The notes under the pieces: generated by a model
Seen by the model: the letters and a program-made list of their open reading frames with translations, nothing else
What the model was told of the DNA's origin: nothing
Database searches by the model: none
Program-made: the position numbers and the translations under genes
Assembly: GCA_963804165.1 (NCBI GenBank)
Contig: CAWDPO010000010.1
Location: 64,001-128,000 of the forward strand
Source of the DNA: an uncultured delta proteobacterium
Lineage (GTDB): Bacteria > Desulfobacterota > Binatia > UBA9968
Reading direction: 5' to 3'
DNA length: 64,000 nucleotides
In this document: positions 1 to 64,000 of the stretch, piece by piece
Layout of the letters: each line of letters starts with the position of its first letter
How positions within the stretch are numbered: position 1 is the first letter of the stretch

Positions 1-917
1 GCACGTCGCAGGACGAGTACTGGCTGGTCGACGGCACACTGCGCTTAAAGTCGGGCAACGTCGGCCGCAACACGCCGCAAGCGTCGCGCGAGTTGCGCGA
101 CGTGCCGGCTCGCCTCAACCACATGGATGAGCTCGGCGTCAGCATCCAGGTGCTCTATCCGACGCTCTTTCTTATACCGCTCACGCCGCGTCCCGAAGTC
201 GAGTTAGCGCTTTGCCGCAGCTATAACCGCTGGCTCGCGGACATTTGGCAACAGGGAAGGGAACGGCTGCGTTGGGCCGCGGTAGTGCCGCTGACGACGA
301 TGGACCAAGCCATCGCGGAAGCGCGTTTCGCCAAAGAAAATGGCGCCTGCGGTATTTTCATGCGCGGCACCGAAGGCGATTTGCTGCTGAGCGATCCGTA
401 CTTCTTTCCGCTCTACGAAGAAGCTAGCCGTCTGGATTTGGCGATTTGTATCCACGCCGCCAACGGCAGCGCGACGCTGTATAATTACTACAAATATGAG
501 ACCGTCGGCTTTTCAAAGTTCAAGTTGAATTGCGTCGGCGCGTTTCATTCCATCGTGATGGATCGGATTCCTGAGCGCTTCCCCAAGCTCCGCATCGGCT
601 TTCTAGAAATCAGCGCCGAATGGCTGCCCTACACCTACACCGATCTGGCGAAACGTTTTCGTATTAAAGGCAAAGAACTAAAAAGCGACTTCCTGCGCCA
701 GGATCGGCTTTACGTCGCTTGCGAAACGACAGACGACATCCCGTACATCGTAAATAAGCTCGGCGCTGACAACATCGTCATCGGCTCGGATTATGCGCAT
801 GCCGACAGCGCGACTGAACTGCTGGCGATTCATAATCTGATCGCCGACCCGCGCCTCACTCCGTCGCTGGCAAAAAAAATCGTCAGTGACAACGCCCGAG
901 CGCTGTACAATTTGTAA
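1..917 (+). CDS. Amidohydrolase_2 family metal-dependent hydrolase/decarboxylase (5' truncated by window)
   Basis: Frame open from window start; motifs MDELGV..QVLYPT, YNRWLAD, ICIH, ERFPKLRIGFLE..WLP, GSDYAHAD, NARALY. Confidence 0.85.
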   Translation, partial: TSQDEYWLVDGTLRLKSGNVGRNTPQASRELRDVPARLNHMDELGVSIQVLYPTLFLIPLTPRPEVELALCRSYNRWLADIWQQGRERLRWAAVVPLTTMDQAIAEARFAKENGACGIFMRGTEGDLLLSDPYFFPLYEEASRLDLAICIHAANGSATLYNYYKYETVGFSKFKLNCVGAFHSIVMDRIPERFPKLRIGFLEISAEWLPYTYTDLAKRFRIKGKELKSDFLRQDRLYVACETTDDIPYIVNKLGADNIVIGSDYAHADSATELLAIHNLIADPRLTPSLAKKIVSDNARALYNL

Positions 918-1012
918 CTGTCGGCGACATTTTTGCGCGGCCGATATCAGCCGTAACGATCGAGGAGCTGGAAGATCTTCCCTTCTCTTCAGGGATCACT
1001 CGAGAACTAATT

Positions 1013-2032
1013 ATGAAAAGATCAATTTTGGCGGGTTTTGACACCGTGGCCAGGCTTCTCCTTCTGATTGCAATCATTGCCCTCGTAGCAAAGGCGGCCA
1101 CCGCCGCGGAAACCGGCAAGGCTACGCCATTGCGGCTGGCTTACAGCGCCATCACCGTCAATCAGGCAATTCCATGGATCGCCTACGAAGCCGGCCACTT
1201 CAAAAGAAACGGCCTCGACGTTGAGCTGATCCACGCCAGCAGTATTCTCGCGCTGCAGGCACTCCTCGCGGGCGAAGTCTCGATCGCACAGTCGGTCACC
1301 GATGCCTGCGTCAGTTCCAATCTCAGCGGCGCCGATACGCTCTTTCTTGGCGCGATTCTCGACAAACCGCTCTACAGTTTTATCGTCAATCCAAAAATCA
1401 AAACCCCTTCCGATCTCAAAGGCAAACGCGTCGGTGTCACGCGCATAGGCTCCACTCCCGACGCTCTCGCGCGCGCGATGCTCAAGATGTGGAATCTTGA
1501 TCCCGCTACCGACGTGACGATCGTGCAGCTGAACGAAATGGGTCTATTGGTCCAGGGCTTGGTGAGCGGCGTCATCGACGCCGCGCCGATCTCGATCCCA
1601 AGCAACATTCGCGCGAAAAATCTAGGCTACACTGAGCTCTTCGACATGACCAAGATCGGCAAGACCTACATCACCGGCACCGTGGTCACCCGCAAGCGTT
1701 TTATCGACGGCCAGCGCGATACCGCAAAGCGATTCATGCGCGGCTTCCTCGAAGGCATGAAAACGTACTTGGAAGACGAAAACTTTAGCATCAAGGTTAT
1801 TCAAAAATGGACCCGGGCGAAAAACCGCGATGAGGTGAAGGAGGCCTACGCGCTCCAGGCAAAAAACATGCTGCGCATCCCGCGCACCTCGATCGACGGC
1901 GTCAAGACGATCCTCGAGGGAATGGAAAAACTTCCCGGCGCCAAAACCGCCGATCCGCGCCGCTTCATCGACTCCACGATCCTCGATGAATTGGAAAAAG
2001 AAGGATTCCTGAAAACCTTGTACAAGTCCTGA
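1013..2032 (+). CDS. ABC transporter substrate-binding protein, NMT1/THI5/SsuA family
   Basis: Signal peptide; GHFKRNGLDVEL, IKTPSDLKGKRVGV, ELEKEGF C-terminus. Confidence 0.85.
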   Translation: MKRSILAGFDTVARLLLLIAIIALVAKAATAAETGKATPLRLAYSAITVNQAIPWIAYEAGHFKRNGLDVELIHASSILALQALLAGEVSIAQSVTDACVSSNLSGADTLFLGAILDKPLYSFIVNPKIKTPSDLKGKRVGVTRIGSTPDALARAMLKMWNLDPATDVTIVQLNEMGLLVQGLVSGVIDAAPISIPSNIRAKNLGYTELFDMTKIGKTYITGTVVTRKRFIDGQRDTAKRFMRGFLEGMKTYLEDENFSIKVIQKWTRAKNRDEVKEAYALQAKNMLRIPRTSIDGVKTILEGMEKLPGAKTADPRRFIDSTILDELEKEGFLKTLYKS

Positions 2033-2094
2033 GATCGCAAATGTTCGGGCACGCCAAATCTCCAGAGCGTGGCACAGTCGCGACTGCAGCAGAG

Positions 2095-2175
2095 TGTCAT
2101 TCTGAACGAAGTGAAGAATCTCACTGGTTCACAGTTCTTGAAAGACGAGATCTTCGGCTTCACCTCAGGATGACA
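2095..2175. repeat. REP-like imperfect palindromic intergenic element
   Basis: TGTCATTCTGAACGAAGTGAAGAATCTC (2095-2122) is an imperfect inverted repeat of GAGATCTTCGGCTTCACCTCAGGATGACA (2147-2175). Confidence 0.7.
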
Positions 2176-2213
2176 TTGTGACGCAGTTTTGACGTGAGAT
2201 GGGAGAAGACACC

Positions 2214-3206
2214 ATGCGATTGAAAGTGCCGATCGTTCTGCCATTGCTCTTGCTGACTCTGCTTCTGCCGGAAGCTGCGCTGGCGCAAACGCTTAAAGTT
2301 CCCTACGTCTCGATCTCCGGATTTCAAGCGCCGCTTTATCTCGGCGAGCGCGCCGGTCTGTTCAAGAAGAACCAACTCGAAGCGCAGCTTATCTACATGC
2401 CCGGCGGTTCTTTGATCGTCCAGACTTTGCTTTCCGGCGACGTCGGCGTCGCCAGCCTCGCGCCACCGTCGGCCGTGGCAGCGTGGGTGAAAGGCGCCGA
2501 GCTGGCTCTGGTCGCGGGCGGCATCGAGCGCGCGCTCAACGTGCTGATGGTCAACCCGAAGATCAAAAAACCCGACGACCTCAAAGGCAAACGGGTCGCG
2601 ATCAGCCGCTTCGGCTCGCTCTCCGATGTATCGCTCCGTGACGCTCTGGCGTTTTACAAACTACGGGCGACCCAAGATGTCCAGGTTGCCCAATTGGGCG
2701 GCCTCGGCGAGCGCATGACCGCGCTCACGTCCGGCGTCGTCGACGGCGCTATTTTGAATGTCGATCAAGTGTTTCAGGCAGAGAAGTTGGGTTTTCAAGT
2801 CTTGATCGACTTGCGCAAGTTGCCACTGACCTATTCGACCCAAGGCATTGTCGTCAGCAAAGAATTCCTGCGCGTTCAGCGCTCTGCCGCGAAACGATTC
2901 TTGCGAGTTTATATTGAAGGCATCAAGATTTTTAAGACCGATAAAGAATTCTCGATGGATACTTTGGCTCGTTATATCAAAACCAGCGACCGAGACATTC
3001 TCTCGAAAACCTATGACGTTTATCGGGACGCCTGGGAGAGCGTGCCACTGGTCAGACGCGACGGTATCCAGCAAGCCTTGGACAGCGTTCCAGAAGCCAA
3101 AAACGCCAAGTTGAATCTTGATAACCTAATCGACAACTCTTTGATTCATGAGCTGGAAAAGGAAGGATTTCTCCGAGAGCTTTATCCCGAGGGCGCAAAA
3201 CGATGA
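2214..3206 (+). CDS. ABC transporter substrate-binding protein, NMT1/THI5/SsuA family
   Basis: GGAG RBS before ATG 2214; signal peptide; GLFKKNQLE, IKKPDDLKGKRVAISRFGS; paralog of 1013..2032. Confidence 0.85.
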   Translation: MRLKVPIVLPLLLLTLLLPEAALAQTLKVPYVSISGFQAPLYLGERAGLFKKNQLEAQLIYMPGGSLIVQTLLSGDVGVASLAPPSAVAAWVKGAELALVAGGIERALNVLMVNPKIKKPDDLKGKRVAISRFGSLSDVSLRDALAFYKLRATQDVQVAQLGGLGERMTALTSGVVDGAILNVDQVFQAEKLGFQVLIDLRKLPLTYSTQGIVVSKEFLRVQRSAAKRFLRVYIEGIKIFKTDKEFSMDTLARYIKTSDRDILSKTYDVYRDAWESVPLVRRDGIQQALDSVPEAKNAKLNLDNLIDNSLIHELEKEGFLRELYPEGAKR

Positions 3207-3342
3207 GTGGAGCGAAGCCCAACAGAAGTTTCATGGTCAGGTCGCGCTCCGAGTTGGAGCGTTCGACAGGCTCTTGCGCCGGAAAGCTAAGATAAGTAAT
3301 TTTAATGCCAGAGGTGCGATTCACCGCGTTTCAGGAGTGAAC

Positions 3343-4179
3343 ATGCTAAAAACCACAGGCCTCATTGCCGGTCATTACGAGTGCCGCTCGCTTGCCGACA
3401 CTTTGCCGGTTTTTACCGATCTCGTGGCCATGGAAGTCATCGAGCGCAAGCCGGGTGAAGCGACGCTGAAGCATCCGAACACCGATTGGCGCTTGATTGT
3501 CCACGAAGGCGGGCCGAACGCGCCGGAAAAAGCCTTCGATAATCACTACGGCTTTCGGGTCGGCACGCACGAGGAAGTCGAGGCCGCCTGGAAATACGTC
3601 GAGGCTCACAAAGATAAATACCGGCTGACTAAAATCACCAAACCGCAGAGCGCGCACTTCGCCTACTCGATTTATTTCAACGAGCCCGGCGGCAACACCC
3701 TGGAGATCGAATACTACAATCCCGGCGGCGCGCTGCACGGCCGCTCGCACACCGCCGGTCACTGGGACTCTCCGCTCACCAGCGACCGCTTTCCCGGACG
3801 CGGTTATCTGCCGCAAGCTTTTACCCACGGAACCTTGCAATGTGACAACGTCGAGCGCAGCCGGCGTTTTTACGTCGAGGTTCTGGGATTGGAGATCGCG
3901 GCGGGTTTCAATACGGCGCAATACATCAAACACCCTTCGACGCCGTGGTACATCGTCGTGTTGCAGCGAACTCCACGGCAATACCTGGCTCCGGTGAACC
4001 GCTTCACGCTGCAGATGGCATCGACGGCGGATGTCGAACAAGCCCACCGCGAGTTTGCTGCCAATGGCAAAGAGATCGGCATCGCCGATCTCGGCAGGCT
4101 CGGAAGCACCGACGGCAGGGCGAATTTTATATTCAGCGACCTGGATAAAAACTGGTGGGAGCTGACGAGCGGGGCGTAA
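3343..4179 (+). CDS. Two-domain VOC (glyoxalase/bleomycin resistance/dioxygenase) family protein
   Basis: GGAG RBS before ATG 3343; NHYGF..YFNEPGGNTLEIE and THGTL..FYVEVLGLE..FSDLDKNWWEL motifs. Confidence 0.75.
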   Translation: MLKTTGLIAGHYECRSLADTLPVFTDLVAMEVIERKPGEATLKHPNTDWRLIVHEGGPNAPEKAFDNHYGFRVGTHEEVEAAWKYVEAHKDKYRLTKITKPQSAHFAYSIYFNEPGGNTLEIEYYNPGGALHGRSHTAGHWDSPLTSDRFPGRGYLPQAFTHGTLQCDNVERSRRFYVEVLGLEIAAGFNTAQYIKHPSTPWYIVVLQRTPRQYLAPVNRFTLQMASTADVEQAHREFAANGKEIGIADLGRLGSTDGRANFIFSDLDKNWWELTSGA

Positions 4180-4221
4180 ACCTGGTGCGTCAGCCGTCGT
4201 TATCGTCCAAGCACGTTTTTC

Positions 4222-4536
4222 CTACGTCATTCGCAACAAGATAATCCCCAGCACGACGAGCGCGACGCCGCAAAATATTTTCACGGTCACCGGTTCAGCG
4301 AAAATCACGCTCCCGGCAGCCACGGCCAGGAGCGCCTCCAACCCCAGGACCACCACGTAGCTCGGCCCCAGCGCTTCGTGTTTCATCGCCCATGCTTGAA
4401 CTAACGCGCCGGCGCTGAAAAGTGTCACGAGCCCAAGCGTAGGCAGCAATCGCGTCAATCCTTGGGAATATTTCATGAACGTGCCGCCGGCCACGTACAG
4501 CGCGGCCGCGACGGCATAGAATGCGATCATCTTCAT
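4222..4536 (-). CDS. SMR/DMT family small multidrug-type membrane transporter
   Basis: 104 aa, four hydrophobic helices; MKYSQGLTRLLP and FAEPVT..G..LVVLGIILL typical of SMR. Confidence 0.75.
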   Translation of the reverse strand: MKMIAFYAVAAALYVAGGTFMKYSQGLTRLLPTLGLVTLFSAGALVQAWAMKHEALGPSYVVVLGLEALLAVAAGSVIFAEPVTVKIFCGVALVVLGIILLRMT

Positions 4537-4566
4537 ATTCCGAGTTTACTCCCTGTTATAGGCACT

Positions 4567-4602
4567 AAAAAAAAGGCCCAACCTGGATCACAGATCGGGC
4601 CT
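4567..4602 (-). terminator. Intrinsic terminator after cytochrome c gene
   Basis: Minus strand AGGCCCGATCTG-loop-CAGGTTGGGCCT followed by a T run. Confidence 0.7.
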
Positions 4603-4637
4603 TCTCTTATAGGCGCGTGATGCGTCTTGCTAATCGG

Positions 4638-4994
4638 TCAGTCGAATTTCAGTAACGGAATATCCTTTGCCGCCGCTGACGGCTTGACCGTTAAGAGATA
4701 CGCGTACATATCCGCCAACTCCTGATCGCTGACAAAATCTTTTCGATAAGCCGGCATATCTTGGCGCGGCGTGCGCACCTGAAGGGCGAAGGCCGGGTAC
4801 GCAAGCATTCCCGGCGTTAGTTTCGGTCCGACACCGCGGTCGGCGCCTTGACCGATAGTACCGTGACAGGTGTAGCACATGTATTTCATATAGCTCTGGT
4901 GGCCGCGCTGAGCCGAGCCCGCTGGCGGCGGCTCTTGTGATAACACCGGAGCCGCGACCAACGTTATCAAAACGGTTAGAAAAACAATCCGCAT
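4638..4994 (-). CDS. Monoheme class I cytochrome c
   Basis: Signal peptide MRIVFLTVLITLVAAPVLS; CYTCH heme motif; GPKL, DMPAY (axial Met), SDQELADMYAYL. Confidence 0.85.
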   Translation of the reverse strand: MRIVFLTVLITLVAAPVLSQEPPPAGSAQRGHQSYMKYMCYTCHGTIGQGADRGVGPKLTPGMLAYPAFALQVRTPRQDMPAYRKDFVSDQELADMYAYLLTVKPSAAAKDIPLLKFD

Positions 4995-5007
4995 CGTGAC
5001 TCCTCTC

Positions 5008-6897
5008 TCATCGTCCTTGGGAGACGACATCGATTAGCGCCGGCTCACCGCGCTTGACCACTGCAAGCGCGCGAGAGATTGCCGGACCCATGGCGGCGGG
5101 ATCGGTGATCGGACCGTCTCCATATACACCCATGGATTGCGCCAGTTTGGCAAAATCGACATTGGGATTCTCGATGGTCGTGCCGATGGCCGCGCTATCC
5201 ATACGACGGTTGTGCAACGCGGCCATTTTTTGCAGGTGCATGACTTCCTGGTGATAAGCGCGATTATTATGCACGATCATCAGCATCGGAATTTTGTGGT
5301 GCGCCGCGGTCCAGAGCGCGCCCGGCGCATACATCAAGTCGCCATCGCCTTCGATCGAAACAGTCAAAATACCCTTGTCCCGGTTGGCGAGTGCTGCTCC
5401 GACGGCGGCACCGCTACCGTAGCCTTGACCGGCGCCGCCGGAGCCGCCGATAAAATTATGATACTCGGTAGCCGGCCACAGATTTCGGTTCCACTGCACG
5501 CTGGAAACTGCGAGACACCACTTGTCATTCTTGATCGCGTTGTAGAGCACCGCCGAAAGCCGCGCCGTGCTGCATGGGCTCGCATCCCAACCGACACTGG
5601 CTGCCGAGCGCGCGCGCTCTTTCATCCGGCCGTAGTCTTCGCGCAGCTTCGTCGCGCGATCGGCGATTGTCGCGCGCTGCGCCATACCGCTGGCCTTCTT
5701 GACCGCCTCGATCAGTGCCGGCAGCGTCGCCTGGGCATCGCCAGAGATCGGCAGATCGGACGGCATAAAGCGCTGCATGTCCTGATAGTTCGATTTCGTC
5801 AGCGTGTCGCCGAGCGATATGTGAATAACCTTGACATCGGGTTTAGCCAGGCGGCGATATTCATGGTGCGGGTCGCTGACGGTATTAAATTGGCCCCAGG
5901 GATCGGCAACTTCAAGCAAGAGGGCAACATCGGCTTGGCCGACCAAGGAGCGGCGATCGCCACTGCGACAGAGAAAATGGTTCATGGGAAAATTCATGCG
6001 CCCGCCAATATCAACGACCGGCGCATTCAATGCCTCGGCCAGCTCGACCAGGCGCTTCATGCCTTCTTGGGAGCGACAAGCCCGGTCCGCCAAGATCACC
6101 GGATTTTGCGCCGCCACCAGCATCTTGGCCGCTTCTGAAACTGCGCCGCTGTCGCCTTGGGGCGGAATCGAAAGCGTGAGCTTGGGAATGGTCAGTTTCT
6201 TTTCCTCGTAGATTGATCCTTCGGCCAACACGCCGTCCGCGGTGATCAACACTGGACCCATCGGCACGGTCGTGGCGATCTTGTAGCCACGAATGACCGA
6301 CTCGGCAAAGTGCTGCAGCGATAATGGCTGATCGTCCCACTTGGTAAAGTCACGGAGCAACGCCGCTGGATCCTGCACACAGTGGTACCACTCGACGCCG
6401 GGCCGGCGTTTAGCTGCATCGAGAAAATTGCCGGCAAACATCATGATCGGCACCCGATCGCACCAGGCGTTGTATACCGCCATCGCCGCATGCTGCAGTC
6501 CGACCGTGCCATGCGCCATCATGCCCATCGGCTTGCCTGCTGCCTTGGCGTATCCTTGAGCCATGCCGACCGAGGTCTCTTCGTGCATGCAGGTTAAAAA
6601 CTCGGGCTTTTTATTGCCACCGTAGTTGATGATGGATTCCTGTAGGCTGCGAAAGCTCGACCCCGGATTGGACGCGACGTACTCGATGCCAGTGGCTTTG
6701 ATCACGTCGACCATAAAGTCAGAGCCGGGCCGGCTGATGATCTTATCTCGACTTGGCGCGTTCTCTTTGCCGTCAGAGTTTGACTCGGCGGCCTGTGCCG
6801 GTGTGTTTGCCGCCGCCACTTGTGTCCCGATAACCGCCGCTGCGGTAGCCGCGGCTCCTTTCAGAAACGCACGACGATCAAAAGCGTCTTTGCCCAT
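5008..6897 (-). CDS. Thiamine pyrophosphate-dependent enzyme (ALS/benzoylformate decarboxylase/POX family) with Tat signal peptide
   Basis: DRRAFLKG twin-Arg signal; NPGSSF, HEE catalytic Glu, GDGDLMY...HNN ThDP-binding motif. Confidence 0.85.
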   Translation of the reverse strand: MGKDAFDRRAFLKGAAATAAAVIGTQVAAANTPAQAAESNSDGKENAPSRDKIISRPGSDFMVDVIKATGIEYVASNPGSSFRSLQESIINYGGNKKPEFLTCMHEETSVGMAQGYAKAAGKPMGMMAHGTVGLQHAAMAVYNAWCDRVPIMMFAGNFLDAAKRRPGVEWYHCVQDPAALLRDFTKWDDQPLSLQHFAESVIRGYKIATTVPMGPVLITADGVLAEGSIYEEKKLTIPKLTLSIPPQGDSGAVSEAAKMLVAAQNPVILADRACRSQEGMKRLVELAEALNAPVVDIGGRMNFPMNHFLCRSGDRRSLVGQADVALLLEVADPWGQFNTVSDPHHEYRRLAKPDVKVIHISLGDTLTKSNYQDMQRFMPSDLPISGDAQATLPALIEAVKKASGMAQRATIADRATKLREDYGRMKERARSAASVGWDASPCSTARLSAVLYNAIKNDKWCLAVSSVQWNRNLWPATEYHNFIGGSGGAGQGYGSGAAVGAALANRDKGILTVSIEGDGDLMYAPGALWTAAHHKIPMLMIVHNNRAYHQEVMHLQKMAALHNRRMDSAAIGTTIENPNVDFAKLAQSMGVYGDGPITDPAAMGPAISRALAVVKRGEPALIDVVSQGR

Positions 6898-7051
6898 GAC
6901 GTACCTCCGAAGTTGAAAACTAGCGTCGCTATTGGATCTGGAAGTGAATTACCACCGGACCCGACGGTCCCCAAGTTGGGATAGACGGTAGCCGAAACCA
7001 TGCTTTGCTGTCAACGGATAATTTGACACGGATAATTTGACGCGAGTGCCC

Positions 7052-7733
7052 ATGTTTGAAGGATTGACTCGCCGTTTTCGCCGATCATTTGGGCATCTTG
7101 TGTTTGGCGCGTTGGCCATCACATTTGTCCTGAATAGCGTGGAATGGGCACACGCCTTCACGGTCTTGGAGAACTTCGAGCGATATGATCCTAGCGGCTT
7201 TCCATTCAAGTGGCGCAGCCGCAGTAACGGGCGCGCAAGATTTACCGGGTTGACGCCGAGAACGGCAACCGCTTTCTGCGCGCCCAAGCCGACAAGCAAG
7301 GAGTCCAGATAGGCCTGAAATATGAGTTCGATCCCAGGCAGCAGCGCCGCTTAATCTGGCGCTGGCGGGTTCACCATTTGCTAGCGGACGCGATGAGCGC
7401 TCGGCTGAAAAACACGATGCCGCCGCCCAGGTTTACGTCGTATTCGACAATCAATACTGGCCGCGAGTGATTAAATACGTCTGGAGCGCGGCATTGCCGG
7501 TCGGCGCGCGTTTCACCAATCCGCTTTACAACCGTGGCAGAGTGGTCGTGTTACGCAGCAGTGCGACTGCCAAAAACCAATGGTACGACGAAGAGGTTAA
7601 TTTCCTTGATGATTACCGGAGATTCTTCGGTGCCGAACCCGGAAAAGTCCAGGGCATCGGTATCTTGACCAGTGCCGACTCCACCACAAACGTGGCAGCA
7701 GCGAACTACGACGACTTCGTGCTCCTCCCGTAG
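7052..7733 (+). pseudogene. DUF3047-like exported protein, frameshifted (probably assembly indels)
   Basis: Signal peptide in 7037..7312; shifted frames read WRWRV, DAAAQVYVVF, IKYVWS, GIGILTSADST..ANYDDF. Confidence 0.6.
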
Positions 7734-7928
7734 AGAAACGTTGCTAGTGCTCCCCAGTTTGCCAATGCGGAAATCCTGCAGACCTCGCGGATTTTACCCA
7801 AAGTTAATTTGCCATTCACTCCGCCGTTTCATTGCGCAGGCAAATTCTGATCGGAATGAAAATAAAATAATGTTCACGATTTTAGCATGGACAAGATTGC
7901 CGCCGGATAAAAACAGCATCCAGCGGAG

Positions 7929-8945
7929 ATGGAATTGCACCTAAGCCAACACCAATACGTGCAGCGAGACACGGGACGCATCTGCTCAGAGCATCCATTC
8001 GGCGATTGGATTGTGAACTATGTTTATTCCCGCAAGCGTGAATACGCGGCGTTACTCTATCACCTCTTAGGGAGTCAATGGATGAGCGGACTACTCGGTT
8101 GGGTGAATTACGACTTTCCGCTCGGTCAAAATATTTTCGGAATACAGCGCTTCATGCGAAACAGCAGCATCGATTTAGCCGAATGCTTGGACAAACTTGA
8201 AACGCTCAACACCGCGAGGAAAGTCTTTGAGCGAAAAATTCGCTACTGGCAGCGCCGACCGATGACTGACAACCCGGCGGCAATCGTTTGCCCGGCGGAT
8301 TCGCGCGTCCTCATCGGCTCTCTGAAAGAAACTTCCTGTCTATTTCTAAAGGAAAAATTCTTTTCCATCGAGGAGCTGCTTGGCTCGACCAAGGCTCACT
8401 GGCTCAAAGCATTTCGCGGCGGCGATTTTGTGATCTGCAGACTCACCCCAGAAAAATATCACTATAATCATACTCCGGTGGCAGGAATCGTCCGTGATTT
8501 TTACGAATGCGACGGCCACTTTCACTCTTGCAATCCCGGCTCGATCGTTAGATTGGCGACGCCGTACTCCAAAAACAATCGGGTCGTCACGGTAATCGAC
8601 ACCGATGTCGACGGCGGCACCCGCGTAGGATTGTCGTCATGGTGGAAGTCGTCGCCTTGATGATCGGCGACGTCGCCCAGTCTTACAGCCGTTCCGAATA
8701 TAGCAATCCGCAGCCTGTATCTGTGGGAATGTTTCTCCATCGCGGCTGTCCCAAAAGCGTTTTTCGTCCGGGCAGCAGCACCACCGTATTGCTGTTTCAA
8801 GAAAACCACGTGATTTTTTCCGAAGACCTGATTCGTAATCTATACCGCACCGATTGTGAGCCGTTATTCGCAAGGACTGGGCAGGCCGTTGGCCGAGACC
8901 GACACAAAAGTCCGCTCTACGAAGAGTAAAGGAGGGCCCGCATGA
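7929..8945 (+). CDS. psd: Phosphatidylserine decarboxylase proenzyme (apparent frameshifts near 8630 and 8853)
   Basis: PADSR, RLTPEKYHYNHTPV, NNRVV, and FRPGSST cleavage motif in second frame; corrected frame ends at TGA 8943-8945 overlapping next ATG. Confidence 0.75.
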
Positions 8946-9997
8946 TCTCTAACGAAGCATTCGTGCTGTCCTTGGGGTTATTTTTGTCGGGCATGGTGAG
9001 CTGGGCATTCAAGCGTTTGCCCGACGAGCGCTGGCAGTTCCTCGCTTCCGTGCCGATGATGAAGGACACCAGCGGTCGCTGGCATGGGCTCAATTTCACC
9101 TACTACGGGCTGCTTACCGCCAATGCCCTGGTTTTCGGCGTGGCGCTAATGATCATTCTCTTCAGCGCGCTACAAGTTCCGATCATCATCACCTTCGCGG
9201 TCATCTTCAGCGTGCTCGCGGTCTGTTTGCCCGCTGCGCGATGGGTCGCGATGCTCGTCGAAGGCAAACAATGCACCTTCACCATTGCCGGAGCATTCTT
9301 CGTCGGCATTTTCGTGGCGCCATTTGTTCTGTATTTTTTGAATTCTTCTTTGCTCTGGGCAGGCTACCCAGCGGTGCCGATCGTGCCGGCTTTGGCCGCC
9401 ATCATGATCGCTTATGCTTTCAGCGAGGGGCTCGGTCGCCTGGCTTGTATCAGTTTCGGCTGTTGCTACGGCGTGGCCGTGCTCGACGCGCACCCGTTTC
9501 TGCGGCGCATGTTTGACCGCTGGCATTTCGTTTTTTCCGGCAACATGAAGAAAATTTCTTACGCTAGCGGCTTGGAGGGAAAACAGGTCGTGCCGATCCA
9601 AGCAATCACTTGTTTGCTCTATAACGGAGTCGGCTTGGCTGCGACGCTGATGTTTCTCCACGGCAACTACGCGCCGGCATTTCTTTCCAGTATGGCGGTG
9701 ACACAGGGCTGGCGCGCTCTTTCCGAAATTCTGCGCGCAGATTATCGCGGCGACGGAAAAATCACCACTTACCAAGTGATGGGCATCTTGGCGATCGCAT
9801 TCGCGGCCGCAATCGTTACCGTAATACCAACCGAGCGCGGCGGCGCTCCAGATTTGTCGGCCGGCATCGAAGCCATCTGGCGCCCCGAGGTGCTTCTCTT
9901 GCTCCAAGCGCTCTGGACCATCGTCTTCATCATGTTCGGGAAAAGCATGGTGACCGGAGCGCAGATATCCTTTCATCTCCGCGAAGACCGTATTTAA
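8942..9997 (+). CDS. Prolipoprotein diacylglyceryl transferase (Lgt)-like integral membrane protein
   Basis: About 9 TM helices; TYYG, LGRLACISFGCCYG, PIQ, EILRAD motifs resemble the Lgt family. Confidence 0.65.
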   Translation: MISNEAFVLSLGLFLSGMVSWAFKRLPDERWQFLASVPMMKDTSGRWHGLNFTYYGLLTANALVFGVALMIILFSALQVPIIITFAVIFSVLAVCLPAARWVAMLVEGKQCTFTIAGAFFVGIFVAPFVLYFLNSSLLWAGYPAVPIVPALAAIMIAYAFSEGLGRLACISFGCCYGVAVLDAHPFLRRMFDRWHFVFSGNMKKISYASGLEGKQVVPIQAITCLLYNGVGLAATLMFLHGNYAPAFLSSMAVTQGWRALSEILRADYRGDGKITTYQVMGILAIAFAAAIVTVIPTERGGAPDLSAGIEAIWRPEVLLLLQALWTIVFIMFGKSMVTGAQISFHLREDRI

Positions 9998-10074
9998 ACT
10001 CATGTCTTAACGAACGACCTCCCTTCATGCAATCCGATGTGGAAATGGAAATGCCGAGCTGCTGTAGGTGCTGG

Positions 10075-12088
<2,014 letters not shown>

Positions 12089-12121
12089 TCAAGACAAAAG
12101 CATAAAATATGCTATATTGCT

Positions 12122-12517
12122 ATGCACCTAGCCATGCGCTTCCGCTTCCGCATAACCGTACCCCAGCGTTGGCCAATTTATGTTTTTGGCGCGCTCATCG
12201 TCGTGTTCTCTTTGGTCACCATCGTTGGTAAGCATGGAGCACTGCATCTTTGGCGGCTGCGCGGGGAAAAGGATCGACTTGATGAGCAGAATTTTCGCAT
12301 GCAAAAGGAAAATGCCATCCTGCGACAGCGCGTTTATCGGATCCGCAACGACGATGCGTTTCTTGAAAAGCTAGCCCGGGAGGAGCTCAATTTGGTCCGG
12401 CCGGGTGAAGTGGTCTATCGCTTCCCGAGCCAGGGGAAAAGCGGTGCTGCGCGCCAGGGAATTAGCGGCTCTCCTTCCGGGTCGCGCCCGTCAGCGGCAC
12501 GAAAAGAACCGCGTTAA
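12122..12517 (+). CDS. ftsB: Septum formation initiator FtsB/DivIC family
   Basis: Single TM, coiled coil, LEKLAREELNLVRPGEVVY motif. Confidence 0.85.
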   Translation: MHLAMRFRFRITVPQRWPIYVFGALIVVFSLVTIVGKHGALHLWRLRGEKDRLDEQNFRMQKENAILRQRVYRIRNDDAFLEKLAREELNLVRPGEVVYRFPSQGKSGAARQGISGSPSGSRPSAARKEPR

Positions 12518-13241
12518 AATCCTCGATGATCGGCTTCCCCGCTGATTTTCTGGCCCGGATTAGTCTTTGATTCCGCTCCCCTTCTCCCAACGGCATCACC
12601 AATCGTCCACCTTCGCGAAGTTGTCGCCAAAGCGGTGCGGGAATCTTGGGTGCGGCCGCGGTCACGAGAATCGCGTCGAAAGGGCCTTGTTCCTCCCAAC
12701 CGTAAAATCCGTCGCCAACTTTGAGCCGGACGTTATTGTAGCCTAGATCTTCTAAGACTTTTTTTGCACGCCCGCTTAGGATCGGCAATATTTCTATAGA
12801 AAACACCTCGGCTACAAGCCTGGCCAGCAGCGCTGTTTGGTAGCCCGATCCGGTGCCGATTTCCAGCACTCTTTCATTCGATCGGAGTTCCAACAGCTCG
12901 GTCATCAAGGCAACGACGTAAGGCTGCGAGATGGTCTGACCTTCACCGATGACCAGCGGGCGATCCTCGTAAGCCGAAGATCGCTGCCGCTCGGGCACGA
13001 ACAGATGTCGCGGAATCGAGTCAATCGCCGCCAGTACTCGCTCATCCTTGATCCCTCGCCCGCGTAGATCACGGGAAACCATTGTGCGGCGTTGCGGCGC
13101 AAATGCGTCCTCGTGTTGCGGCGCGCGCGGGTTTAACTGCGCGGTTTGCACCGGAAAACTGATAAACGCACTGACGGCGATAACCGCAATGAGCAGGAAA
13201 CGTCTAGGGTGTGTCCTTGAATACGAAATGATAATACTCAT
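12462..13241 (-). CDS. pcm: Protein-L-isoaspartate O-methyltransferase (start uncertain)
   Basis: IPRHLFV, AYED, GQTISQPY, VLEIGTGSGYQ, PFDAILVTAA, FVPL. Confidence 0.93.
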   Translation of the reverse strand: MSIIISYSRTHPRRFLLIAVIAVSAFISFPVQTAQLNPRAPQHEDAFAPQRRTMVSRDLRGRGIKDERVLAAIDSIPRHLFVPERQRSSAYEDRPLVIGEGQTISQPYVVALMTELLELRSNERVLEIGTGSGYQTALLARLVAEVFSIEILPILSGRAKKVLEDLGYNNVRLKVGDGFYGWEEQGPFDAILVTAAAPKIPAPLWRQLREGGRLVMPLGEGERNQRLIRARKSAGKPIIEDFNAVLFVPLTGATRKESR

Positions 13242-13590
13242 CCATGTCCATTAGGTCGTCGAGTTTGGAGCCGTCTTGCAAACGAACCTCGATCAACCAC
13301 CCTTCACTGTATGGATCCTCGTTAATGATCGAAGTGTGATTGTCGAGATGCGGATTGACAGCCAGGACGGTGCCCGATATCGGCGAGACGAACTCATGAA
13401 CGGTGGATACGGATTCGATCTCGGCGAAGACTTCGCCTTCCTCGATCTTATCGCCGATGTCGGGAAGCTCAACGGAAATCACCGTACCCAGGGCGCCTTG
13501 AATATAATTGGTCAGACCGAGAAAAACATGTTGGTCGTCGACCCCGACCCAGACATGTTGTTCGCTGACTTTGACTTCCTTTTCGGCCAT
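13204..13590 (-). CDS. gcvH: Glycine cleavage H-protein-like protein lacking the lipoyl lysine
   Basis: SEQHVWV, GLTNY, LG..ISVELP, SPISGTVLAVN, INEDPYSEGWL; ESVST where ESVK is expected. Confidence 0.8.
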   Translation of the reverse strand: MAEKEVKVSEQHVWVGVDDQHVFLGLTNYIQGALGTVISVELPDIGDKIEEGEVFAEIESVSTVHEFVSPISGTVLAVNPHLDNHTSIINEDPYSEGWLIEVRLQDGSKLDDLMDMDEYYHFVFKDTP

Positions 13591-13776
13591 ATTTTTTAAT
13601 TCCACTATAGGGCGTGCCAACTTGCTGTCAAGGGAGTAACGCTGCGATCGCATCATCGGTTGAACTTGACAACCTTGGCGCATTCGCAGTAGCGATGAGG
13701 ACATGGATCGGGTTCGTCGCGTTCTTCGTTGAGGGTGTGCGGAAGCCCCGTACCACTGGATTCTTTGCGATAAGAA

Positions 13777-14289
13777 ATGGAGACTTTGGACACAAAAGCG
13801 CCGGCGGCGGCCATCGTCGCCGGCCTTAAGAACGCCGGTGTCGACTTCGTGGCGACTCTGCCCGACGAGAAAATGCTGGAACTGATCCGCGCAGTGGAAA
13901 ATGATCCGGGGCTGAAGCACGTGCCGCTTTGCCGCGAGGAAGAAGGCATCGGCATTTGCGCCGGAGCTTATCTCGCGGGAAAGAAAACTGCGATCATCAT
14001 GCAGAACGCGGGTTTCTTAAACAGCTGCAACGCGCTTACCACCACATCGTTGCAGTTTCAGATCCCGATCTTAATGTTGATTTATTATGCCGGCGACATC
14101 GGCGATCGCGGTTTTACCACCCTCGGAACGGTTACGGAACCCGTGCTGCAAGCTATGGGTTTTCGCACCTACGTATTACGCAAAAAAGATGAGATCGACA
14201 CGACTTTGCGCGGGGCGCAAATCCTGGCCGAAGACTCCAAACGACCGGTCGCGGTGCTTTTGACCAAAAGCGTGCTTGGTGTAAAGTGA
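13777..14289 (+). CDS. comD: Sulfopyruvate/phosphonopyruvate decarboxylase alpha subunit (ComD-like)
   Basis: GVDFVATLPD, CREEEGIGICAGAYLAG, MQNAG..NSCNAL. Confidence 0.8.
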   Translation: METLDTKAPAAAIVAGLKNAGVDFVATLPDEKMLELIRAVENDPGLKHVPLCREEEGIGICAGAYLAGKKTAIIMQNAGFLNSCNALTTTSLQFQIPILMLIYYAGDIGDRGFTTLGTVTEPVLQAMGFRTYVLRKKDEIDTTLRGAQILAEDSKRPVAVLLTKSVLGVK

Positions 14290-14888
14290 AACAGCGTTAC
14301 GATTACTTGAAGGTCGTCGCGACTGACGCGGCCGATGCCCTGACCGTTTGCACGGGGTGGGGCGCGCGCGAGTGGTGGGCGGTGCGCCCGAGCGACGGCA
14401 ATCTCAAGACTCGCACACTGGGATTAGTCTCGTCCATCGCCGCCGGTCTCGCCATGGCTCTGCCGCATCGCAAAGTTATCGCCATCGATGGCGACGGGGC
14501 ATTTCTCATGAATCTTTGCGGCCTGCCAACCATCGCGCTACAGAATCCGGGCAATCTCATACATCTGCTGTTCGACAACGAAGTCTACGAAGCTTCCGGC
14601 GGCACGGCCACCGCGTCGCGTAATTCTGACGCCGTCATGATCGCCAAAGGCGCGGGTTACAAGCATGCCATGTGGGTAAAGACGACGGAAGAATTTCGCG
14701 CGGAGTTTGTGAGCGCTTGGAATCGCAACGAGTTGACATTGATCGCGGCGAAAATCAAACCCGGCCAGCCGAAAGACCTTCCGTCGCTCAAAATGGATGA
14801 AATCGAGAACAAGTATCGCTTCATTCGCTACCTGGAAGCGACGGAGAAGAAGGGAATTTTGAATCCCGGTTTTGATTCGAAATTGTGA
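14286..14888 (+). CDS. comE: Sulfopyruvate/phosphonopyruvate decarboxylase beta subunit (ComE-like)
   Basis: GTGA overlap with alpha subunit; IDGDGAFLMNL...DNEVY ThDP motif. Confidence 0.8.
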   Translation: MKQRYDYLKVVATDAADALTVCTGWGAREWWAVRPSDGNLKTRTLGLVSSIAAGLAMALPHRKVIAIDGDGAFLMNLCGLPTIALQNPGNLIHLLFDNEVYEASGGTATASRNSDAVMIAKGAGYKHAMWVKTTEEFRAEFVSAWNRNELTLIAAKIKPGQPKDLPSLKMDEIENKYRFIRYLEATEKKGILNPGFDSKL

Positions 14889-14890
14889 AG

Positions 14891-15925
14891 TTATTTGAAG
14901 CGAAACCGCGACGGTTCGGCTTTAATCGGGTTGACACCGTCCCCCTGCGCTTTTCTGGATTCTTTCGCGAGACGGGCCATTTCCGCGCGCGATATCTTAC
15001 CATCGCGACGCGGTAAGCCCAGCCAGTTCCATTGGTCCGGATAATCTCGAATGGCCGCCTCGATGTAGCGAGTGAACACCGCCGTGGTGGCGACAACTCC
15101 TTTATCGAGATTTTCGCGCGCGATCGGGGTAATCGGCGCGCCCACCGTAAGAACGACCGAATTGTCGAATCTCCGTGTCGCGAACATGGGTAAAGTCACC
15201 GCTCCCGTGCGCAGCGCCAGCGTCGCCGGGCCGCGTGGCGCTGGCACTTTCATGCCGAAAAAATCAACCTTCACGTCGCCGGATTTAAACTCATCGGCGA
15301 TGATTAATACGATTCGGTTTTCGCGCAACGCCTTTAGAATGCTGCGCACGGCATCGCGACGAGGTTTGGCGGAAATTGTGTGGATGCCGATTTGTGCGCG
15401 ATAGTCGTCTGTCACTTTGGCAAACCGTGCGTCGGCCGGATGCTTCACGACCACGCTAAAGGGATAACCGCTCGCCGCCAGTCGTGCGCCGATCATCGTG
15501 AAGGTCCCCAGGTGCGCGCTTAAGGCAAGAACGCCCTTGCCCTTTTCGAGCGCGCGTCGGATATGTTCCTCTCCTTCCAAGGTGACCGTCGCAATGATGC
15601 GTGCCTTGGAGAAATGCATCACGCTTGCGGTATCCAGCACACCGCGGGCAAAATTCAGCCATGCGCGCCATGTGAGCTCTTTCTGCTTTTCGCGGTCTGG
15701 AACTTCTTTAGCCAATCCCGACGCGATGTTCTCTCCCATCCTTTTGCGGTAATCGCGCATAAATACATAGGTCGCATGCGCCATAAACCGCATAAAGCCC
15801 ACCACCAGCCAGTGGGGAACATACGGCAAACAACCGATAAAGCCCCTCAGTGCATATTCACCGCAGCGGTAACGAAAACTGTATAGCAATCCTCGGAAAG
15901 TTACTCCGCTCGCTTTTCTAGCCAT
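14891..15925 (-). CDS. Lysophospholipid acyltransferase family (LpxL/HtrB-like)
   Basis: GKGVLALSAHLG, VLIIADE, VDFFG, IRDYPDQWNW. Confidence 0.8.
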   Translation of the reverse strand: MARKASGVTFRGLLYSFRYRCGEYALRGFIGCLPYVPHWLVVGFMRFMAHATYVFMRDYRKRMGENIASGLAKEVPDREKQKELTWRAWLNFARGVLDTASVMHFSKARIIATVTLEGEEHIRRALEKGKGVLALSAHLGTFTMIGARLAASGYPFSVVVKHPADARFAKVTDDYRAQIGIHTISAKPRRDAVRSILKALRENRIVLIIADEFKSGDVKVDFFGMKVPAPRGPATLALRTGAVTLPMFATRRFDNSVVLTVGAPITPIARENLDKGVVATTAVFTRYIEAAIRDYPDQWNWLGLPRRDGKISRAEMARLAKESRKAQGDGVNPIKAEPSRFRFK

Positions 15926-16039
15926 GCCGTATCTATGAATTCCTTTGCGAGGCATTTCAAGGCGAATTTTAGTCAAAATAATGGGCGGTGACAGACGGGG
16001 TCCGTCACCGCCCGCGGAAGTTGCAATGTTAGGGTTATC

Positions 16040-16498
16040 CTATCGACCGGCCGCCCTTCGCAATCGCTGTCCCGACCTGCGAGAGATCGCCATGCCACGT
16101 TTGTGTTTTTTCGGCCGCACCGAAAGCTGGTAGACCTTGGCTTGGGTGCGTTGCGCCAAGGCCTTGTCCTTCCACGTGACCATTCCCCGACGAAGATAGT
16201 CGGGATGCAATCCCAAAGCTTCACAGACGCTGTCGAAAGCGAATATTCCCTCGCCGGCGACCTCCATAATCCAATCTTCGGACTCGCGAAACAACGCTTT
16301 GCCTTTACTATCCTGAGCGAAGACGTACTTTTGAAAACACGCTATGGCGTCTTCCAAAATCGCCAGCATGAGCTTTTTTTCCGGCTCCAAATGCAGCTTG
16401 CGCCGAAACGTATCGAGATACTGATCCGGCAAAAGCGTGTCCGGTTGAAATAGCGAAGTCACGCGTTCTTCCATGCTAAGTCCAGTGTCGTAACTCAT
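16040..16498 (-). CDS. Hypothetical protein with basic C-terminal tail
   Basis: GGAGG RBS; coherent ORF (PEKKLMLAILEDAI..FAFDSVCEALGLHPDYLR) co-oriented downstream of the Rrf2 gene. Confidence 0.7.
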   Translation of the reverse strand: MSYDTGLSMEERVTSLFQPDTLLPDQYLDTFRRKLHLEPEKKLMLAILEDAIACFQKYVFAQDSKGKALFRESEDWIMEVAGEGIFAFDSVCEALGLHPDYLRRGMVTWKDKALAQRTQAKVYQLSVRPKKHKRGMAISRRSGQRLRRAAGR

Positions 16499-16561
16499 AA
16501 TCACCACCTCCCGTTTGGGTGCGGCCTAATTCCAGACGAATGGAAAAATCATTCATCATGA

Positions 16562-17017
16562 TCACGCCGCACTCGAAAGAGAAGAAGAGCCAATCAACTC
16601 CTTGCAGGCGGGTTGCCGCAAGGCCGCAATCGTGGTCCGACTGAGTACTTCGGTAATACTTCGCTGCACCTCACTCCACACTCCGATCATCGTGCAACGG
16701 GGCAGCTGGTCGCAGCTCAATTCATCGTCCAGGCAAACGTTGACCGCGATCGGTCCTTCGATCGCCTCTATGACGTCATAGAACGAAATTGCGTCTGCTG
16801 GTCGCGCCAACGTGTACCCGCCCAGAGAACCCCTTTTCGACTTGATCAGCCCGCCGCGAATCAAGTCCTGAATTATCTTTTCCAAAAATTTTCGCGGCAC
16901 CCCCTGGTGCTTGGCGATTTCCGCAATGGAGCAGCATTTCTCCGGGTCTTGATCCGACAAGTAAATCACCGCGCGTAATCCATAATCGACCCGTCGAGGA
17001 ATCTGCATGAGACCCAT
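16562..17017 (-). CDS. Rrf2 family regulator (IscR-like)
   Basis: YGLRAVIYL, IAEIA, FLEKI, IKSKRGSLGGYTLARP, three C-terminal Cys. Confidence 0.9.
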   Translation of the reverse strand: MGLMQIPRRVDYGLRAVIYLSDQDPEKCCSIAEIAKHQGVPRKFLEKIIQDLIRGGLIKSKRGSLGGYTLARPADAISFYDVIEAIEGPIAVNVCLDDELSCDQLPRCTMIGVWSEVQRSITEVLSRTTIAALRQPACKELIGSSSLSSAA

Positions 17018-17021
17018 AGCT

Positions 17022-18248
17022 TTACCCCCTTGCCCTGATCGCGCCGGCACCTGCTTGTCCTTCGGATCGCGCCTGCTGTGAGCTTCGCAGCCTACCCAAA
17101 GCCGAAAGCCCCTCTAAGCGTTGGACGATCGTCGGCATCCTTTCGTTCACATAACGAATCTCGTCTTCGGTATTAAATCGACTCAAGCTGAAGCGCACCG
17201 CGCCCTGGAGCCAATCATCCGGCACTTTCATTGCGCGCAGCACGTGAGAGGGCTCTGATGAGCCGGCGGTGCACGCCGAGCCGGTGGACGCGCAGATACC
17301 TTGTTGGTCTAGCAGCACCAGGATCGATTCGCCTTCCAGATAGCGAAAGCTGACGTTCGAAGTGTTCGGCAAACGATTTTGCCCTTGACCATTGACCCGG
17401 CTACCCGGACAGGATCGAAGCAGCAAGTCTTCCAGTTGATCGCGCAACTGTTTAACACGAATCGAATCCTCGGCCATATGGCCAAGCGCGATCTCGGCAG
17501 CTTTGCCCATGCCGATAATCGCCGCGACATTTTCAGTGCCGGCGCGGCGATTGCGCTCCTGATGGCCACCGATCATAAACGGTGGAAACGTTAGACCACG
17601 CCGCACGTAGAGCGCGCCAACCCCTTTCGGCGCATAAAATTTATGGCCTGAAACCGTGAGCAAATCGATGGGTAGATCTTTAACCTTTAACAGGAGCTTG
17701 CCGGCAGCTTGCACCGCATCGACATGAAACGGTATTCCTTTCGGTCGAACGATCGCGCCAATTTCTTCGACCGGAAAAATCACGCCGGTTTCATTGTTCG
17801 CCCACATGATCGACACCAGCGCAGTGTCGTCGGTCAACGCCGAGCGAAGCTCGTCAAGATTCAGCGCGCCGTTTTCATCCACACCCAACCACGTTATCCG
17901 GTAACCCTTCTTCTCCAAGTGCTGACACAATCCCAACACTGCTGGATGCTCGACTTGAGTCGTCACGATGTGGCGCTTGCCCGGCCGTGCTTCGAGCATA
18001 CCGCGGATCGCCGCGTTGTCTCCTTCAGTCCCGCAGCTAGTGAAAACCACTTCGATGGGATCAGCCGCGCCGATCAGGGCGCCAACTTGTGCCCGGGCAT
18101 CGGCGATCTTTTGCCCAACTGCGCTGCCGAACCGATGGATGCTCGACGGATTGCCGTAGAATTCCGTCAGATACGGCAACATCGCCTCAGCAACCTCGGG
18201 GAGTACCCGGGTCGTCGCGTTGTTATCGAAATAAATCTCGCCTGCCAT
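17022..18248 (-). CDS. nifS: Cysteine desulfurase, NifS-type
   Basis: YFDNNATT, FTSCGTE, SGHKF PLP lysine, RRAGTEN, STGSACTAGS. Confidence 0.9.
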   Translation of the reverse strand: MAGEIYFDNNATTRVLPEVAEAMLPYLTEFYGNPSSIHRFGSAVGQKIADARAQVGALIGAADPIEVVFTSCGTEGDNAAIRGMLEARPGKRHIVTTQVEHPAVLGLCQHLEKKGYRITWLGVDENGALNLDELRSALTDDTALVSIMWANNETGVIFPVEEIGAIVRPKGIPFHVDAVQAAGKLLLKVKDLPIDLLTVSGHKFYAPKGVGALYVRRGLTFPPFMIGGHQERNRRAGTENVAAIIGMGKAAEIALGHMAEDSIRVKQLRDQLEDLLLRSCPGSRVNGQGQNRLPNTSNVSFRYLEGESILVLLDQQGICASTGSACTAGSSEPSHVLRAMKVPDDWLQGAVRFSLSRFNTEDEIRYVNERMPTIVQRLEGLSALGRLRSSQQARSEGQAGAGAIRARG

Positions 18249-18318
18249 AAAATTCTACGTATCGACGTATGAATTAGATTTACGTGAACCTGTTCACCCT
18301 AAAACCGAGCCCGTGCGG

Positions 18319-19779
18319 TTAGCCGACGCTTCCCTCCAGGCTCACACCCAGAAGCTTTTGCGCCTCGACCGCGAACTCCATGGGCAATTCTTTGAATACC
18401 TGCTTGCAAAAACCATTGACGATCATATTGACCGCGTCTTCGGTGGAAATACCGCGCTGCCGGCAGTAAAACAACTGATCCTCGCCTATCTTCGAGGTCG
18501 ATGCTTCATGCTCAACCTGCGAAGCGTTATTGAGCACTTCCAGATACGGAAATGTGTGCGCGCCGCATTTGTCACCCAGTAACAACGAATCACACTGCGA
18601 GTAGTTCCGTGCGCCGGCCGCGCCTTTCATGATCTTCACCAATCCGCGATAAGTGTTTTGACCGTGGCCCGCGGAAATCCCCTTGGAAATGATCGTGCTT
18701 TTGGTGTTCTTGCCGATATGAATCATCTTCGTGCCCGTATCGGCTTGCTGGTAATTGTTCGTCAGCGCCACCGAATAAAACTCGCCGATGGAGTCGTCGC
18801 CCTGCAAAAGACAGCTCGGATACTTCCATGTAATCGCCGAACCGGTCTCAACCTGCGTCCATGAAATCTTCGAGCGCTCGCCCAAGCACTTGCCGCGCTT
18901 GGTGACGAAATTGTAGATGCCGCCCCTACCCTCAGCGTCGCCGGGGTACCAGTTTTGCACTGTGGAATACTTGATCTGCGCGTCGCGATGCGCGATGAGC
19001 TCCACCACCGCGGCGTGCAACTGGTTTTTATCGCGCATCGGCGCGGTACAACCCTCGAGATAACTTACCGTCGCGCCTTCTTCGGCGACGATCAGCGTGC
19101 GCTCGAATTGACCGGTCTCCGCGGCATTGATGCGGAAATAGGTCGACAGTTCCATCGGACAGCGCACTCCCTTTGGAATGTAGCAAAACGAACCATCGCT
19201 AAACACCGCGGAATTGAGCGACGCGAAGAAATTATCCGTGTAGGGCACCACGGAACCCAAATATTTCTGCACCAGCTCCGGATGATTCTGCACTGCTTCG
19301 GAGAAAGAACAGAAAATGACTCCCAACTCGGCGAGCTTTCCTTTGAACGTCGTTGCTACCGAGACGCTATCGAACACCGCATCGACGGCAACGCCGGCCA
19401 GAGATTCCTGTTCCTTGAGAGGTATACCCAACTTCTCATACATCTTGAGCAGCTCAGGATCGACCTCTTCCAGACTCTTCGGTCCGTCCGTCTTCGATTT
19501 CGGCGCCGAATAATAACGGATCGCCTGGTAGTCGATGGGCGGATAATGCACCATCGCCCACTTCGGTTCGGCCTCAGATTTTTCCAGCTTCGCCCAGTGG
19601 CGGTAAGCTTTGAGCCGCCATTCGAGCATGAACTCCGGCTCGTTCTTTTTGGCGGATATGAAGCGAATAATTTCTTCGTTCAATCCGGGAGGAACGGTAT
19701 CGGCTTCAATGTCGGTGACGAACCCATACTTGTACTCGCGCCGGGTCAGATCTTCGACCGTGTTCGTGGCTGTTTTCAT
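18319..19779 (-). CDS. sufB: Fe-S cluster assembly scaffold SufB
   Basis: [58 protein letters not shown]. Confidence 0.97.
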
Positions 19780-19795
19780 AATCTGTTACCTTCTC

Positions 19796-20128
19796 CTAGG
19801 AAACCGCAAATGACGCACCGCAACCGCATGATTTCTTGACGTTTGGATTCTGGAATACGAAACCGGATTGCATCAGTTCGTCTTTGTAGTCTAATTCCGT
19901 GCCGCTCAAATAAAGCAGGCTTTTCATGTCGACTAAGAGTTTCGCGCCGTCTTTTTCAAAAATCTTATCGGTCGCTTTCGGAGCGTCGAAATCGACTTTA
20001 TACTGCAGGCCTGAGCAGCCGCCACCAACAACCTTCACTCTCAATGCCTGGCCCTCGCGGCTTTCGGCGGCGATCAATTCTTTGATCCGCGCCGCGGCAC
20101 GCTCAGTGAGGCTGACTCCCATGGCCAT
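19796..20128 (-). CDS. iscA: A-type Fe-S carrier (IscA/ErpA/HesB family)
   Basis: GGGCSGLQY and NPNVKKSCGCGASF. Confidence 0.92.
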   Translation of the reverse strand: MAMGVSLTERAAARIKELIAAESREGQALRVKVVGGGCSGLQYKVDFDAPKATDKIFEKDGAKLLVDMKSLLYLSGTELDYKDELMQSGFVFQNPNVKKSCGCGASFAVS

Positions 20129-20152
20129 AAATCTCTTCCTCCTCTAAGTCCT

Positions 20153-21388
20153 TTACGAAGTAGGCTGCTGCGGCTTGAACGCGTTGTGCTGCCGTTTTTG
20201 CGCCTTGCCTTTAGCCTTGTAAGCGGCTGAAATTTCTCTCAAACGCTTCACCTCTTCGACAACCCGTTGAATGGTGTAGTCGATCTCCTCTGCGGTGTTG
20301 AACCGGCCCAGACCAAAGCGAATGGAGGCATGGGCCAAAGAATCCTCTAAACCGATCGCTTTCAAAACATAAGAAGGCTCGAGACTCGCTGAAGTGCACG
20401 CCGACCCCGTTGACACGGCAATTTCCTTCAACCCCATCATCAAAGACTCGCCGTCGACATAAGCGAAGCTCAAGTTCAAATTGCCCGGCAAGCGCATCGC
20501 GGCATCTCCGTTGATCCGTACGTCATCAAGCTGCTCGAATATCCCAGTTTTTAACCGTTCTCTTAACGCCGTCAGCCGTTCACCCTCGGCACCCATTTCT
20601 TTTTTGGCCAGTTCGCAGGCTTTACCCAAACCGACAATCCCGGGAACGTTCAGAGTACCCGATCTCATGCCGCGCTCATGGCCGCCGCCGTCGATCTGCG
20701 GGGTAATTTTGACCCGCGGTTTCGTCGAGCGCACGAAGAGCGCGCCGATTCCCTTCGGGCCATACATCTTGTGCGCCGTCAGAGACAACAAGTCGATGCC
20801 CATGTCCTCGACGTTAAGTGGAATCTTGCCCACTGCCTGGGTGGCATCACTATGAAAAAGAATACCTTTTTCCTTCGCCAATCGGCCGATTTCCTCTATC
20901 GGTTGGATCGTGCCGATCTCGTTATTCGCCGCCATAATCGAAATCAGAATAGTTTTGTCAGTGAGTGCAGCTCTCAGTCGCTGCAAATCAACAAATCCGT
21001 CTCGACTCACCGGTAAATAGGTAACCTCAAAACCGCTCTTTTCTAAAACCTTGCAACTGTCCAAAACCGCCTTATGCTCGGTCACACAAGTAACAATGTG
21101 ATTGCCCTTTTCGCAGTAGGCGTGCGCCACGCCTTTGATCGCGAGGTTATCAGATTCGGTGGCGCCGCTGGTGAAAACGATCTCTCGCGGCGACGCGGCG
21201 CCGATCAAATTGGCCACCTGCTCGCGCGCGGAGTCGACGGCCGCCTCAGCCTCCCAACCGAAAGCGTGATTCTTGCTCGCTGCGTTGCCGAACTTTTCAG
21301 TAAAGTACGGCAACATAACTTCCATCACGCGCGGTTCCACCGCGGTTGTGGCATTATTATCGAGATAAATAGGGGTACTAATCTTCAT
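20153..21388 (-). CDS. iscS: Cysteine desulfurase IscS
   Basis: [52 protein letters not shown]. Confidence 0.95.
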
Positions 21389-21418
21389 CGGTGCCGTCTC
21401 TGAATTTTAACTCAACCC

Positions 21419-21443
21419 ATTACAGACTAAAATAGTCTGATAT
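21419..21443. promoter_or_regulatory. IscR type-1-like operator
   Basis: Palindrome CAGACTAAAATAGTCTG (21423-21439) matches the GACTRWWWYAGTC core of IscR type-1 sites; lies about 35 nt upstream of iscS. Confidence 0.8.
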
Positions 21444-21444
21444 T

Positions 21445-21473
21445 AAATTAACCAATAATCGGCGCCGAGTCAA
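21445..21473 (-). promoter_or_regulatory. Sigma70-type promoter of the Fe-S operon
   Basis: Minus strand TTGACT - 17 nt - TAATTT immediately upstream of the operator. Confidence 0.6.
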
Positions 21474-21536
21474 CCAACTTATGAGAACTATTAAGTTATT
21501 GGAATATAAAGCTAAACAAAGCCTAAAATAGACCGT

Positions 21537-24059
21537 CTAAGTCCGCTCAAGGGTGTATTTGAGGAATTCGCCGGTGACCGACCTGGCAATCAGAGCGACC
21601 TCCTCAGGCGTTCCTGAGGCGATCACTTCCCCGCCCTGGGGACCGCCATCAGGGCCCAGGTCGATCACATAATCCGCGCTCTTGATGACATCCAGATTAT
21701 GCTCAATCACGACGATAGTATTGCCTAGCTCCTTTAGACGGCTAAGCAGCTCCAAAAGTTTCCTGACATCGTCGAAGTGCAGTCCGCTCGTCGGTTCATC
21801 GAGGACATACAGCGATTGACCAGCAGATTTGCGTGCCAGCTCGCGCGCGAGTTTTACTCGTTGCGCCTCACCCCCCGCAAGCGTCGAGGCCGGCTGGCCG
21901 AGCCGTAGATAACCCAGCCCCACGTCGCGCAATGTTCGCAAACGATCGTAAATCGGCGGAAAATGGTTGAGCAGCTCGAGTGCTTGATCAACGGTCAAGT
22001 CCAAGACGCCGGCGATGCTCAGGCCTTTATACTTGACGTCCAAAGTTTCGCGGTTGAAGCGCCGGCCGCGGCACACCGTGCAGGTTACGAACAATTCGGG
22101 AACGAAGTACATCTCAACGCGGGTCACACCTTCGCCCGCGCAGGCTTCACAGCGTCCACCGCTGACATTGAACGAGAAACGCTCAGGTTTGTAGCCGCGT
22201 ACTCGGGCTTCAGGTAGTTGTGCAAAAAACTCGCGCAGGTGATCGTAAATCCCTGTATAGGTGGCGGGATTCGATCGCGCCGTGCGGCCGATTGGATTCT
22301 GATCAACGCCAATTATTCGGTCGAAGTGTTCCCAGCCGATGAGTTCGGCTTCGGTGGCGTAATTTGTTTTCAACCGCTGCAGCCGTTGTTGCATGCCGCG
22401 ATAGAGCACTTCCATGACGAGCGTGCTTTTCCCGGCGCCGGAGACACCGGTGACACAAACCACGGCACCGATCGGAATCTCCACCGTCAAATTTTTCAAA
22501 TTTCGCGCTCTGGCATTTTTTATGACGAGGACTTTCCCCGTGTCCCTCCGGCGTCGGGGCGGAAGAGGAATCTTCGCGGCACCGGACAAATACCGTCCGG
22601 TGAGAGACCGGTTGTCGCGCAGGATCTCCGCCGGCGTGCCCTGCGCAATGACTTCGCCGCCGCGGTGGCCCGCGCCGGGCCCCATGTCGATAAGATAATC
22701 CGCCGCTGACATTGTTTCGGGGTCGTGCTCGACCACTAACACCGAGTTACCGGCATCACGCAGCTGCTTGAGAAGCTCGAGCAGTTTCGCGTTGTCCTTT
22801 TGGTGCAACCCCATGCTGGGCTCGTCGAGCACATAGAGCACACCCACCATGCCCGAACCTATCTGTGTTGCCAGGCGCACTCGTTGAAGTTCTCCGCCGG
22901 AAAGCGTCGGCGAGGACCGATCCAAGCTCAAGTAATCGAGACCCAGCTCAGCCGCGACACGAAGCCGGCGAATCAACTCGTCGACGATTTTCTCTCCGAC
23001 CATCTTTTGTTCTTCGGAGAATTGGACCTCGGCGAGAAACGCCAACGTCGCGGTGATCGGCCAAGCGGCGATTTCGGAAATGGCGGAGCCGCCAACACGC
23101 GCCGCGCGGCTCTCTTTTTTAAGCCGAGCGCCGCCACATTCCGGGCACGCCACGGCAACGCTGTCTTTGACGCGCTTTCCTTTCCCGACGATCTCGCCCA
23201 AGCCATTGCATCGAACACAAGCACCGTCCGGACTATTGAAGGAAAACAGGCTAGGGGTCATCTCCGGCGCCGTCGCGCCGCAGTTCAAACAAACGAACTT
23301 TTGACTGAATACCAACTCGCGTGCGCCGTCCTTTTCATCTTTCGAAAGAATTCGAATCTTGATCACCTGATCGCCGTGACGCGCCGCCACTTCAACGGAC
23401 TCGGCCAGCCTTTTTCTGATACCCTCACGGAGCACCAGTCGATCGATCACGAGATCGATACGGCTGGCATCGCCGGCGTCCGCTTTGGTCTCACCGCTTA
23501 ACTCGACCATCTGACCGTCGATCATCACGCGGGTGAAACCCTGGCGCGTCAGCTCCGCCAGCCGATCTTGAACTCTCATCGGCGACAACAATGGCATAGG
23601 AGCTAGAACGACAACGCGCGTCTGTTCGGGCAGCGCAAGCAACTGATCGATGATCTGCTCGATCGAGTGAGCTCTGATCTCATGGCCGCATTCGACGCAG
23701 GTTAGCTGGCCTACGCGGAAGAAAAGCAGCCGGAGAAATTCGTAAATACCGGTGATCGTGCCGACCGTGGAACGACGATTAGCTAGGCCGGGTTGCTGCT
23801 GAATGGCGATGGTCGGCGACAGCCCGTCAATGCTGTCGACGTCAGGCTTCTCGATCTGTTGCAGCAGTTGTCGAGCGTCGGTGCCGAGGGATTCGAGATA
23901 GCGCCGGCGACCTTCCGCGTAGAGCGTATCAAAAGCCAACGATGATTTTCCCGAACCGGAGACACCGGTGATGACGACCAGCTGATCGCGCGGAATCTCC
24001 AAGTCGATATTCTTGAGATTATGAACCCGCGCGCCCTTGATGACGATATTGGCCGCCAC
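21537..24059 (-). CDS. uvrA: Excinuclease ABC subunit A-like ATPase (short, 840 aa)
   Basis: GARVHNLKNI, two Walker A motifs, LSGGE/LAGGE, two LDEP motifs, CxxC pairs. Confidence 0.9.
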   Translation of the reverse strand: MAANIVIKGARVHNLKNIDLEIPRDQLVVITGVSGSGKSSLAFDTLYAEGRRRYLESLGTDARQLLQQIEKPDVDSIDGLSPTIAIQQQPGLANRRSTVGTITGIYEFLRLLFFRVGQLTCVECGHEIRAHSIEQIIDQLLALPEQTRVVVLAPMPLLSPMRVQDRLAELTRQGFTRVMIDGQMVELSGETKADAGDASRIDLVIDRLVLREGIRKRLAESVEVAARHGDQVIKIRILSKDEKDGARELVFSQKFVCLNCGATAPEMTPSLFSFNSPDGACVRCNGLGEIVGKGKRVKDSVAVACPECGGARLKKESRAARVGGSAISEIAAWPITATLAFLAEVQFSEEQKMVGEKIVDELIRRLRVAAELGLDYLSLDRSSPTLSGGELQRVRLATQIGSGMVGVLYVLDEPSMGLHQKDNAKLLELLKQLRDAGNSVLVVEHDPETMSAADYLIDMGPGAGHRGGEVIAQGTPAEILRDNRSLTGRYLSGAAKIPLPPRRRRDTGKVLVIKNARARNLKNLTVEIPIGAVVCVTGVSGAGKSTLVMEVLYRGMQQRLQRLKTNYATEAELIGWEHFDRIIGVDQNPIGRTARSNPATYTGIYDHLREFFAQLPEARVRGYKPERFSFNVSGGRCEACAGEGVTRVEMYFVPELFVTCTVCRGRRFNRETLDVKYKGLSIAGVLDLTVDQALELLNHFPPIYDRLRTLRDVGLGYLRLGQPASTLAGGEAQRVKLARELARKSAGQSLYVLDEPTSGLHFDDVRKLLELLSRLKELGNTIVVIEHNLDVIKSADYVIDLGPDGGPQGGEVIASGTPEEVALIARSVTGEFLKYTLERT

Positions 24060-24070
24060 GGCAAACTCGC

Positions 24071-25423
24071 CTAGCCTTGGAGTTCTTTGAGCTTGCTTTC
24101 AATGATGGAGCGGTATTCGTCGAGGGTTTCTTGGCACGATGCTTCGAATCGCAGCACGAGCGCCGGTTCCGTGTTCGACGCGCGAATCAGTCCCCAGCCA
24201 TCGGGAAATTGCACGCGAGCACCGTCGACATCGATGACATCGTAATGTTGGCGAAAATATTCCGTCGCCTTTTCCGCAATCGCAAATTTTTTTTCGTCCG
24301 GGCAATCCACGCGAATCTCTGGCGTCGATACGCTCTTGGGCAGATCGCCGATCAAGCAGGATAACGGTTTTCCCGACTGGGCGAGGATTTCGAGCAAACG
24401 CAGCGACGCATAAATCGCGTCATCGTAACCGAAGTAGCGTTCTTTGAAAAAGATATGCCCGCTCATCTCGCCCCCCAACAGCGCGCGCGTTTCCTTCATC
24501 TTGGCTTTAATCAGGGAATGGCCCGCCTTCCACATGATCGGCCGGCCGCCGTGCTTGGAAACATCGTCGTAAAGGCGCTGCGAGCATTTTACATCGGCGA
24601 TAATCGCCGCACCGGGGTTGCGCTTCAACACATCGCGCGCAAACAGCACCAATAACTCATCGCCCCAAAGGATGTCGCCATTTTCATCCACCACGCCGAT
24701 CCGGTCTGCGTCACCGTCGTAGGCGATGCCCAGATCAGCATTTTCAAGCTTTACCTTCTCGATCAACATTACCAAATTTTGCGGCACGGTCGGATCGGGA
24801 TGATGAAGTGGGAAGGTAGCGTCCGGCACGCAGGCGATCTCCCAGACCCGACAACCCAGTTGTCTGAATATCGGCGGCGCCACGGGACCACCAACTCCGC
24901 TCCCCGCATCGGCTACGATTTTCAGCGGTCGCGCGAGCTTGGGCACGTCGGCAAGCAGATACTTCTGATAGGGCGGCACGATTTCATAGCGCTCTACTTT
25001 ACCGCCCGGCTTCTCGTGAAACGCCTTGCGATCCATCCTCTGGCGAATCTCTTGGATCTGCTGGCCGTAAAGAGTGTCCTTGCCAAGACAGATCTTAAAG
25101 CCATTGTACTCGGACGGATTGTGGCTGGCGGTAATTTGGATTCCGCCGTCGAGACCGAGATGAAACAAGGAAAAATAAAGCAAAGGCGTGGGACAGACCC
25201 CAATGTCGTAGACGTGCAGTCCGGCGGCAACCATCCCGGCAATAACCGCTTCGGCATAAGCATCGGAAGTGGCGCGGCAATCGCGCGCCACGCTGGCCCG
25301 CTTGCCGCCCTTCTCGGCGATCTCGGTGCCATGCACCTTGCCCAGCAACAAAGCAAAGTCTTTGTCGAAATCAATCTCAGCCAAACCCCGGATGTCGTAC
25401 TCGCGAAACACGGCCGGATTCAC
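24071..25423 (-). CDS. Phosphomannomutase/phosphoglucomutase (AlgC-like)
   Basis: FREYDIRG, TASHNP, DGDADR, GEMSGH, RASNTEP. Confidence 0.95.
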   Translation of the reverse strand: MNPAVFREYDIRGLAEIDFDKDFALLLGKVHGTEIAEKGGKRASVARDCRATSDAYAEAVIAGMVAAGLHVYDIGVCPTPLLYFSLFHLGLDGGIQITASHNPSEYNGFKICLGKDTLYGQQIQEIRQRMDRKAFHEKPGGKVERYEIVPPYQKYLLADVPKLARPLKIVADAGSGVGGPVAPPIFRQLGCRVWEIACVPDATFPLHHPDPTVPQNLVMLIEKVKLENADLGIAYDGDADRIGVVDENGDILWGDELLVLFARDVLKRNPGAAIIADVKCSQRLYDDVSKHGGRPIMWKAGHSLIKAKMKETRALLGGEMSGHIFFKERYFGYDDAIYASLRLLEILAQSGKPLSCLIGDLPKSVSTPEIRVDCPDEKKFAIAEKATEYFRQHYDVIDVDGARVQFPDGWGLIRASNTEPALVLRFEASCQETLDEYRSIIESKLKELQG

Positions 25424-26445
25424 TGACTCCTCCGGGCCATGGTGCGGCGCGCCAATCGTGCAGCCAAAACAATCGCTTGCTTCATGCTGCTTTCGTCAGC
25501 CTTGCCGGCGCCCGCGATATCGTAGGCCGTTCCATGATCGACCGATGTGCGAATGAAGGGCGGACCCAATGTGAGCGCGACGCCACCGAAGAAGTGATGC
25601 AGCTTCAGCGGAATCAGGCCTTGGTCGTGGTACATGCAGACGACGGCATCATACTCGCCGCGTGCCGCGAGGTGGAACAGACTATCGGCCGGAAAGGGGC
25701 CGTGGGCCGGAACGCCTTTCTTGCGCGCCGATTGCACGGCGGGTGAGATCACGGTGATTTCTTCGTCGCCAAAAATTCCCTCTTCGCCGCCGTGAGGGTT
25801 TAACGCCGCGACGGCGATGCGCGGCCTGGCGATGCCAAAAAAATCCTTCAGACTGCGGTGTGTCAGCTCCAGAGTTGCTTGGATATTTTCCCGTGTGAGT
25901 TTGCGCGCCACTTGCGTGAAGCGGATGTGACCCGTCACCGGCACCACGCGGAGTTTGGCGCCGATGAGCATCATGCGGCATTCCGCGGTACGGCTAAGCT
26001 CGGCAAACAACTCTGTATGGCCGGGATAATTGTAACCGGCGTCGATCAAGCTGCTCTTGCTGATGGGCGCCGTCGCAATCGCGTCGGCGACTTTTGAGAG
26101 CGCTAGCTTCGCGGCAACGCAGATGTATCTAAATGCGCTGTGGCCGCCGGCGCGAGACGCAACCCCCGGCCGTGATTCCCTGACCGCCAGTGTCGACAAC
26201 GAACAGACGACGTGCGCTGTCCGATGATTGAGCAGAGGCAGAAGCGGTTGACCTTGTTGCCAACAGATGAGGGCCGGGGCATTTCTCTGGCGCCGGCGAG
26301 CTCTTTGCAAGACTCCCCAGTCACCCAAAATCAAGGGTCGTGAGACCTTCTTGATCGCGGGGTCCGCGAGCGCTTTGAGAATGACTTCGGGACCGATTCC
26401 CGCCGGATCGCCCATGGTAACGGCGATGATCGGCCTACTCGACAT
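25420..26445 (-). CDS. pdxA: 4-hydroxythreonine-4-phosphate dehydrogenase
   Basis: MGDPAGIGPE, TAPISK, GHTE, NPHGGE, MYHDQGLIP, RTSVDHGTAYD. Confidence 0.95.
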   Translation of the reverse strand: MSSRPIIAVTMGDPAGIGPEVILKALADPAIKKVSRPLILGDWGVLQRARRRQRNAPALICWQQGQPLLPLLNHRTAHVVCSLSTLAVRESRPGVASRAGGHSAFRYICVAAKLALSKVADAIATAPISKSSLIDAGYNYPGHTELFAELSRTAECRMMLIGAKLRVVPVTGHIRFTQVARKLTRENIQATLELTHRSLKDFFGIARPRIAVAALNPHGGEEGIFGDEEITVISPAVQSARKKGVPAHGPFPADSLFHLAARGEYDAVVCMYHDQGLIPLKLHHFFGGVALTLGPPFIRTSVDHGTAYDIAGAGKADESSMKQAIVLAARLARRTMARRSQ

Positions 26446-26507
26446 AAACGACACAACTCCGCGCCGGAATAACGGGCCACCCACCTGATTATTGCAGCGA
26501 CAAGGGA

Positions 26508-27812
26508 TTATGGCTTTTTTGAAGAAAATGGATTCAACGAATCCAAGATATTTGAGAAGGCCCCTTTCTCAGAATCTTTCTGCGGCGGGGGAGGCGTTAA
26601 AATATCCGGCACATCGTCAGCGGTTTCAGTGGTAAAGAGCGGAACTCCGAGGATGCTGACAACACTTTTTCCGGCCAGTGGACTTTTAGGATCTTCCTCC
26701 TCAAAGGGAGTCTCCTTCACAATATACGAGAACGGATTCAGGTAGCTCATGAAACTGCGATCTTGTCGGCGTGCGGCGCGATTGGAATTGGCCACCAGAG
26801 TACTCATCGTGCCTTCCTTTGAATCTTCTGGTTTGAACGTAACTCCCGCCACTTTGACATCGACTCTGTGCTTACGGCGCAAATCGGTTTTAAGCCATTT
26901 CGCGAAACGTTCATCGAGGGCCTTGTTCAGAAGCTCTTCCTTGATACGCGGAGCAACGCTGCTCAGTGGCAGTACATCGCCGGGCTCGCGCCCTTCGAGT
27001 TTAACGATGTGAATCCCCATATTGGTACGGAACGGCTCGCTCACTTGACCCACCGACAATTTCTCGAACGCCACCTCTTCGATGCCGGCAATCAAAGTGC
27101 CGCGGTTAACCCAGCCGATTTCTCCGCCGGCCGCGCGCCCGGCTCCTTCGGAATTCTCAACGGCTAGAGTCGCGAAATCCTCGCCCGCGAGTATTTTTGC
27201 GTAGATCTCTTTGCCTTTTGCCATGGCGCTTTGAACGCGGTCCGGGGGTGCATTTTCCGCCAGTGGCAATAAAATATGACGAATGCGGGCGCGGTCATTA
27301 CCGCGAAATTTCTTCGCGTTGAGTTTGTAATAGCGTTCCACGTCCTCGTCCGTGACGTTGACTTTGCGCTTAACTTGGCGATCGATGATCTCGCTTTTCT
27401 CCATCTCGGTCTTGACCGACGCTTTATAGTTGGCCAAGTTCTGTCCTTCCCTGCTAAGAGCGACTTTTAGATCCTCATCGGACAAGCGGTTATTTTTTTT
27501 GACTTGTTCGATGTAGCGAGCGACGTCGTCGTCGCTGATGCTGATACCCGACTCCCGGACTTCGGCTTCGAGGAGTTTATCGGTAATAAACTGCTCTAAA
27601 ACCTCACGGTCGGTGGCGTTGATCTGATCGAGGTTCCCAGTGGGGAAAGCGCGCCCCATTTTGGTTTTCGCATACGTGTTCAAGCTGGACAGCGTATAGG
27701 GCTCGCCATTGATCACGACCAGTAGTTGCTCGACGACCCCGGCGCAAACACAATGTGGAATAACAAGGAAGAAAAATACCAAGAGGCTATTTTTAATGGC
27801 ATGCCTCAGCAT
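26508..27812 (-). CDS. surA: SurA-like periplasmic chaperone/parvulin PPIase
   Basis: Signal peptide, SurA N-domain, parvulin motifs RHIL, GEDFATLA, GGEIGW, VSEPFRT.GIHIVK; mfd-surA-pdxA synteny. Confidence 0.85.
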   Translation of the reverse strand: MLRHAIKNSLLVFFFLVIPHCVCAGVVEQLLVVINGEPYTLSSLNTYAKTKMGRAFPTGNLDQINATDREVLEQFITDKLLEAEVRESGISISDDDVARYIEQVKKNNRLSDEDLKVALSREGQNLANYKASVKTEMEKSEIIDRQVKRKVNVTDEDVERYYKLNAKKFRGNDRARIRHILLPLAENAPPDRVQSAMAKGKEIYAKILAGEDFATLAVENSEGAGRAAGGEIGWVNRGTLIAGIEEVAFEKLSVGQVSEPFRTNMGIHIVKLEGREPGDVLPLSSVAPRIKEELLNKALDERFAKWLKTDLRRKHRVDVKVAGVTFKPEDSKEGTMSTLVANSNRAARRQDRSFMSYLNPFSYIVKETPFEEEDPKSPLAGKSVVSILGVPLFTTETADDVPDILTPPPPQKDSEKGAFSNILDSLNPFSSKKP

Positions 27813-28086
27813 AAGTATCTCGATCTGAAGTAGGCGAAACGAACAAATAAGTCCAGAAATTAGTTACCACACTCGAATTCAAAAGCCAAACAACCGATAG
27901 ACGGAAAGGTTTACCGCGTAGGGTCCGAAAACCGCAGATGGGCCAATACCGCAAAAAGCGAATGACTGGGGCCATCAGTTCGCGAGCGCTGCTTGTTTCG
28001 ACGTCGCCGCGCTCCGCCTAGCACTCGAAAACACATAGTATCCGGTACGATGCGTCTACCGCAGATGGTCGGCATCCCGTGATCGT

Positions 28087-31631
<3,545 letters not shown>

Positions 31632-31635
<4 letters not shown>

Positions 31636-32000
31636 GAGAAAAAACTAAATCTTTGAAGTTGGATTTTCGGGATGGTTGACACCGAAGGCTTCGAGCCGCC
31701 GGCGGCCGCGGCCTTCGCCCACGCCTCGGCAGCTTGGCAAAGTTCTTTTACGCGAATCTCTAGAAAAGCGGGTTGATAATTCTCAAAGCGGATCAACGCT
31801 TGGTAGATCATCCGAACCGGACCTTTGACCTCGCCAAAATCGCAAAACAGACGGAACGCTGCCGCGAGTTGAACCAACCCTTCGAGAAATGGTTTATCGG
31901 CTGGCTCCGCTTGCTGATAAAAACCTTCTAAGACTTCGTGACATTCGAAGAATCGGCGATCATTAAACAGACCCACACCCTCTCGCAACCGAGCGTCCAT
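31632..32000 (-). CDS. DUF309 family protein
   Basis: GVGLFNDRRFFECHEVLE..FLEGLVQLAAA motif; ATGA overlap with mfd. Confidence 0.8.
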
Positions 32001-32080
32001 ACGAATCCGTGGAATCTAAAATTATCAGCTTATCTACAGGGCCTCAAGGACGGAAATGATAGGCAGCACTGACGTCATAG

Positions 32081-33322
32081 CTATTTTTGCTGACTTGCCC
32101 AGAGGCGCTTGTCATAGTTCGCCACGGCGGGAACCGCCGCGAGCCAGATACAAATGTCCGAGACCGACAATACCAATGCCGACAAGCCAAAGGAAACCAG
32201 GTAGCTCCCGGTCCAATCGTGAAACACACCGCCCAGCCATGAGCCCAGCGCGCCGCCCACACCCACGGCAACTGTTGAATAGCCGAGAATCGAGCCAAAA
32301 CCCTTTCCGGAGAAAATGTCCGCGGTGAGCGCCGAAAAAATCACCGCGCGCGAGCCGAAGCCGATGCCGAAAAAAATCACATAGACGTAAAGTAACCAGA
32401 CTTGACTCGGATCACGTAGAAGCATCAGCGCGCCGACACCGACGATGGTCATCAGGATATTGAGCGTATAGGCGGCCTGCTTCGATAACCGATCGGCGAT
32501 AAAGCCGAAAATCACCCTGCCGAAGCTGCTCGTGATACCGGCGAGTCCGAAAATCGAGGCGGACAACAGTTTGCTGAACCCCACGTCCACCACATGAGCG
32601 ACCTGATGGGTGACGATAACCGTCGTTCCCGACGCGGCCGCGATGCGCGCGATGAACAGCAGCCAGAACTGCAGGCTCTGCAGCGCCAGGCGCGCGGTCC
32701 ATTGATTTTGATTGTCTTTCTTGTCAACTCGGTGTCGCAGATGTTCGCCGTGCGGGCCGTGCTGATAGAAAAGCCAAACGACCGGCAAGAGGCCGACTAA
32801 AACGATGGCGGCGAAAATTTCAAAGGTGAAGGCCCAACCGTAGTTGGAAATCAACCACTCGCTAAGCGGCGCGAGGAGCATGATTCCGAGTCCGGTGCCG
32901 GCATAGACGAAACCGATCGCCGATGCGCGCTTGGAAGAAAACCATTCAGAGATCAAGAACACATGGGGCACCATGCCGACGAAGGTAAAACCGATAGCGA
33001 GAATAATGCCGAAGCAGACGTACAACTGCCACAGCGCCGTAACTTGACTACTGAGCAAGAGACCGACGACAAGCGTCAGACAGCCGGCGACGGAGATTTT
33101 CTTGGTGCCATAGCGATCCAAGAGATAGCCCACCACCGGCGACAGCAGCGCATCGACGGCGAGCACGACCGAGAATATGCCCGCCGTCGCGCCGCGGCTC
33201 CAGCCAAACGTGTCCAGCAACGCGACATTAAAAACGCCAAAGGAAGAATGAATTCCGCGGGAAAAACCGAGAACGACGAATGCGATCGTAGCGACGATCC
33301 AAGGTGTCGGCGAGAGACGCAT
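32081..33322 (-). CDS. MFS transporter (MCT/OFA-like)
   Basis: About 12 TM helices; GYLLDRYGTKK motif A; GVFHDWTGSY. Confidence 0.9.
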   Translation of the reverse strand: MRLSPTPWIVATIAFVVLGFSRGIHSSFGVFNVALLDTFGWSRGATAGIFSVVLAVDALLSPVVGYLLDRYGTKKISVAGCLTLVVGLLLSSQVTALWQLYVCFGIILAIGFTFVGMVPHVFLISEWFSSKRASAIGFVYAGTGLGIMLLAPLSEWLISNYGWAFTFEIFAAIVLVGLLPVVWLFYQHGPHGEHLRHRVDKKDNQNQWTARLALQSLQFWLLFIARIAAASGTTVIVTHQVAHVVDVGFSKLLSASIFGLAGITSSFGRVIFGFIADRLSKQAAYTLNILMTIVGVGALMLLRDPSQVWLLYVYVIFFGIGFGSRAVIFSALTADIFSGKGFGSILGYSTVAVGVGGALGSWLGGVFHDWTGSYLVSFGLSALVLSVSDICIWLAAVPAVANYDKRLWASQQK

Positions 33323-33524
33323 GTTGAAGAAGATCTCCTCTGATTAGCAGAGACCCTAGAGAGCCACAAGGCGATCAAGAACTCGGCGCAAAAAGACGCG
33401 TCGGCAAAAAATCTCCACGGCGTCCATTGCCCAGGCCTCGATTGAAATAAGGCTGCGCTGCATGAAAGGCGCAATGATTAAGTTGTGTTTTGTCCGGGCT
33501 GCGCTTATCCTATGCAAGCGAGTT

Positions 33525-34367
33525 ATGAAGTCTTCTCGTTTGGCGGTCGCGCTCCTGTTCATGGCGGCCTGCGCGACCTTAGAGTCGCAAAGCGATTTCT
33601 TGACCGGGCGACGCGCGTTATTGCGCGGCGAGCCTGATAACGCGCTCTCTGCCTTCGATCGAGTCGCACAGAGTAATGCCAGCTTTGTTGCCGGTTCGGT
33701 GTCGCCAAGACGGAGCATTTGGACTTATATCGGGCGCGCGCACTACAATTCCGGCAGATACGCTGAAGCCAAGGCTGCGTTTGAAAAAGCCCTGTCCCAA
33801 CTAAGCGACGATCATGTCGCAAGATTATATCTCGGCTTGACGCTCCTGCATCCACCCGCTCCGCGCGCGCCGACCAAAGCTTTCAGCTTGCAAGAAGTGA
33901 CTTACGCTCTGCGCGAAGGCGTCGAGCCCAAGAGAGTCGCAACGTTGGCACGCGAGCGCGGCGTCGCGTTTGATTTAACTAAAGAAACCGAAAGCCAATT
34001 GCAAACCGTCGGCGCCGACCAACTACTCCTGAGCGAGCTCAGAAACATTCGGGCGCAGAGTGCCAAACAAAACCAGACAGGCGAAAACCAGAGGGCTCAA
34101 GCCGGCAAAGAACTGACCGCCGCACTGACGGGGTTGCGCGATTGGCTCGACTATACGGTTGCGTACACGCCGCAGGGAAAGTTCTGGGATCCGTCGGAGC
34201 AGATTCGCAAGCAGATCGCGCTCTCTCTCAAGCTGGTCGGGGCTCAGCCGACAGATTGGGTGAGCCTGATTTCAAATGCCGAATCGGTCGGTTCCATGCT
34301 CGAAGAAGAAAACGATCGGGCGCGCCGCGATGAATCCGCGGAACGCGAACGGCAGTTAAGACGATAG
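33525..34367 (+). CDS. Tetratricopeptide-repeat lipoprotein
   Basis: Lipobox-like FMAAC; TPR-like WTYIGRAHYNSGRYAEAKAAFEKAL..ARLYLG. Confidence 0.7.
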   Translation: MKSSRLAVALLFMAACATLESQSDFLTGRRALLRGEPDNALSAFDRVAQSNASFVAGSVSPRRSIWTYIGRAHYNSGRYAEAKAAFEKALSQLSDDHVARLYLGLTLLHPPAPRAPTKAFSLQEVTYALREGVEPKRVATLARERGVAFDLTKETESQLQTVGADQLLLSELRNIRAQSAKQNQTGENQRAQAGKELTAALTGLRDWLDYTVAYTPQGKFWDPSEQIRKQIALSLKLVGAQPTDWVSLISNAESVGSMLEEENDRARRDESAERERQLRR

Positions 34368-34393
34368 CCCGATTTGCCTGCGGCGGCGATGGA

Positions 34394-35845
34394 TCAACAA
34401 TCGAGCTTGCTGCCCAAGGCCTTCTCGGCATTGCAAGCCCGTCTCGTCTGATCGATCTCTTTGCGAATAACCTCATCCAGACCGGCGATGGCTTTAGCTT
34501 TTTCTAATTCCGCCAGGGCGGCAGCGTAGTTTCCTTGCTCGCGCAACGATTCAGCGCGATTGATGTAGGCCGCGATTCGCGCTTTCGTTTGCTCCGTCAC
34601 AGCCGGCGGAGGGACAGAATTTGGTTCATGAGTTTTCTCTGGCTTGGTTTGCGGTTGGGTGGTCTTTTGGGACTCTTTGATCAATAACGTAAGCGGGGAG
34701 CTGCGAAGATTTCCGGCACGGGCGACAATTTCAACCTTTCCCGGTCGCAGCGCGACCAGTTCGCCGTCGGCATTTACCGACGCCACCGCGTGATCACTAA
34801 GCTGCCACTCGAATCCGTCGGACAGAAACTTCTCAGCATTATCGGAGTATCGCCCGCTCACGCGTATCGAGACCTTCTGTTTTGTAAATAACTCTCTGTT
34901 GCTCGAGCTGAGGCGTAAAGCGACCAACTTTATCGGTACGACGGATTTGGGCGGCGGCTCGACAGCCTTCACGCTGAGACTCCACTGAGAACTCGCAACG
35001 TTGCCAACCTTGGCTAAAATAACCGTTGTCCCGGCTTTCAACGCTCTCACTTCACCTGCTTCGCTGATCGTCGCCACGCCGGGGGCGCTGCTCGACCAAT
35101 CTATCCCTTCTATAATGTCATGCTGCTTGCCATCTGAATAACTTGCCGTCACTACTAATTTTGCCGTTTCCGACGGTTTCAGTTCCTTCTTATCACCTCG
35201 AATCACAAGGCTGTTGATACTCGGAGCCGGAGCGATTTTCGCGCCGACTCCGTCGACCACGGGCGGCCGTGCCGCCTGTTCCTCTTCCCGCGGACTCGTC
35301 CATAATTGCCATGCAGCGATGAGCAAAACAGCAGCTACCCCGGCCAGCCCTAGTTTCAGCCAATGCGCGGCAAGCCATGGACTCTCAGGCAACCGTCTTT
35401 TAATTTTTTGCGACACCAGAAGATCGTCTGGCTGCACGGGTTTTTCGCGGGAGGTGCCCAAAATCGACTTGAGGTCGGCAAGGAATGTCTGCGCGGCTGG
35501 ATCGTCGATCGTACCGTCCCAATTTGCAAGGTCGGCCGCCTGAATGGCCCTGAACCCTATGGGGGGTTCGACTCGCTGTATTAAAACCGGAACAATTGTC
35601 TTGCCGAGTCGACGTGCCTCCTCAGCTTCTTCAGTTACCCACGGGCTCTCTACTGAGTCCTTCGACCAAAGAACAACCATGCAGCGCATGTCTTTCAGCG
35701 CGTCTTCGAGAACCGATCGCCAGGTGCGGCCTGCAGGGATACGCCGATCCCACCAGACCTGCCAGCCCGCCGATTCCAGAACCTGCGCCAGTCGAGCCGC
35801 AGATTCCCTGTTTTCGTTTGCGTAGCTGATGAAAATGTCGGCCAT
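34394..35845 (-). CDS. TIR domain - TM - two Big_2 Ig-like domains - TPR-like helix protein
   Basis: DIFISYA, VWWD, VVLWSKDSVESPWVTEE (TIR_2); hydrophobic helix; two repeats of the type WSSSAPGVATI..G.V.ALK.G. Confidence 0.85.
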   Translation of the reverse strand: MADIFISYANENRESAARLAQVLESAGWQVWWDRRIPAGRTWRSVLEDALKDMRCMVVLWSKDSVESPWVTEEAEEARRLGKTIVPVLIQRVEPPIGFRAIQAADLANWDGTIDDPAAQTFLADLKSILGTSREKPVQPDDLLVSQKIKRRLPESPWLAAHWLKLGLAGVAAVLLIAAWQLWTSPREEEQAARPPVVDGVGAKIAPAPSINSLVIRGDKKELKPSETAKLVVTASYSDGKQHDIIEGIDWSSSAPGVATISEAGEVRALKAGTTVILAKVGNVASSQWSLSVKAVEPPPKSVVPIKLVALRLSSSNRELFTKQKVSIRVSGRYSDNAEKFLSDGFEWQLSDHAVASVNADGELVALRPGKVEIVARAGNLRSSPLTLLIKESQKTTQPQTKPEKTHEPNSVPPPAVTEQTKARIAAYINRAESLREQGNYAAALAELEKAKAIAGLDEVIRKEIDQTRRACNAEKALGSKLDC

Positions 35846-36302
35846 GAGTCTACGGCCTGCCCGTTATCCCAATGCAAATTTTCCGTCGTGAAATGGCCAG
35901 ATTAACGTCGGACACAAAATGCGTAGATGCCAAATCTGGACGGGATGAGTTTATCAAATCTTGGAGAATTTGTAATCGGAAATCCCAGGATCGTCGCAGA
36001 TCTGATGGCCAGTGATCTGTAACCGCGTGAACCCGTCAGCGTGAACATGAAGCTCAGACCGTTAAGTTTTTTCAATCTCGATTCCGGAGCTTAGCGCATT
36101 CCCGAGAAATTCTTGGGCAAATTTAACCACAGAAACTGGCCCCGCGAGAAAGGCCGCACAGGCGAATTGGGACCCTGTTACAAGGAGAAAACGATGCGTC
36201 TGGAAAATAAGCAGACGGGCGAATTTTGGCCGGCGCAATTTGACCGCGTCCCGATAACGGTGATAAACCGTCGATCATCGATCATCTTCGAAGGAGTTTC
36301 CG

Positions 36303-37784
36303 ATGGCGAATTCAGGCCTGCAAACCGATATGGTCATCATTGGCGGCGGCGGCGCGGGAATACCGGCGGCGATAGAGGCCGATAAGGCCGGCGCCAAGGC
36401 CATCGTTTTGGAGGCCGCAGCGGAATGCGGCGGCACCGCAGCCATTTCCGGCGGCGGTTGCTGCATCGTCGGCACGCCGCTGCAGAAATCTCAGGGAATC
36501 GAAGACACGCCCGATCTTGCCTTCGAAGATTGGGTCAAGTGGGGCGGCGGCGCTGCAGACGAAATCTGGGCGCGCTTTTATCTCGAACATACTTTGCACG
36601 ATCTTTATCACTGGGCCGAGAGCTGCGGCGCGAAATGGGTCGATATGAAATTTCAGGAAGGCAATCGCGTGATGCGCTGGCACCGGCCGGATAACAATGG
36701 TCTTGGCTTGATGACCGCGCTGATCAAAACCGCGCAGGCACTGCCGAATGTCACGATCATGACCTCGACCAAAGCGGGCAAACTGCTGACGCAAGACGGC
36801 CGCGTTTGCGGCGTCAGCGCGACCAGGAACGGCGAGGCATTTGAAATTCGCAGCAAAGCTGTCCTCGTCGCCACCGGCGGTTTCAACTCGAATCTTGACA
36901 TGGTATTGGAGCACCGGCCCGAGTTTAAAAAATTCAAGGTCATGGAAGGCTCAGGTTTCGGCGCCAAGGGCGAAGGCTACAAGATGATAAACGAGCTTGG
37001 CGGCTATTTCACTCACATGGACTGTATATGGTTTTACGTTTACGCCACGCCGGATTACCGCGATCCACAACAAAGACGCGGCTTGGTCTTCCGTCAGGTG
37101 CCCGGTTACATCTGGTTTAATCAACAAGGGCGGCGCTTTCATAATGAATCGGTCACCGGGGGCGCTTCTGCGACACCGGCACTGTTAAAACAAAATCCGC
37201 CACACGCCTGGGCGCTCGCCGATACACCCATGTTGGACAAGATCGATGTTGCCGATCCGTATTATCGCCGCGGCGATGTCATTGACCGCGCGAAGGTCGA
37301 CGAACTGCTGAACAATTCACCATTTATAAAGAAGGCCGACACTCTCGAAGAACTCGGCAAGAAAACCGGCGTCGAAGACCTCAATAATTTTCTCGCTGAG
37401 ATCATCGAGTACAACAAGTGTTTTGATGCCGGAGGAGAACGAGAGCCGAAGTTCGGCAAGTCACTCAAGGGCTCAAAGAAATTCGACACACCGCCCTACT
37501 ACGCGATCGAAATTTTTCCGCTGGCGCGGAAAAATTTCGGTGGCGTAAAGACCGATCTGCGCTGCCGGGTGCTCAACAAATATTTTGAACCGATTCCCGG
37601 TTTATACGCCGCGGGCGAAGTTGCCGGCATGGCCGGCGGGCATATCAACGGCAAGGCGGGATTGGAAGGAACGATGCTCGGGCCGTCGATCTTCAGCGGC
37701 CGTGTCGCCGGCGCTTGGGCGGCCAACGAGGCCGGTTTCGGTCCTGGCTTCATCGGCAAACCGAACCGGCCGGAGTTGGATTAA
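36303..37784 (+). CDS. FAD-dependent oxidoreductase (fumarate reductase flavoprotein/3-ketosteroid dehydrogenase-like)
   Basis: IIGGGGAG, GGTAAISGG, VLVATGGF, GRRFHNE, PIPGLYAAGE. Confidence 0.85.
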   Translation: MANSGLQTDMVIIGGGGAGIPAAIEADKAGAKAIVLEAAAECGGTAAISGGGCCIVGTPLQKSQGIEDTPDLAFEDWVKWGGGAADEIWARFYLEHTLHDLYHWAESCGAKWVDMKFQEGNRVMRWHRPDNNGLGLMTALIKTAQALPNVTIMTSTKAGKLLTQDGRVCGVSATRNGEAFEIRSKAVLVATGGFNSNLDMVLEHRPEFKKFKVMEGSGFGAKGEGYKMINELGGYFTHMDCIWFYVYATPDYRDPQQRRGLVFRQVPGYIWFNQQGRRFHNESVTGGASATPALLKQNPPHAWALADTPMLDKIDVADPYYRRGDVIDRAKVDELLNNSPFIKKADTLEELGKKTGVEDLNNFLAEIIEYNKCFDAGGEREPKFGKSLKGSKKFDTPPYYAIEIFPLARKNFGGVKTDLRCRVLNKYFEPIPGLYAAGEVAGMAGGHINGKAGLEGTMLGPSIFSGRVAGAWAANEAGFGPGFIGKPNRPELD

Positions 37785-37800
37785 AATATAAAGCCGGTCA

Positions 37801-37850
37801 AGGGTTCAAGGTTCAAGGCTTCCGGACTCCGACATTGAACCTTGAACTCT
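37801..37850. repeat. Heptamer-based inverted repeat hairpin
   Basis: AGGGTTCAAGGTTCAA pairs with TTGAACCTTGAACTCT; further TTGAAC copies at about 37937-37966. Confidence 0.65.
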
Positions 37851-37885
37851 GAACGCCAGCTAAAAATGTTGCGCTCCCGTGAATT

Positions 37886-37935
37886 CCCCCACCTCTTTCC
37901 TCCCCGACGTCGTGGGGGAGGATGTAAGGAGGGGG
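37886..37935. repeat. REP-like GC-rich palindrome
   Basis: CCCCC..TCCTCCCC-GACGTCGTG-GGGGAGGA..GGGGG nested inverted repeat. Confidence 0.65.
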
Positions 37936-37966
37936 CTTGAACGACTTGAACCAATAATCATTGAAC

Positions 37967-40385
37967 ATGACCATGCCCAATATTGCTGATTCACAAAAGA
38001 CGACGCATTCGGTTCGCGGCTACTGCGCGCTCTGCACGGCGCACTGCGCAACGGTCGCGACGGTTGAAGATGGCCGCGTGACGCAACTCGATCCAGATCA
38101 TGATCATCCCAACGGCGGGGTCATGTGTATCAAAGGCAAAGCCGCGCCTGAGCTCGTCTACAATCCCGATCGGCTCAATTACCCGCTCAAGCGCACCCGA
38201 CCCAAAGGTGATGCCGATCCCGGTTGGCAGAGAGTTAGTTGGAATGAAGCGCTTGACGATATCGCGCGGGAGACTGACAGCCATTCGCGAGCAGTACGGC
38301 GCCAAATCCATTGCGCTGGCGAAAGGCACCAAGAGCGGCACTTCCGTTGACGATGCTGAACGCTGGTTGGGACGGTTGCTTTATCTCATCGGCAGTCCAA
38401 ATTGGGTGTCGACCACGCACGTCTGCAACTGGCACAGGGATACCGGCTTCAGCTATACCTTCGGAACGATCCTTCCCAGGCCGGATTTCGCCCATAGTAA
38501 AACCTTTCTCCTATGGGGCCATAACCCGAGCGCCACCTCGTTGATCGCGGCTCACGACATCGTTGCAGCCAGGGCCCGCGGGATGAAGACCGTCGTCGTC
38601 GATCCCCGCCGGGTCGGCATCGGCGCCAACGCCGACATGCTGCTGCAAGTGCGGCCCGGCGCGGACGGCGCTTTGGCGCTGGCGCTGATCCACTGCTTGA
38701 TGGAAGAAGGCTGGTACGACGCCACCTTCGCTCGTCAGTGGACCAACGGAATCTTTCTGCTGAATTATACGACCGGACAAATCGTCACCGAAGCCGATCT
38801 GACGACGGGCGGGAGTTCGAACCATTTTGCGGTGTGGGATGAAAACAGGAATCAAGTCGCACTATGGGATCCGACGGCGGGCGGATATGACGCCGACGGA
38901 GTGCAGCCCGCTCTTTTCGGCATTCGGTCGTTGAAGGCAAAAAACGGAAAGGAAATTTCCTGCAAGCCGGTCTTCGAGCGATTGGGCGAGCTCGCATCCG
39001 CCTACGCGCCTGAAAAATCCGAAAAGATCACCTGGGTGGCGGCCGACAAAGTCTGGCAGACCGCCCTGCTGCTCGCGCATAACCGGCCGGTCAACATGTA
39101 TATGTGGAACGGCGTCGGCCAGCACACCAACGCCACTCAGACGAGCCGCGCCATCGCGACTCTGTACGCGCTGCTCGGCGATTTCGACCGCCAAGGCGGC
39201 AATGTAATTTTCCCGAAGGTGCCGCTCAACGAGGTCGACGGCAAGGAATTTTTGCCCAAAGAAACCGCGGCGCTCCGTATTGGCCGCGAACGTAAACCCC
39301 TCGGGCCTCCGGCTTCGCCCGGTAACTGCGCAGCCTACGACATCTATACGGCGATTCTTGAGAAGCACCCCTATCCGATCCAAGCGCTTTTGAATTTCGG
39401 CTCCAACACGGTCATGTCTTCCGGTGACTCGCGCGCCGGCCGCAAGGCGCTCTGCGCTTTGGAGTTCGGCGTCGCCGTGGAGCTGTTTATGACGCCGACA
39501 GCGGAACTTTGCGACTACGTCTTGCCCGCCACTAGTTTCCTCGAAATGGCCAGCCTCGCAACCGGCTTCGAGCACCGCGCCGAGGCCAAGACCCATCTTC
39601 AATATCGCGCTGCCGTGGTGGAACCCATTGCCGAGCGGCGCTCGGACACCTGGATCATCTTCCAATTGGCTGAGCGGCTCGGTCTCGGTGACCAGTTCTG
39701 GCACGGCGACATCGAGGCCAGTTACGCCTACGAGCTGACGCCGTCAGGAATTACGCTGGAGCAGCTGAAAAATTCTCCTGGTGGCATCTCCAGGCCCGCC
39801 GCGCCGATCTATGAAAAGCACGCCAAACCAAACAAAGACGGCTCACGGCGCGGCTTTGCCACGCCGACCAAGAAAGTCGAGCTCTACTGTCACAGGTTCG
39901 CCGCCCACGGCTACCCGGCGCTGCCGGAATATGTCGAGCCGGCTATGAGCCCGATCAGCAAGCCGGAACATCGCTGCCGAATTCCCGCTTGTGCTCACCA
40001 ACGCTAAGTTCACCACCTATCGTGCATAGCCAACAGCGTGCGCTGCCCGAGCCTTGCGCAAAGCGTCGCCCGAACCGAGCGCCGATATTCATCCCGAGAC
40101 CGCGCGCCGTTACGGCGTGAAAAACAAAGAAATGGATGGTCGTGGAAAGCCCGCGTGGCGCGATCAAGAGTCAAGGCCCGAGTCACGACAAATATCGTTC
40201 CCGGCGTCGTCTGTTGCCAGCATGGCTGGTGGCAGGAGTGCAAGGAGATGGAGCTGCCCGGTTACAATCCCTACGAATCGAGCGGCGCCAATCCCGGTAC
40301 ACTGATCGGCACCGACCTCGCCGATCCGATGAGCGGATCCCTGCCGCATCGTTCTTATCTCTGTCGCGTTCGTGCGGCTGAATAA
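37967..40385 (+). pseudogene. Molybdopterin oxidoreductase (DMSO reductase family, acetylene-hydratase-like), several frameshifts (likely assembly errors)
   Basis: CALCTAHC..C 4Fe-4S motif, RLNYPLKR, WGHNP, VVDPR, RPGADGALAL, TPTAELCDYVLPA, GFATPTKKVE, HPETA; shifts near 38270 and 39960-40170. Confidence 0.8.
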
Positions 40386-40398
40386 AAAAATCGCAGAG

Positions 40399-41112
40399 CT
40401 ATAAATTGGCGGCTTTGAGATCGGCAAGTAGATCCGCTACGATATCGGCCGGGCCCTGGTCCCAGCCCTTGACCAAAGCCTCCGGTGATCTTTCACTGAG
40501 CGGCACCGATTTTTCATAGCGCTTTTGCAAGCTGACGCCGGAAACAGTGGGATTTTCGTTGTATAAGAAAAATTCTATTTCTAAAACTGCCGCTGGCCGG
40601 CTCGGGTTGCGAAAGTCGCCGTAGAGCGCGTTGATCGATCCTTCCAAGACATAATTCGGTTGCAGCGGATTCGACGGCCCGACGACATATTTGAACAATT
40701 CGCGAGGCGGCGAGCCCTTTGCGCAACTCTTCGCCGATCATCGAGTCCGGGGCGGTAAGAAACTGATTGTAAAAATCGGCCTCGTACGCCGCCGTCCGAG
40801 GTGCGGTAGACAAAACTTTTATCGGCGTAGCGCGGCGAGATGCGCAGATTTACCACCGACAGGATGCGATCGCTTATCGAATTCGGAGACGTTGCCCGGG
40901 GCGAGCTCAAGCGCAAAGTAACGCCGATCGGGATAGCTTTTTTCCAAGCTGACGCAGCCAGTCAAGAAAATCATCAGCAACAACGCGCCGCGCTGGATTC
41001 GCCATTTAGGCCCGGCGAATAGTGGCAGAAGCGCGCGCGCAGCCTTTATCGAAGCACGAATGGACAAGTTTAAATGGTTTTTACGATTCACTCGTCTGAA
41101 CAGCCGGTTCAT
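40399..41112 (-). pseudogene. ABC-type transport auxiliary lipoprotein (PqiC-like), frameshifted
   Basis: Lipobox LTGC; fragments YEADFYNQFL, YVLEGSINALYGDF, SPEALVKGW in three frames. Confidence 0.7.
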
Positions 41113-42169
41113 CGTTGCATGGCTTTCGACGGCGGCGGCGGCGCGCCGAACAGCACCTGGGACGGATATTTTTTTGAGTTGTCGGTGATCTCTTTCATGT
41201 TGTCGGAGACCGCGCGCAAATTGTCCATGGTCTTTTCGATGTCGCGCTGTTGGTTGGCGATCAAGCGATTCATGCGTTGAATGGTTTGGCGCAATTGGCC
41301 GCTGGTCTCGGGCAGATCGGTCGCAACCGAATCCAAGCGCTTGACCAGGCGGTTCAGGCTCTCGGTCGCTTGGGGCAGATCGGTCAGCATTTGATTGACC
41401 GGCTTTTCCGCGCGCTCGATGATCTGCCGCGCTCGGCCCGCCCTTGCCGAAGCGTCGGCGATGGCGGATTTGAGCTCCGGATTGCTCACGAGGGTGTTTA
41501 TTTGCCGGTTGGTCTCGCGCAGCTCGTTCAGTAGGGCATTGGCCTGTCCACCGATCTTATCGAGATTGGCGTTCTCCGCAAGGTTGGTCATGGCCACGAG
41601 CGACTTATCGATAGTCTGGCTGAGTTGAGCAATATCGATGTCGCTGAAGTTGCGCAAAATGCGTTCCACGGCCTCACTCAACTGTGTGATCCGGCTGCGC
41701 GTCGACGGAATATATGGATAATCGGGTTGCCAATCAATTTCCAGCGGCGGATTGCGTTCCGGGTCCAGAGTAGTCCGCTTCCAAATAGGCGACTCCGGTC
41801 AAACCTTGCGGCGCTATGCGAATGCGAAAGCCGCGATCGAGCGCCTGCTTTAGCTGGCGACTTCTCGGATCAGTTGACCGGAAACTGAAACATGTTGGAC
41901 GAGATCGACACGCGCACCAGCACATACTGACGCTGCGTCGAGTATTCCGCGCTGGTCAGCGAAATCTGTTCGACCCTGCCCACGGGTACGCCGCGAAATT
42001 TTACCGGCGAGCCGACGTCCAGTCCCTGCACGGATTCGTCGATATAGGTCTCGACCATACTCTTTTTCTGAAAGATCGTGCCGACGCCGAGCACGACGAC
42101 GCCAATGACGCCGATCACGATGGCGCTGATGACAAAGACTCCGATTTTGAAGTAACTAAGTTTTTCCAT
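41109..42169 (-). pseudogene. mlaD: MCE/MlaD family protein with long helical stalk, frameshifted
   Basis: KIGVFV TM, ESVQGLDVGSPVKFRGVPVGRV, QGLTGVAYLE, KYPSQVLFG. Confidence 0.8.
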
Positions 42170-42184
42170 CCGCTAGAATGCCGG

Positions 42185-42993
42185 TTAACCGATCACGAGC
42201 CCGGCGTCCGCGTCAATTTTCCGCTCGACGCTTGCCTGGAAAAGAATTGACGAACTCGAGGGTCGTCGCTGTGATCGCGCAAGCTCCTGGGGATTGCCCA
42301 TGGCGATAATGCCCTTCTCTTGTTTATCCAACATAATCACCCGATCCGCAATCGTGAAGATACTTGGCAGCTCATGGGTAACCACGACGAAAGTGATTTT
42401 CAAACTGCGCGCCAGGCTTAAAACCAATTGATCCAGTTCCGCGGAAGTGATCGGATCCAAACCGGCCGACAGCTCGTCGAGAAACAACATGCCGCGGGTC
42501 GAGCGCCATGGCGCGCGCGATGGCGCCTCGTTTCTGCATCCCGCCGCTCAGCTCCGACGGCATGCGACCCGCCGACGCCGCCTAAACCCACTGCTTGCAG
42601 CTTCATCAGCGCGATCAAGCGAATCGCTTCCGGCGGCAGGTCGGTAAACTCTTCCAGCGGCAGAGCGACGTTTTCGAGCAGGGTCATCGATCCGAACAAC
42701 GCGCCACTTTGATACATCACGCCGAACTTTCGCAGAATCTTCGCCGCGCCTCCGCCCTGCAGCCGCGGCAATATCTTCGCCGTCGATTAGGATCCTGCCC
42801 GCTGCCGGCTTATAAAGACCGATCATATGTTTGAGCAACGTGCTCTTGCCCGAGCCGGAACCGCCCAAGTATGGCGAACACTTCGCCGGCGTAGACTTCG
42901 AAATTGATATGGTCGAGCACAACCTGTCCGTCATAGGCAGCCTTGAAGTTTTCCACGTGAATGATCGTCTCGCTGCTCGGGTGCCGTCGCCAT
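42185..42993 (-). pseudogene. mlaF: MlaF-type ABC ATPase, frameshifted
   Basis: [46 protein letters not shown] spread across frames. Confidence 0.8.
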
Positions 42994-44131
42994 CTAGATC
43001 CCAGAAAGTAGTAAACCACGGAGAAAATTCCGTCGGTGATCGCGATCAAGATAATGCCGCTCACGACGGCGCTGGTGGTCGATTCGCCGACCGCGGCTGC
43101 GCCGGTTTTGGTTTGCAAGCCGCGCAGGCAGCCGATGCCGGCGACGAGAATGCCGAACACAAACGATTTCACCAGACCGCCGACCAGCGAGCCCGTAGCT
43201 CACGGCGTACTGGATTTGATGAAAATAGGTGACCAGCGGAAAACCCAACGAGAGCATGACGACCGCCCCGCCGATCAATCCTATCAGATCCGCGAAGATC
43301 GTCAGCAGCGGCGTCATGCATACGGCTGCGACCACCCGCGTGACGATCAAGAAGCGCACGGGATCGAGTCCCATGGTTTTGAGCGCGTCGATCTCTTCGC
43401 GCACTTTCATCGTGCCGAGCTCCGCGGCGAACGCCGAGCCCGAGCGGCCCGCTAAAATGATCGCGGTCATCAACGGACCCAATTCGCGCAACATCGAAAG
43501 CCCGATCAAATTGGCGATAAAAAGCTGCGCGCCGAATTGACGCAACGGGATTGCCGCTTGAAAGGCCATAATCAGTCCCATCAGGAAACTGATCAGCGCC
43601 ACGATCGGTAAAGCGTTGACTCCGGCTAGTCTTCGGCGACTTGCAGCGCATCGCGCCAGCGCACGCTGCGCGGATGGATCGCCGCATACGCAAGTCCCAC
43701 ACCGAGCTCGCCGACAAAGCTGACAAGGATCTGAATGTCGCGCCAAACCTCGACTGTGGCTTCGCCAATTTCTCGGCGAGGCCGCCGCGCGCGATCCTCG
43801 CTGGCCTCGTCGACGGGAAGTCCGCGGATTCATCACCGAGCAAATTGGCGAACTCCGTCCGCAGCCCGTCGATTTCCAAACTCCCGCCAGCCTTGCTTTG
43901 CAGCCGGCGCAGATGAACTAACAAGGCGATTCCCGCGCCATCGCAATAATCGATTCCCGAAGCGTCGACCACCACACTTGCGGCTTTAGCGCCGCTGACG
44001 GTAGCCGTCGCCCGGCGCCATATTCCGCCCGTAGTGTTTGAGTCCAGACGACCCGCGATGGCGAGTTTGAATACACCATCCCGTGGCCCTTCCGAGCGCA
44101 ATTCGACACCGGTGTGCGAAGATAAAGCCAT
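42994..44131 (-). pseudogene. mlaE: MlaE permease with N-terminal STAS domain, frameshifted
   Basis: STAS-like GRLDS..IDYCDGAG; RELGPLMTAIILAGRSGSAFAAELGTMKVREEIDAL; VGESTTSAVV. Confidence 0.8.
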
Positions 44132-44189
44132 TTCAATGACGGCAAGCAGACAACGGTATCATTATGCTTGGTCTTTCTGTGCGGTCAAC

Positions 44190-45500
44190 CTAGCGCGCAA
44201 CGGCGGCCTTACGTGGCGCGCGCAGTGCCACACTTAGGATCGCCGACAGCACCAGCGCCACAATAAATGCGACAAAAGAAGACCGATAACTGCCCGTGAC
44301 GTCATGGAGGAAACCAAAGAACGGCGCGCCCGCCGCGCCGAAGGCGTAAGTGACGAGGATGCCCAGTCCGCGGACTGTGCCGAGCGAGAGCCGGCCAAAA
44401 TAGGTCGCCCAGATCAGTTCCTGGAGCACGAAACTTCCGCCTAAGCCGATACCATAAAGAAAAAACCGACATAGATCGCCAGCTGTTCGCCGCTCGCCAT
44501 CGCCATCGCCAAGCCGGCCGCTTGGACAATAAACATCATTATGCTCGCATGGCGAATGTCGACGCGCTCAGAGATGAAACCCCAGATCAAAGTCGAGGCC
44601 AATTGCGTCAAAGCGATAATCGTTAACGTGGTCGCCGCCACCATCGCGGTAAATCCGATATCCGTGACGTAGGCGAACACATGGAGATTGAGACCGGCGA
44701 TACCGACATTGGCCATGCCGTACATGAAACAAATCGTCCAAAATGTACGAGTGCGCACGATTTCGCTTCGCGACCACAGCACTTCGTCCGCCACGGCGCG
44801 AGGTAACACGCCCGCGTCGCGCTTGGACGTGAGCGCCGCGGCGGACGCCATCGGGCGCTTCGACACCATCGGGCTTAAGTCCCATCTCCTCCGGACTGCG
44901 GCGCATGAACAACGCCGCGGGAATGACGACGAGCGCCAACGTCATCAAACCGAAAATCGCCCAAGTCGAACGCCAACCGACCCACACGAAAAGCGCTGCG
45001 GTAACAATCGGAATCAAAACCTTCGACAGTCCTTGACCGAGACTCGCCATGGCGATGGCGCGGCCGCGTTTGCGCAGGAACCAACGCAATATCGTGACGC
45101 TCACGACCATCTGACACATCAACACGCCGCCAATGGCGACGCAGGTCCAACGCACCAAGAGAAACTGCCAGAACGCGCCTACCTGACTAAGCAAGACGAA
45201 TCCCGCTCCGGCGGAAAAGGCGCCGGCGGTCATCAACCAACGTCCACCATAGCGATCAACCCATGGCCCGACCAGCGGCGCCAACGCTCCTGCGATAAGA
45301 ATTTCTCCCGATCGCAGCAAGGAAAATAATCCGCGCGACACGGCCAAATCTTCGGTTAAAGGTTTGAGAAACACGCTCAGTGTGCTCGACATGTGAAACG
45401 CGCAATTCACCTGCGCCAGAAATCCGACGGCGACGATGTACCAGCCATAAAAAATTTTAGGTTTGCGACGGAAAGGGTGAGTTGAGTTAACGGAATTCAA
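44190..45500 (-). pseudogene. MFS transporter, frameshifted
   Basis: FYGWYIV, GPWVDRYGGR, WFLRKRGRA, YFGRLSLG, LHDVTGSY in three frames. Confidence 0.75.
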
Positions 45501-45661
45501 GGTAGAATCACCGCGCAGCGAGAGTTCTCAAACTAGCAAGCTTCTCCTCCCTTGTAAAAGCAAACGACAAAGCTGCAATAGCTTGATTCTATGACTTGCG
45601 CCGAGTTATACACGGAGACGCCAATGCACGGAGAGTCATCGCCAATGAAAGGATTACTGTC

Positions 45662-46012
45662 ATGGCACGAAAAGGCTTGAGCCACATCGCTCTGAAGAGC
45701 CGAGATCTCAAGAAGTCCGAAGAGTTTTACGTCGGCGTGTTAGGCTTCAAAGTCGCATTCCGTCATCCGCCAAGCATGATATTTCTGACCACTCCAGGGG
45801 GTGGAGATCTATTGAACTTCGTGAAGAGCTCAGCCCGGGCGTCCGGGGCGCAAGGTCTGGAGCACATGGGGTTCAAGGTGACGCGGTCCAGGCTTATGAA
45901 ACTGGAAAACACGCTCAAAAGACACGGCGTCAAGATCTCTGGGCGCCGCGGCGAAGACGCCTTTTACTTCTCCGATCCCAATGGCTATCAGATCGAATAT
46001 TATTGCGATTAA
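45662..46012 (+). CDS. VOC family protein
   Basis: LSHIAL..DLKKSEEFY..VLGF, LEHMGF, FYFSDPNGYQIE. Confidence 0.85.
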   Translation: MARKGLSHIALKSRDLKKSEEFYVGVLGFKVAFRHPPSMIFLTTPGGGDLLNFVKSSARASGAQGLEHMGFKVTRSRLMKLENTLKRHGVKISGRRGEDAFYFSDPNGYQIEYYCD

Positions 46013-46102
46013 GAATTCGCGAACGGGAATCTCAGCGGAAGGGCAAATCGCAAAGCTAGATTGGCTCTAAAGATCCGCTCGCCTCCCTTGATCTGCCACC
46101 TG

Positions 46103-46142
46103 AGCCCGGACTGGAATCAACCCGGCCGGGCTTTTTATTTTT
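46103..46142 (+). terminator. Intrinsic terminator between converging VOC and NRPS genes
   Basis: AGCCCGGACTGG-loop-CCGGCCGGGCT followed by TTTTATTTTT. Confidence 0.7.
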
Positions 46143-46200
46143 GGAGGTTATTCGATGGGTCTTTCTGCCACGTTTGGCTTCCTCAAAGCGTCCCGTTGCC

Positions 46201-49200
46201 TTATTTGTCTTGCTCTACTAGATAACGCTGCGCCTCCTCCTCAAATAGAGATTCCAACTCGGCTAAGACGCGAGATACTTCTTCCCCCTGCACCTCCCTC
46301 GGCCTGTCTTTCCATGATCGCGATTGCCAACTCTTCCACCGTCGGTTTCTCAAACAAGGCGCGTAGGGGTATGTCTATCTGAAAAGCTCTACCGATAAGC
46401 GAAATCACTTGCGTGGCCAGCAGAGAATGCCCCCCTATATGAAAGAAGTTGTCATGAATGCCGACTCGTTCCAGCTTGAGTATCTCCGCCCAGATCCTTG
46501 CGAGTGCCTCCTCGATTGACGTCCGCGGAGCCACGAAGCTCTCTTCGCTTTGATCCGGAAGCGGCAGGGCGTGGCGGTCAACCTTGCCGTTGGGAGTTAA
46601 AGGAAGTCCGTCCAACTCCACGAAGGCGGAAGGTACCATGTACTCCGGCAGCTTCTCTTTAACAAAAGTGCGTAGCTCGCCGGTGGGAAGAGATAGCTTC
46701 CGGTCGGCGACTATATAAGCCACGAGACGCTTCTCCCCTAGCGTGTCTTCTCGCGCCAGGACAACGGCCTCTTGCACACCGGGCGCTTGCCGAAGGACAC
46801 TCTCGATCTCGCCGAGTTCGATACGGAAGCCCCGGATCTTTACCTGGCCGTCGATCCGTCCCAGAAACTCGATATCGCCGTAGGGTAAGTAGCGAGCCAG
46901 ATCCCCGGTCTTGTACAGGCGCGCGCCGGGCTCGTCGCTGAAAGGATTGGCAATGAACCTCTCCTTGGTCAGGTCGGGTCGATTCAAATAGCCTCGAGCG
47001 AGGCCGTCACCGCCGATGTACAAATCGCCTGGAACTCCGATCGGAACAGGCTGGAGATGGGAGTCGAGAATATAGATCTGCGTGTTGGCAATAGGATGAC
47101 CAATGGCAATGCGACGCTCTTTCGAATCGACCCGGCAAAGGGTTGACCAGATCGTTGTTTCAGTGGGGCCATACAGGTTCCAGAGGGAAGTGCCCTTTAC
47201 CATCAATGGAGCGGCCAGCTCTAGCGGTAGCGCTTCTCCCCCGCAGAGCATTGTGAGTTGTTTGCCGCCTTGCCATCCCGCTTCGAGAAGGAGCCGCCAA
47301 GTCGCCGGAGTGGCTTGCATGGCCGTAGCGCCGTACTGGGCGAGCTTTGCTGCCAGGAGCGACCCATCGGAGGCTATTTCGCGACTGATGATGACCACAC
47401 GGGCTCCCACCGTTATAGGTAGAAAAATTTCTAGTGCTGCAATGTCGAAGGACAATGTGGTCACAGAGAGAAGAGTGTCCTGCTCCGTCAGTCCCGGCTC
47501 CTCGGCCATGGAGTGCAGGAGATTGACCACGGCACGATGGGAGATTTCCACTCCTTTAGGTTTGCCCGTCGAGCCTGAAGTGAAAATCACATAGGCCAGG
47601 TCATCGGAAGTCACATCGCTAACCGGTTGGCTATGGCTCCCCCGTTCGATAAGCTCCCAGTCGGTGTCGAGGCAGACTACGCGCGCTTTGTGATCGGGAA
47701 GCAGGTCCAGAAGGCGGTGCTGCGTCAGCAGCACGGCTACTGTACCGTCCAGCATGAAAGCCAACCGCTCCTTGGGATAGGCTGGATCCAGCGGCACATA
47801 GGCCCCACCCGCTTTGAGAACGGCTAGAAGGCCGACGACCATCTGCAAAGAGCGCTCGACGCAGATGCCAACGAGCGTTCCAGGCCCGACGCCGAGAGCC
47901 TGCAGGCAATGCGCCAGCTGATTGGCGCGGGTATTGAGTTCTCGGTAGGTGAGCTGTTGGTCTTCAAAGACCAAGGCTATGGTGTCCGGTGTTTTCTCTA
48001 CCTGAGTTTCAAACAGTTCATGAATGCACTTATCTTTTGGATAGTCGGTATGGGTGTCGTTCCACTCCACCAACAGTTGGTGTTTCTCAGACTCGGTGAG
48101 TAACGGTAGTTCGCTTATCCGCTGCTCCGGGGTGACTACGATGCTTTCAAGCAACGTCTGAAAATAGCCCAATAGCCGGGCGATGGTAGTCGACTCGAAC
48201 AGGTCGGAGTCGTAGACAAATATTAAATGAATCCCATCGTCGTGTTGGCGAATATAAAACTCTAGATCGAACTGCGGTGCGGCTTCATCAGGCCTTTTTA
48301 GAGGCCTCACGGTCAGCCCATCCAGTTCAAGACCGGCCTCTTTGAAATTGTACATGTTGATGAAGACTTGAAAGATGGGGGTCTTGCTTAAATCTCGTTG
48401 CGGCTGCAATTCTTCCACGAGTTTTTCAAAGGGAAGCTCCTGATGACCGTACGCGCCAAGCGCAACCTCGCGAACCCTCGTCAAAAGTTCAAGAAAAGTT
48501 GGGTTGCCTGACAAGTTCGTCCGCAACGCAAGGGAATTGAGAAATAAACCGATAAGGCCTTCAGTCTCGGATCGGTCCCTGCCCGCAACCGGAGTCCCGA
48601 CGACAATATCGTCCTCACCGGTGATCCTGTGCAGCAGCGTCTGAAAAGCCGCTAGGAGCGTCATAAAGAACGTTACGCTCGCCTTTCGGCTAAGAGATCG
48701 TAGAGCACCTTCCAGGTCCTTCGAAATCACCAAAGTGTGGCGTGCTCCCGGGCGATTGTGCAACGGTTTACGCGGATGATCGGTGGGCAAATTCAAGCTG
48801 GGCGATGCATTGATAAGCTGCTCTTTCCAATATGCCAAATGTTTTTCAAGCTCCGCACCCTGAAAAATATTTCGTTGCCAGAGCGCATAGTGCTTATACT
48901 GAATCGCTAGCTCCGGTAGCGGGGAAGACTTCCCCGCAGCGAAAGCCTGGTAAAGAACCGACAGTTCACGAAAAAATAATTCGATACACCAGTGATCCCA
49001 GGCAACATGATGACTGTCTATAATCAGGACATATTCAGCCCTGCCCAGTCGCACTAACGTTGCTCGGAGCAGTAAATCGCAAGAAAGGTCAAAGGAACGG
49101 CGATGCTCATTCTCAAAGAGTCGTTGGACTTCTAGTTCTAAATCGATGGAGGTTTCCTGCATCAGATCGATGATGGATAATTGAATAGACCCTACGTCGG

Positions 49201-52200
49201 AGATTCTCTGGACCAGGCTACCGTTGCTTGATTGAAACGTCGTACGCAGGGGCTCATGCCGCCGCACGATCTCCGAAAGAGCTTGCTCTAGAGCCTCAAT
49301 ATCAACTGGCCCGCTAAGCCGAAACCCCTGCGTGACTTTGTATGCTAGGTTGTTGGGTTCAAGTTGACTAAGGAACCAAAACCGCTCCTGGGAAAACGAC
49401 AGCGGATATTCCTGATCCATCGGCTCGACGATTATCGGCAAGGTCCTTATCCGGGCTTCTCCTTCGCGCAACGAGCCGATCAACTCAGCTAACCTGGCAA
49501 CGGTGGGATTCTCAAACAGGCTGCGCAAAGGCAGCTCCTCTTGGAAAGCTTGACGCACACGGGAGACAACCTGCGTGACTAACAGCGAATGCCCGCCCAA
49601 GTCAAAAAAGTTATCGTGAATACCGACCTTGTCTAGCTCAAGAACTTCGGCCCAAATGCCTGCGAGCAATTCCTCTGTGGCAGTACTAGGTGTTGCCAAG
49701 TTCTCCTCCAATTCGGGCCGGTTCTGATCCGGTATAGGAAGCGCATTACGGTCCACCTTACCGTTGCGGGTCAACGGCAAGGAATCCAAAAATACCAACG
49801 CCGAAGGCACCATGTACCCAGGAATTTTCTGCACAAGAAAATTTCTCAGTTCATCAATCGAGAGGAAGGGATCTTTCAGGAGAGGTATTTGTCGAATATG
49901 CGCTCCGTCTCGCTGCTCCTTCAGCAGCATCCTCCCGACAGACGGTCGAATCGCGTAAATGTAGCAGAGTTGAGTATTCTCAAGCAGAAGGTCCTGCTTT
50001 ACCGCAAGCTCGTAACCATGCCGTTGCAACAGGGCGGTAATGATGGGCAGGTTATTTTTAACGTCGACCTCCAGGACAATTTGTTTAATCTTCTGCCAGT
50101 CACTCTCTTCGATCCCTAACAAAACATCGAGCTCGCTTTTCTCTACGTTGATCTTGAGGAGATCAATGCATCCGATGTTTTCCTGTGCGATGATACTCGA
50201 CAGAGTCTTCAACTGAGCCGTAAAGGTCTGAGACGCAAATCGTTCGTCCAAAATGTCATCGGCTTGCGCCACAAGCTCGGCCATCTCGGAGATGCCCGCC
50301 TTCTGTTGATTGATCATGAAAGTCTTGACGACTTCCTTATCGGCTTGCGCATCAGCGTAAAAACCCGAGAGCAGGGAAAACCCCGGGAAGAACGTAAATG
50401 TAGCGCTCTTTGCTTCGCTGGATAGTCCACAGTTAAACAGTCTCACGTCGGATCCATAAAGCGTCGCGTTGGCGCTCAGAATCTCATAGACTTCGGGATT
50501 GGGTTCAAACGAATATAGCCTTGGCCGCTTGGCGATCTGATTGGCAAAAAGCGTAAATAAGCCGATGTTGGCCCCAACGTCGAAAATGCAATCGCCATCC
50601 TTGATGGTTATTCCGTGCCTAAGGTAGGCTTGGCGCCCGAAGATCTCTTGATAGATGTAGTCAGTCTCATTCTTGTTGAGCTGCGCCACCGCTGCCCCGT
50701 TGGGAAGACGATAACGTGGCTTGCCACCCACTTGGGGAGCACGATCAGATCGAGGAATGACATAAGCGATCAGTCGTTTGTCGCCGGGCTCATCCTCGCG
50801 TACCGCCACCACGCTCTCCCGAATGTCCGGATGTTGTTTCAACGCGGCCTCGATTTCGCCCGGCTCAATACGGTAGCCGCGGATCTTGACTTGATGGTCC
50901 GTGCGCCCGAGAAATTCGATGTTACCGTCGGGTAGGTAGCGGGCTCGATCTCCGGTCTTATAAAGTCGCGCGCCTGGCTCGTCACTAAACGGGTTGGGAA
51001 TAAATTTTTCGGCGGTCAGCTCAGGACAGTTGAGATATCCTCGCGCAAGCCCAAGGCCACCGATATGCAGCTCTCCCGGAACACCCACCGGAACAAGGTT
51101 TCGATTGCCATCGAGCAGATAGACCTGTGTGTTCGCAATAGGACGACCGAGGGGGAGCGTGGACGACTGAGTAGGCCGCACATCTTGCTCGACTCGGTAC
51201 GTGAGCACACCAATAGTCGCTTCCGTCGGGCCGTAGTGATTCATGATAGCGCAGTCGGGAGCGAGCAGCGCTTGAATATTCTTGATCCACTGTGAATCGG
51301 AGGCTTCGCCCCCGAGGATTAGCAATTTGCGCGGCAGAACGCGTTCAGGGTGCGATGCGCTCTGTAGAGCGGCCAGATGAGAGGGAACGATCTTTAGACA
51401 GTCAATGGCATAGCGGCTAAAATAATCCGCCATTGCATTCGCATCGGCAATTCTGTCCTCGGATATCACATGGAGCGAGCCGCCGGTGCACAAACAGGAA
51501 AATATGATCGTGTTGCCCAAATCGGCTGCGATTGTGGAGACCGTCGCAAAGCTCGCATTTGTTGGAAGGTTCAGCCTGTCGAGCACCCCGAGCAGATAAT
51601 TGTTTAGTTGGCGATGCTCAACAGCGACTCCCTTGGGTTGACCTGTGGATCCGGAGGTATAGATCACGTAGGCGATGTTGTTTGTCGTTGGTACGCTGAT
51701 CTGAGGATCATCGCCTTGCCGTTCAGTCGCTTGCCAGTTGCGGTCCAGACAAAATATCGGCGCAATTTTCTCGGGAAGGCCTTTGACGAGTCGTTCTTGA
51801 GTCAGCAGTAGTTTCGCTCGTGTCTCCTTCAGTATGAAGGCCAGTCGCTCCCGCGGATACGACGGATCGAGCGGCACATACCCCCCACCCGCTTTCAATA
51901 TGCCCAAGAGTCCGATGATCATCTCCAGGGATCGCTCCAGGCAAATGCCTACCAAGGTTTCAGGACCAACACCCTTTTTCCTAAGGGACTGTGCCAACTG
52001 ACTCGCTTTGATATTGAGTTCACGATAAGTGAGCTCCTGATTCTCGAAGACGACGGCGATGGCGTCAGGTGTTTTCTCGACCTGGGCTTCGAAACGCTCG
52101 TGGATACATTGGTCCTGTCCGTCGTCTTTCCTGGTGTTGTTTGACTCGAGTAGCAATTGATACTTTTCGGCTTTGGTGAGTATGGGCAATTCAGATAGAC

Positions 52201-53704
52201 GCCGATTCGGATCCGCGACAATACCCTGGAGTAAAATCTGAAAATGACCCAGCAGCCAACTGATCGTCGCGGCATCGAAGAGATCCGTGCTGTATTCCAT
52301 CGTCGCCCTAAGCCCTTGCGGTTCATCTGCCACGGACAGAAACAAATCAAATTTAGCTCCGGCATCTGCTCTCTCGACCGGGTTGACCGTGAGACCAAGC
52401 AGCTCCATCGGTCGGCTCGGTACATTTTGTAGGGCAAGTGCTACCTGGAAAAGCGGGGAGTGACTGAGGTTACGCTCCGGGTGGAGTTCTTTCACCAATT
52501 TTTCAAATGGCACATCCTGATGATTGTACGCTGCCAACGCGACTGCACGGATCCGAACCAATAACTGTCTGAATGGCGGGTCTCCCGATAGATCTCCCCG
52601 CATAACCAGGGTATTGACGAAAAATCCGATCAGCGGCTCGATTTCCACTCGAGCCCGATTGGCAATCGGTGAACCCACGGCAATGTCATCCTGTCCCGTG
52701 TAACGATGCAGCAGCGTTTGAAAGGCCGCCAACAGGGTCATGAAAAGAGTCGCCTTTTCATTGCGGCTCAAATCCTTGAGCCCGCTGCTCAGTTCCTTGG
52801 AAAGGATCAATGATTGACGCGCTCCCCGATAACTCTGAACCGCCGGTCGAGGGTGGTCCGTGGTGAGCTGCAGTGTCGCAACACCCAGTAGGTGTTTTCT
52901 CCAATAGGAAACCTGCTTCTCTAGAACCTCTCCTTGTAACCAATCCCGTTGCCAGACCGCATAGTCCGCATACTGAATAGGTAACTCTCGCAGCGGTGAT
53001 GGTTTTCCCTCGGAGAATGCTTCGTAGAGGACTGAGAGTTCACTGAAGAACACTCCCATTGACCAGCCGTCCGATACAATGTGATGCATGGTCACAAGAA
53101 AGAAGTGATCGTCATCGTCCAGCCGTAGTAACTGAGCTCGCAAGAGTGGTCCTCGGCCCAAATCAAAAGGGCGTTGCGCTTCTTCGGCGACTAGACGTCG
53201 CGTTTCTGTCTCACGCTCGGTTTCCGGGTGATCACCGATTTCCACCACCGCCAGAGGCAAGTTCAATGAGGACGAGACGACCTGAACGGGTTGCTCGTCT
53301 ACGATAGAAAAAGTGGTCCGAAGAACCTCGTGGCGCCGCACGATCTCGTTGAGACTATTTTCCAGGGCAATTCTATTTAGCTGACCCTTCAGGCGAAAAG
53401 CAGCAACCATGTTGTAAGCGATGTTGCCGGGCTCCAACTGATCCAGAAACCATAGCCGTTCTTGGGCAAGAGAAAGTGGCCGAGCACCCGCCCGCGAGAT
53501 CGTCGGGACGGGCCAAAGCTGGGAACGGACAGCACGATTTGCCTCCTGGAGAAATGCCAGGATGTCATCTTCGTGCTCGGTCAGTTCGGCACGCAGAGCT
53601 GGAGACAGTACCCCGCTGGGCGCGCTATAGCGCAGGCGGTCGCCCTCAATCCAAACCTTCACGTCGAGAGCACGCAGCCGTGTCAACAGGTCGACGGTTT
53701 TTAT
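46201..53704 (-). CDS. Bimodular NRPS: TubC_N dock - C - A(Asp) with embedded FkbM-type MT - T - C - A(Gly) - T - C-terminal dock
   Basis: ORF 46241..53686; HHIVSDGWS, YTSGSTG, FDVGANIG, DLLKINVE, two GGHSLL, HHVAWDH; inferred true ends 53704 (ATA) and 46201 (after a +1 slip near 46297). Confidence 0.92.
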
Positions 53705-56700
53705 ATTAAGTCCTCCTCACGGTCGTCGGTCGTCCCCCTCCCAAAACCCTGCAGAGCTACCCAGCGGACTGTCTCAAGATATGCTGCCTGATCGGCTACC
53801 GTAGGCGTTTCAAACAACTTATTCAGAGGAAGTTCCAAATCCAATGCCTTGCGCAAACGAGTCATGACTTGACTGGCCAGCAGCGAGTGTCCTCCCATCT
53901 TAAAGAAGTCGTCATCGACACTTACCTTTTCTAAGCCCAGCACGTCTTGCCAGACCTCTGCAATGAGAGATTCCAACGGAGTTCGAGGAGCAAGAAAGAC
54001 TGTTTCCAGCGCTGGCCGCTCGCAGTCGAAAGCGGGCGTTGCGTGTTGGTCCACCTCGGTTATCTGACAAGGCTCGGCATTGTATTGCAATTGCCGGGGC
54101 TCAATCCAGTAACGCTGGCGCTCGAATGGATAACTTGGCAGCGGCACGCGATGACGTCGTTCCCGAGCAGAAAATCCAGACCAATGCACTTCTATTCCGG
54201 CGAGCCAAAGCTGGCCCAAGCCGTTCAGCATAACCGCCGTTGCTGAATCCGGCTCATGCTCACGAGGCAACGATGAGATCACAACTCGCCCGGAGGCGTT
54301 GTTTTGCTGCTTCCTCGCCGCCAAGCTTAAGGTCCGCCCGGGCCCAACTTGCAGCAGGATGCGATCGGGCTCTTTCGACAATTCGTTCAATCCCTCCGCA
54401 AAGCGCACCATTTGACGCAGATGCCTAGCCCAGTAGTCAGGAGAAGTTGCATCGGCCGCTGTAATCCATGTGCCCGTGACATTGGATACATAGGGAATCT
54501 TTGGTGGCGCCAGGTCGACTTTCCTTACTTCGTCGATAAAGGGCGCTAGCATAGGCTCCATCATGTGCGAATGAAAGGCGTGAGAAGTCTCTAGACGGCG
54601 ACACGGGACGTCTTTATCGGCGAGCTCATTTGCCAAGCTCTCCACAGCATTTGTCGGTCCCGAGACAACACAGAGGGATGGGGCATTAATCGCCGCCAAA
54701 GAGAGTCCAGGACCCAGGAGCGAGTCGATCTCCTGTTGAGGCAGAGGAACAGCGAGCATCGCGCCACCAGGCACCTGCTCTATGAGTCGGCCGCGAGCGC
54801 CTAACAGCGTCAAAGTGTCTTCCAGGGAAAGAACTTCTGCTAGACAGGCAGCCACGTACTCACCGACGCTGTGGCCAATCATCGCCTCAGGGCGGATGCC
54901 CCACTCCATCCATAGCTTGGCCAGTGCGTATTCAATCACGAACAGAGCGGGCTGAGCGATCGCGGTCTTGTTTATTTGACGCGTAGCCGATTCGCGAGCC
55001 GATTCGTTCGGGTAGAGCACATCGCGCAAATCCAGTTTCAAGTTGGCTTTGAGCAGCTCGGAGCAATGATCGACGTGTTGGCGGAACGTCGCTTCATTCT
55101 CGTAGAGATCGCGCCCCATATTCACATGCTGAGTCCCCTGCCCCGGAAACATGAATACAATTGACCTTCCCCTGGAATCTTGGAAGTTTGTGACAACGCG
55201 CTTGGGATCGAGTGTTTCCAGCGCGGCCAGTGCATCGTCAAGATCCGAACAAACCAGCATGCGCCGATGACTGAAGCCCTTGCGCCCAACCTGCAAGGTA
55301 TGAGCGACATCGGCAAGGTCGAGACCGGGCGTTTTTTTCAGGTGTACGACGATATTTTTGGTTGTCTGCTCGAGCGCAGAGCGAGTTTTTGCAGAGAGCA
55401 CCAACAACTTCCAACGGCGCGATGCTCCGGCGAGCTCCCGACGAGGAGCTTCTTCGAGGATGGCATGGGCATTCGTACCGCCCATGCCAAAGGAGCTAAT
55501 ACCGGCTCGGCGCGGAGTTATGTCTACCTTCCATTCGGAAAGAGCCGTCTGCACATGGAACGGGCTGTTCGCAAAGTCGATCCGCGGATTTGGCTGTTCG
55601 AAGTGCAGGCTAGGCGGCAATTCTTTGTGCTCAAGCGCCAAGACCGTCTTGATCAGCCCGGTCACTCCGGCAGCTGCTCCCAGATGACCGATATTCGTCT
55701 TTGCGGACCCGATGGCGCAGAAGCCTTGCTTATCAGTTCTCGCTCGAAAGGCTTGTGTCAGTGCAGCAATCTCAATGGGATCGCCTAGCGGAGTGCCCGT
55801 GCCATGAGCTTCGATGTAGCTGATCGTTTCCGGACTGATTTCAGCCACCGCAAGCGCTTGCGCAATCATGCGCGCCTGACGGTCCACGCTGGGTGCCGTG
55901 TAACCGATCTTAAACGCACCGTCGTTGTTGATCGCAGTTCCTTTGACCACCGCGCGAATACAGTCTCCATCCGTCAGCGCGTCTTCCAGACGCTTGAGAA
56001 CGACAATGCCGACGCCGCTACCCCAAACTGTGCCTTGTGCCCGTGCGTCAAAGGCTCTGCAATGCCCGTCGGGAGAAAGAATGTGCCCTTCCTGGTACAA
56101 GTATCCGGCCGTTTGCGGCACGCGGAGTGTAACGCCGCCAGCCAACGCCATATCGCACTCGCCACCGAGCAAGCTTCGGCAGGCAAGATGAACGGCAACC
56201 AAAGATGTAGAGCAGCTGGTTTGTACGGCAACACTCGGCCCCGTTAGATCGAGTTTGTAAGAAACCCGGGTGGCGAGATAGTCTTTGTCATTGCCGATAA
56301 TCATTTGCAGACCGGCTTCCGATCTGAGCAGATCACCGTGTGCCTGCAAGTTATACAACAGGTAAGTGTTCATGCTGGCACCGGCGTACACCGCGATCGA
56401 ACCGCCGAACTGCTGGGCATCGTAACCAGCGTTCTCCACGGCCTCCCAGGCGCATTCCAAGAACAGCCGGTGTTGCGGATCTGTGATTTCGGCTTCCCTA
56501 GGCGTAAAGCCGAAGAATGAAGCATCAAACAAGTCGGCGTCTGCCAACACACTCCAAGCCCTGACATAGTTGGGGTCGTTGAGTGCGGCAGGATTTGACG
56601 TTAGCCGCAGCAAGTTCCGCCTCCGAGAAACGAGTGATCGATTCAATCCCGTCTCGTAGATTGTGCCAAAACTCTTCGATGTTCTTGGCACCCGGAAAAC

Positions 56701-56777
56701 GGCCAGCCATACCGATAATCGCGATTTCGAAACCGTTCGAGCCGTTGAGATGTCGCCGCGCTGTTGATCTCGCTCAT
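53701..56777 (-). CDS. Type I PKS module KS-AT-ACP (two 5' frameshifts)
   Basis: AIIGMAGRFPGA, QTSCSTSL, HGTGT, KTNIGHL, FPGQG, GHSVGE, HAFHS (malonyl), GGHSLL; ATGA overlap at 56774-56777. Confidence 0.92.
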
Positions 56778-58749
56778 TGCTGGATTTCCTTGTTTGACTG
56801 CCTTCGTTGCGATAGCTGTTTGAGGCGGTTTTTGCCCGCCCTTAAGTTCTCATGCCTGTCATTATTGGCTGACCCATTCTGTTCTCGTGCGACGTATTTC
56901 ACTAACGCCTTTATGGTTGTGTGTTTAAACAAGTCGACGATTGGGATGTCCTTGCCAAATATTTCTTGGAGCTTGCTGTGGACCTGAGCCAGGAGAAAAG
57001 ACTGCCCACCGAGATCAAAGAAATTGTCATCCACACCCACCATCTCCAGACCGAGCACCTCCCGCCAAACCGTTGCGATAAGTTCTTCAACCTCGCTCTT
57101 TGGCGCCACATACGCCACGTCCAACACTGGGCGAAGACGCTCTGGGATGGGCAGTGCCTGGTAGTCCAACTTGCCGTTCGGTGTCAACGGTAGACACTCC
57201 AATTTCACATAGGCCGAAGGGATCATGTAGTCGGGCAGCGTGATCTGCAAGAAACGGCGCAACTCGGTAGCAGTAGGCACGCGCATCTGCGCCGGAACAA
57301 TGTAGGCCACCAGGACCGTGTCTCCGGATTGGTCCTCCCGGGCCGTCACAAGGGCCTCCTTGATCGCGACATGGTCGAGCAGTGCGGACTCGACCTCAGT
57401 GACCTCGATCCGGTGGCCGCGGACTTTCGCTTGAAAGTCTTTGCGTCCCATGTGCTCGAGACAGCTGTCGGACCGCATGCGGCCGAGATCTCCAGTGCGA
57501 TAGATCCGTGCGCTTCCGCCGGCCGGGTCAGGCAGGAATGCTCCTTGTGTGAGGTCGGGCTGTCGCCAATAGCCTGGGACGAGATAAGGACTCTTGACGA
57601 CGATTTCCCCGACATCTCCCGGTCCGACTTCATTACCAGCCTCATCGAGTAGCGAGACGTGCGTCGCCGCAACGGCGTAGCCGACTGGGACATTGTTACC
57701 GGCAATGTGGCTCGAGTGGTCAATGAAGCACCACCGGATGGTGTAGCCTTCGGTGAAGCCCATTCTATTAAGGAAAACGCACTAGAACCAAAATGCTGTT
57801 TGTAGAGATCCACTTCGCGGCGACTGGTAGCGGCACCCGACAGATGAATCAGACGCAACGTGGGAACAGCCGTGTTTCCGGTCAGAGTGTGGGCGAATTG
57901 CCGGAAGATCATAGGGATCGAATGATAAATGGTGATGCCTTCGTGGTTAAGCCATGCCGCCAGGTTTGCGATCCCCTCCTGAAGATCGAGTGGAAAGAGC
58001 GTCGCGCCGTTGAGCAGGGCACCAAATAAGTGCATCTCTGCCGCGCGGAAACTCAACGAGTGCAATAGTGTGAGCCGGTCATCGACGGAAATGTGAATGG
58101 CGTTGGTATAGGCCATGATGTGATACAGCATGTTTCGGTGGTTTTCGACCACACCCTTTGGTTCCCCGGTCGAGCCCGAAGTATAAAAAATTCCGTAAAG
58201 CGTCTCCGGAGGCAGAGAAACGCCGAGATTCTCCTCAGAGAGGTTGGGATCAAGCGTATCGAGGTCGAACAATTGACGCGAATTCTGGGCAACCACCTTG
58301 GCTAAGGCGCGCTGCCTGTCGTTGGTCACGACGAAGGCTGCCTGGGAATCCTCCAACATCCAGGCGATCCTAGCAGGGGGATAAGAGGGGTCCAGCGGCA
58401 CATAGATTTCCCCGGCTTTCAATACGCCAAGGATAGCGGCAATGACAGGTGCATCTTGTTCGAACAGCAGCGCGATCGGTTGCGCGCCTTTTCCGCACCG
58501 GTTGAGGATGGCGCGCGCCACACGATTCGCCAGCTTGTTCAGCGCATCGTAGGTAAACGTGACGGACTTGCCCCTGACCGCAATTCGATCAGGATACTTG
58601 GCAACTATCTGTTCGAAACGACCCGGGATCGACTGCTCGATTTCTTCTCTTTTGAATTCAGTGAAAGATCCGGCGGGATGGAAGCACTTTGCCCGAATGG
58701 CCCGCTGATCGGGTGGAAGCTCTGGGATAGGCTCGTTTATATCGCTCAT
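56774..58749 (-). CDS. NRPS-like loading module A-T (frameshift near 57783)
   Basis: FYTSGSTGEPKG, YRTGDLG, GRKDFQAKVRG, LTPNGKLD, FFDLGGQS; A4 reads SFRAA, without the conserved Asp. Confidence 0.88.
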
Positions 58750-59191
58750 GACCACCTCTCGAATGTGATGACAGCTTGTTGCAGAACATCCTCACAATCC
58801 CGTACGCGCATCCTGCCCATTATTCTGTCCAGGCTAAAAAGGCTTTTCACCGGTCCGGACCCGCTTAATATTATTTTTTTTCGCGCTGTTAAAGGACCCG
58901 CCAAAGCGATCTTAATCAACGACTCTATCCGGCGGGATCTAAACACGAAGTGCAACAAATCAGGCAAGCGGCCAGATTCAGAGTCCAATTAATACAGGCT
59001 CAACGTGGCTGGAATAAGGGCTTCCTAACCCTGATAGGACCAAACTCTAGGCACGGGAGAATCTTCCGTTTCCTTCCCAGGTACGCGAAGCGTTTGATCA
59101 CCAGCTCGGCAGTCAAGTATGCGCAGCGTGGCAAAAGAACCGAAGTTTGAGAGGCTGGCATCTTTTGCCGTTTCAATCGCACTCGTTATAT

Positions 59192-60247
59192 CTAGAACAG
59201 ACTAAGCTGATCTTTCGCCACTCGCCGAAAGTGTTCCGTTGTCAGCTTCGGCCAACGCTTGGTGATTCCTGATTTCTTCTGCGCCAGCTGAAACAATTTT
59301 GCCATCTCCTCGGCGTAAATGCCCTCGCCGCGCATGCGCGTCTTGAAATTCGGATCGTTGAGCTTGCCGCCGCGGATCTCACGCACGCGATTAAGAATCT
59401 TTTGCTTCTTTTCCGGATAGTGTTGGCCAAGCCACTGCTCGAACAGTTCCTTTACGGCAAACGGCAAACGCAGAGCGACGTATCCGCAAAACGTTGCGCC
59501 GGCTTTCGCGGCCGCCAGAGCAATCGCGGGAGCTTCGGAATCCGTGAGACCCGGAATCATCGGTGCCTGCAGATAGCCGACCGGAACTCTGGCGTCCGCG
59601 AGTATCTGAATCGCGGCAAGCCGCCGCGCTGGCCGCGATGCGCGCGGCTCGAGCAACGAAGACAACTTATGGTCGAGCGTCGTCAACGAAAGCGCCACGC
59701 CGACGCAGTCGTAACGCGCCAATTCGGATAGGATATCTATGTCCCGCGTCACCAAATGGTTCTTGGTGATGATCACCACCGGATTGCGAAATTCGAGCAA
59801 AACTTCCAAGCAACGCCGCGTCAGCCGCTTTTGCTTTTCCACCGGCTGATAGCAATCGGTGTTGCCGCTGAGCGCGACGAGCTGCGGCTTCCAAGCGCGG
59901 CTTGCCAACTGTTTGCGCAACAGTTCCGGGGCGTCTTCCTTGACCATAATTTTGGTCTCGAAATCGAGGCCGGCGGAAAAACCGAGATACTCGTGCGTCG
60001 GTCGCGCATAGCAGTAGACACAACCATGCTCGCAACCTCGATAGGGATTGACACTGGCGTCGAAGCCGACATCGGGGCTGTCGTTATAGGCGATGATCGA
60101 TTTCGAACTATCGGCAAAGAATTGGGTCTGCGGCGAAGAGATCTCGTCGCCGTCCTGCGGCGGCAGGGCCACCCGCTCGACGGATTCGAAGCGGTTCTTT
60201 GGGTTAATTGACGAGCCGCGCCCACGCACAGGAGGCAGCGAGGTCAT
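59192..60247 (-). CDS. PA0069/Rv2578c family radical SAM protein (SplB-like)
   Basis: NPYRGCEHGCVYCYARPTH, SGNTDCYQP, LEPRA, QLSLF clamp-binding-like C-terminus. Confidence 0.9.
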   Translation of the reverse strand: MTSLPPVRGRGSSINPKNRFESVERVALPPQDGDEISSPQTQFFADSSKSIIAYNDSPDVGFDASVNPYRGCEHGCVYCYARPTHEYLGFSAGLDFETKIMVKEDAPELLRKQLASRAWKPQLVALSGNTDCYQPVEKQKRLTRRCLEVLLEFRNPVVIITKNHLVTRDIDILSELARYDCVGVALSLTTLDHKLSSLLEPRASRPARRLAAIQILADARVPVGYLQAPMIPGLTDSEAPAIALAAAKAGATFCGYVALRLPFAVKELFEQWLGQHYPEKKQKILNRVREIRGGKLNDPNFKTRMRGEGIYAEEMAKLFQLAQKKSGITKRWPKLTTEHFRRVAKDQLSLF

Positions 60248-60256
60248 ACGATAACC

Positions 60257-60649
60257 CTATGAAGCGGCGGGCGGAGTCTGCGCGGGAGCAGCAGGAGCGG
60301 CGGGTTTTGCCGCAGCTGCCGCAGCTGCCAACTTCGCGTCGTGCGCCAGATGGCGCGTCGCGCGCTTCATGAATTTGACCTTGCGTCGGAGCTTCTTGAT
60401 TTTCTTGCGATCACCGCTCGACGTTAGAAGTTCGACTTTCTGCTTCTGCAGCGCTCGTATGTCTTGTTTGACCGCGTGAATCGCGTTTATGTCCTTATGC
60501 GTCTCATCGTAAGTAATCCCCTGAGCCGCTGCGATCGCCTTTATCAGCTCCTCTTTTTCCAGAGCGATGACGTTTTTGAGATCGGTTTCCTGTTTGGCGA
60601 CATCGCGCAGCTTCGGCATCGGCAATTTTCTCAGTTCTTTCAATTCCAT
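60257..60649 (-). CDS. Small basic protein with Rho N-terminal-like domain
   Basis: ELRKLPMPKLRDVAK..KEELIKAI; Lys/Arg-rich coiled coil; Ala/Pro tail. Confidence 0.6.
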   Translation of the reverse strand: MELKELRKLPMPKLRDVAKQETDLKNVIALEKEELIKAIAAAQGITYDETHKDINAIHAVKQDIRALQKQKVELLTSSGDRKKIKKLRRKVKFMKRATRHLAHDAKLAAAAAAAKPAAPAAPAQTPPAAS

Positions 60650-60710
60650 CGTTTACACCCCCCCTTTGACAACTGAACTCCTGGTAGCATATTTACCCTG
60701 TAAAACCAAA

Positions 60711-61379
60711 ATGGCAACGACGCGCAAGCCTATCGCCAAAGCCGCGGCACCTTCGGCTCGGATAAAGAAAATTCTCACGCGGCTGGAAAAAGTTCATCCC
60801 GACGCCAAGCTCGATCTCGATTTCACCAACCCACTCGAACTACTGATCGCGCTCATTCTCGCCGCCCAGGCGCGCGACGATCTGGTCAATAAAGTTACTG
60901 TCGATTTGTTCAAGACGCATCGAACCGCCGCTGACTACGCGGCCATGTCGCCGGCGACACTCCAAAGCCAGATCGGCAAGATCAATTTCTATCGTAACAA
61001 AGCCAAATCGATTCACAATTGCTGCCGCGCTCTGGTCGAGCGTTTCGCTGGCAAGGTGCCGGACAATCTAGAAGATCTCGTGTCCTTGCCCGGTGTCGGA
61101 CGCAAGACGGCGAACATCGTCCTCGGTAACGCCTACGGCCGGCAAACGATCGGCGTCGACACCCATGTGATGCGTCTCTCGCAACGCCTTGGCTTCACAA
61201 AGAAAAACGACCCGGACAAAATCGAAGCCGACCTGATGACAATCGTTCCTAATAAGCAGCGCGTCCGTTTCTGCCATTTGATGCAGTATCATGGTCGTCG
61301 AGTGTGCGTCGCCAAGAAACCCAAATGTCCGCAGTGCACGATCAAAGGCCTCTGTCCGTTTCCGCAGAAGACAAAATAA
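60711..61379 (+). CDS. nth: Endonuclease III paralog
   Basis: LDFTNPLELLIA, LPGVGRKTANIV, VDTHV, CVAKKPKCPQC..LC. Confidence 0.92.
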   Translation: MATTRKPIAKAAAPSARIKKILTRLEKVHPDAKLDLDFTNPLELLIALILAAQARDDLVNKVTVDLFKTHRTAADYAAMSPATLQSQIGKINFYRNKAKSIHNCCRALVERFAGKVPDNLEDLVSLPGVGRKTANIVLGNAYGRQTIGVDTHVMRLSQRLGFTKKNDPDKIEADLMTIVPNKQRVRFCHLMQYHGRRVCVAKKPKCPQCTIKGLCPFPQKTK

Positions 61380-61394
61380 CTTCATGCATAACCG

Positions 61395-62339
61395 GTGAAG
61401 ATTCTAATCGTCGGCGCGGCCGGCAACCTCGGCTCCCATTTAGCGAAGTTTCTAATATCGACGCCGCACCGTTTGCGCTTGCTCACGACCGAGCGCGCGC
61501 TGCTATTCGACTTTCCCGAAGGTTCTAACCTAGAGATCGTTCACGGCGATCTCGCCGACCGAGCGTCGCTGCCAGACATTTGCGCGGGTATTAACTGCAT
61601 CGTTTACGTCGCGGGCGTTCTCTTCCGCCCACACCCGGAAAGGTTTCTCCGTCTGACGAATACAGTTTACGCTGAGAATATCGTCGATGCCGCTCTCGCG
61701 GCGCGGATGCAAAAATTTATCCTTGTGAGTTTTCCCCACGTCGAGGAACATACGACGCCGGACGCGCCGGCTAGGGGCCTACTTAACGTTCATCCCAAGT
61801 CGATCCATGCGCGCACTCGGCTCGAAGCTGAAAAGTATCTCTTTCGTGCGTGCCAAAGTCGCGGCATGACACCGATCGTGCTGCGCGCCGGAGTTATTTA
61901 CGGACGAAACGTGAAGGTCCTGGAAGCGGCACACTGGCTGATGAAGAAGCGTCTGATGGCGATCTGGCGCAAGCCGACATGGATTCACTTGCTCGCCCTG
62001 GCGGATTTCCTCAAGATCGTCGAAATCAGTATTGAGAAAGATCTATCCGGTATTTACACCATCTGCGACGATCAGCCTCTCTTGCTTCAAGAGTCTTTGG
62101 ATCGACTCGCCGTCCATTGGGGCTGCCCAAAGCCTTGGCACCTACCGGCTTTCTTGTTTTATGCAGCGGCGTTCGTCTGTGAAACTTTTGCGACGATATT
62201 CCGGACGCCTGCGCCGCTTACCCGTGATATGATTCGGATGGGTATGACTTCCGTGGTCGCCGACACGAGCCGCATGAAGCGAGAACTTGTACCGACACTT
62301 GTCTGCCCGACTCTCGTCGAGGGGTTAACAACGCTTTGA
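61395..62339 (+). CDS. NAD-dependent epimerase/dehydratase (extended SDR)
   Basis: ILIVGAAGNLG, HGDL, LRAGVIYG. Confidence 0.8.
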   Translation: MKILIVGAAGNLGSHLAKFLISTPHRLRLLTTERALLFDFPEGSNLEIVHGDLADRASLPDICAGINCIVYVAGVLFRPHPERFLRLTNTVYAENIVDAALAARMQKFILVSFPHVEEHTTPDAPARGLLNVHPKSIHARTRLEAEKYLFRACQSRGMTPIVLRAGVIYGRNVKVLEAAHWLMKKRLMAIWRKPTWIHLLALADFLKIVEISIEKDLSGIYTICDDQPLLLQESLDRLAVHWGCPKPWHLPAFLFYAAAFVCETFATIFRTPAPLTRDMIRMGMTSVVADTSRMKRELVPTLVCPTLVEGLTTL

Positions 62340-62462
62340 GCTCGCCGGGACCTGATCGGTTTGCGGGTCCATACCGAGATGGCAAGGAAAACTATAAGTT
62401 GTTTCTCGGCTGGGGCCGCAGTAGACTATTTGTTAATAATTTTAAGCCGACAACACTGATTC

Positions 62463-63218
62463 ATGACCAACCGCTTTGAGCCACCCGAACCGTCTCGCCT
62501 GCTGTGGGAAGCACGCGGATTAATTGAGCTACCGCGGCTGTTGCTCCGTTTCCCCGGTCTTGCGAGGCAGCCGCGCGGCCACGGCCGACCGGTGCTAATC
62601 CTGCCGGGTTACGGCGCCGGTGATGGCTCTACGGCGATATTGAAAAGCTATCTCCGCTTGCTCGGCTATCGAGCGCGTGGCTGGGGTCTGGGGCGCAATC
62701 GCGGTGCCGCATCCGAGTTGCTTCCACGCATATTGAAACGGGCGTTGTCCCTCGCCCGACGCACCAATCACAAAGTCAATCTCATCGGCTGGAGCTTCGG
62801 CGGCTATCTCGCGCGCGAGCTGGCGCGCGAGCGCGCGGACCTTATCGGCCAGGTCATTACCCTCGGCACCCCTGTCATCGGCGGTCCCAAATATACCGTG
62901 ATTGCCAAGTCGCTTCTCCTCCGCGGCATTGACATCGAGGCGATTGCCGCTGAGGTCGAAAAACGCAATAAGATCTCGCTCAACACCCCGGTAATCGCGA
63001 TTTATTCGCGCCGAGACGCGGTGGTCGCCTGGGAAGCCTGCATCGACCAGCATGCCGCCAATGTCGAGCATGTCGAGGTCCATACTACCCATCTCGGTTT
63101 TGGCTTTTCCCCCGAGGTCTATAAAATCATCGCACAACGTCTGGCTGCCGCCCACGAGGCCGTGGAGCAGCTGGCCCAACCCGAAAACGCGGTGATCGCA
63201 GTTGTTCCCCATGAGTGA
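62463..63218 (+). CDS. Alpha/beta hydrolase (lipase/esterase-like)
   Basis: PVLILPG, GWSFGG nucleophile elbow, DAVV, THLG. Confidence 0.85.
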   Translation: MTNRFEPPEPSRLLWEARGLIELPRLLLRFPGLARQPRGHGRPVLILPGYGAGDGSTAILKSYLRLLGYRARGWGLGRNRGAASELLPRILKRALSLARRTNHKVNLIGWSFGGYLARELARERADLIGQVITLGTPVIGGPKYTVIAKSLLLRGIDIEAIAAEVEKRNKISLNTPVIAIYSRRDAVVAWEACIDQHAANVEHVEVHTTHLGFGFSPEVYKIIAQRLAAAHEAVEQLAQPENAVIAVVPHE

Positions 63219-63265
63219 CAATCGAGACGCTCAATCCATTTTTCGCAACCTCTTCGTGCCCGCCG

Positions 63266-63754
63266 ATGGAATCTCCTCTAGTCTTCTGGCTCGTTGCATC
63301 GGTTCTGGTCTTGGCCGGCCTAGTTGGTCTTGTTTTACCGGCGATTCCCGGTGCACCGCTCATCTTCGCCGGCCTGCTGCTCGCGGCGTGGGCCGAGGGC
63401 TTTAAATACGTCGGAATTTGGACAATCGTCGCTCTTGCTGCGATTGCCTTGATTACCTTGGGCGTCGATCTTTGGGCCACGATGTTCGGCGCCAAAAAGT
63501 TTGGCGCTTCCAAGCGCGCGATCGTGGGTGCGCTCATCGGTGCGGTGATCGGCATCTTTCTGGGCTTGCCCGGCGTCGTCCTCGGCCCGTTTATCGGCGC
63601 CGTGGTCGGCGAGCTCTCAGCGCAACGCGATTTACGGCAAGCGACACGGTCCGGTATCGGTGCAACGATCGGCCTCGTGCTCGGCGCCGCGATCAAATTG
63701 GCGCTGGCTTTTACGATGATCGGTATCTTTCTGGCGACGCGTTTTTTCTCATGA
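63266..63754 (+). CDS. DUF456 family membrane protein
   Basis: GLVGLVLPAIPG, GAKKFGASK, GPFIGAVVGEL. Confidence 0.85.
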   Translation: MESPLVFWLVASVLVLAGLVGLVLPAIPGAPLIFAGLLLAAWAEGFKYVGIWTIVALAAIALITLGVDLWATMFGAKKFGASKRAIVGALIGAVIGIFLGLPGVVLGPFIGAVVGELSAQRDLRQATRSGIGATIGLVLGAAIKLALAFTMIGIFLATRFFS

Positions 63755-63854
63755 CCGGCGAGTGTTAGGTTAGGGCGAGCAAAAATGTACTCGCAAGGCA
63801 AGGCCGAAATCGGCCAAATTTATTTATGCACTCTGCTCAATCCGGAGGATCTAA

Positions 63855-64000
63855 ATGAGAACCATCACGGTTTTGCTTTTGACACTATTACTTTACGGCC
63901 ACTCGCAGGCATTGACCATCGCCACGGGTTCCGCCGAAGGGACTTATTTCAAGATCGCTCAGGACATCAAGCAGGTCGCTGAAAAAGAAGGTATCCCGAT
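63855..64000 (+). CDS. TAXI family TRAP solute-binding protein (3' truncated; absent from ORF track)
   Basis: GGAGG RBS; reads MRTITVLLLTLLLYGHSQA-LTIATGSAEGTYFKIAQDI, matching the TAXI IATG..GTY motif. Confidence 0.7.
   Translation, partial: MRTITVLLLTLLLYGHSQALTIATGSAEGTYFKIAQDIKQVAEKEGIP

Follow-up and report, generated by a model that had tools for sequence, protein, structure and literature searches.

Two neighboring genes on the minus strand of the window, by which we mean the whole 64,000-nucleotide stretch of DNA analyzed here, raise the question of whether a ThDP-dependent enzyme can work in the periplasm and give up its electrons to a cytochrome c. The original prediction, made from the sequence, described a ThDP enzyme of the ALS/POX family and a secreted CYTCH cytochrome as a two-gene periplasmic oxidative system. 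The features of the locus are listed in Table 1. The pair is probably best explained as a self-contained, flavin-free periplasmic ThDP:cytochrome c oxidoreductase, and we infer its export, its oxidative chemistry and its class of substrate from the evidence below.

Table 1. Features of the ThDP enzyme–cytochrome c locus (positions in the window)
Feature	Positions	Strand	Basis
Twin-arginine leader, residues 1–36 (DRRAFLKG ... AQA)	6790..6897	minus	translation, conservation of RR
P0001, ThDP-dependent enzyme, 629 aa, BFDC-like / PRK08327-like	5008..6897	minus	translation, Pfam, NCBIfam, AF2, Foldseek
ThDP/Mg-binding motif GDG...NN, residues 517–545	5263..5349	minus	D518, G519 and N545 invariant in 81 sequences
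Helix and loop behind ThDP motif, residues 547–570; predicted cytochrome docking face	5188..5259	minus	clade-specific positions, complex model
13-nt spacer with Shine-Dalgarno-like GAGAGGAG, between ThDP TGA stop and cytochrome ATG	4995..5007	minus	sequence
P0002, monohaem class I cytochrome c, 118-aa precursor, Sec-type leader (MRIVFLTVLITLVAAPVLSQ)	4638..4994	minus	Pfam, sequence
Haem-attachment motif CYTCH, residues 40–44 of cytochrome	4863..4877	minus	sequence
Intrinsic terminator, GC-rich hairpin and U8	4567..4601	minus	-31.3 kcal/mol, z -5.1

The ThDP enzyme and its twin-arginine leader

The first gene product, P0001, matches all three Pfam models of TPP enzymes, TPP_enzyme_N, _M and _C, with E-values of 7e-21, 5e-13 and 3e-22 and bit scores of 79.7, 74.6 and 49.3 (cut-offs 21.9, 26.8 and 30.4). 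The HEE and GDG..NN motifs are intact (H105-E106-E107 and G517-D518-G519...N544-N545), as originally described, so that both the GDG-X(24–27)-NN pattern and the cofactor glutamate of ThDP decarboxylase-type enzymes are present; the latter, the cofactor-activating E106, is invariant across 81 aligned sequences and aligns with E47 of benzoylformate decarboxylase (BFDC; EC 4.1.1.7). The AF2 model has a pLDDT of 90.9, and its top Foldseek matches are 6qsi, 8x3x, 4q9d and 1bfd (E about 4e-34 and TM on target of 0.83–0.85 for BFDC, benzaldehyde lyase and HKA synthase). By sequence, too, no solved structure matches better than those of this set of enzymes (E 3.5e-26). The best NCBIfam match is NF006203 (PRK08327), an uncharacterized, leaderless family called 'thiamine pyrophosphate-requiring protein', which covers residues 55–625 and scores 269.5 bits, below its cut-off of 456. 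The scores for the BFDC equivalog NF005485 (155.8 bits, cut-off 493) and for pyruvate oxidase NF006377 (81.7, cut-off 742) also fall short, and the ESM Atlas offers only generic names. By these sequence comparisons the enzyme is a member of an uncharacterized, leaderless BFDC-like group near PRK08327. The ALS/POX assignment is refined accordingly, and P0001 lacks the FAD motifs of AHAS.

The absence of these motifs bears on the route that electrons could take. In an alignment with the genome's own AHAS-like paralog, the glycine loop behind the first strand of the middle domain reads NPVILADRA in the P0001 clade and PMLYIGGGA in the paralog, and the RFDDR-type motif reads LEVADPWG and GARFDDRV, respectively; we take these middle-domain elements to be the FAD-linked ones in AHAS and pyruvate oxidase. 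Any electron transfer would therefore be flavin-free, unlike that of POX or PoxB. It is conceivable that the enzyme oxidizes its substrate and that a bound flavin, of the kind used by pyruvate oxidase and PoxB, or a cofactor invisible in the sequence relays the electrons to the cytochrome, since the middle domain TPP_enzyme_M is present and Foldseek also matches the model to FAD-containing AHAS, glyoxylate carboligase and CDH (TM 0.75–0.78). However, both motifs are replaced in the whole clade, and the best sequence and fold matches are the flavin-free BFDC, HKA synthase and BAL, and we regard this route as very improbable.

The equivalents of S26, H70 and H281, which we take to be catalytic residues of BFDC, are S80, H129 and H307 (HMMER alignment to 9v6f), and H129 and H307 are at least 90% conserved in the aligned sequences. 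The BFDC pocket positions G459/A460/L461 read H549/Q550/E551 in P0001, with Q550 and E551 specific to the clade. A460 and L461 presumably form the hydrophobic pocket for the phenyl ring; that pocket is not retained, and an aromatic substrate is for this reason unlikely.

There are several indications that the enzyme leaves the cytoplasm. First, its N-terminus reads MGKDAFDRRAFLKGAAATAAAVIGTQVAAANTPAQA followed by AESN, with the twin arginines at residues 8–9, a mildly hydrophobic stretch (h-region KD 1.59) and AQA at residues 34–36. This agrees with the Tat consensus (S/T-R-R-x-F-L-K, mildly hydrophobic h-region, AxA) and bears out the twin-arginine signal claimed at the outset. Second, neither R8 nor R9 varies among 10 diverse relatives or among all 21 clade members, and RR is kept in all nine full-length representatives of 44–56% identity. 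An RR leader is found in 79 of the best 80 related loci, RR-x-F-L and the mildly hydrophobic stretch being kept down to about 50% identity. Third, the leader is followed to about residue 55 by a disordered linker (residues 22–49 have pLDDT below 50 in the AF2 model) that varies freely among relatives, and leaderless relatives begin at query residue 55–58. Finally, the genome encodes Tat machinery, with two TatC genes (239.5 and 228.6 bits). The case rests on conservation of the motif and not on the Pfam TAT_signal score, and argues well for export of P0001 by Tat.

It might be supposed that the RR leader does not work, that the enzyme is cytoplasmic or membrane-anchored, and that its adjacency to a cytochrome reflects regulation or chance linkage. 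Indeed, TAT_signal scores only 16.6 bits against its cut-off of 22.7, and an AxA site occurs in only 14 of the 21 clade leaders. Against this are the retention of RR-x-F-L and the hydrophobic stretch in 79 of 80 loci ahead of a freely varying linker, the many homologues that carry PF10518 in precomputed annotation, the leaderless sisters that lack these 55 residues altogether, and a partner, the exported cytochrome, that makes sense only outside the cytoplasm. A non-working leader therefore seems the most doubtful of the explanations considered here.

The cytochrome and the conservation of the pair

The cytochrome gene lies on the same strand 13 nt behind the ThDP gene, as had been reported, and its ATG at 4994, preceded by a spacer with GAGAGGAG, indicates that the protein begins MRIVFL. 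A longer open reading frame from 5030 overlaps the ThDP gene and is probably unused. The leader is of Sec type, with a hydrophobicity of 2.43 compared with 1.58 for Tat leaders. The mature part has the hallmarks of class I c-type cytochromes, namely a CxxCH motif, a distal methionine and a Pfam match over cut-off (Cytochrome_CBB3, PF13442; 39.3 bits, cut-off 27); C40, C43 and H44 are present in 70 of 70 homologues and M80 in 69. Its model (pLDDT 76) is c6-like, with weak PDB matches to cytochromes c6 and PchC and none with an E-value of 0.001 or below. The genome also contains CcmF- and CcmC-like matches to PF01578 (125.3 and 107.8 bits), pointing to cytochrome maturation, and COX1 genes for haem-copper oxidases. 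The terminator that was predicted behind the cytochrome gene is strong: none of 200 shuffles folds as well as 4601..4567, and a consensus scan missed it because its loop is long.

Conservation of the gene neighborhood had been suggested as a check on the pairing, and it is extensive. We surveyed the best 80 related loci, drawn from at least seven phyla. In 54 of these the next gene downstream, on the same strand, encodes a P0002-like cytochrome c, and in 14 more such a gene lies within 4 kb (on the opposite strand in 12, elsewhere in the flank in two); three contigs end too soon, and nine of the other 77 loci, which have room for the gene, carry no such cytochrome. Co-transcription is thus not universal, given these nine and the 12 on the opposite strand, and the neighbors of the nine include no common replacement. 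Across 68 loci the distances among the ThDP enzymes and among the cytochromes co-vary (Mantel r 0.79, a value reached by 0 of 999 permutations). There is no conserved third gene, in that clustering of the neighbors in the 80 loci gives no other cluster in more than six; the cluster found in six is an antisense artefact and not a conserved neighbor.

The genome itself tells a similar story. It encodes 21 ThDP paralogs of at least 500 aa, and a CxxCH open reading frame occurs within 1 kb only beside leader-bearing ones, these being P0001 and the gene that closes a tandem array on contig C14; all 18 leaderless paralogs are without such a neighbor. The cytochrome profile matched (E 1e-12) in three of 201 genomes sampled from the phylum, the matches being the one in this genome and two domains of larger open reading frames, so the distribution is patchy and yields no further pairs. 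Taken at the level of genes, it is well supported that the ThDP enzyme and the cytochrome form a two-gene module and that their pairing is not due to chance. Of the original proposal, then, the two-gene module and Tat export are upheld, and oxidation of a 2-oxoacid or aldehyde via the enamine remains a proposal.

The leader-bearing proteins (14 of 14 rows) form a single branch with SH-aLRT support of 100, nested among leaderless rows (FastTree was also run), and share 31–40% identity with the leaderless proteins around them; in this phylogeny the clade is of single origin. The module-type solution nevertheless appears to have arisen at least twice, because the unrelated C14 array has a different cytochrome of its own. 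The module is frequent among uncultured Acidobacteriota and Betaproteobacteria from soil and freshwater, and its cultured carriers include Burkholderia sp. SFA1, Caballeronia zhejiangensis and Novosphingobium sp. KACC 22771.

The context gives no lead to the substrate, with no clues among the neighbors of the 80 loci or of the nine cytochrome-free loci, and the neighbors of two leaderless paralogs in the same genome indicate no pathway. A VOC/glyoxalase-family gene at 3148–4179 was considered as a functional link, since a VOC protein with a Tat leader is found in three loci, and was dropped because its product is leaderless and matches that protein only weakly (E 3e-6 over 90 aa).

The predicted complex and the fate of the enamine

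Modeling of the complex, a further check suggested with the original prediction, gave a result well clear of its controls. The scores were 0.74, 0.74 and 0.73, with 0.00 for the best control; the mark applied is reached by 58 of 80 solved complexes and by two of 110 mismatched pairs, counts that are only a rough guide because own alignments were used and the haem rode along. The runs share at least 94% of their contacts, and the partner has a pLDDT of at least 87. In the model, residues 41–43 of the cytochrome CxxCH and the Met80 loop (81–84) sit on residues 547–570 of P0001, beside the ThDP motif, the closest pairs (ThDP enzyme:cytochrome) being 553:42, 553:43 and 560:82. The same segment contains the clade-specific residues H549, Q550, E551, M553, Q556 and M558, and the residues peculiar to the leader clade span 543–558. 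In the leader clade the predicted interface positions are about as conserved as the remaining residues (0.60 versus 0.63), whereas in the leaderless sisters they are much more variable (0.34 versus 0.50 for the remainder; p 3e-6). Of the 14 clade-specific positions, only three lie in the interface (hypergeometric p 0.11). The model supports docking of the cytochrome haem beside the ThDP motif. It was built with a P0001 monomer, but ThDP enzymes of this fold work as dimers in which two subunits frame the active site, and dimerization could occlude the docking face.

We propose the following route. The ThDP enzyme would fold and load ThDP/Mg in the cytoplasm and leave by Tat, and the apocytochrome would leave by Sec and receive haem from the Ccm system. 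A carbonyl substrate, most likely a 2-oxoacid whose side chain is small or polar and possibly an aldehyde, would be bound at C2 of ThDP in the periplasm, and its decarboxylation would give the hydroxyalkyl-ThDP enamine. This would then be oxidized, rather than protonated, in two one-electron steps to the haem of the docked cytochrome c, with no flavin or iron-sulfur relay, after which hydrolysis of the acyl-ThDP would release a carboxylate and the reduced cytochrome would pass its electrons to a terminal oxidase. The chemistry has parallels, in that one-electron acceptors oxidize hydroxyalkyl-ThDP intermediates in PFOR, as ferricyanide does in decarboxylases and transketolase, but we know of no precedent for direct transfer from ThDP to haem. 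We give about even chances to the stronger form of the proposal, that this is the first periplasmic class of ThDP enzyme and that a docked c-type haem takes electrons directly from hydroxyalkyl-ThDP.

The principal alternative is that P0001 is a periplasmic non-oxidative decarboxylase, lyase or carboligase, comparable to BFDC or benzaldehyde lyase, and that the cytochrome serves another dehydrogenase, for example one acting on an aldehyde product, or has a structural role. S80, H129 and H307 correspond to the residues with which BFDC carries out non-oxidative decarboxylation, and a His pair of this type protonates the enamine in non-oxidative decarboxylases, so plain decarboxylation has to be reckoned with. 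P0001 also lacks a flavin or Fe-S relay, and a molybdenum hydroxylase with a Tat leader lies nearby in four of the 80 loci and a PQQ dehydrogenase in two. This alternative seems unlikely, however. First, conservation is limited to the ThDP gene and the cytochrome, other dehydrogenases occurring in at most four of the 80 loci. Second, leaderless sisters with the same His pair never adjoin a cytochrome in this genome. Third, in the complex model, whose controls score 0.00, the haem motif lies next to the ThDP motif. Finally, it is only in the leader clade that the interface is under constraint.

Relation to known systems

The oxidoreductase proposed here combines features of several known systems. 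It shares the three-domain ThDP fold of BFDC / 4-hydroxybenzoylformate decarboxylase (MdlC; 1bfd, 6qsi, 4q9d), benzaldehyde lyase and the HKA synthase BbmA, and, like BFDC, keeps the equivalents of S26, E47, H70 and H281 and is without FAD motifs; it differs from BFDC in its Tat leader and dedicated cytochrome c partner, and identity is about 20%. From the NF006203 proteins, its best family match, the P0001 clade differs by having gained the leader, the partner and its own residues 543–558. PoxB is a cytoplasmic or peripheral, FAD-using, quinone-reducing enzyme (pyruvate:quinone oxidoreductase). The proposed likeness to it and to pyruvate oxidase is oxidative decarboxylation at ThDP with electrons passing to the respiratory chain, but P0001 has no FAD motifs, carries a periplasmic leader and has a c-type cytochrome as its putative acceptor. 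PFOR and OOR carry out a flavin-free one-electron oxidation of hydroxyalkyl-ThDP by a metal centre, using Fe-S clusters in the cytoplasm; they belong to another ThDP fold family, with no homology to P0001 beyond the ThDP-binding core. The arrangement of the pair resembles that of p-cresol methylhydroxylase PchCF, flavocytochrome c FccAB and sulfite dehydrogenase SorAB, which are periplasmic dehydrogenases with a dedicated cytochrome c. In these, too, a cofactor-loaded catalytic subunit is served by an acceptor of its own, a small class I cytochrome c, and the cytochrome model weakly resembles PchC (1wve_C, 1diq_C; TM on target 0.67–0.68, E about 0.1–0.2), but the catalytic cofactor here is ThDP and not flavin or molybdenum.

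To our knowledge, all known ThDP enzymes work in the cytoplasm or in organelles, and the acceptors to which they are known to pass electrons are lipoamide, flavin or iron-sulfur clusters. The open literature searched contains no description of an exported ThDP enzyme or of a ThDP–cytochrome c pair, in line with the earlier statement that no characterized example was known. If the proposal is correct, periplasmic respiration would acquire a new cofactor and ThDP chemistry a new type of acceptor, and the existence of cultured carriers makes the question directly testable. Soil bacteria of many phyla would also gain a one-enzyme route for respiring a 2-oxoacid or aldehyde outside the cell, with no need for uptake. 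Given how often uncultured Acidobacteriota and Betaproteobacteria of soil and freshwater carry the module, the substrate may be of consequence for how small organic acids are turned over.

The ThDP–cytochrome gene pair and its leader

The ThDP enzyme encoded in the window (P0001) begins with MGKDAFDRRAFLKGAAATAAAVIGTQVAAANTPAQA/AESN, in which a twin-arginine motif precedes a stretch of mild hydrophobicity (Kyte-Doolittle mean of 1.59 over its best 12 residues) and an AQA site; the approximately 20 residues following this site are disordered, with residues 22–49 having a pLDDT below 50 in an AF2 model. E106, the cofactor-activating glutamate of the HEE motif, and the GDG...NN motif (517–545) are intact and invariant in 81 relatives. 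Both the twin-arginine leader and the intact ThDP motifs of the original prediction are therefore borne out, the sole weak point being the Pfam TAT_signal match, which at 16.6 bits is under the cut-off of 22.7. The gene is separated by 13 bases from the start codon of the cytochrome gene (P0002), which is preceded by GAGAGGAG. This gap, the Sec-type leader, the position of CYTCH and the hairpin (see the table) bear out the close spacing, secreted CYTCH cytochrome and terminator noted from the sequence, and that observation is upheld in all its details.

Only gene remnants are present in the 1 kb upstream of the operon. These include a DUF3047 remnant, and a phosphatidylserine-decarboxylase-like gene upstream of the operon is represented by two overlapping ORFs; either pseudogenes or assembly frameshifts would account for them. 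Two genes for NMT1/SsuA-like solute-binding proteins lie 2–4 kb from the module, and another adjoins the closest leaderless paralog (42% identity) elsewhere in the same genome, although, as the genome has many genes of this kind, their proximity to both may be fortuitous.

Features of the module, its surroundings and its relatives (window coordinates unless a contig or locus is named)
Feature	Location	Strand	Description
ThDP enzyme P0001, 629 aa	6897..5008	minus	translation and three Pfam ThDP-enzyme domains
Cytochrome c P0002, 118 aa	ATG at 4994	minus	Sec-type leader of strong hydrophobicity; CYTCH motif spanning residues 40–44; conserved Met80-Pro81
Hairpin plus U8	4601..4567	minus	ends the unit; z -5.1
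SMR transporter	4536..4222	minus	gene following the terminator
88-aa ORF	7037–7733 / 7929–8926 region	plus	within remnant stretch; aligns to final 83 positions of DUF3047 only
Phosphatidylserine-decarboxylase-like gene	7037–7733 / 7929–8926 region	plus	two overlapping ORFs
NMT1/SsuA-like genes	1013–2032, 2199–3206	plus	solute-binding proteins
NMT1/SsuA-like gene	contig C46 229796–230788		adjoins closest leaderless paralog
C14 array	contig C14 87083–93431 (locus L104 1084–7432)		second, unrelated module outside window; three tandem RR-leader ThDP paralogs, then monohaem cytochrome c
G218 orthologue (same genus)	locus L097 about 3640–3801		RR leader and core in different frames
Burkholderia sp. 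SFA1 plasmid p4	locus L091 5860–8423		cultured carrier; ThDP gene with TARRTFL leader, then dihaem cytochrome annotated hypothetical
Novosphingobium sp. KACC 22771 plasmid	locus L092 5761–10881		cultured carrier; ThDP gene, then two cytochromes c and TonB-dependent receptor

Conservation of the leader and the pairing

A clustered-protein search returns thousands of relatives of the enzyme, the nearest of which are from soil metagenomes and MAGs labelled Binatia or Deltaproteobacteria; one source labels its protein 'twin-arginine translocation signal domain-containing protein'. The nine full-length members of a representative library at 44–56% identity all have RR-x-F-L/I or a close variant, and the next tier (40% identity or less) starts at query residue 55–58, without a leader. 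All 14 leader-bearing rows fall on a single branch (SH-aLRT 100) nested in leaderless proteins in an IQ-TREE analysis of 44 rows, and FastTree on 101 rows concurs, the three unlabelled members of the clade being N-terminally truncated gene calls.

A one-genome-per-species scan gave 594 relatives, and since these take in leaderless sisters too, the following counts rest on the best 80 loci of the 594. First, an in-frame RR leader is present upstream of the core in 79 of the 80, and the exception (L035) seems to have suffered damage at its 5′ end. Second, a P0002 homologue lies immediately downstream on the same strand at 54 loci, within 4 kb on the opposite strand at 12 (often convergent, with gaps of 19–86 bases) and elsewhere in the flank at two; there is none at nine loci with enough flank, and three further contigs end too early to tell. 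Third, beyond the pair no gene cluster occurs in more than six of the 80 loci when overlapping frames are removed, the six-locus cluster being an antisense artefact and the others present in at most four. The gene neighbourhood, suggested originally as a check on the pair, thus retains the cytochrome and no third gene. Finally, ThDP and cytochrome distances co-vary across 68 loci (Mantel r 0.79; none of 999 permutations as high), consistent with the two genes being inherited together, though common ancestry by itself also contributes to a correlation of this kind.

The 80 loci are distributed among Acidobacteriota (48), Pseudomonadota (25) and, with one each, Binatota, Thermodesulfobacteriota, Rokuibacteriota, Gemmatimonadota and Actinomycetota, with two lacking a phylum label; the Actinomycetota locus, on a 3.8-kb contig, may be misbinned. 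The cytochrome homologue is on the opposite strand at nine of the 25 Pseudomonadota loci (L013, L016, L017, L019, L021–L023, L028 and L042), often convergent and 19–86 bases from the ThDP stop codon, and these pairs are linked without being co-transcribed. A Tat-leader molybdenum hydroxylase of ~870 aa, judged by eye to be IorB-like, lies beside the module at four loci (L012, L030, L038 and L043), and a PQQ-type propeller dehydrogenase, also named by eye, at two (L045 and L054).

Enzyme class, predicted complex and possible electron transfer

The best NCBIfam match of P0001 is the uncharacterised PRK08327 (269.5 against a cut-off of 456), and it is far under the cut-offs of the benzoylformate decarboxylase (BFDC), AHAS, Xsc, glyoxylate carboligase and pyruvate oxidase models. 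Among solved structures BFDCs are the top sequence matches (E 3.5e-26), and the AF2 model (pLDDT 90.9) is about equally like 4-hydroxybenzoylformate decarboxylase, HKA synthase, an M. smegmatis BFDC-like protein, catabolic ALS, glyoxylate carboligase and benzaldehyde lyase, at ~20% identity. S80, E106, H129 and H307 align by HMMER to BFDC S26, E47, H70 and H281, residues with known roles in that enzyme. The whole leader clade has NPVILADRA and LEVADPWG where an AHAS-like paralog in the same genome has PMLYIGGGA and GARFDDRV, and because the latter motifs are FAD-linked, P0001 is probably flavin-free. Fourteen positions outside the leader are clade-specific (M62, V65, T102, D176, F197, G248, N370, H543, H549, Q550, E551, M553, Q556 and M558), and seven of them fall in the helix just past the NN of the ThDP motif, which by alignment with BFDC lines the substrate pocket. 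Here a polar H-Q-E in P0001 replaces the G-A-L of BFDC, which suggests a substrate that is small or polar rather than aromatic.

We consider it reasonably probable that this is an exported ThDP enzyme passing electrons from its ThDP intermediate to the haem of a docked cytochrome. The holoenzyme would leave the cytoplasm via Tat (there are two TatC genes in the genome) and the cytochrome via Sec, to be matured by Ccm; in the periplasm a 2-oxoacid or aldehyde would give a hydroxyalkyl-ThDP intermediate that the docked haem would oxidise in one-electron steps, after which the acyl-ThDP would be hydrolysed, with the electrons ending at a haem-copper oxidase. The nearest functional analogues are PoxB, in which the same overall reaction delivers electrons to quinone by way of FAD, and PFOR, a flavin-free enzyme that takes electrons singly from ThDP intermediates; periplasmic enzyme–cytochrome pairs such as PchCF are the closest in architecture. 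A full-text search of the main articles of openly accessible journals found no description of an exported ThDP enzyme or of a ThDP–cytochrome c pair. The main rival, which we regard as unlikely, is that P0001 is a non-oxidative periplasmic decarboxylase or lyase and that the neighbouring cytochrome serves something else; it draws its support from the BFDC-type histidine pair and from the fact that ThDP-to-haem transfer has no known precedent.

A model of enzyme residues 50–629 with the mature cytochrome and haem, using a separate alignment for each protein, scored 0.74, 0.74 and 0.73, while three controls scored 0.00 at best. In the benchmark, 58 of 80 solved complexes attain this mark, as do 2 of 110 mismatched pairs; these counts are approximate here (own alignments, small molecule included), and the enzyme, whose fold functions as a dimer, was modelled as a monomer. 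The runs share at least 94% of contacts, with a partner pLDDT of at least 87. Recall of a known complex is unlikely, since no ThDP–cytochrome complex was found among solved structures and the cytochrome's top PDB sequence match has E 0.001; the model supports binding of the two proteins but does not show it. In the predicted complex, cytochrome residues 41–43 (within CxxCH) and 81–84 (the Met80 loop) contact enzyme residues 547–570, and the conserved P-L-L at the cytochrome's C-terminus (P113 is present in 60 of 70 cytochromes, L115 in 67 of 70) contacts a patch at 430–450 round the invariant W437. Conservation at the 49 interface positions is 0.60 versus 0.63 for the rest in ten diverse leader-bearing sequences, whereas in 60 leaderless sisters the interface positions are clearly more variable (0.34 versus 0.50, p 3e-6), and the gain in conservation is larger at the interface (0.26 versus 0.13, p 9e-4); three of the 14 clade-specific positions are contacts (p 0.11).

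Paralogs, distribution and cultured carriers

The source genome (7.5 Mb, 81% complete) has 33 ThDP-family matches, 21 of which are ORFs of 500 aa or more. The family is unusually large here, and several fragmented copies are present on contigs C46 and C17. Among the 21 ORFs, only the P0001 gene and the final gene of the tandem array on contig C14 have a CxxCH ORF within 1 kb; none of the 18 leaderless paralogs does. The C14 proteins have SRRGFL or SRRSFL leaders (a frameshift splits the first gene), are 26–29% identical to P0001 and are placed far from it in the tree, and the cytochrome beside them belongs to another type (CGTCH, with a weak Dehyd-heme_bind match of 23.1 bits, under the cut-off of 25.2). 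Leader and cytochrome thus appear to have come together on at least two occasions.

A DNA search of 18 same-genus genomes finds the whole module in three (G218, G211 and G207), split at contig ends in G201, and only paralog-level matches in G205, a genome flagged as unpublished on which no conclusion here depends; among 201 genomes sampled from the phylum, the cytochrome profile matches only the source genome and two unrelated larger ORFs. The module is thus patchy, as expected of a mobile two-gene cassette. As the RR leader of the G218 orthologue is in a different frame from its core, that assembly has a frameshift within the leader. Besides the two plasmid-borne examples in cultured strains, Caballeronia zhejiangensis is a third cultured carrier, by protein match only (H2), and these cultured carriers make the idea testable.

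Follow-up and report, generated by a model that had tools for sequence, protein, structure and literature searches.

A TIR-TM-Ig receptor-like protein convergently paired with a TPR lipoprotein, a candidate two-gene envelope sensor from an uncultured delta proteobacterium

The bacterial TIR proteins AbTir, TIR-SAVED, SPARTA and ThsB are soluble and act under cytoplasmic signals (cyclic nucleotides, guide RNA plus target, phage proteins), and to our knowledge all bacterial TIR proteins studied to date are controlled from inside the cell. Receptors that carry an envelope signal inwards are found elsewhere in bacteria, among them the kinase PpkA, whose periplasmic domain is of the von Willebrand A type. 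For the H1-T6SS of Pseudomonas aeruginosa, TagQ (a lipoprotein) and TagR (periplasmic) have been described as a complex that engages PpkA, a receptor kinase, after membrane damage, probably dimerising it, and activation is thought to work through dimerisation of the cytoplasmic enzyme domain (PMC13713981). Caspase and CHAT proteins have likewise been described as fusions to TM helices and extracellular sensors such as CHASE2 (Kaur et al., 2021, eLife, PMC8195603), which sets a precedent for placing death- or immune-type effector domains under an extracytoplasmic sensor by way of TM helices.

Here we describe, from a soil bacterium, a locus in the window (the whole stretch of 64,000 nucleotides that was analysed) in which a receptor-like gene and a lipoprotein gene converge (Table 1). 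It resembles TagQ/TagR–PpkA in joining a single-pass receptor, probably of the inner membrane, to a lipoprotein-anchored partner of its periplasmic part, and the receptor is like PpkA in having a cytoplasmic enzyme-type domain that might work through dimerisation. Unlike PpkA, the receptor is headed by a TIR domain rather than a kinase, and its ectodomain consists of two Big_2 domains and a Cys-Cys helical module. The kinase head and T6SS linkage that mark PpkA are absent from the window pair and present in paralogous kinase pairs in four genomes (G003, G475, G474 and G473). No T6SS sheath gene (VipB/TssC) or DotU gene was found in the genome (G000, 80.9% complete), so the T6SS analogy is not directly transferable. 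The window sensor, with its Big_2 domains, Cys-Cys module and lipoprotein, also differs from the sensors of the CHAT fusions; the part of their account that was covered mentions no TIR head and no partner lipoprotein (PMC8195603).

With AbTir, TIR-SAVED, TIR-APAZ/SPARTA and ThsB the receptor shares the TIR_2 fold, the glutamate of the W-x-x-x-E motif and domain-level HMM matches; unlike them, it is anchored in the membrane and combines a sensor outside the cytoplasm with a partner lipoprotein. Unlike Thoeris, SPARTA and TIR-SAVED, it fits no system-level definition in PADLOC or NCBIfam. In its layout it recalls IL-1R and the TLRs, which combine an Ig-like (or other) ectodomain outside the cell, one TM helix and a TIR domain inside, with a second chain as co-receptor. 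The earlier note on this DNA had likened it to an IL-1R of inverted topology; what is inverted is the order of the chain, with the TIR domain N-terminal, whereas the sidedness is the same in both, Ig outside and TIR inside. The Ig domains are of the bacterial Big_2 type, and a match to the animal-type TIR family (PF01582) of 20.1 bits, against a cut-off of 21.3, together with the reversed chain, places the receptor outside the IL-1R/TLR group. Most animal receptor TIRs act as scaffolds; the window receptor, in contrast, retains the catalytic glutamate. The simplest reading of the resemblance would be a convergence of architecture. Our search of the literature, which covered sources other than subscription journals, yielded no paper that describes a TIR-TM-Ig receptor in bacteria.

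Table 1. Features of the receptor–lipoprotein locus (positions in the window; residue numbers are those of the receptor).
Feature	Position	Strand	Evidence
Partner lipoprotein gene, 280 aa from likely start	33525..34367	+	ORF; TPR_2; AlphaFold2
Lipoprotein signal peptide and lipobox, MKSSRLAVALLFMAAC	33525..33572	+	Translation
Lipoprotein insert domain (FSLQEV...LLLSELRN)	33882..34046	+	Conserved alignment block; missing from short paralogues
Gap between convergent stop codons, 26 nt	34368..34393	.	
Receptor gene, 483 aa	34394..35845	-	ORF; Pfam; AlphaFold2 model; >100 full-length homologues
C-terminal three-helix module with C471 and C483	34397..34594	-	Invariant residues; AlphaFold2 helices 418-476
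Predicted periplasmic Big_2 Ig-like domain 2, residues 307-390	34676..34927	-	Second Big_2 stretch; AlphaFold2
Predicted periplasmic Big_2 Ig-like domain 1, residues 210-292	34970..35218	-	Pfam; AlphaFold2; Foldseek
Single TM helix, residues 162-182	35300..35362	-	Hydropathy; AlphaFold2 helix; flanking charges
Predicted cytoplasmic TIR domain, residues 1-130	35456..35845	-	TIR_2 match; Foldseek; conservation
Codon of E73, putative catalytic Glu of W69-V-T-E-E73	35627..35629	-	Translation; AbTir alignment

On the evidence of their homologues and of dN/dS below 1 in every domain, the receptor and lipoprotein ORFs are genuine genes and not chance reading frames. The receptor has more than 100 full-length homologues (51–87% identity) and was modelled by AlphaFold2 with a mean pLDDT of 78.6, in the order TIR, TM, Big_2, Big_2 and C-terminal Cys-Cys helical module. 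The earlier note had read from the sequence an N-terminal TIR domain with a WVxxE glutamate, one TM helix and two Big_2 Ig-like repeats, and each of these was recovered. Residues 4–111 matched TIR_2 (PF13676) in Pfam with an E-value of 1.1e-26 and 94.1 bits (cut-off 28), and Foldseek matched the fold to AbTir (7uxu, TMt 0.72) and Hydra TRR-2 (4w8g, TMt 0.84). E73 aligned with the glutamate of the W-x-x-x-E motif in AbTir chains 7uwg and 8g83, and both E72 and E73 are invariant in 52/52 homologues, among which the TIR domain has a mean pairwise identity of 0.79 and 58 invariant positions within residues 1–125.

The sole hydrophobic segment of the receptor (approximately residues 157–183) coincides with the helix in the AlphaFold2 model. 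Because the flanking residues are basic on its N-side (KIKRR) and acidic on its C-side, we infer a type-II single-pass protein (N-in/C-out) with the TIR domain inside and the Ig domains outside. Big_2 (PF02368) matched two stretches (E 1.3e-13, 51.1 bits against a cut-off of 22.8), modelled as two beta-sandwiches, most blocks of which have a pLDDT above 90; their best Foldseek matches were LigA (8gyr, E 7.8e-18) and S-layer proteins. For the C-terminus, described earlier as TPR-like with two cysteines, the cysteines held and the TPR did not: C471 and C483 are invariant in 52/52 aligned homologues, as are R430, G438 and Y440, whereas the best of the Pfam TPR models, TPR_2, reached 18.1 bits against a cut-off of 27. 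Apart from this pair, the only cysteine in the receptor is C55. Judged by alignment and model, the C-terminus is better regarded as a distinct Cys-Cys helical module, apparently a family signature, than as a bona fide TPR.

The lipoprotein ORF spans 33462..34367 on the forward strand, with the likely start at 33525, and its end lies exactly as far from the oppositely oriented receptor gene as the earlier note had it. A hydrophobic stretch precedes the lipobox cysteine in all 15 full-length orthologues examined. TPR_2 matched with an E-value of 8.3e-9, and the AlphaFold2 model (mean pLDDT 88.3) is nearly all-helical; structural matches were to generic TPR proteins only, the best being BamD (E 7.5e-4, TM 0.31–0.33). 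Short paralogues of about 220 aa align with residues 8–108 and 186–277 only and lack the insert domain, which also occurs free-standing in TM proteins downstream of kinases that bear the C-terminal module. Neither Pfam nor the ESM Atlas holds a named family for the insert, and a search of the ESM Atlas with the lipoprotein returned its own cluster, without a name. No shared terminator was found in the gap between the genes, the number of terminator-like sites in the region (seven) not being clearly above that in shuffled sequences (4.6 ± 2.2).

The link between the two genes, which the earlier note had deemed speculative, became on a neighbourhood survey the best-supported part of the observation, and is well supported. 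Within the genus, a convergent adjacent pair was present in 19 of 25 genomes and both genes were missing from five, the remaining genome falling in neither class (the count includes G000 and an unpublished genome, G005). Among metagenome loci, the lipoprotein lay beside the receptor in 63 of the 64 that could be assessed, and each of the 69 lipoprotein matches was convergent on the receptor, the median gap being estimated at about 31 nt. Most TIR-type loci belong to one syntenic block (FAD oxidoreductase–TIR receptor, converging on lipoprotein–MFS–DUF309–Mfd) that spans the genus and other genera of the family, and the adjacency is therefore largely inherited rather than independent; a second genomic context was seen at six loci. 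One locus (L084) has a full-length receptor with no lipoprotein within 1978 nt downstream. An adjacent lipoprotein was also absent from an Ig-less TIR receptor (L121) and from several kinases, namely those of L125, L126 and L133, two of the three in L021 and the second kinases in L127 and L128, all of these proteins having the C-terminal module. Some pairs are decaying: a fragmented or truncated receptor was seen in G003, G011 and G020, while G018 and G019 have an interrupted lipoprotein.

Structure prediction of the complex between the two proteins gave a median ipSAE of 0.49 (runs of 0.56, 0.49 and 0.42) against 0.01 for the best control, with at least 64% of contacts shared between runs and a partner pLDDT of at least 83. 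The pass mark was calibrated as one reached by 116/157 solved complexes and 2/215 mismatched pairs; at scores of 0.60 or less, those reaching it were 18 of the 157 solved complexes and both of the mismatches that passed. The prediction passes weakly, and so lends weak in silico support to binding between the lipoprotein and the receptor.

Comparison with related genomes strongly favoured the earlier reading of the protein as a transmembrane sensor, for the same ectodomain occurs there on Ser/Thr kinases and on a CHAT protease. Pkinase receptors are convergently paired with the lipoprotein in five genomes (G003, G475, G474, G492 and G473) and a CHAT receptor in one (G460), the ectodomains being 31–37% and the lipoproteins 35–41% identical to those of the window. 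In a further likeness to TagQ/TagR–PpkA, four of the five kinase pairs adjoin T6SS accessory genes (TssL/DotU-OmpA and PP2C, with ImpE too in three), and in G003 and G473 the contig also carries the sheath gene TssC, at a distance of about 13 kb. The CHAT-headed relative follows a gene for Trypco1, a domain defined in a survey of conflict systems (PMC7159879). These head-swapped pairs in sister genera are stronger evidence for the pairing than the loci of the shared syntenic block.

A library-wide search with residues 296–483 gave 6286 matches at E ≤ 1e-3, mostly giant Big_2 repeat proteins. From 24 sequences chosen for a match to the C-terminal module or for similar length, ten were inspected, and the heads on proteins matching through the module were TIR_2, Pkinase and CHAT; several of the ten are N-terminally truncated fragments, so three head types is a lower bound. 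Both the invariant R...G.Y...C...C module and the convergent, insert-bearing lipoprotein were found, and on these sequence grounds we propose a candidate modular family of the form [TIR | Pkinase | CHAT]-TM-Big_2(n)-Cys-Cys module plus a convergent, insert-bearing TPR lipoprotein. Because the ectodomain–lipoprotein unit recurs with other heads, it can be read as a modular envelope sensor with swappable outputs, the output here being TIR.

Selection was assessed on gene pairs, at most 81 of them, whose dS over the whole gene lay from 0.1 to 1. The dN/dS was 0.09 for the TIR domain, 0.24 and 0.17 for the two Ig domains, 0.16 for the C-terminal module and 0.46 for the linkers and TM helix, and all receptor domains are under purifying selection. 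An arms race with phage or another antagonist was considered and set aside, no domain having a dN/dS above 1 by this domain-level measure.

We favour, with a probability of roughly 0.55, a two-gene envelope sensor with a TIR domain as its output. The receptor would sit in the inner membrane with its TIR domain in the cytoplasm and its two Big_2 Ig domains and disulfide-capable three-helix module in the periplasm, where the TPR lipoprotein would serve as partner or co-sensor, presumably by binding it physically. A periplasmic or envelope cue would alter the contact between lipoprotein and ectodomain and the receptors would cluster, allowing the TIR domains to self-associate through a flexible 30-residue juxtamembrane tether. 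An active site would then form around E73 and NAD+ would be cleaved, either depleted or made into an ADPR-type product, and the state of the cell would shift, for example to growth arrest. Cleavage would be triggered by receptor clustering, and by analogy with TagQ/TagR–PpkA the trigger may be envelope damage.

If this is true, animals did not invent the outside-in control of TIR domains, NAD+ cleavage can be coupled directly to envelope events, and a small, defined two-component system becomes available for testing TIR activation by induced proximity. The sharing of one sensor with a T6SS-linked kinase or a caspase-like protease would also offer a natural swap experiment, in which the cue is read through whichever output is easiest before being tried on the TIR. 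A bolder version, which we hold tentatively and put somewhat short of even odds, is that these are plug-and-play envelope receptors paralleling the logic of IL-1R and the TLRs, in which one class of cue (for example damage or attack by a neighbour) is wired to T6SS firing through the kinase, to proteolysis through CHAT or to NAD+ cleavage through TIR; the window protein would then be the first described prokaryotic transmembrane TIR receptor.

The TIR domain might instead be a non-catalytic scaffold that recruits other TIR proteins by TIR-TIR contacts, as in animal TLRs and IL-1R, the role of the lipoprotein being unchanged. The genome has ten TIR_2 loci, two further TIR-TM proteins among them, and the TIR surface is unusually conserved as a whole and not just near the active site; both points speak for such a scaffold. 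The catalytic glutamate and surrounding motif are nonetheless invariant, the locus has no linked gene for a TIR partner, and assayed bacterial TIRs that retain the catalytic glutamate are generally NAD+-cleaving enzymes; we think this explanation unlikely.

Similarly improbable is a Thoeris-like phage-defence sensor, in which phage contact at the envelope would make the receptor produce a signal of the cyclic-ADPR type, to which an effector encoded elsewhere responds. Among the domain-level matches of the TIR are ThsB and ThcB4, a TIR protein of Thoeris type III, and the genomes of the genus either have the pair as a unit or lack it, as is often the case for accessory defence genes. The ThcB4 match (NF058526), however, reached 39.6 bits against an NCBIfam cut-off of 220, and PADLOC reported no system: it gave nothing for the lipoprotein and only domain-level matches for the TIR, with the TIR parts of SAVED_TIR (1.3e-12) and Aga_TIR (1.1e-10) ahead of ThsB (2.3e-5). 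The neighbours of the pair (MFS, DUF309, Mfd, FAD oxidoreductase and a molybdopterin-type oxidoreductase) include no adjacent ThsA-like, SIR2, Macro or SLOG gene as effector. PADLOC, neighbouring genes and synteny alike revealed no phage-defence context; the locus is syntenic, vertically inherited and outside mobile islands, metabolic genes occupy the slot in genomes without the pair, and positive selection was found on no domain. The phage part of the earlier proposal gained no support from these analyses.

A reading without signalling, in which the Ig protein spans the periplasm as a structural link to a lipoprotein of the outer membrane, or in which it is of no functional consequence that the two genes adjoin, is very unlikely. 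In its favour, structural surface proteins often contain Big_2 domains, as the LigA and S-layer matches recall, and one inherited block yields most of the adjacency counts. Against it, the ectodomain–lipoprotein unit recurs in varied genomic settings with three heads of enzymatic or signalling type, and the cytoplasmic TIR domain is the most constrained part of the receptor, which is unexpected for a passive anchor.

A search of genome contigs with the single protein gave one weak, TIR-only match, in a Pirellulales MAG, and nothing else. When a phylum-wide sample of 401 genomes was searched with the 69-aa C-terminal module, four matched (G000, G331, G429 and G381), two of them weakly (G429, E 2.8e-4; G381, E 5.6e-4). 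The G429 match was rejected, its ORF encoding a generic TPR protein in which the Cys pattern is missing; given these weak matches, the true count is two, or at most three, of 401, the two being G000 and G331, both of family f1. The match in G381 resembles that in G429 in score and ORF length.

Two convergent genes, their stop codons 26 nt apart, encode a 483-aa receptor-like protein and a TPR lipoprotein (see table of coordinates). Pfam placed TIR_2 at residues 4–111 of the receptor (E 1.1e-26; 94.1 bits against a cut-off of 28), followed by two Big_2 stretches (E 1.3e-13) and TPR matches that stayed sub-threshold (425–453; 18.1 bits against a cut-off of 27). A hydropathy scan revealed a single hydrophobic segment (about 157–183); because it is flanked by KIKRR on the N-terminal side and by acidic residues on the other, the positive-inside rule predicts a cytoplasmic TIR with the remainder outside. 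An AlphaFold2 model built with 52 homologues (mean pLDDT 78.6) comprised the TIR (1–130), a disordered tether, a helix (162–182), two beta-sandwich domains (210–292 and 307–390; block pLDDT mostly >90) and three C-terminal helices (418–476). For the Ig pair, Foldseek returned LigA of Leptospira (8gyr, E 7.8e-18) and S-layer proteins, and for the TIR it returned AbTir with 3AD (7uxu, TMt 0.72) and the Hydra TRR-2 TIR (4w8g, TMt 0.84); E73 of W69-V-T-E-E73 aligned with the Glu of the AbTir W-x-x-x-E motif. The likeliest start of the lipoprotein is 33525, which yields MKSSRLAVALLFMAAC; the protein carries TPR_2 (E 8.3e-9) and an insert domain (residues 120–174) with no named match in Pfam or Atlas. 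These data thus bear out every element observed in the earlier note: an N-terminal TIR with a catalytic Glu, one TM helix, two Big_2 Ig-like repeats, a TPR-like C-terminus with two Cys and a TPR lipoprotein gene at exactly that distance on the opposite strand. The insert domain lacks a counterpart in many short paralogues (about 220 aa), a large family (roughly 2–16 matches per genome, two of them tabulated for the window's own genome, G000, with many more in relatives) whose members match the partner lipoprotein over its first and last thirds.

Coordinates of the receptor–lipoprotein pair and of other genes mentioned in the text
Feature	Location	Strand	Evidence
Receptor ORF, 483 aa	window 34394..35845	-	ORF call
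Lipoprotein ORF, 301 aa	window 33462..34367	+	ORF call
Molybdopterin-type oxidoreductase	window 37961-40007	+	
Its frame of 129 aa	window 37961-38350	+	
Its frame of 635 aa	window 38100-40007	+	
Short lipoprotein paralogue	G000:C6:175292-175864	-	
Short lipoprotein paralogue	G000:C46:19421-19726	-	
Fragmented receptor	G003:C3:119739-121174		
TM protein with insert domain, 512 aa	L021 2243-3781	-	
Trypco1 (PF19493) gene	L122 4479-4844	+	
Second CHAT gene	L128 11160-12056	-	
TIR-TM protein, 383 aa	L134 4240-5391	-	
TIR-TM protein, 309 aa	L134 10805-11734	-	

Of the 8000 candidates scored in the receptor search, 566 matched at E <= 1e-3, the best 120 being nearly all full-length (51–87% identity, mostly 470–540 aa). 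Across 52 aligned homologues, the TIR was near-invariant (including W69, V70, E72 and E73), R430, G438, Y440, C471 and C483 were invariant in the C-terminal module, and linkers varied freely. The cytoplasmic head is the most constrained part of the receptor; dN/dS exceeded 1 in no region, leaving diversifying selection without a domain-level sign, and the gene is functional.

Receptor conservation by region (dN/dS by Nei-Gojobori; at most 81 gene pairs, each with a whole-gene dS from 0.1 to 1)
Region	Mean pairwise identity	Median dN/dS
TIR	0.79	0.09
Ig1	0.53	0.24
Ig2	0.56	0.17
C-terminal module	0.68	0.16
Linkers	0.19-0.41	0.46 (pooled with TM helix)

A neighbourhood survey upheld the suspected link to the TPR gene, with counts that are not independent because synteny extends over the entire block (FAD oxidoreductase – TIR >< lipoprotein – MFS – DUF309 – Mfd), both within the genus and in several further genera of family f1: orthologues were adjacent and convergent in 19 of 25 genomes (G000 and 24 of its genus, including the unpublished G005), and the lipoprotein was found in 63 of the 64 metagenome loci (80 in total) that extend 600 nt or more on the receptor's downstream side, L084 being the exception. 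All 69 metagenome lipoprotein matches were convergent with the receptor (estimated median gap about 31 nt), and six loci held the pair in a second context missing the FAD gene. Both genes were absent from five genus genomes (G001, G007, G009, G021 and G023), three of them 95–98% complete; G010 was counted in neither class. Metabolic genes fill the MFS-to-FAD slot of pair-less genomes. By eye, ORFs there in G023, G021 and G009 (L027, L028 and L029) include a UbiD-like decarboxylase, enoyl-CoA hydratase, AMP ligase, amidohydrolase and solute-binding protein, part of which set apparently also occurs in some pair-bearing genomes (an extra ~3 kb in L016–L018 and L020); the slot is variable. The pair is decaying in places: the receptor is fragmented in G003, TGA-interrupted in G011:C114 and reduced to its C-terminal 184 aa in G020:C74, and the lipoprotein is stop-interrupted or split in G018:C15 and G019:C25.

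Other heads occur on the same sensor unit. When residues 296–483 were searched against 1.84 billion representative proteins, TIR_2, Pkinase and CHAT heads were present among the C-terminus-matching proteins (ten sequences read, several of them truncated fragments). The 69-aa C-terminal module was found in 39 of 90 family genomes and 12 of 23 genera, and 20 further loci were fetched. In these family loci, ten TIR-headed receptors had a convergent lipoprotein (L114–L120 and L130–L132; L129 was left out of the tally), and an Ig-less TIR receptor (L121) had none. Kinase-headed receptors were paired with a lipoprotein in G003, G475, G474, G492 and G473; that of G003 (L021) is a 746-aa protein comprising an N-terminal Ser/Thr kinase, TM helix, two Big_2 and the Cys-Cys module, convergent with a 287-aa lipoprotein paralogue. 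G003, in which the TIR receptor is broken, is also the only genome of the genus with a kinase-headed pair. The one CHAT-headed receptor (G460; 811 aa, three Big_2) is also lipoprotein-paired, with a Trypco1 gene directly upstream; L128 has a further CHAT gene close to its kinase pair. Compared with the window's pair, these lipoprotein-paired kinase and CHAT receptors share 31–37% identity in the ectodomain and 35–41% in the lipoprotein. Module-bearing kinases without an adjacent lipoprotein were seen in L125, L126, L133, L021 (two of three) and as second kinases in L127 and L128; downstream of such kinases in L133 and L021 is a gene for a TM protein with the insert domain alone. The L021 protein continues into about 350 residues of Lys/Glu/Arg-rich repeats. 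In 401 genomes sampled over the phylum, convincing module matches were confined to G000 and G331, both f1; weak matches arose in two others, the one inspected being a generic TPR protein.

Four of the five kinase pairs adjoin DotU/TssL-OmpA and PP2C genes, three of these four also ImpE; in G003 and G473 the contig also carries TssC, about 13 kb away. Together these are the genes of post-translational T6SS control. In Pseudomonas aeruginosa, TagQ (a lipoprotein) and TagR (periplasmic) assemble into a complex; upon membrane damage this complex interacts with PpkA, a receptor kinase, and likely dimerises it (PMC13713981). TssC and DotU were not found in G000 (80.9% completeness), nor TssC in G460, so the link between sensor unit and T6SS is not a fixed one.

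The receptor–lipoprotein pair is a variant of bacterial TIR enzymes and lipoprotein-assisted receptor kinases. The literature searched, including passages of a TIR survey (PMC7075850) and of two conflict-system surveys (PMC7159879, PMC8195603), yielded no account of a TIR-TM-Ig receptor in prokaryotes or of its sensor unit; supplementary files of these papers may list such architectures. PMC8195603 describes proteins of caspase type that combine TM helices with extracellular CHASE2 and so set a precedent for the broader concept of a TM-linked extracellular sensor. Likeness to IL-1R is an analogy of architecture.

We propose that ectodomain and lipoprotein together form the sensor: a periplasmic cue, its nature suggested by analogy with another system, would alter their association and cluster receptors, the roughly 30-residue disordered tether would permit TIR self-association, and NAD+ would then be cleaved at E73. 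TIR NADases are known to require self-association. In PADLOC this TIR scored best against the TIR portions of SAVED_TIR and Aga_TIR, rather than against ThsB. Direct support for binding is limited to a weak pass in complex prediction: three runs gave ipSAE 0.56, 0.49 and 0.42 (best control 0.01), sharing at least 64% of contacts with partner pLDDT of at least 83. Of 157 solved complexes, 116 cleared the pass mark, and of 215 mismatched pairs, 2 did; with scores of 0.60 or under, just 18 of those complexes cleared it, along with both of the mismatches.

The TIR might instead serve as a scaffold, a reading favoured by the ten TIR_2 loci of G000 (above the Pfam cut-off, in ORFs of 230–562 aa). 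A Thoeris-like signal producer or phage defence, and with it the phage contact envisaged in the earlier note, is disfavoured: PADLOC yielded no system, no linked effector is present, the locus is inherited vertically and domain-level dN/dS gave no positive selection. Reuse of the sensor unit with three heads argues against a structural tether or meaningless adjacency.

G000 also encodes two near-identical TIR-TM proteins (L134, G000:C26:10000-26000) with a Pro/Ala-rich linker and a different extracytoplasmic domain, discoidin/F5_F8-like by eye. Similar 330–390 aa proteins resembling receptor residues 1–209 occur in most genus genomes, pointing to a limited set of TIR receptors that differ in their sensors. 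Elsewhere in the window, a molybdopterin-type oxidoreductase apparently occupies two overlapping frames, for which a frameshift, recoding or a faulty assembly could account.
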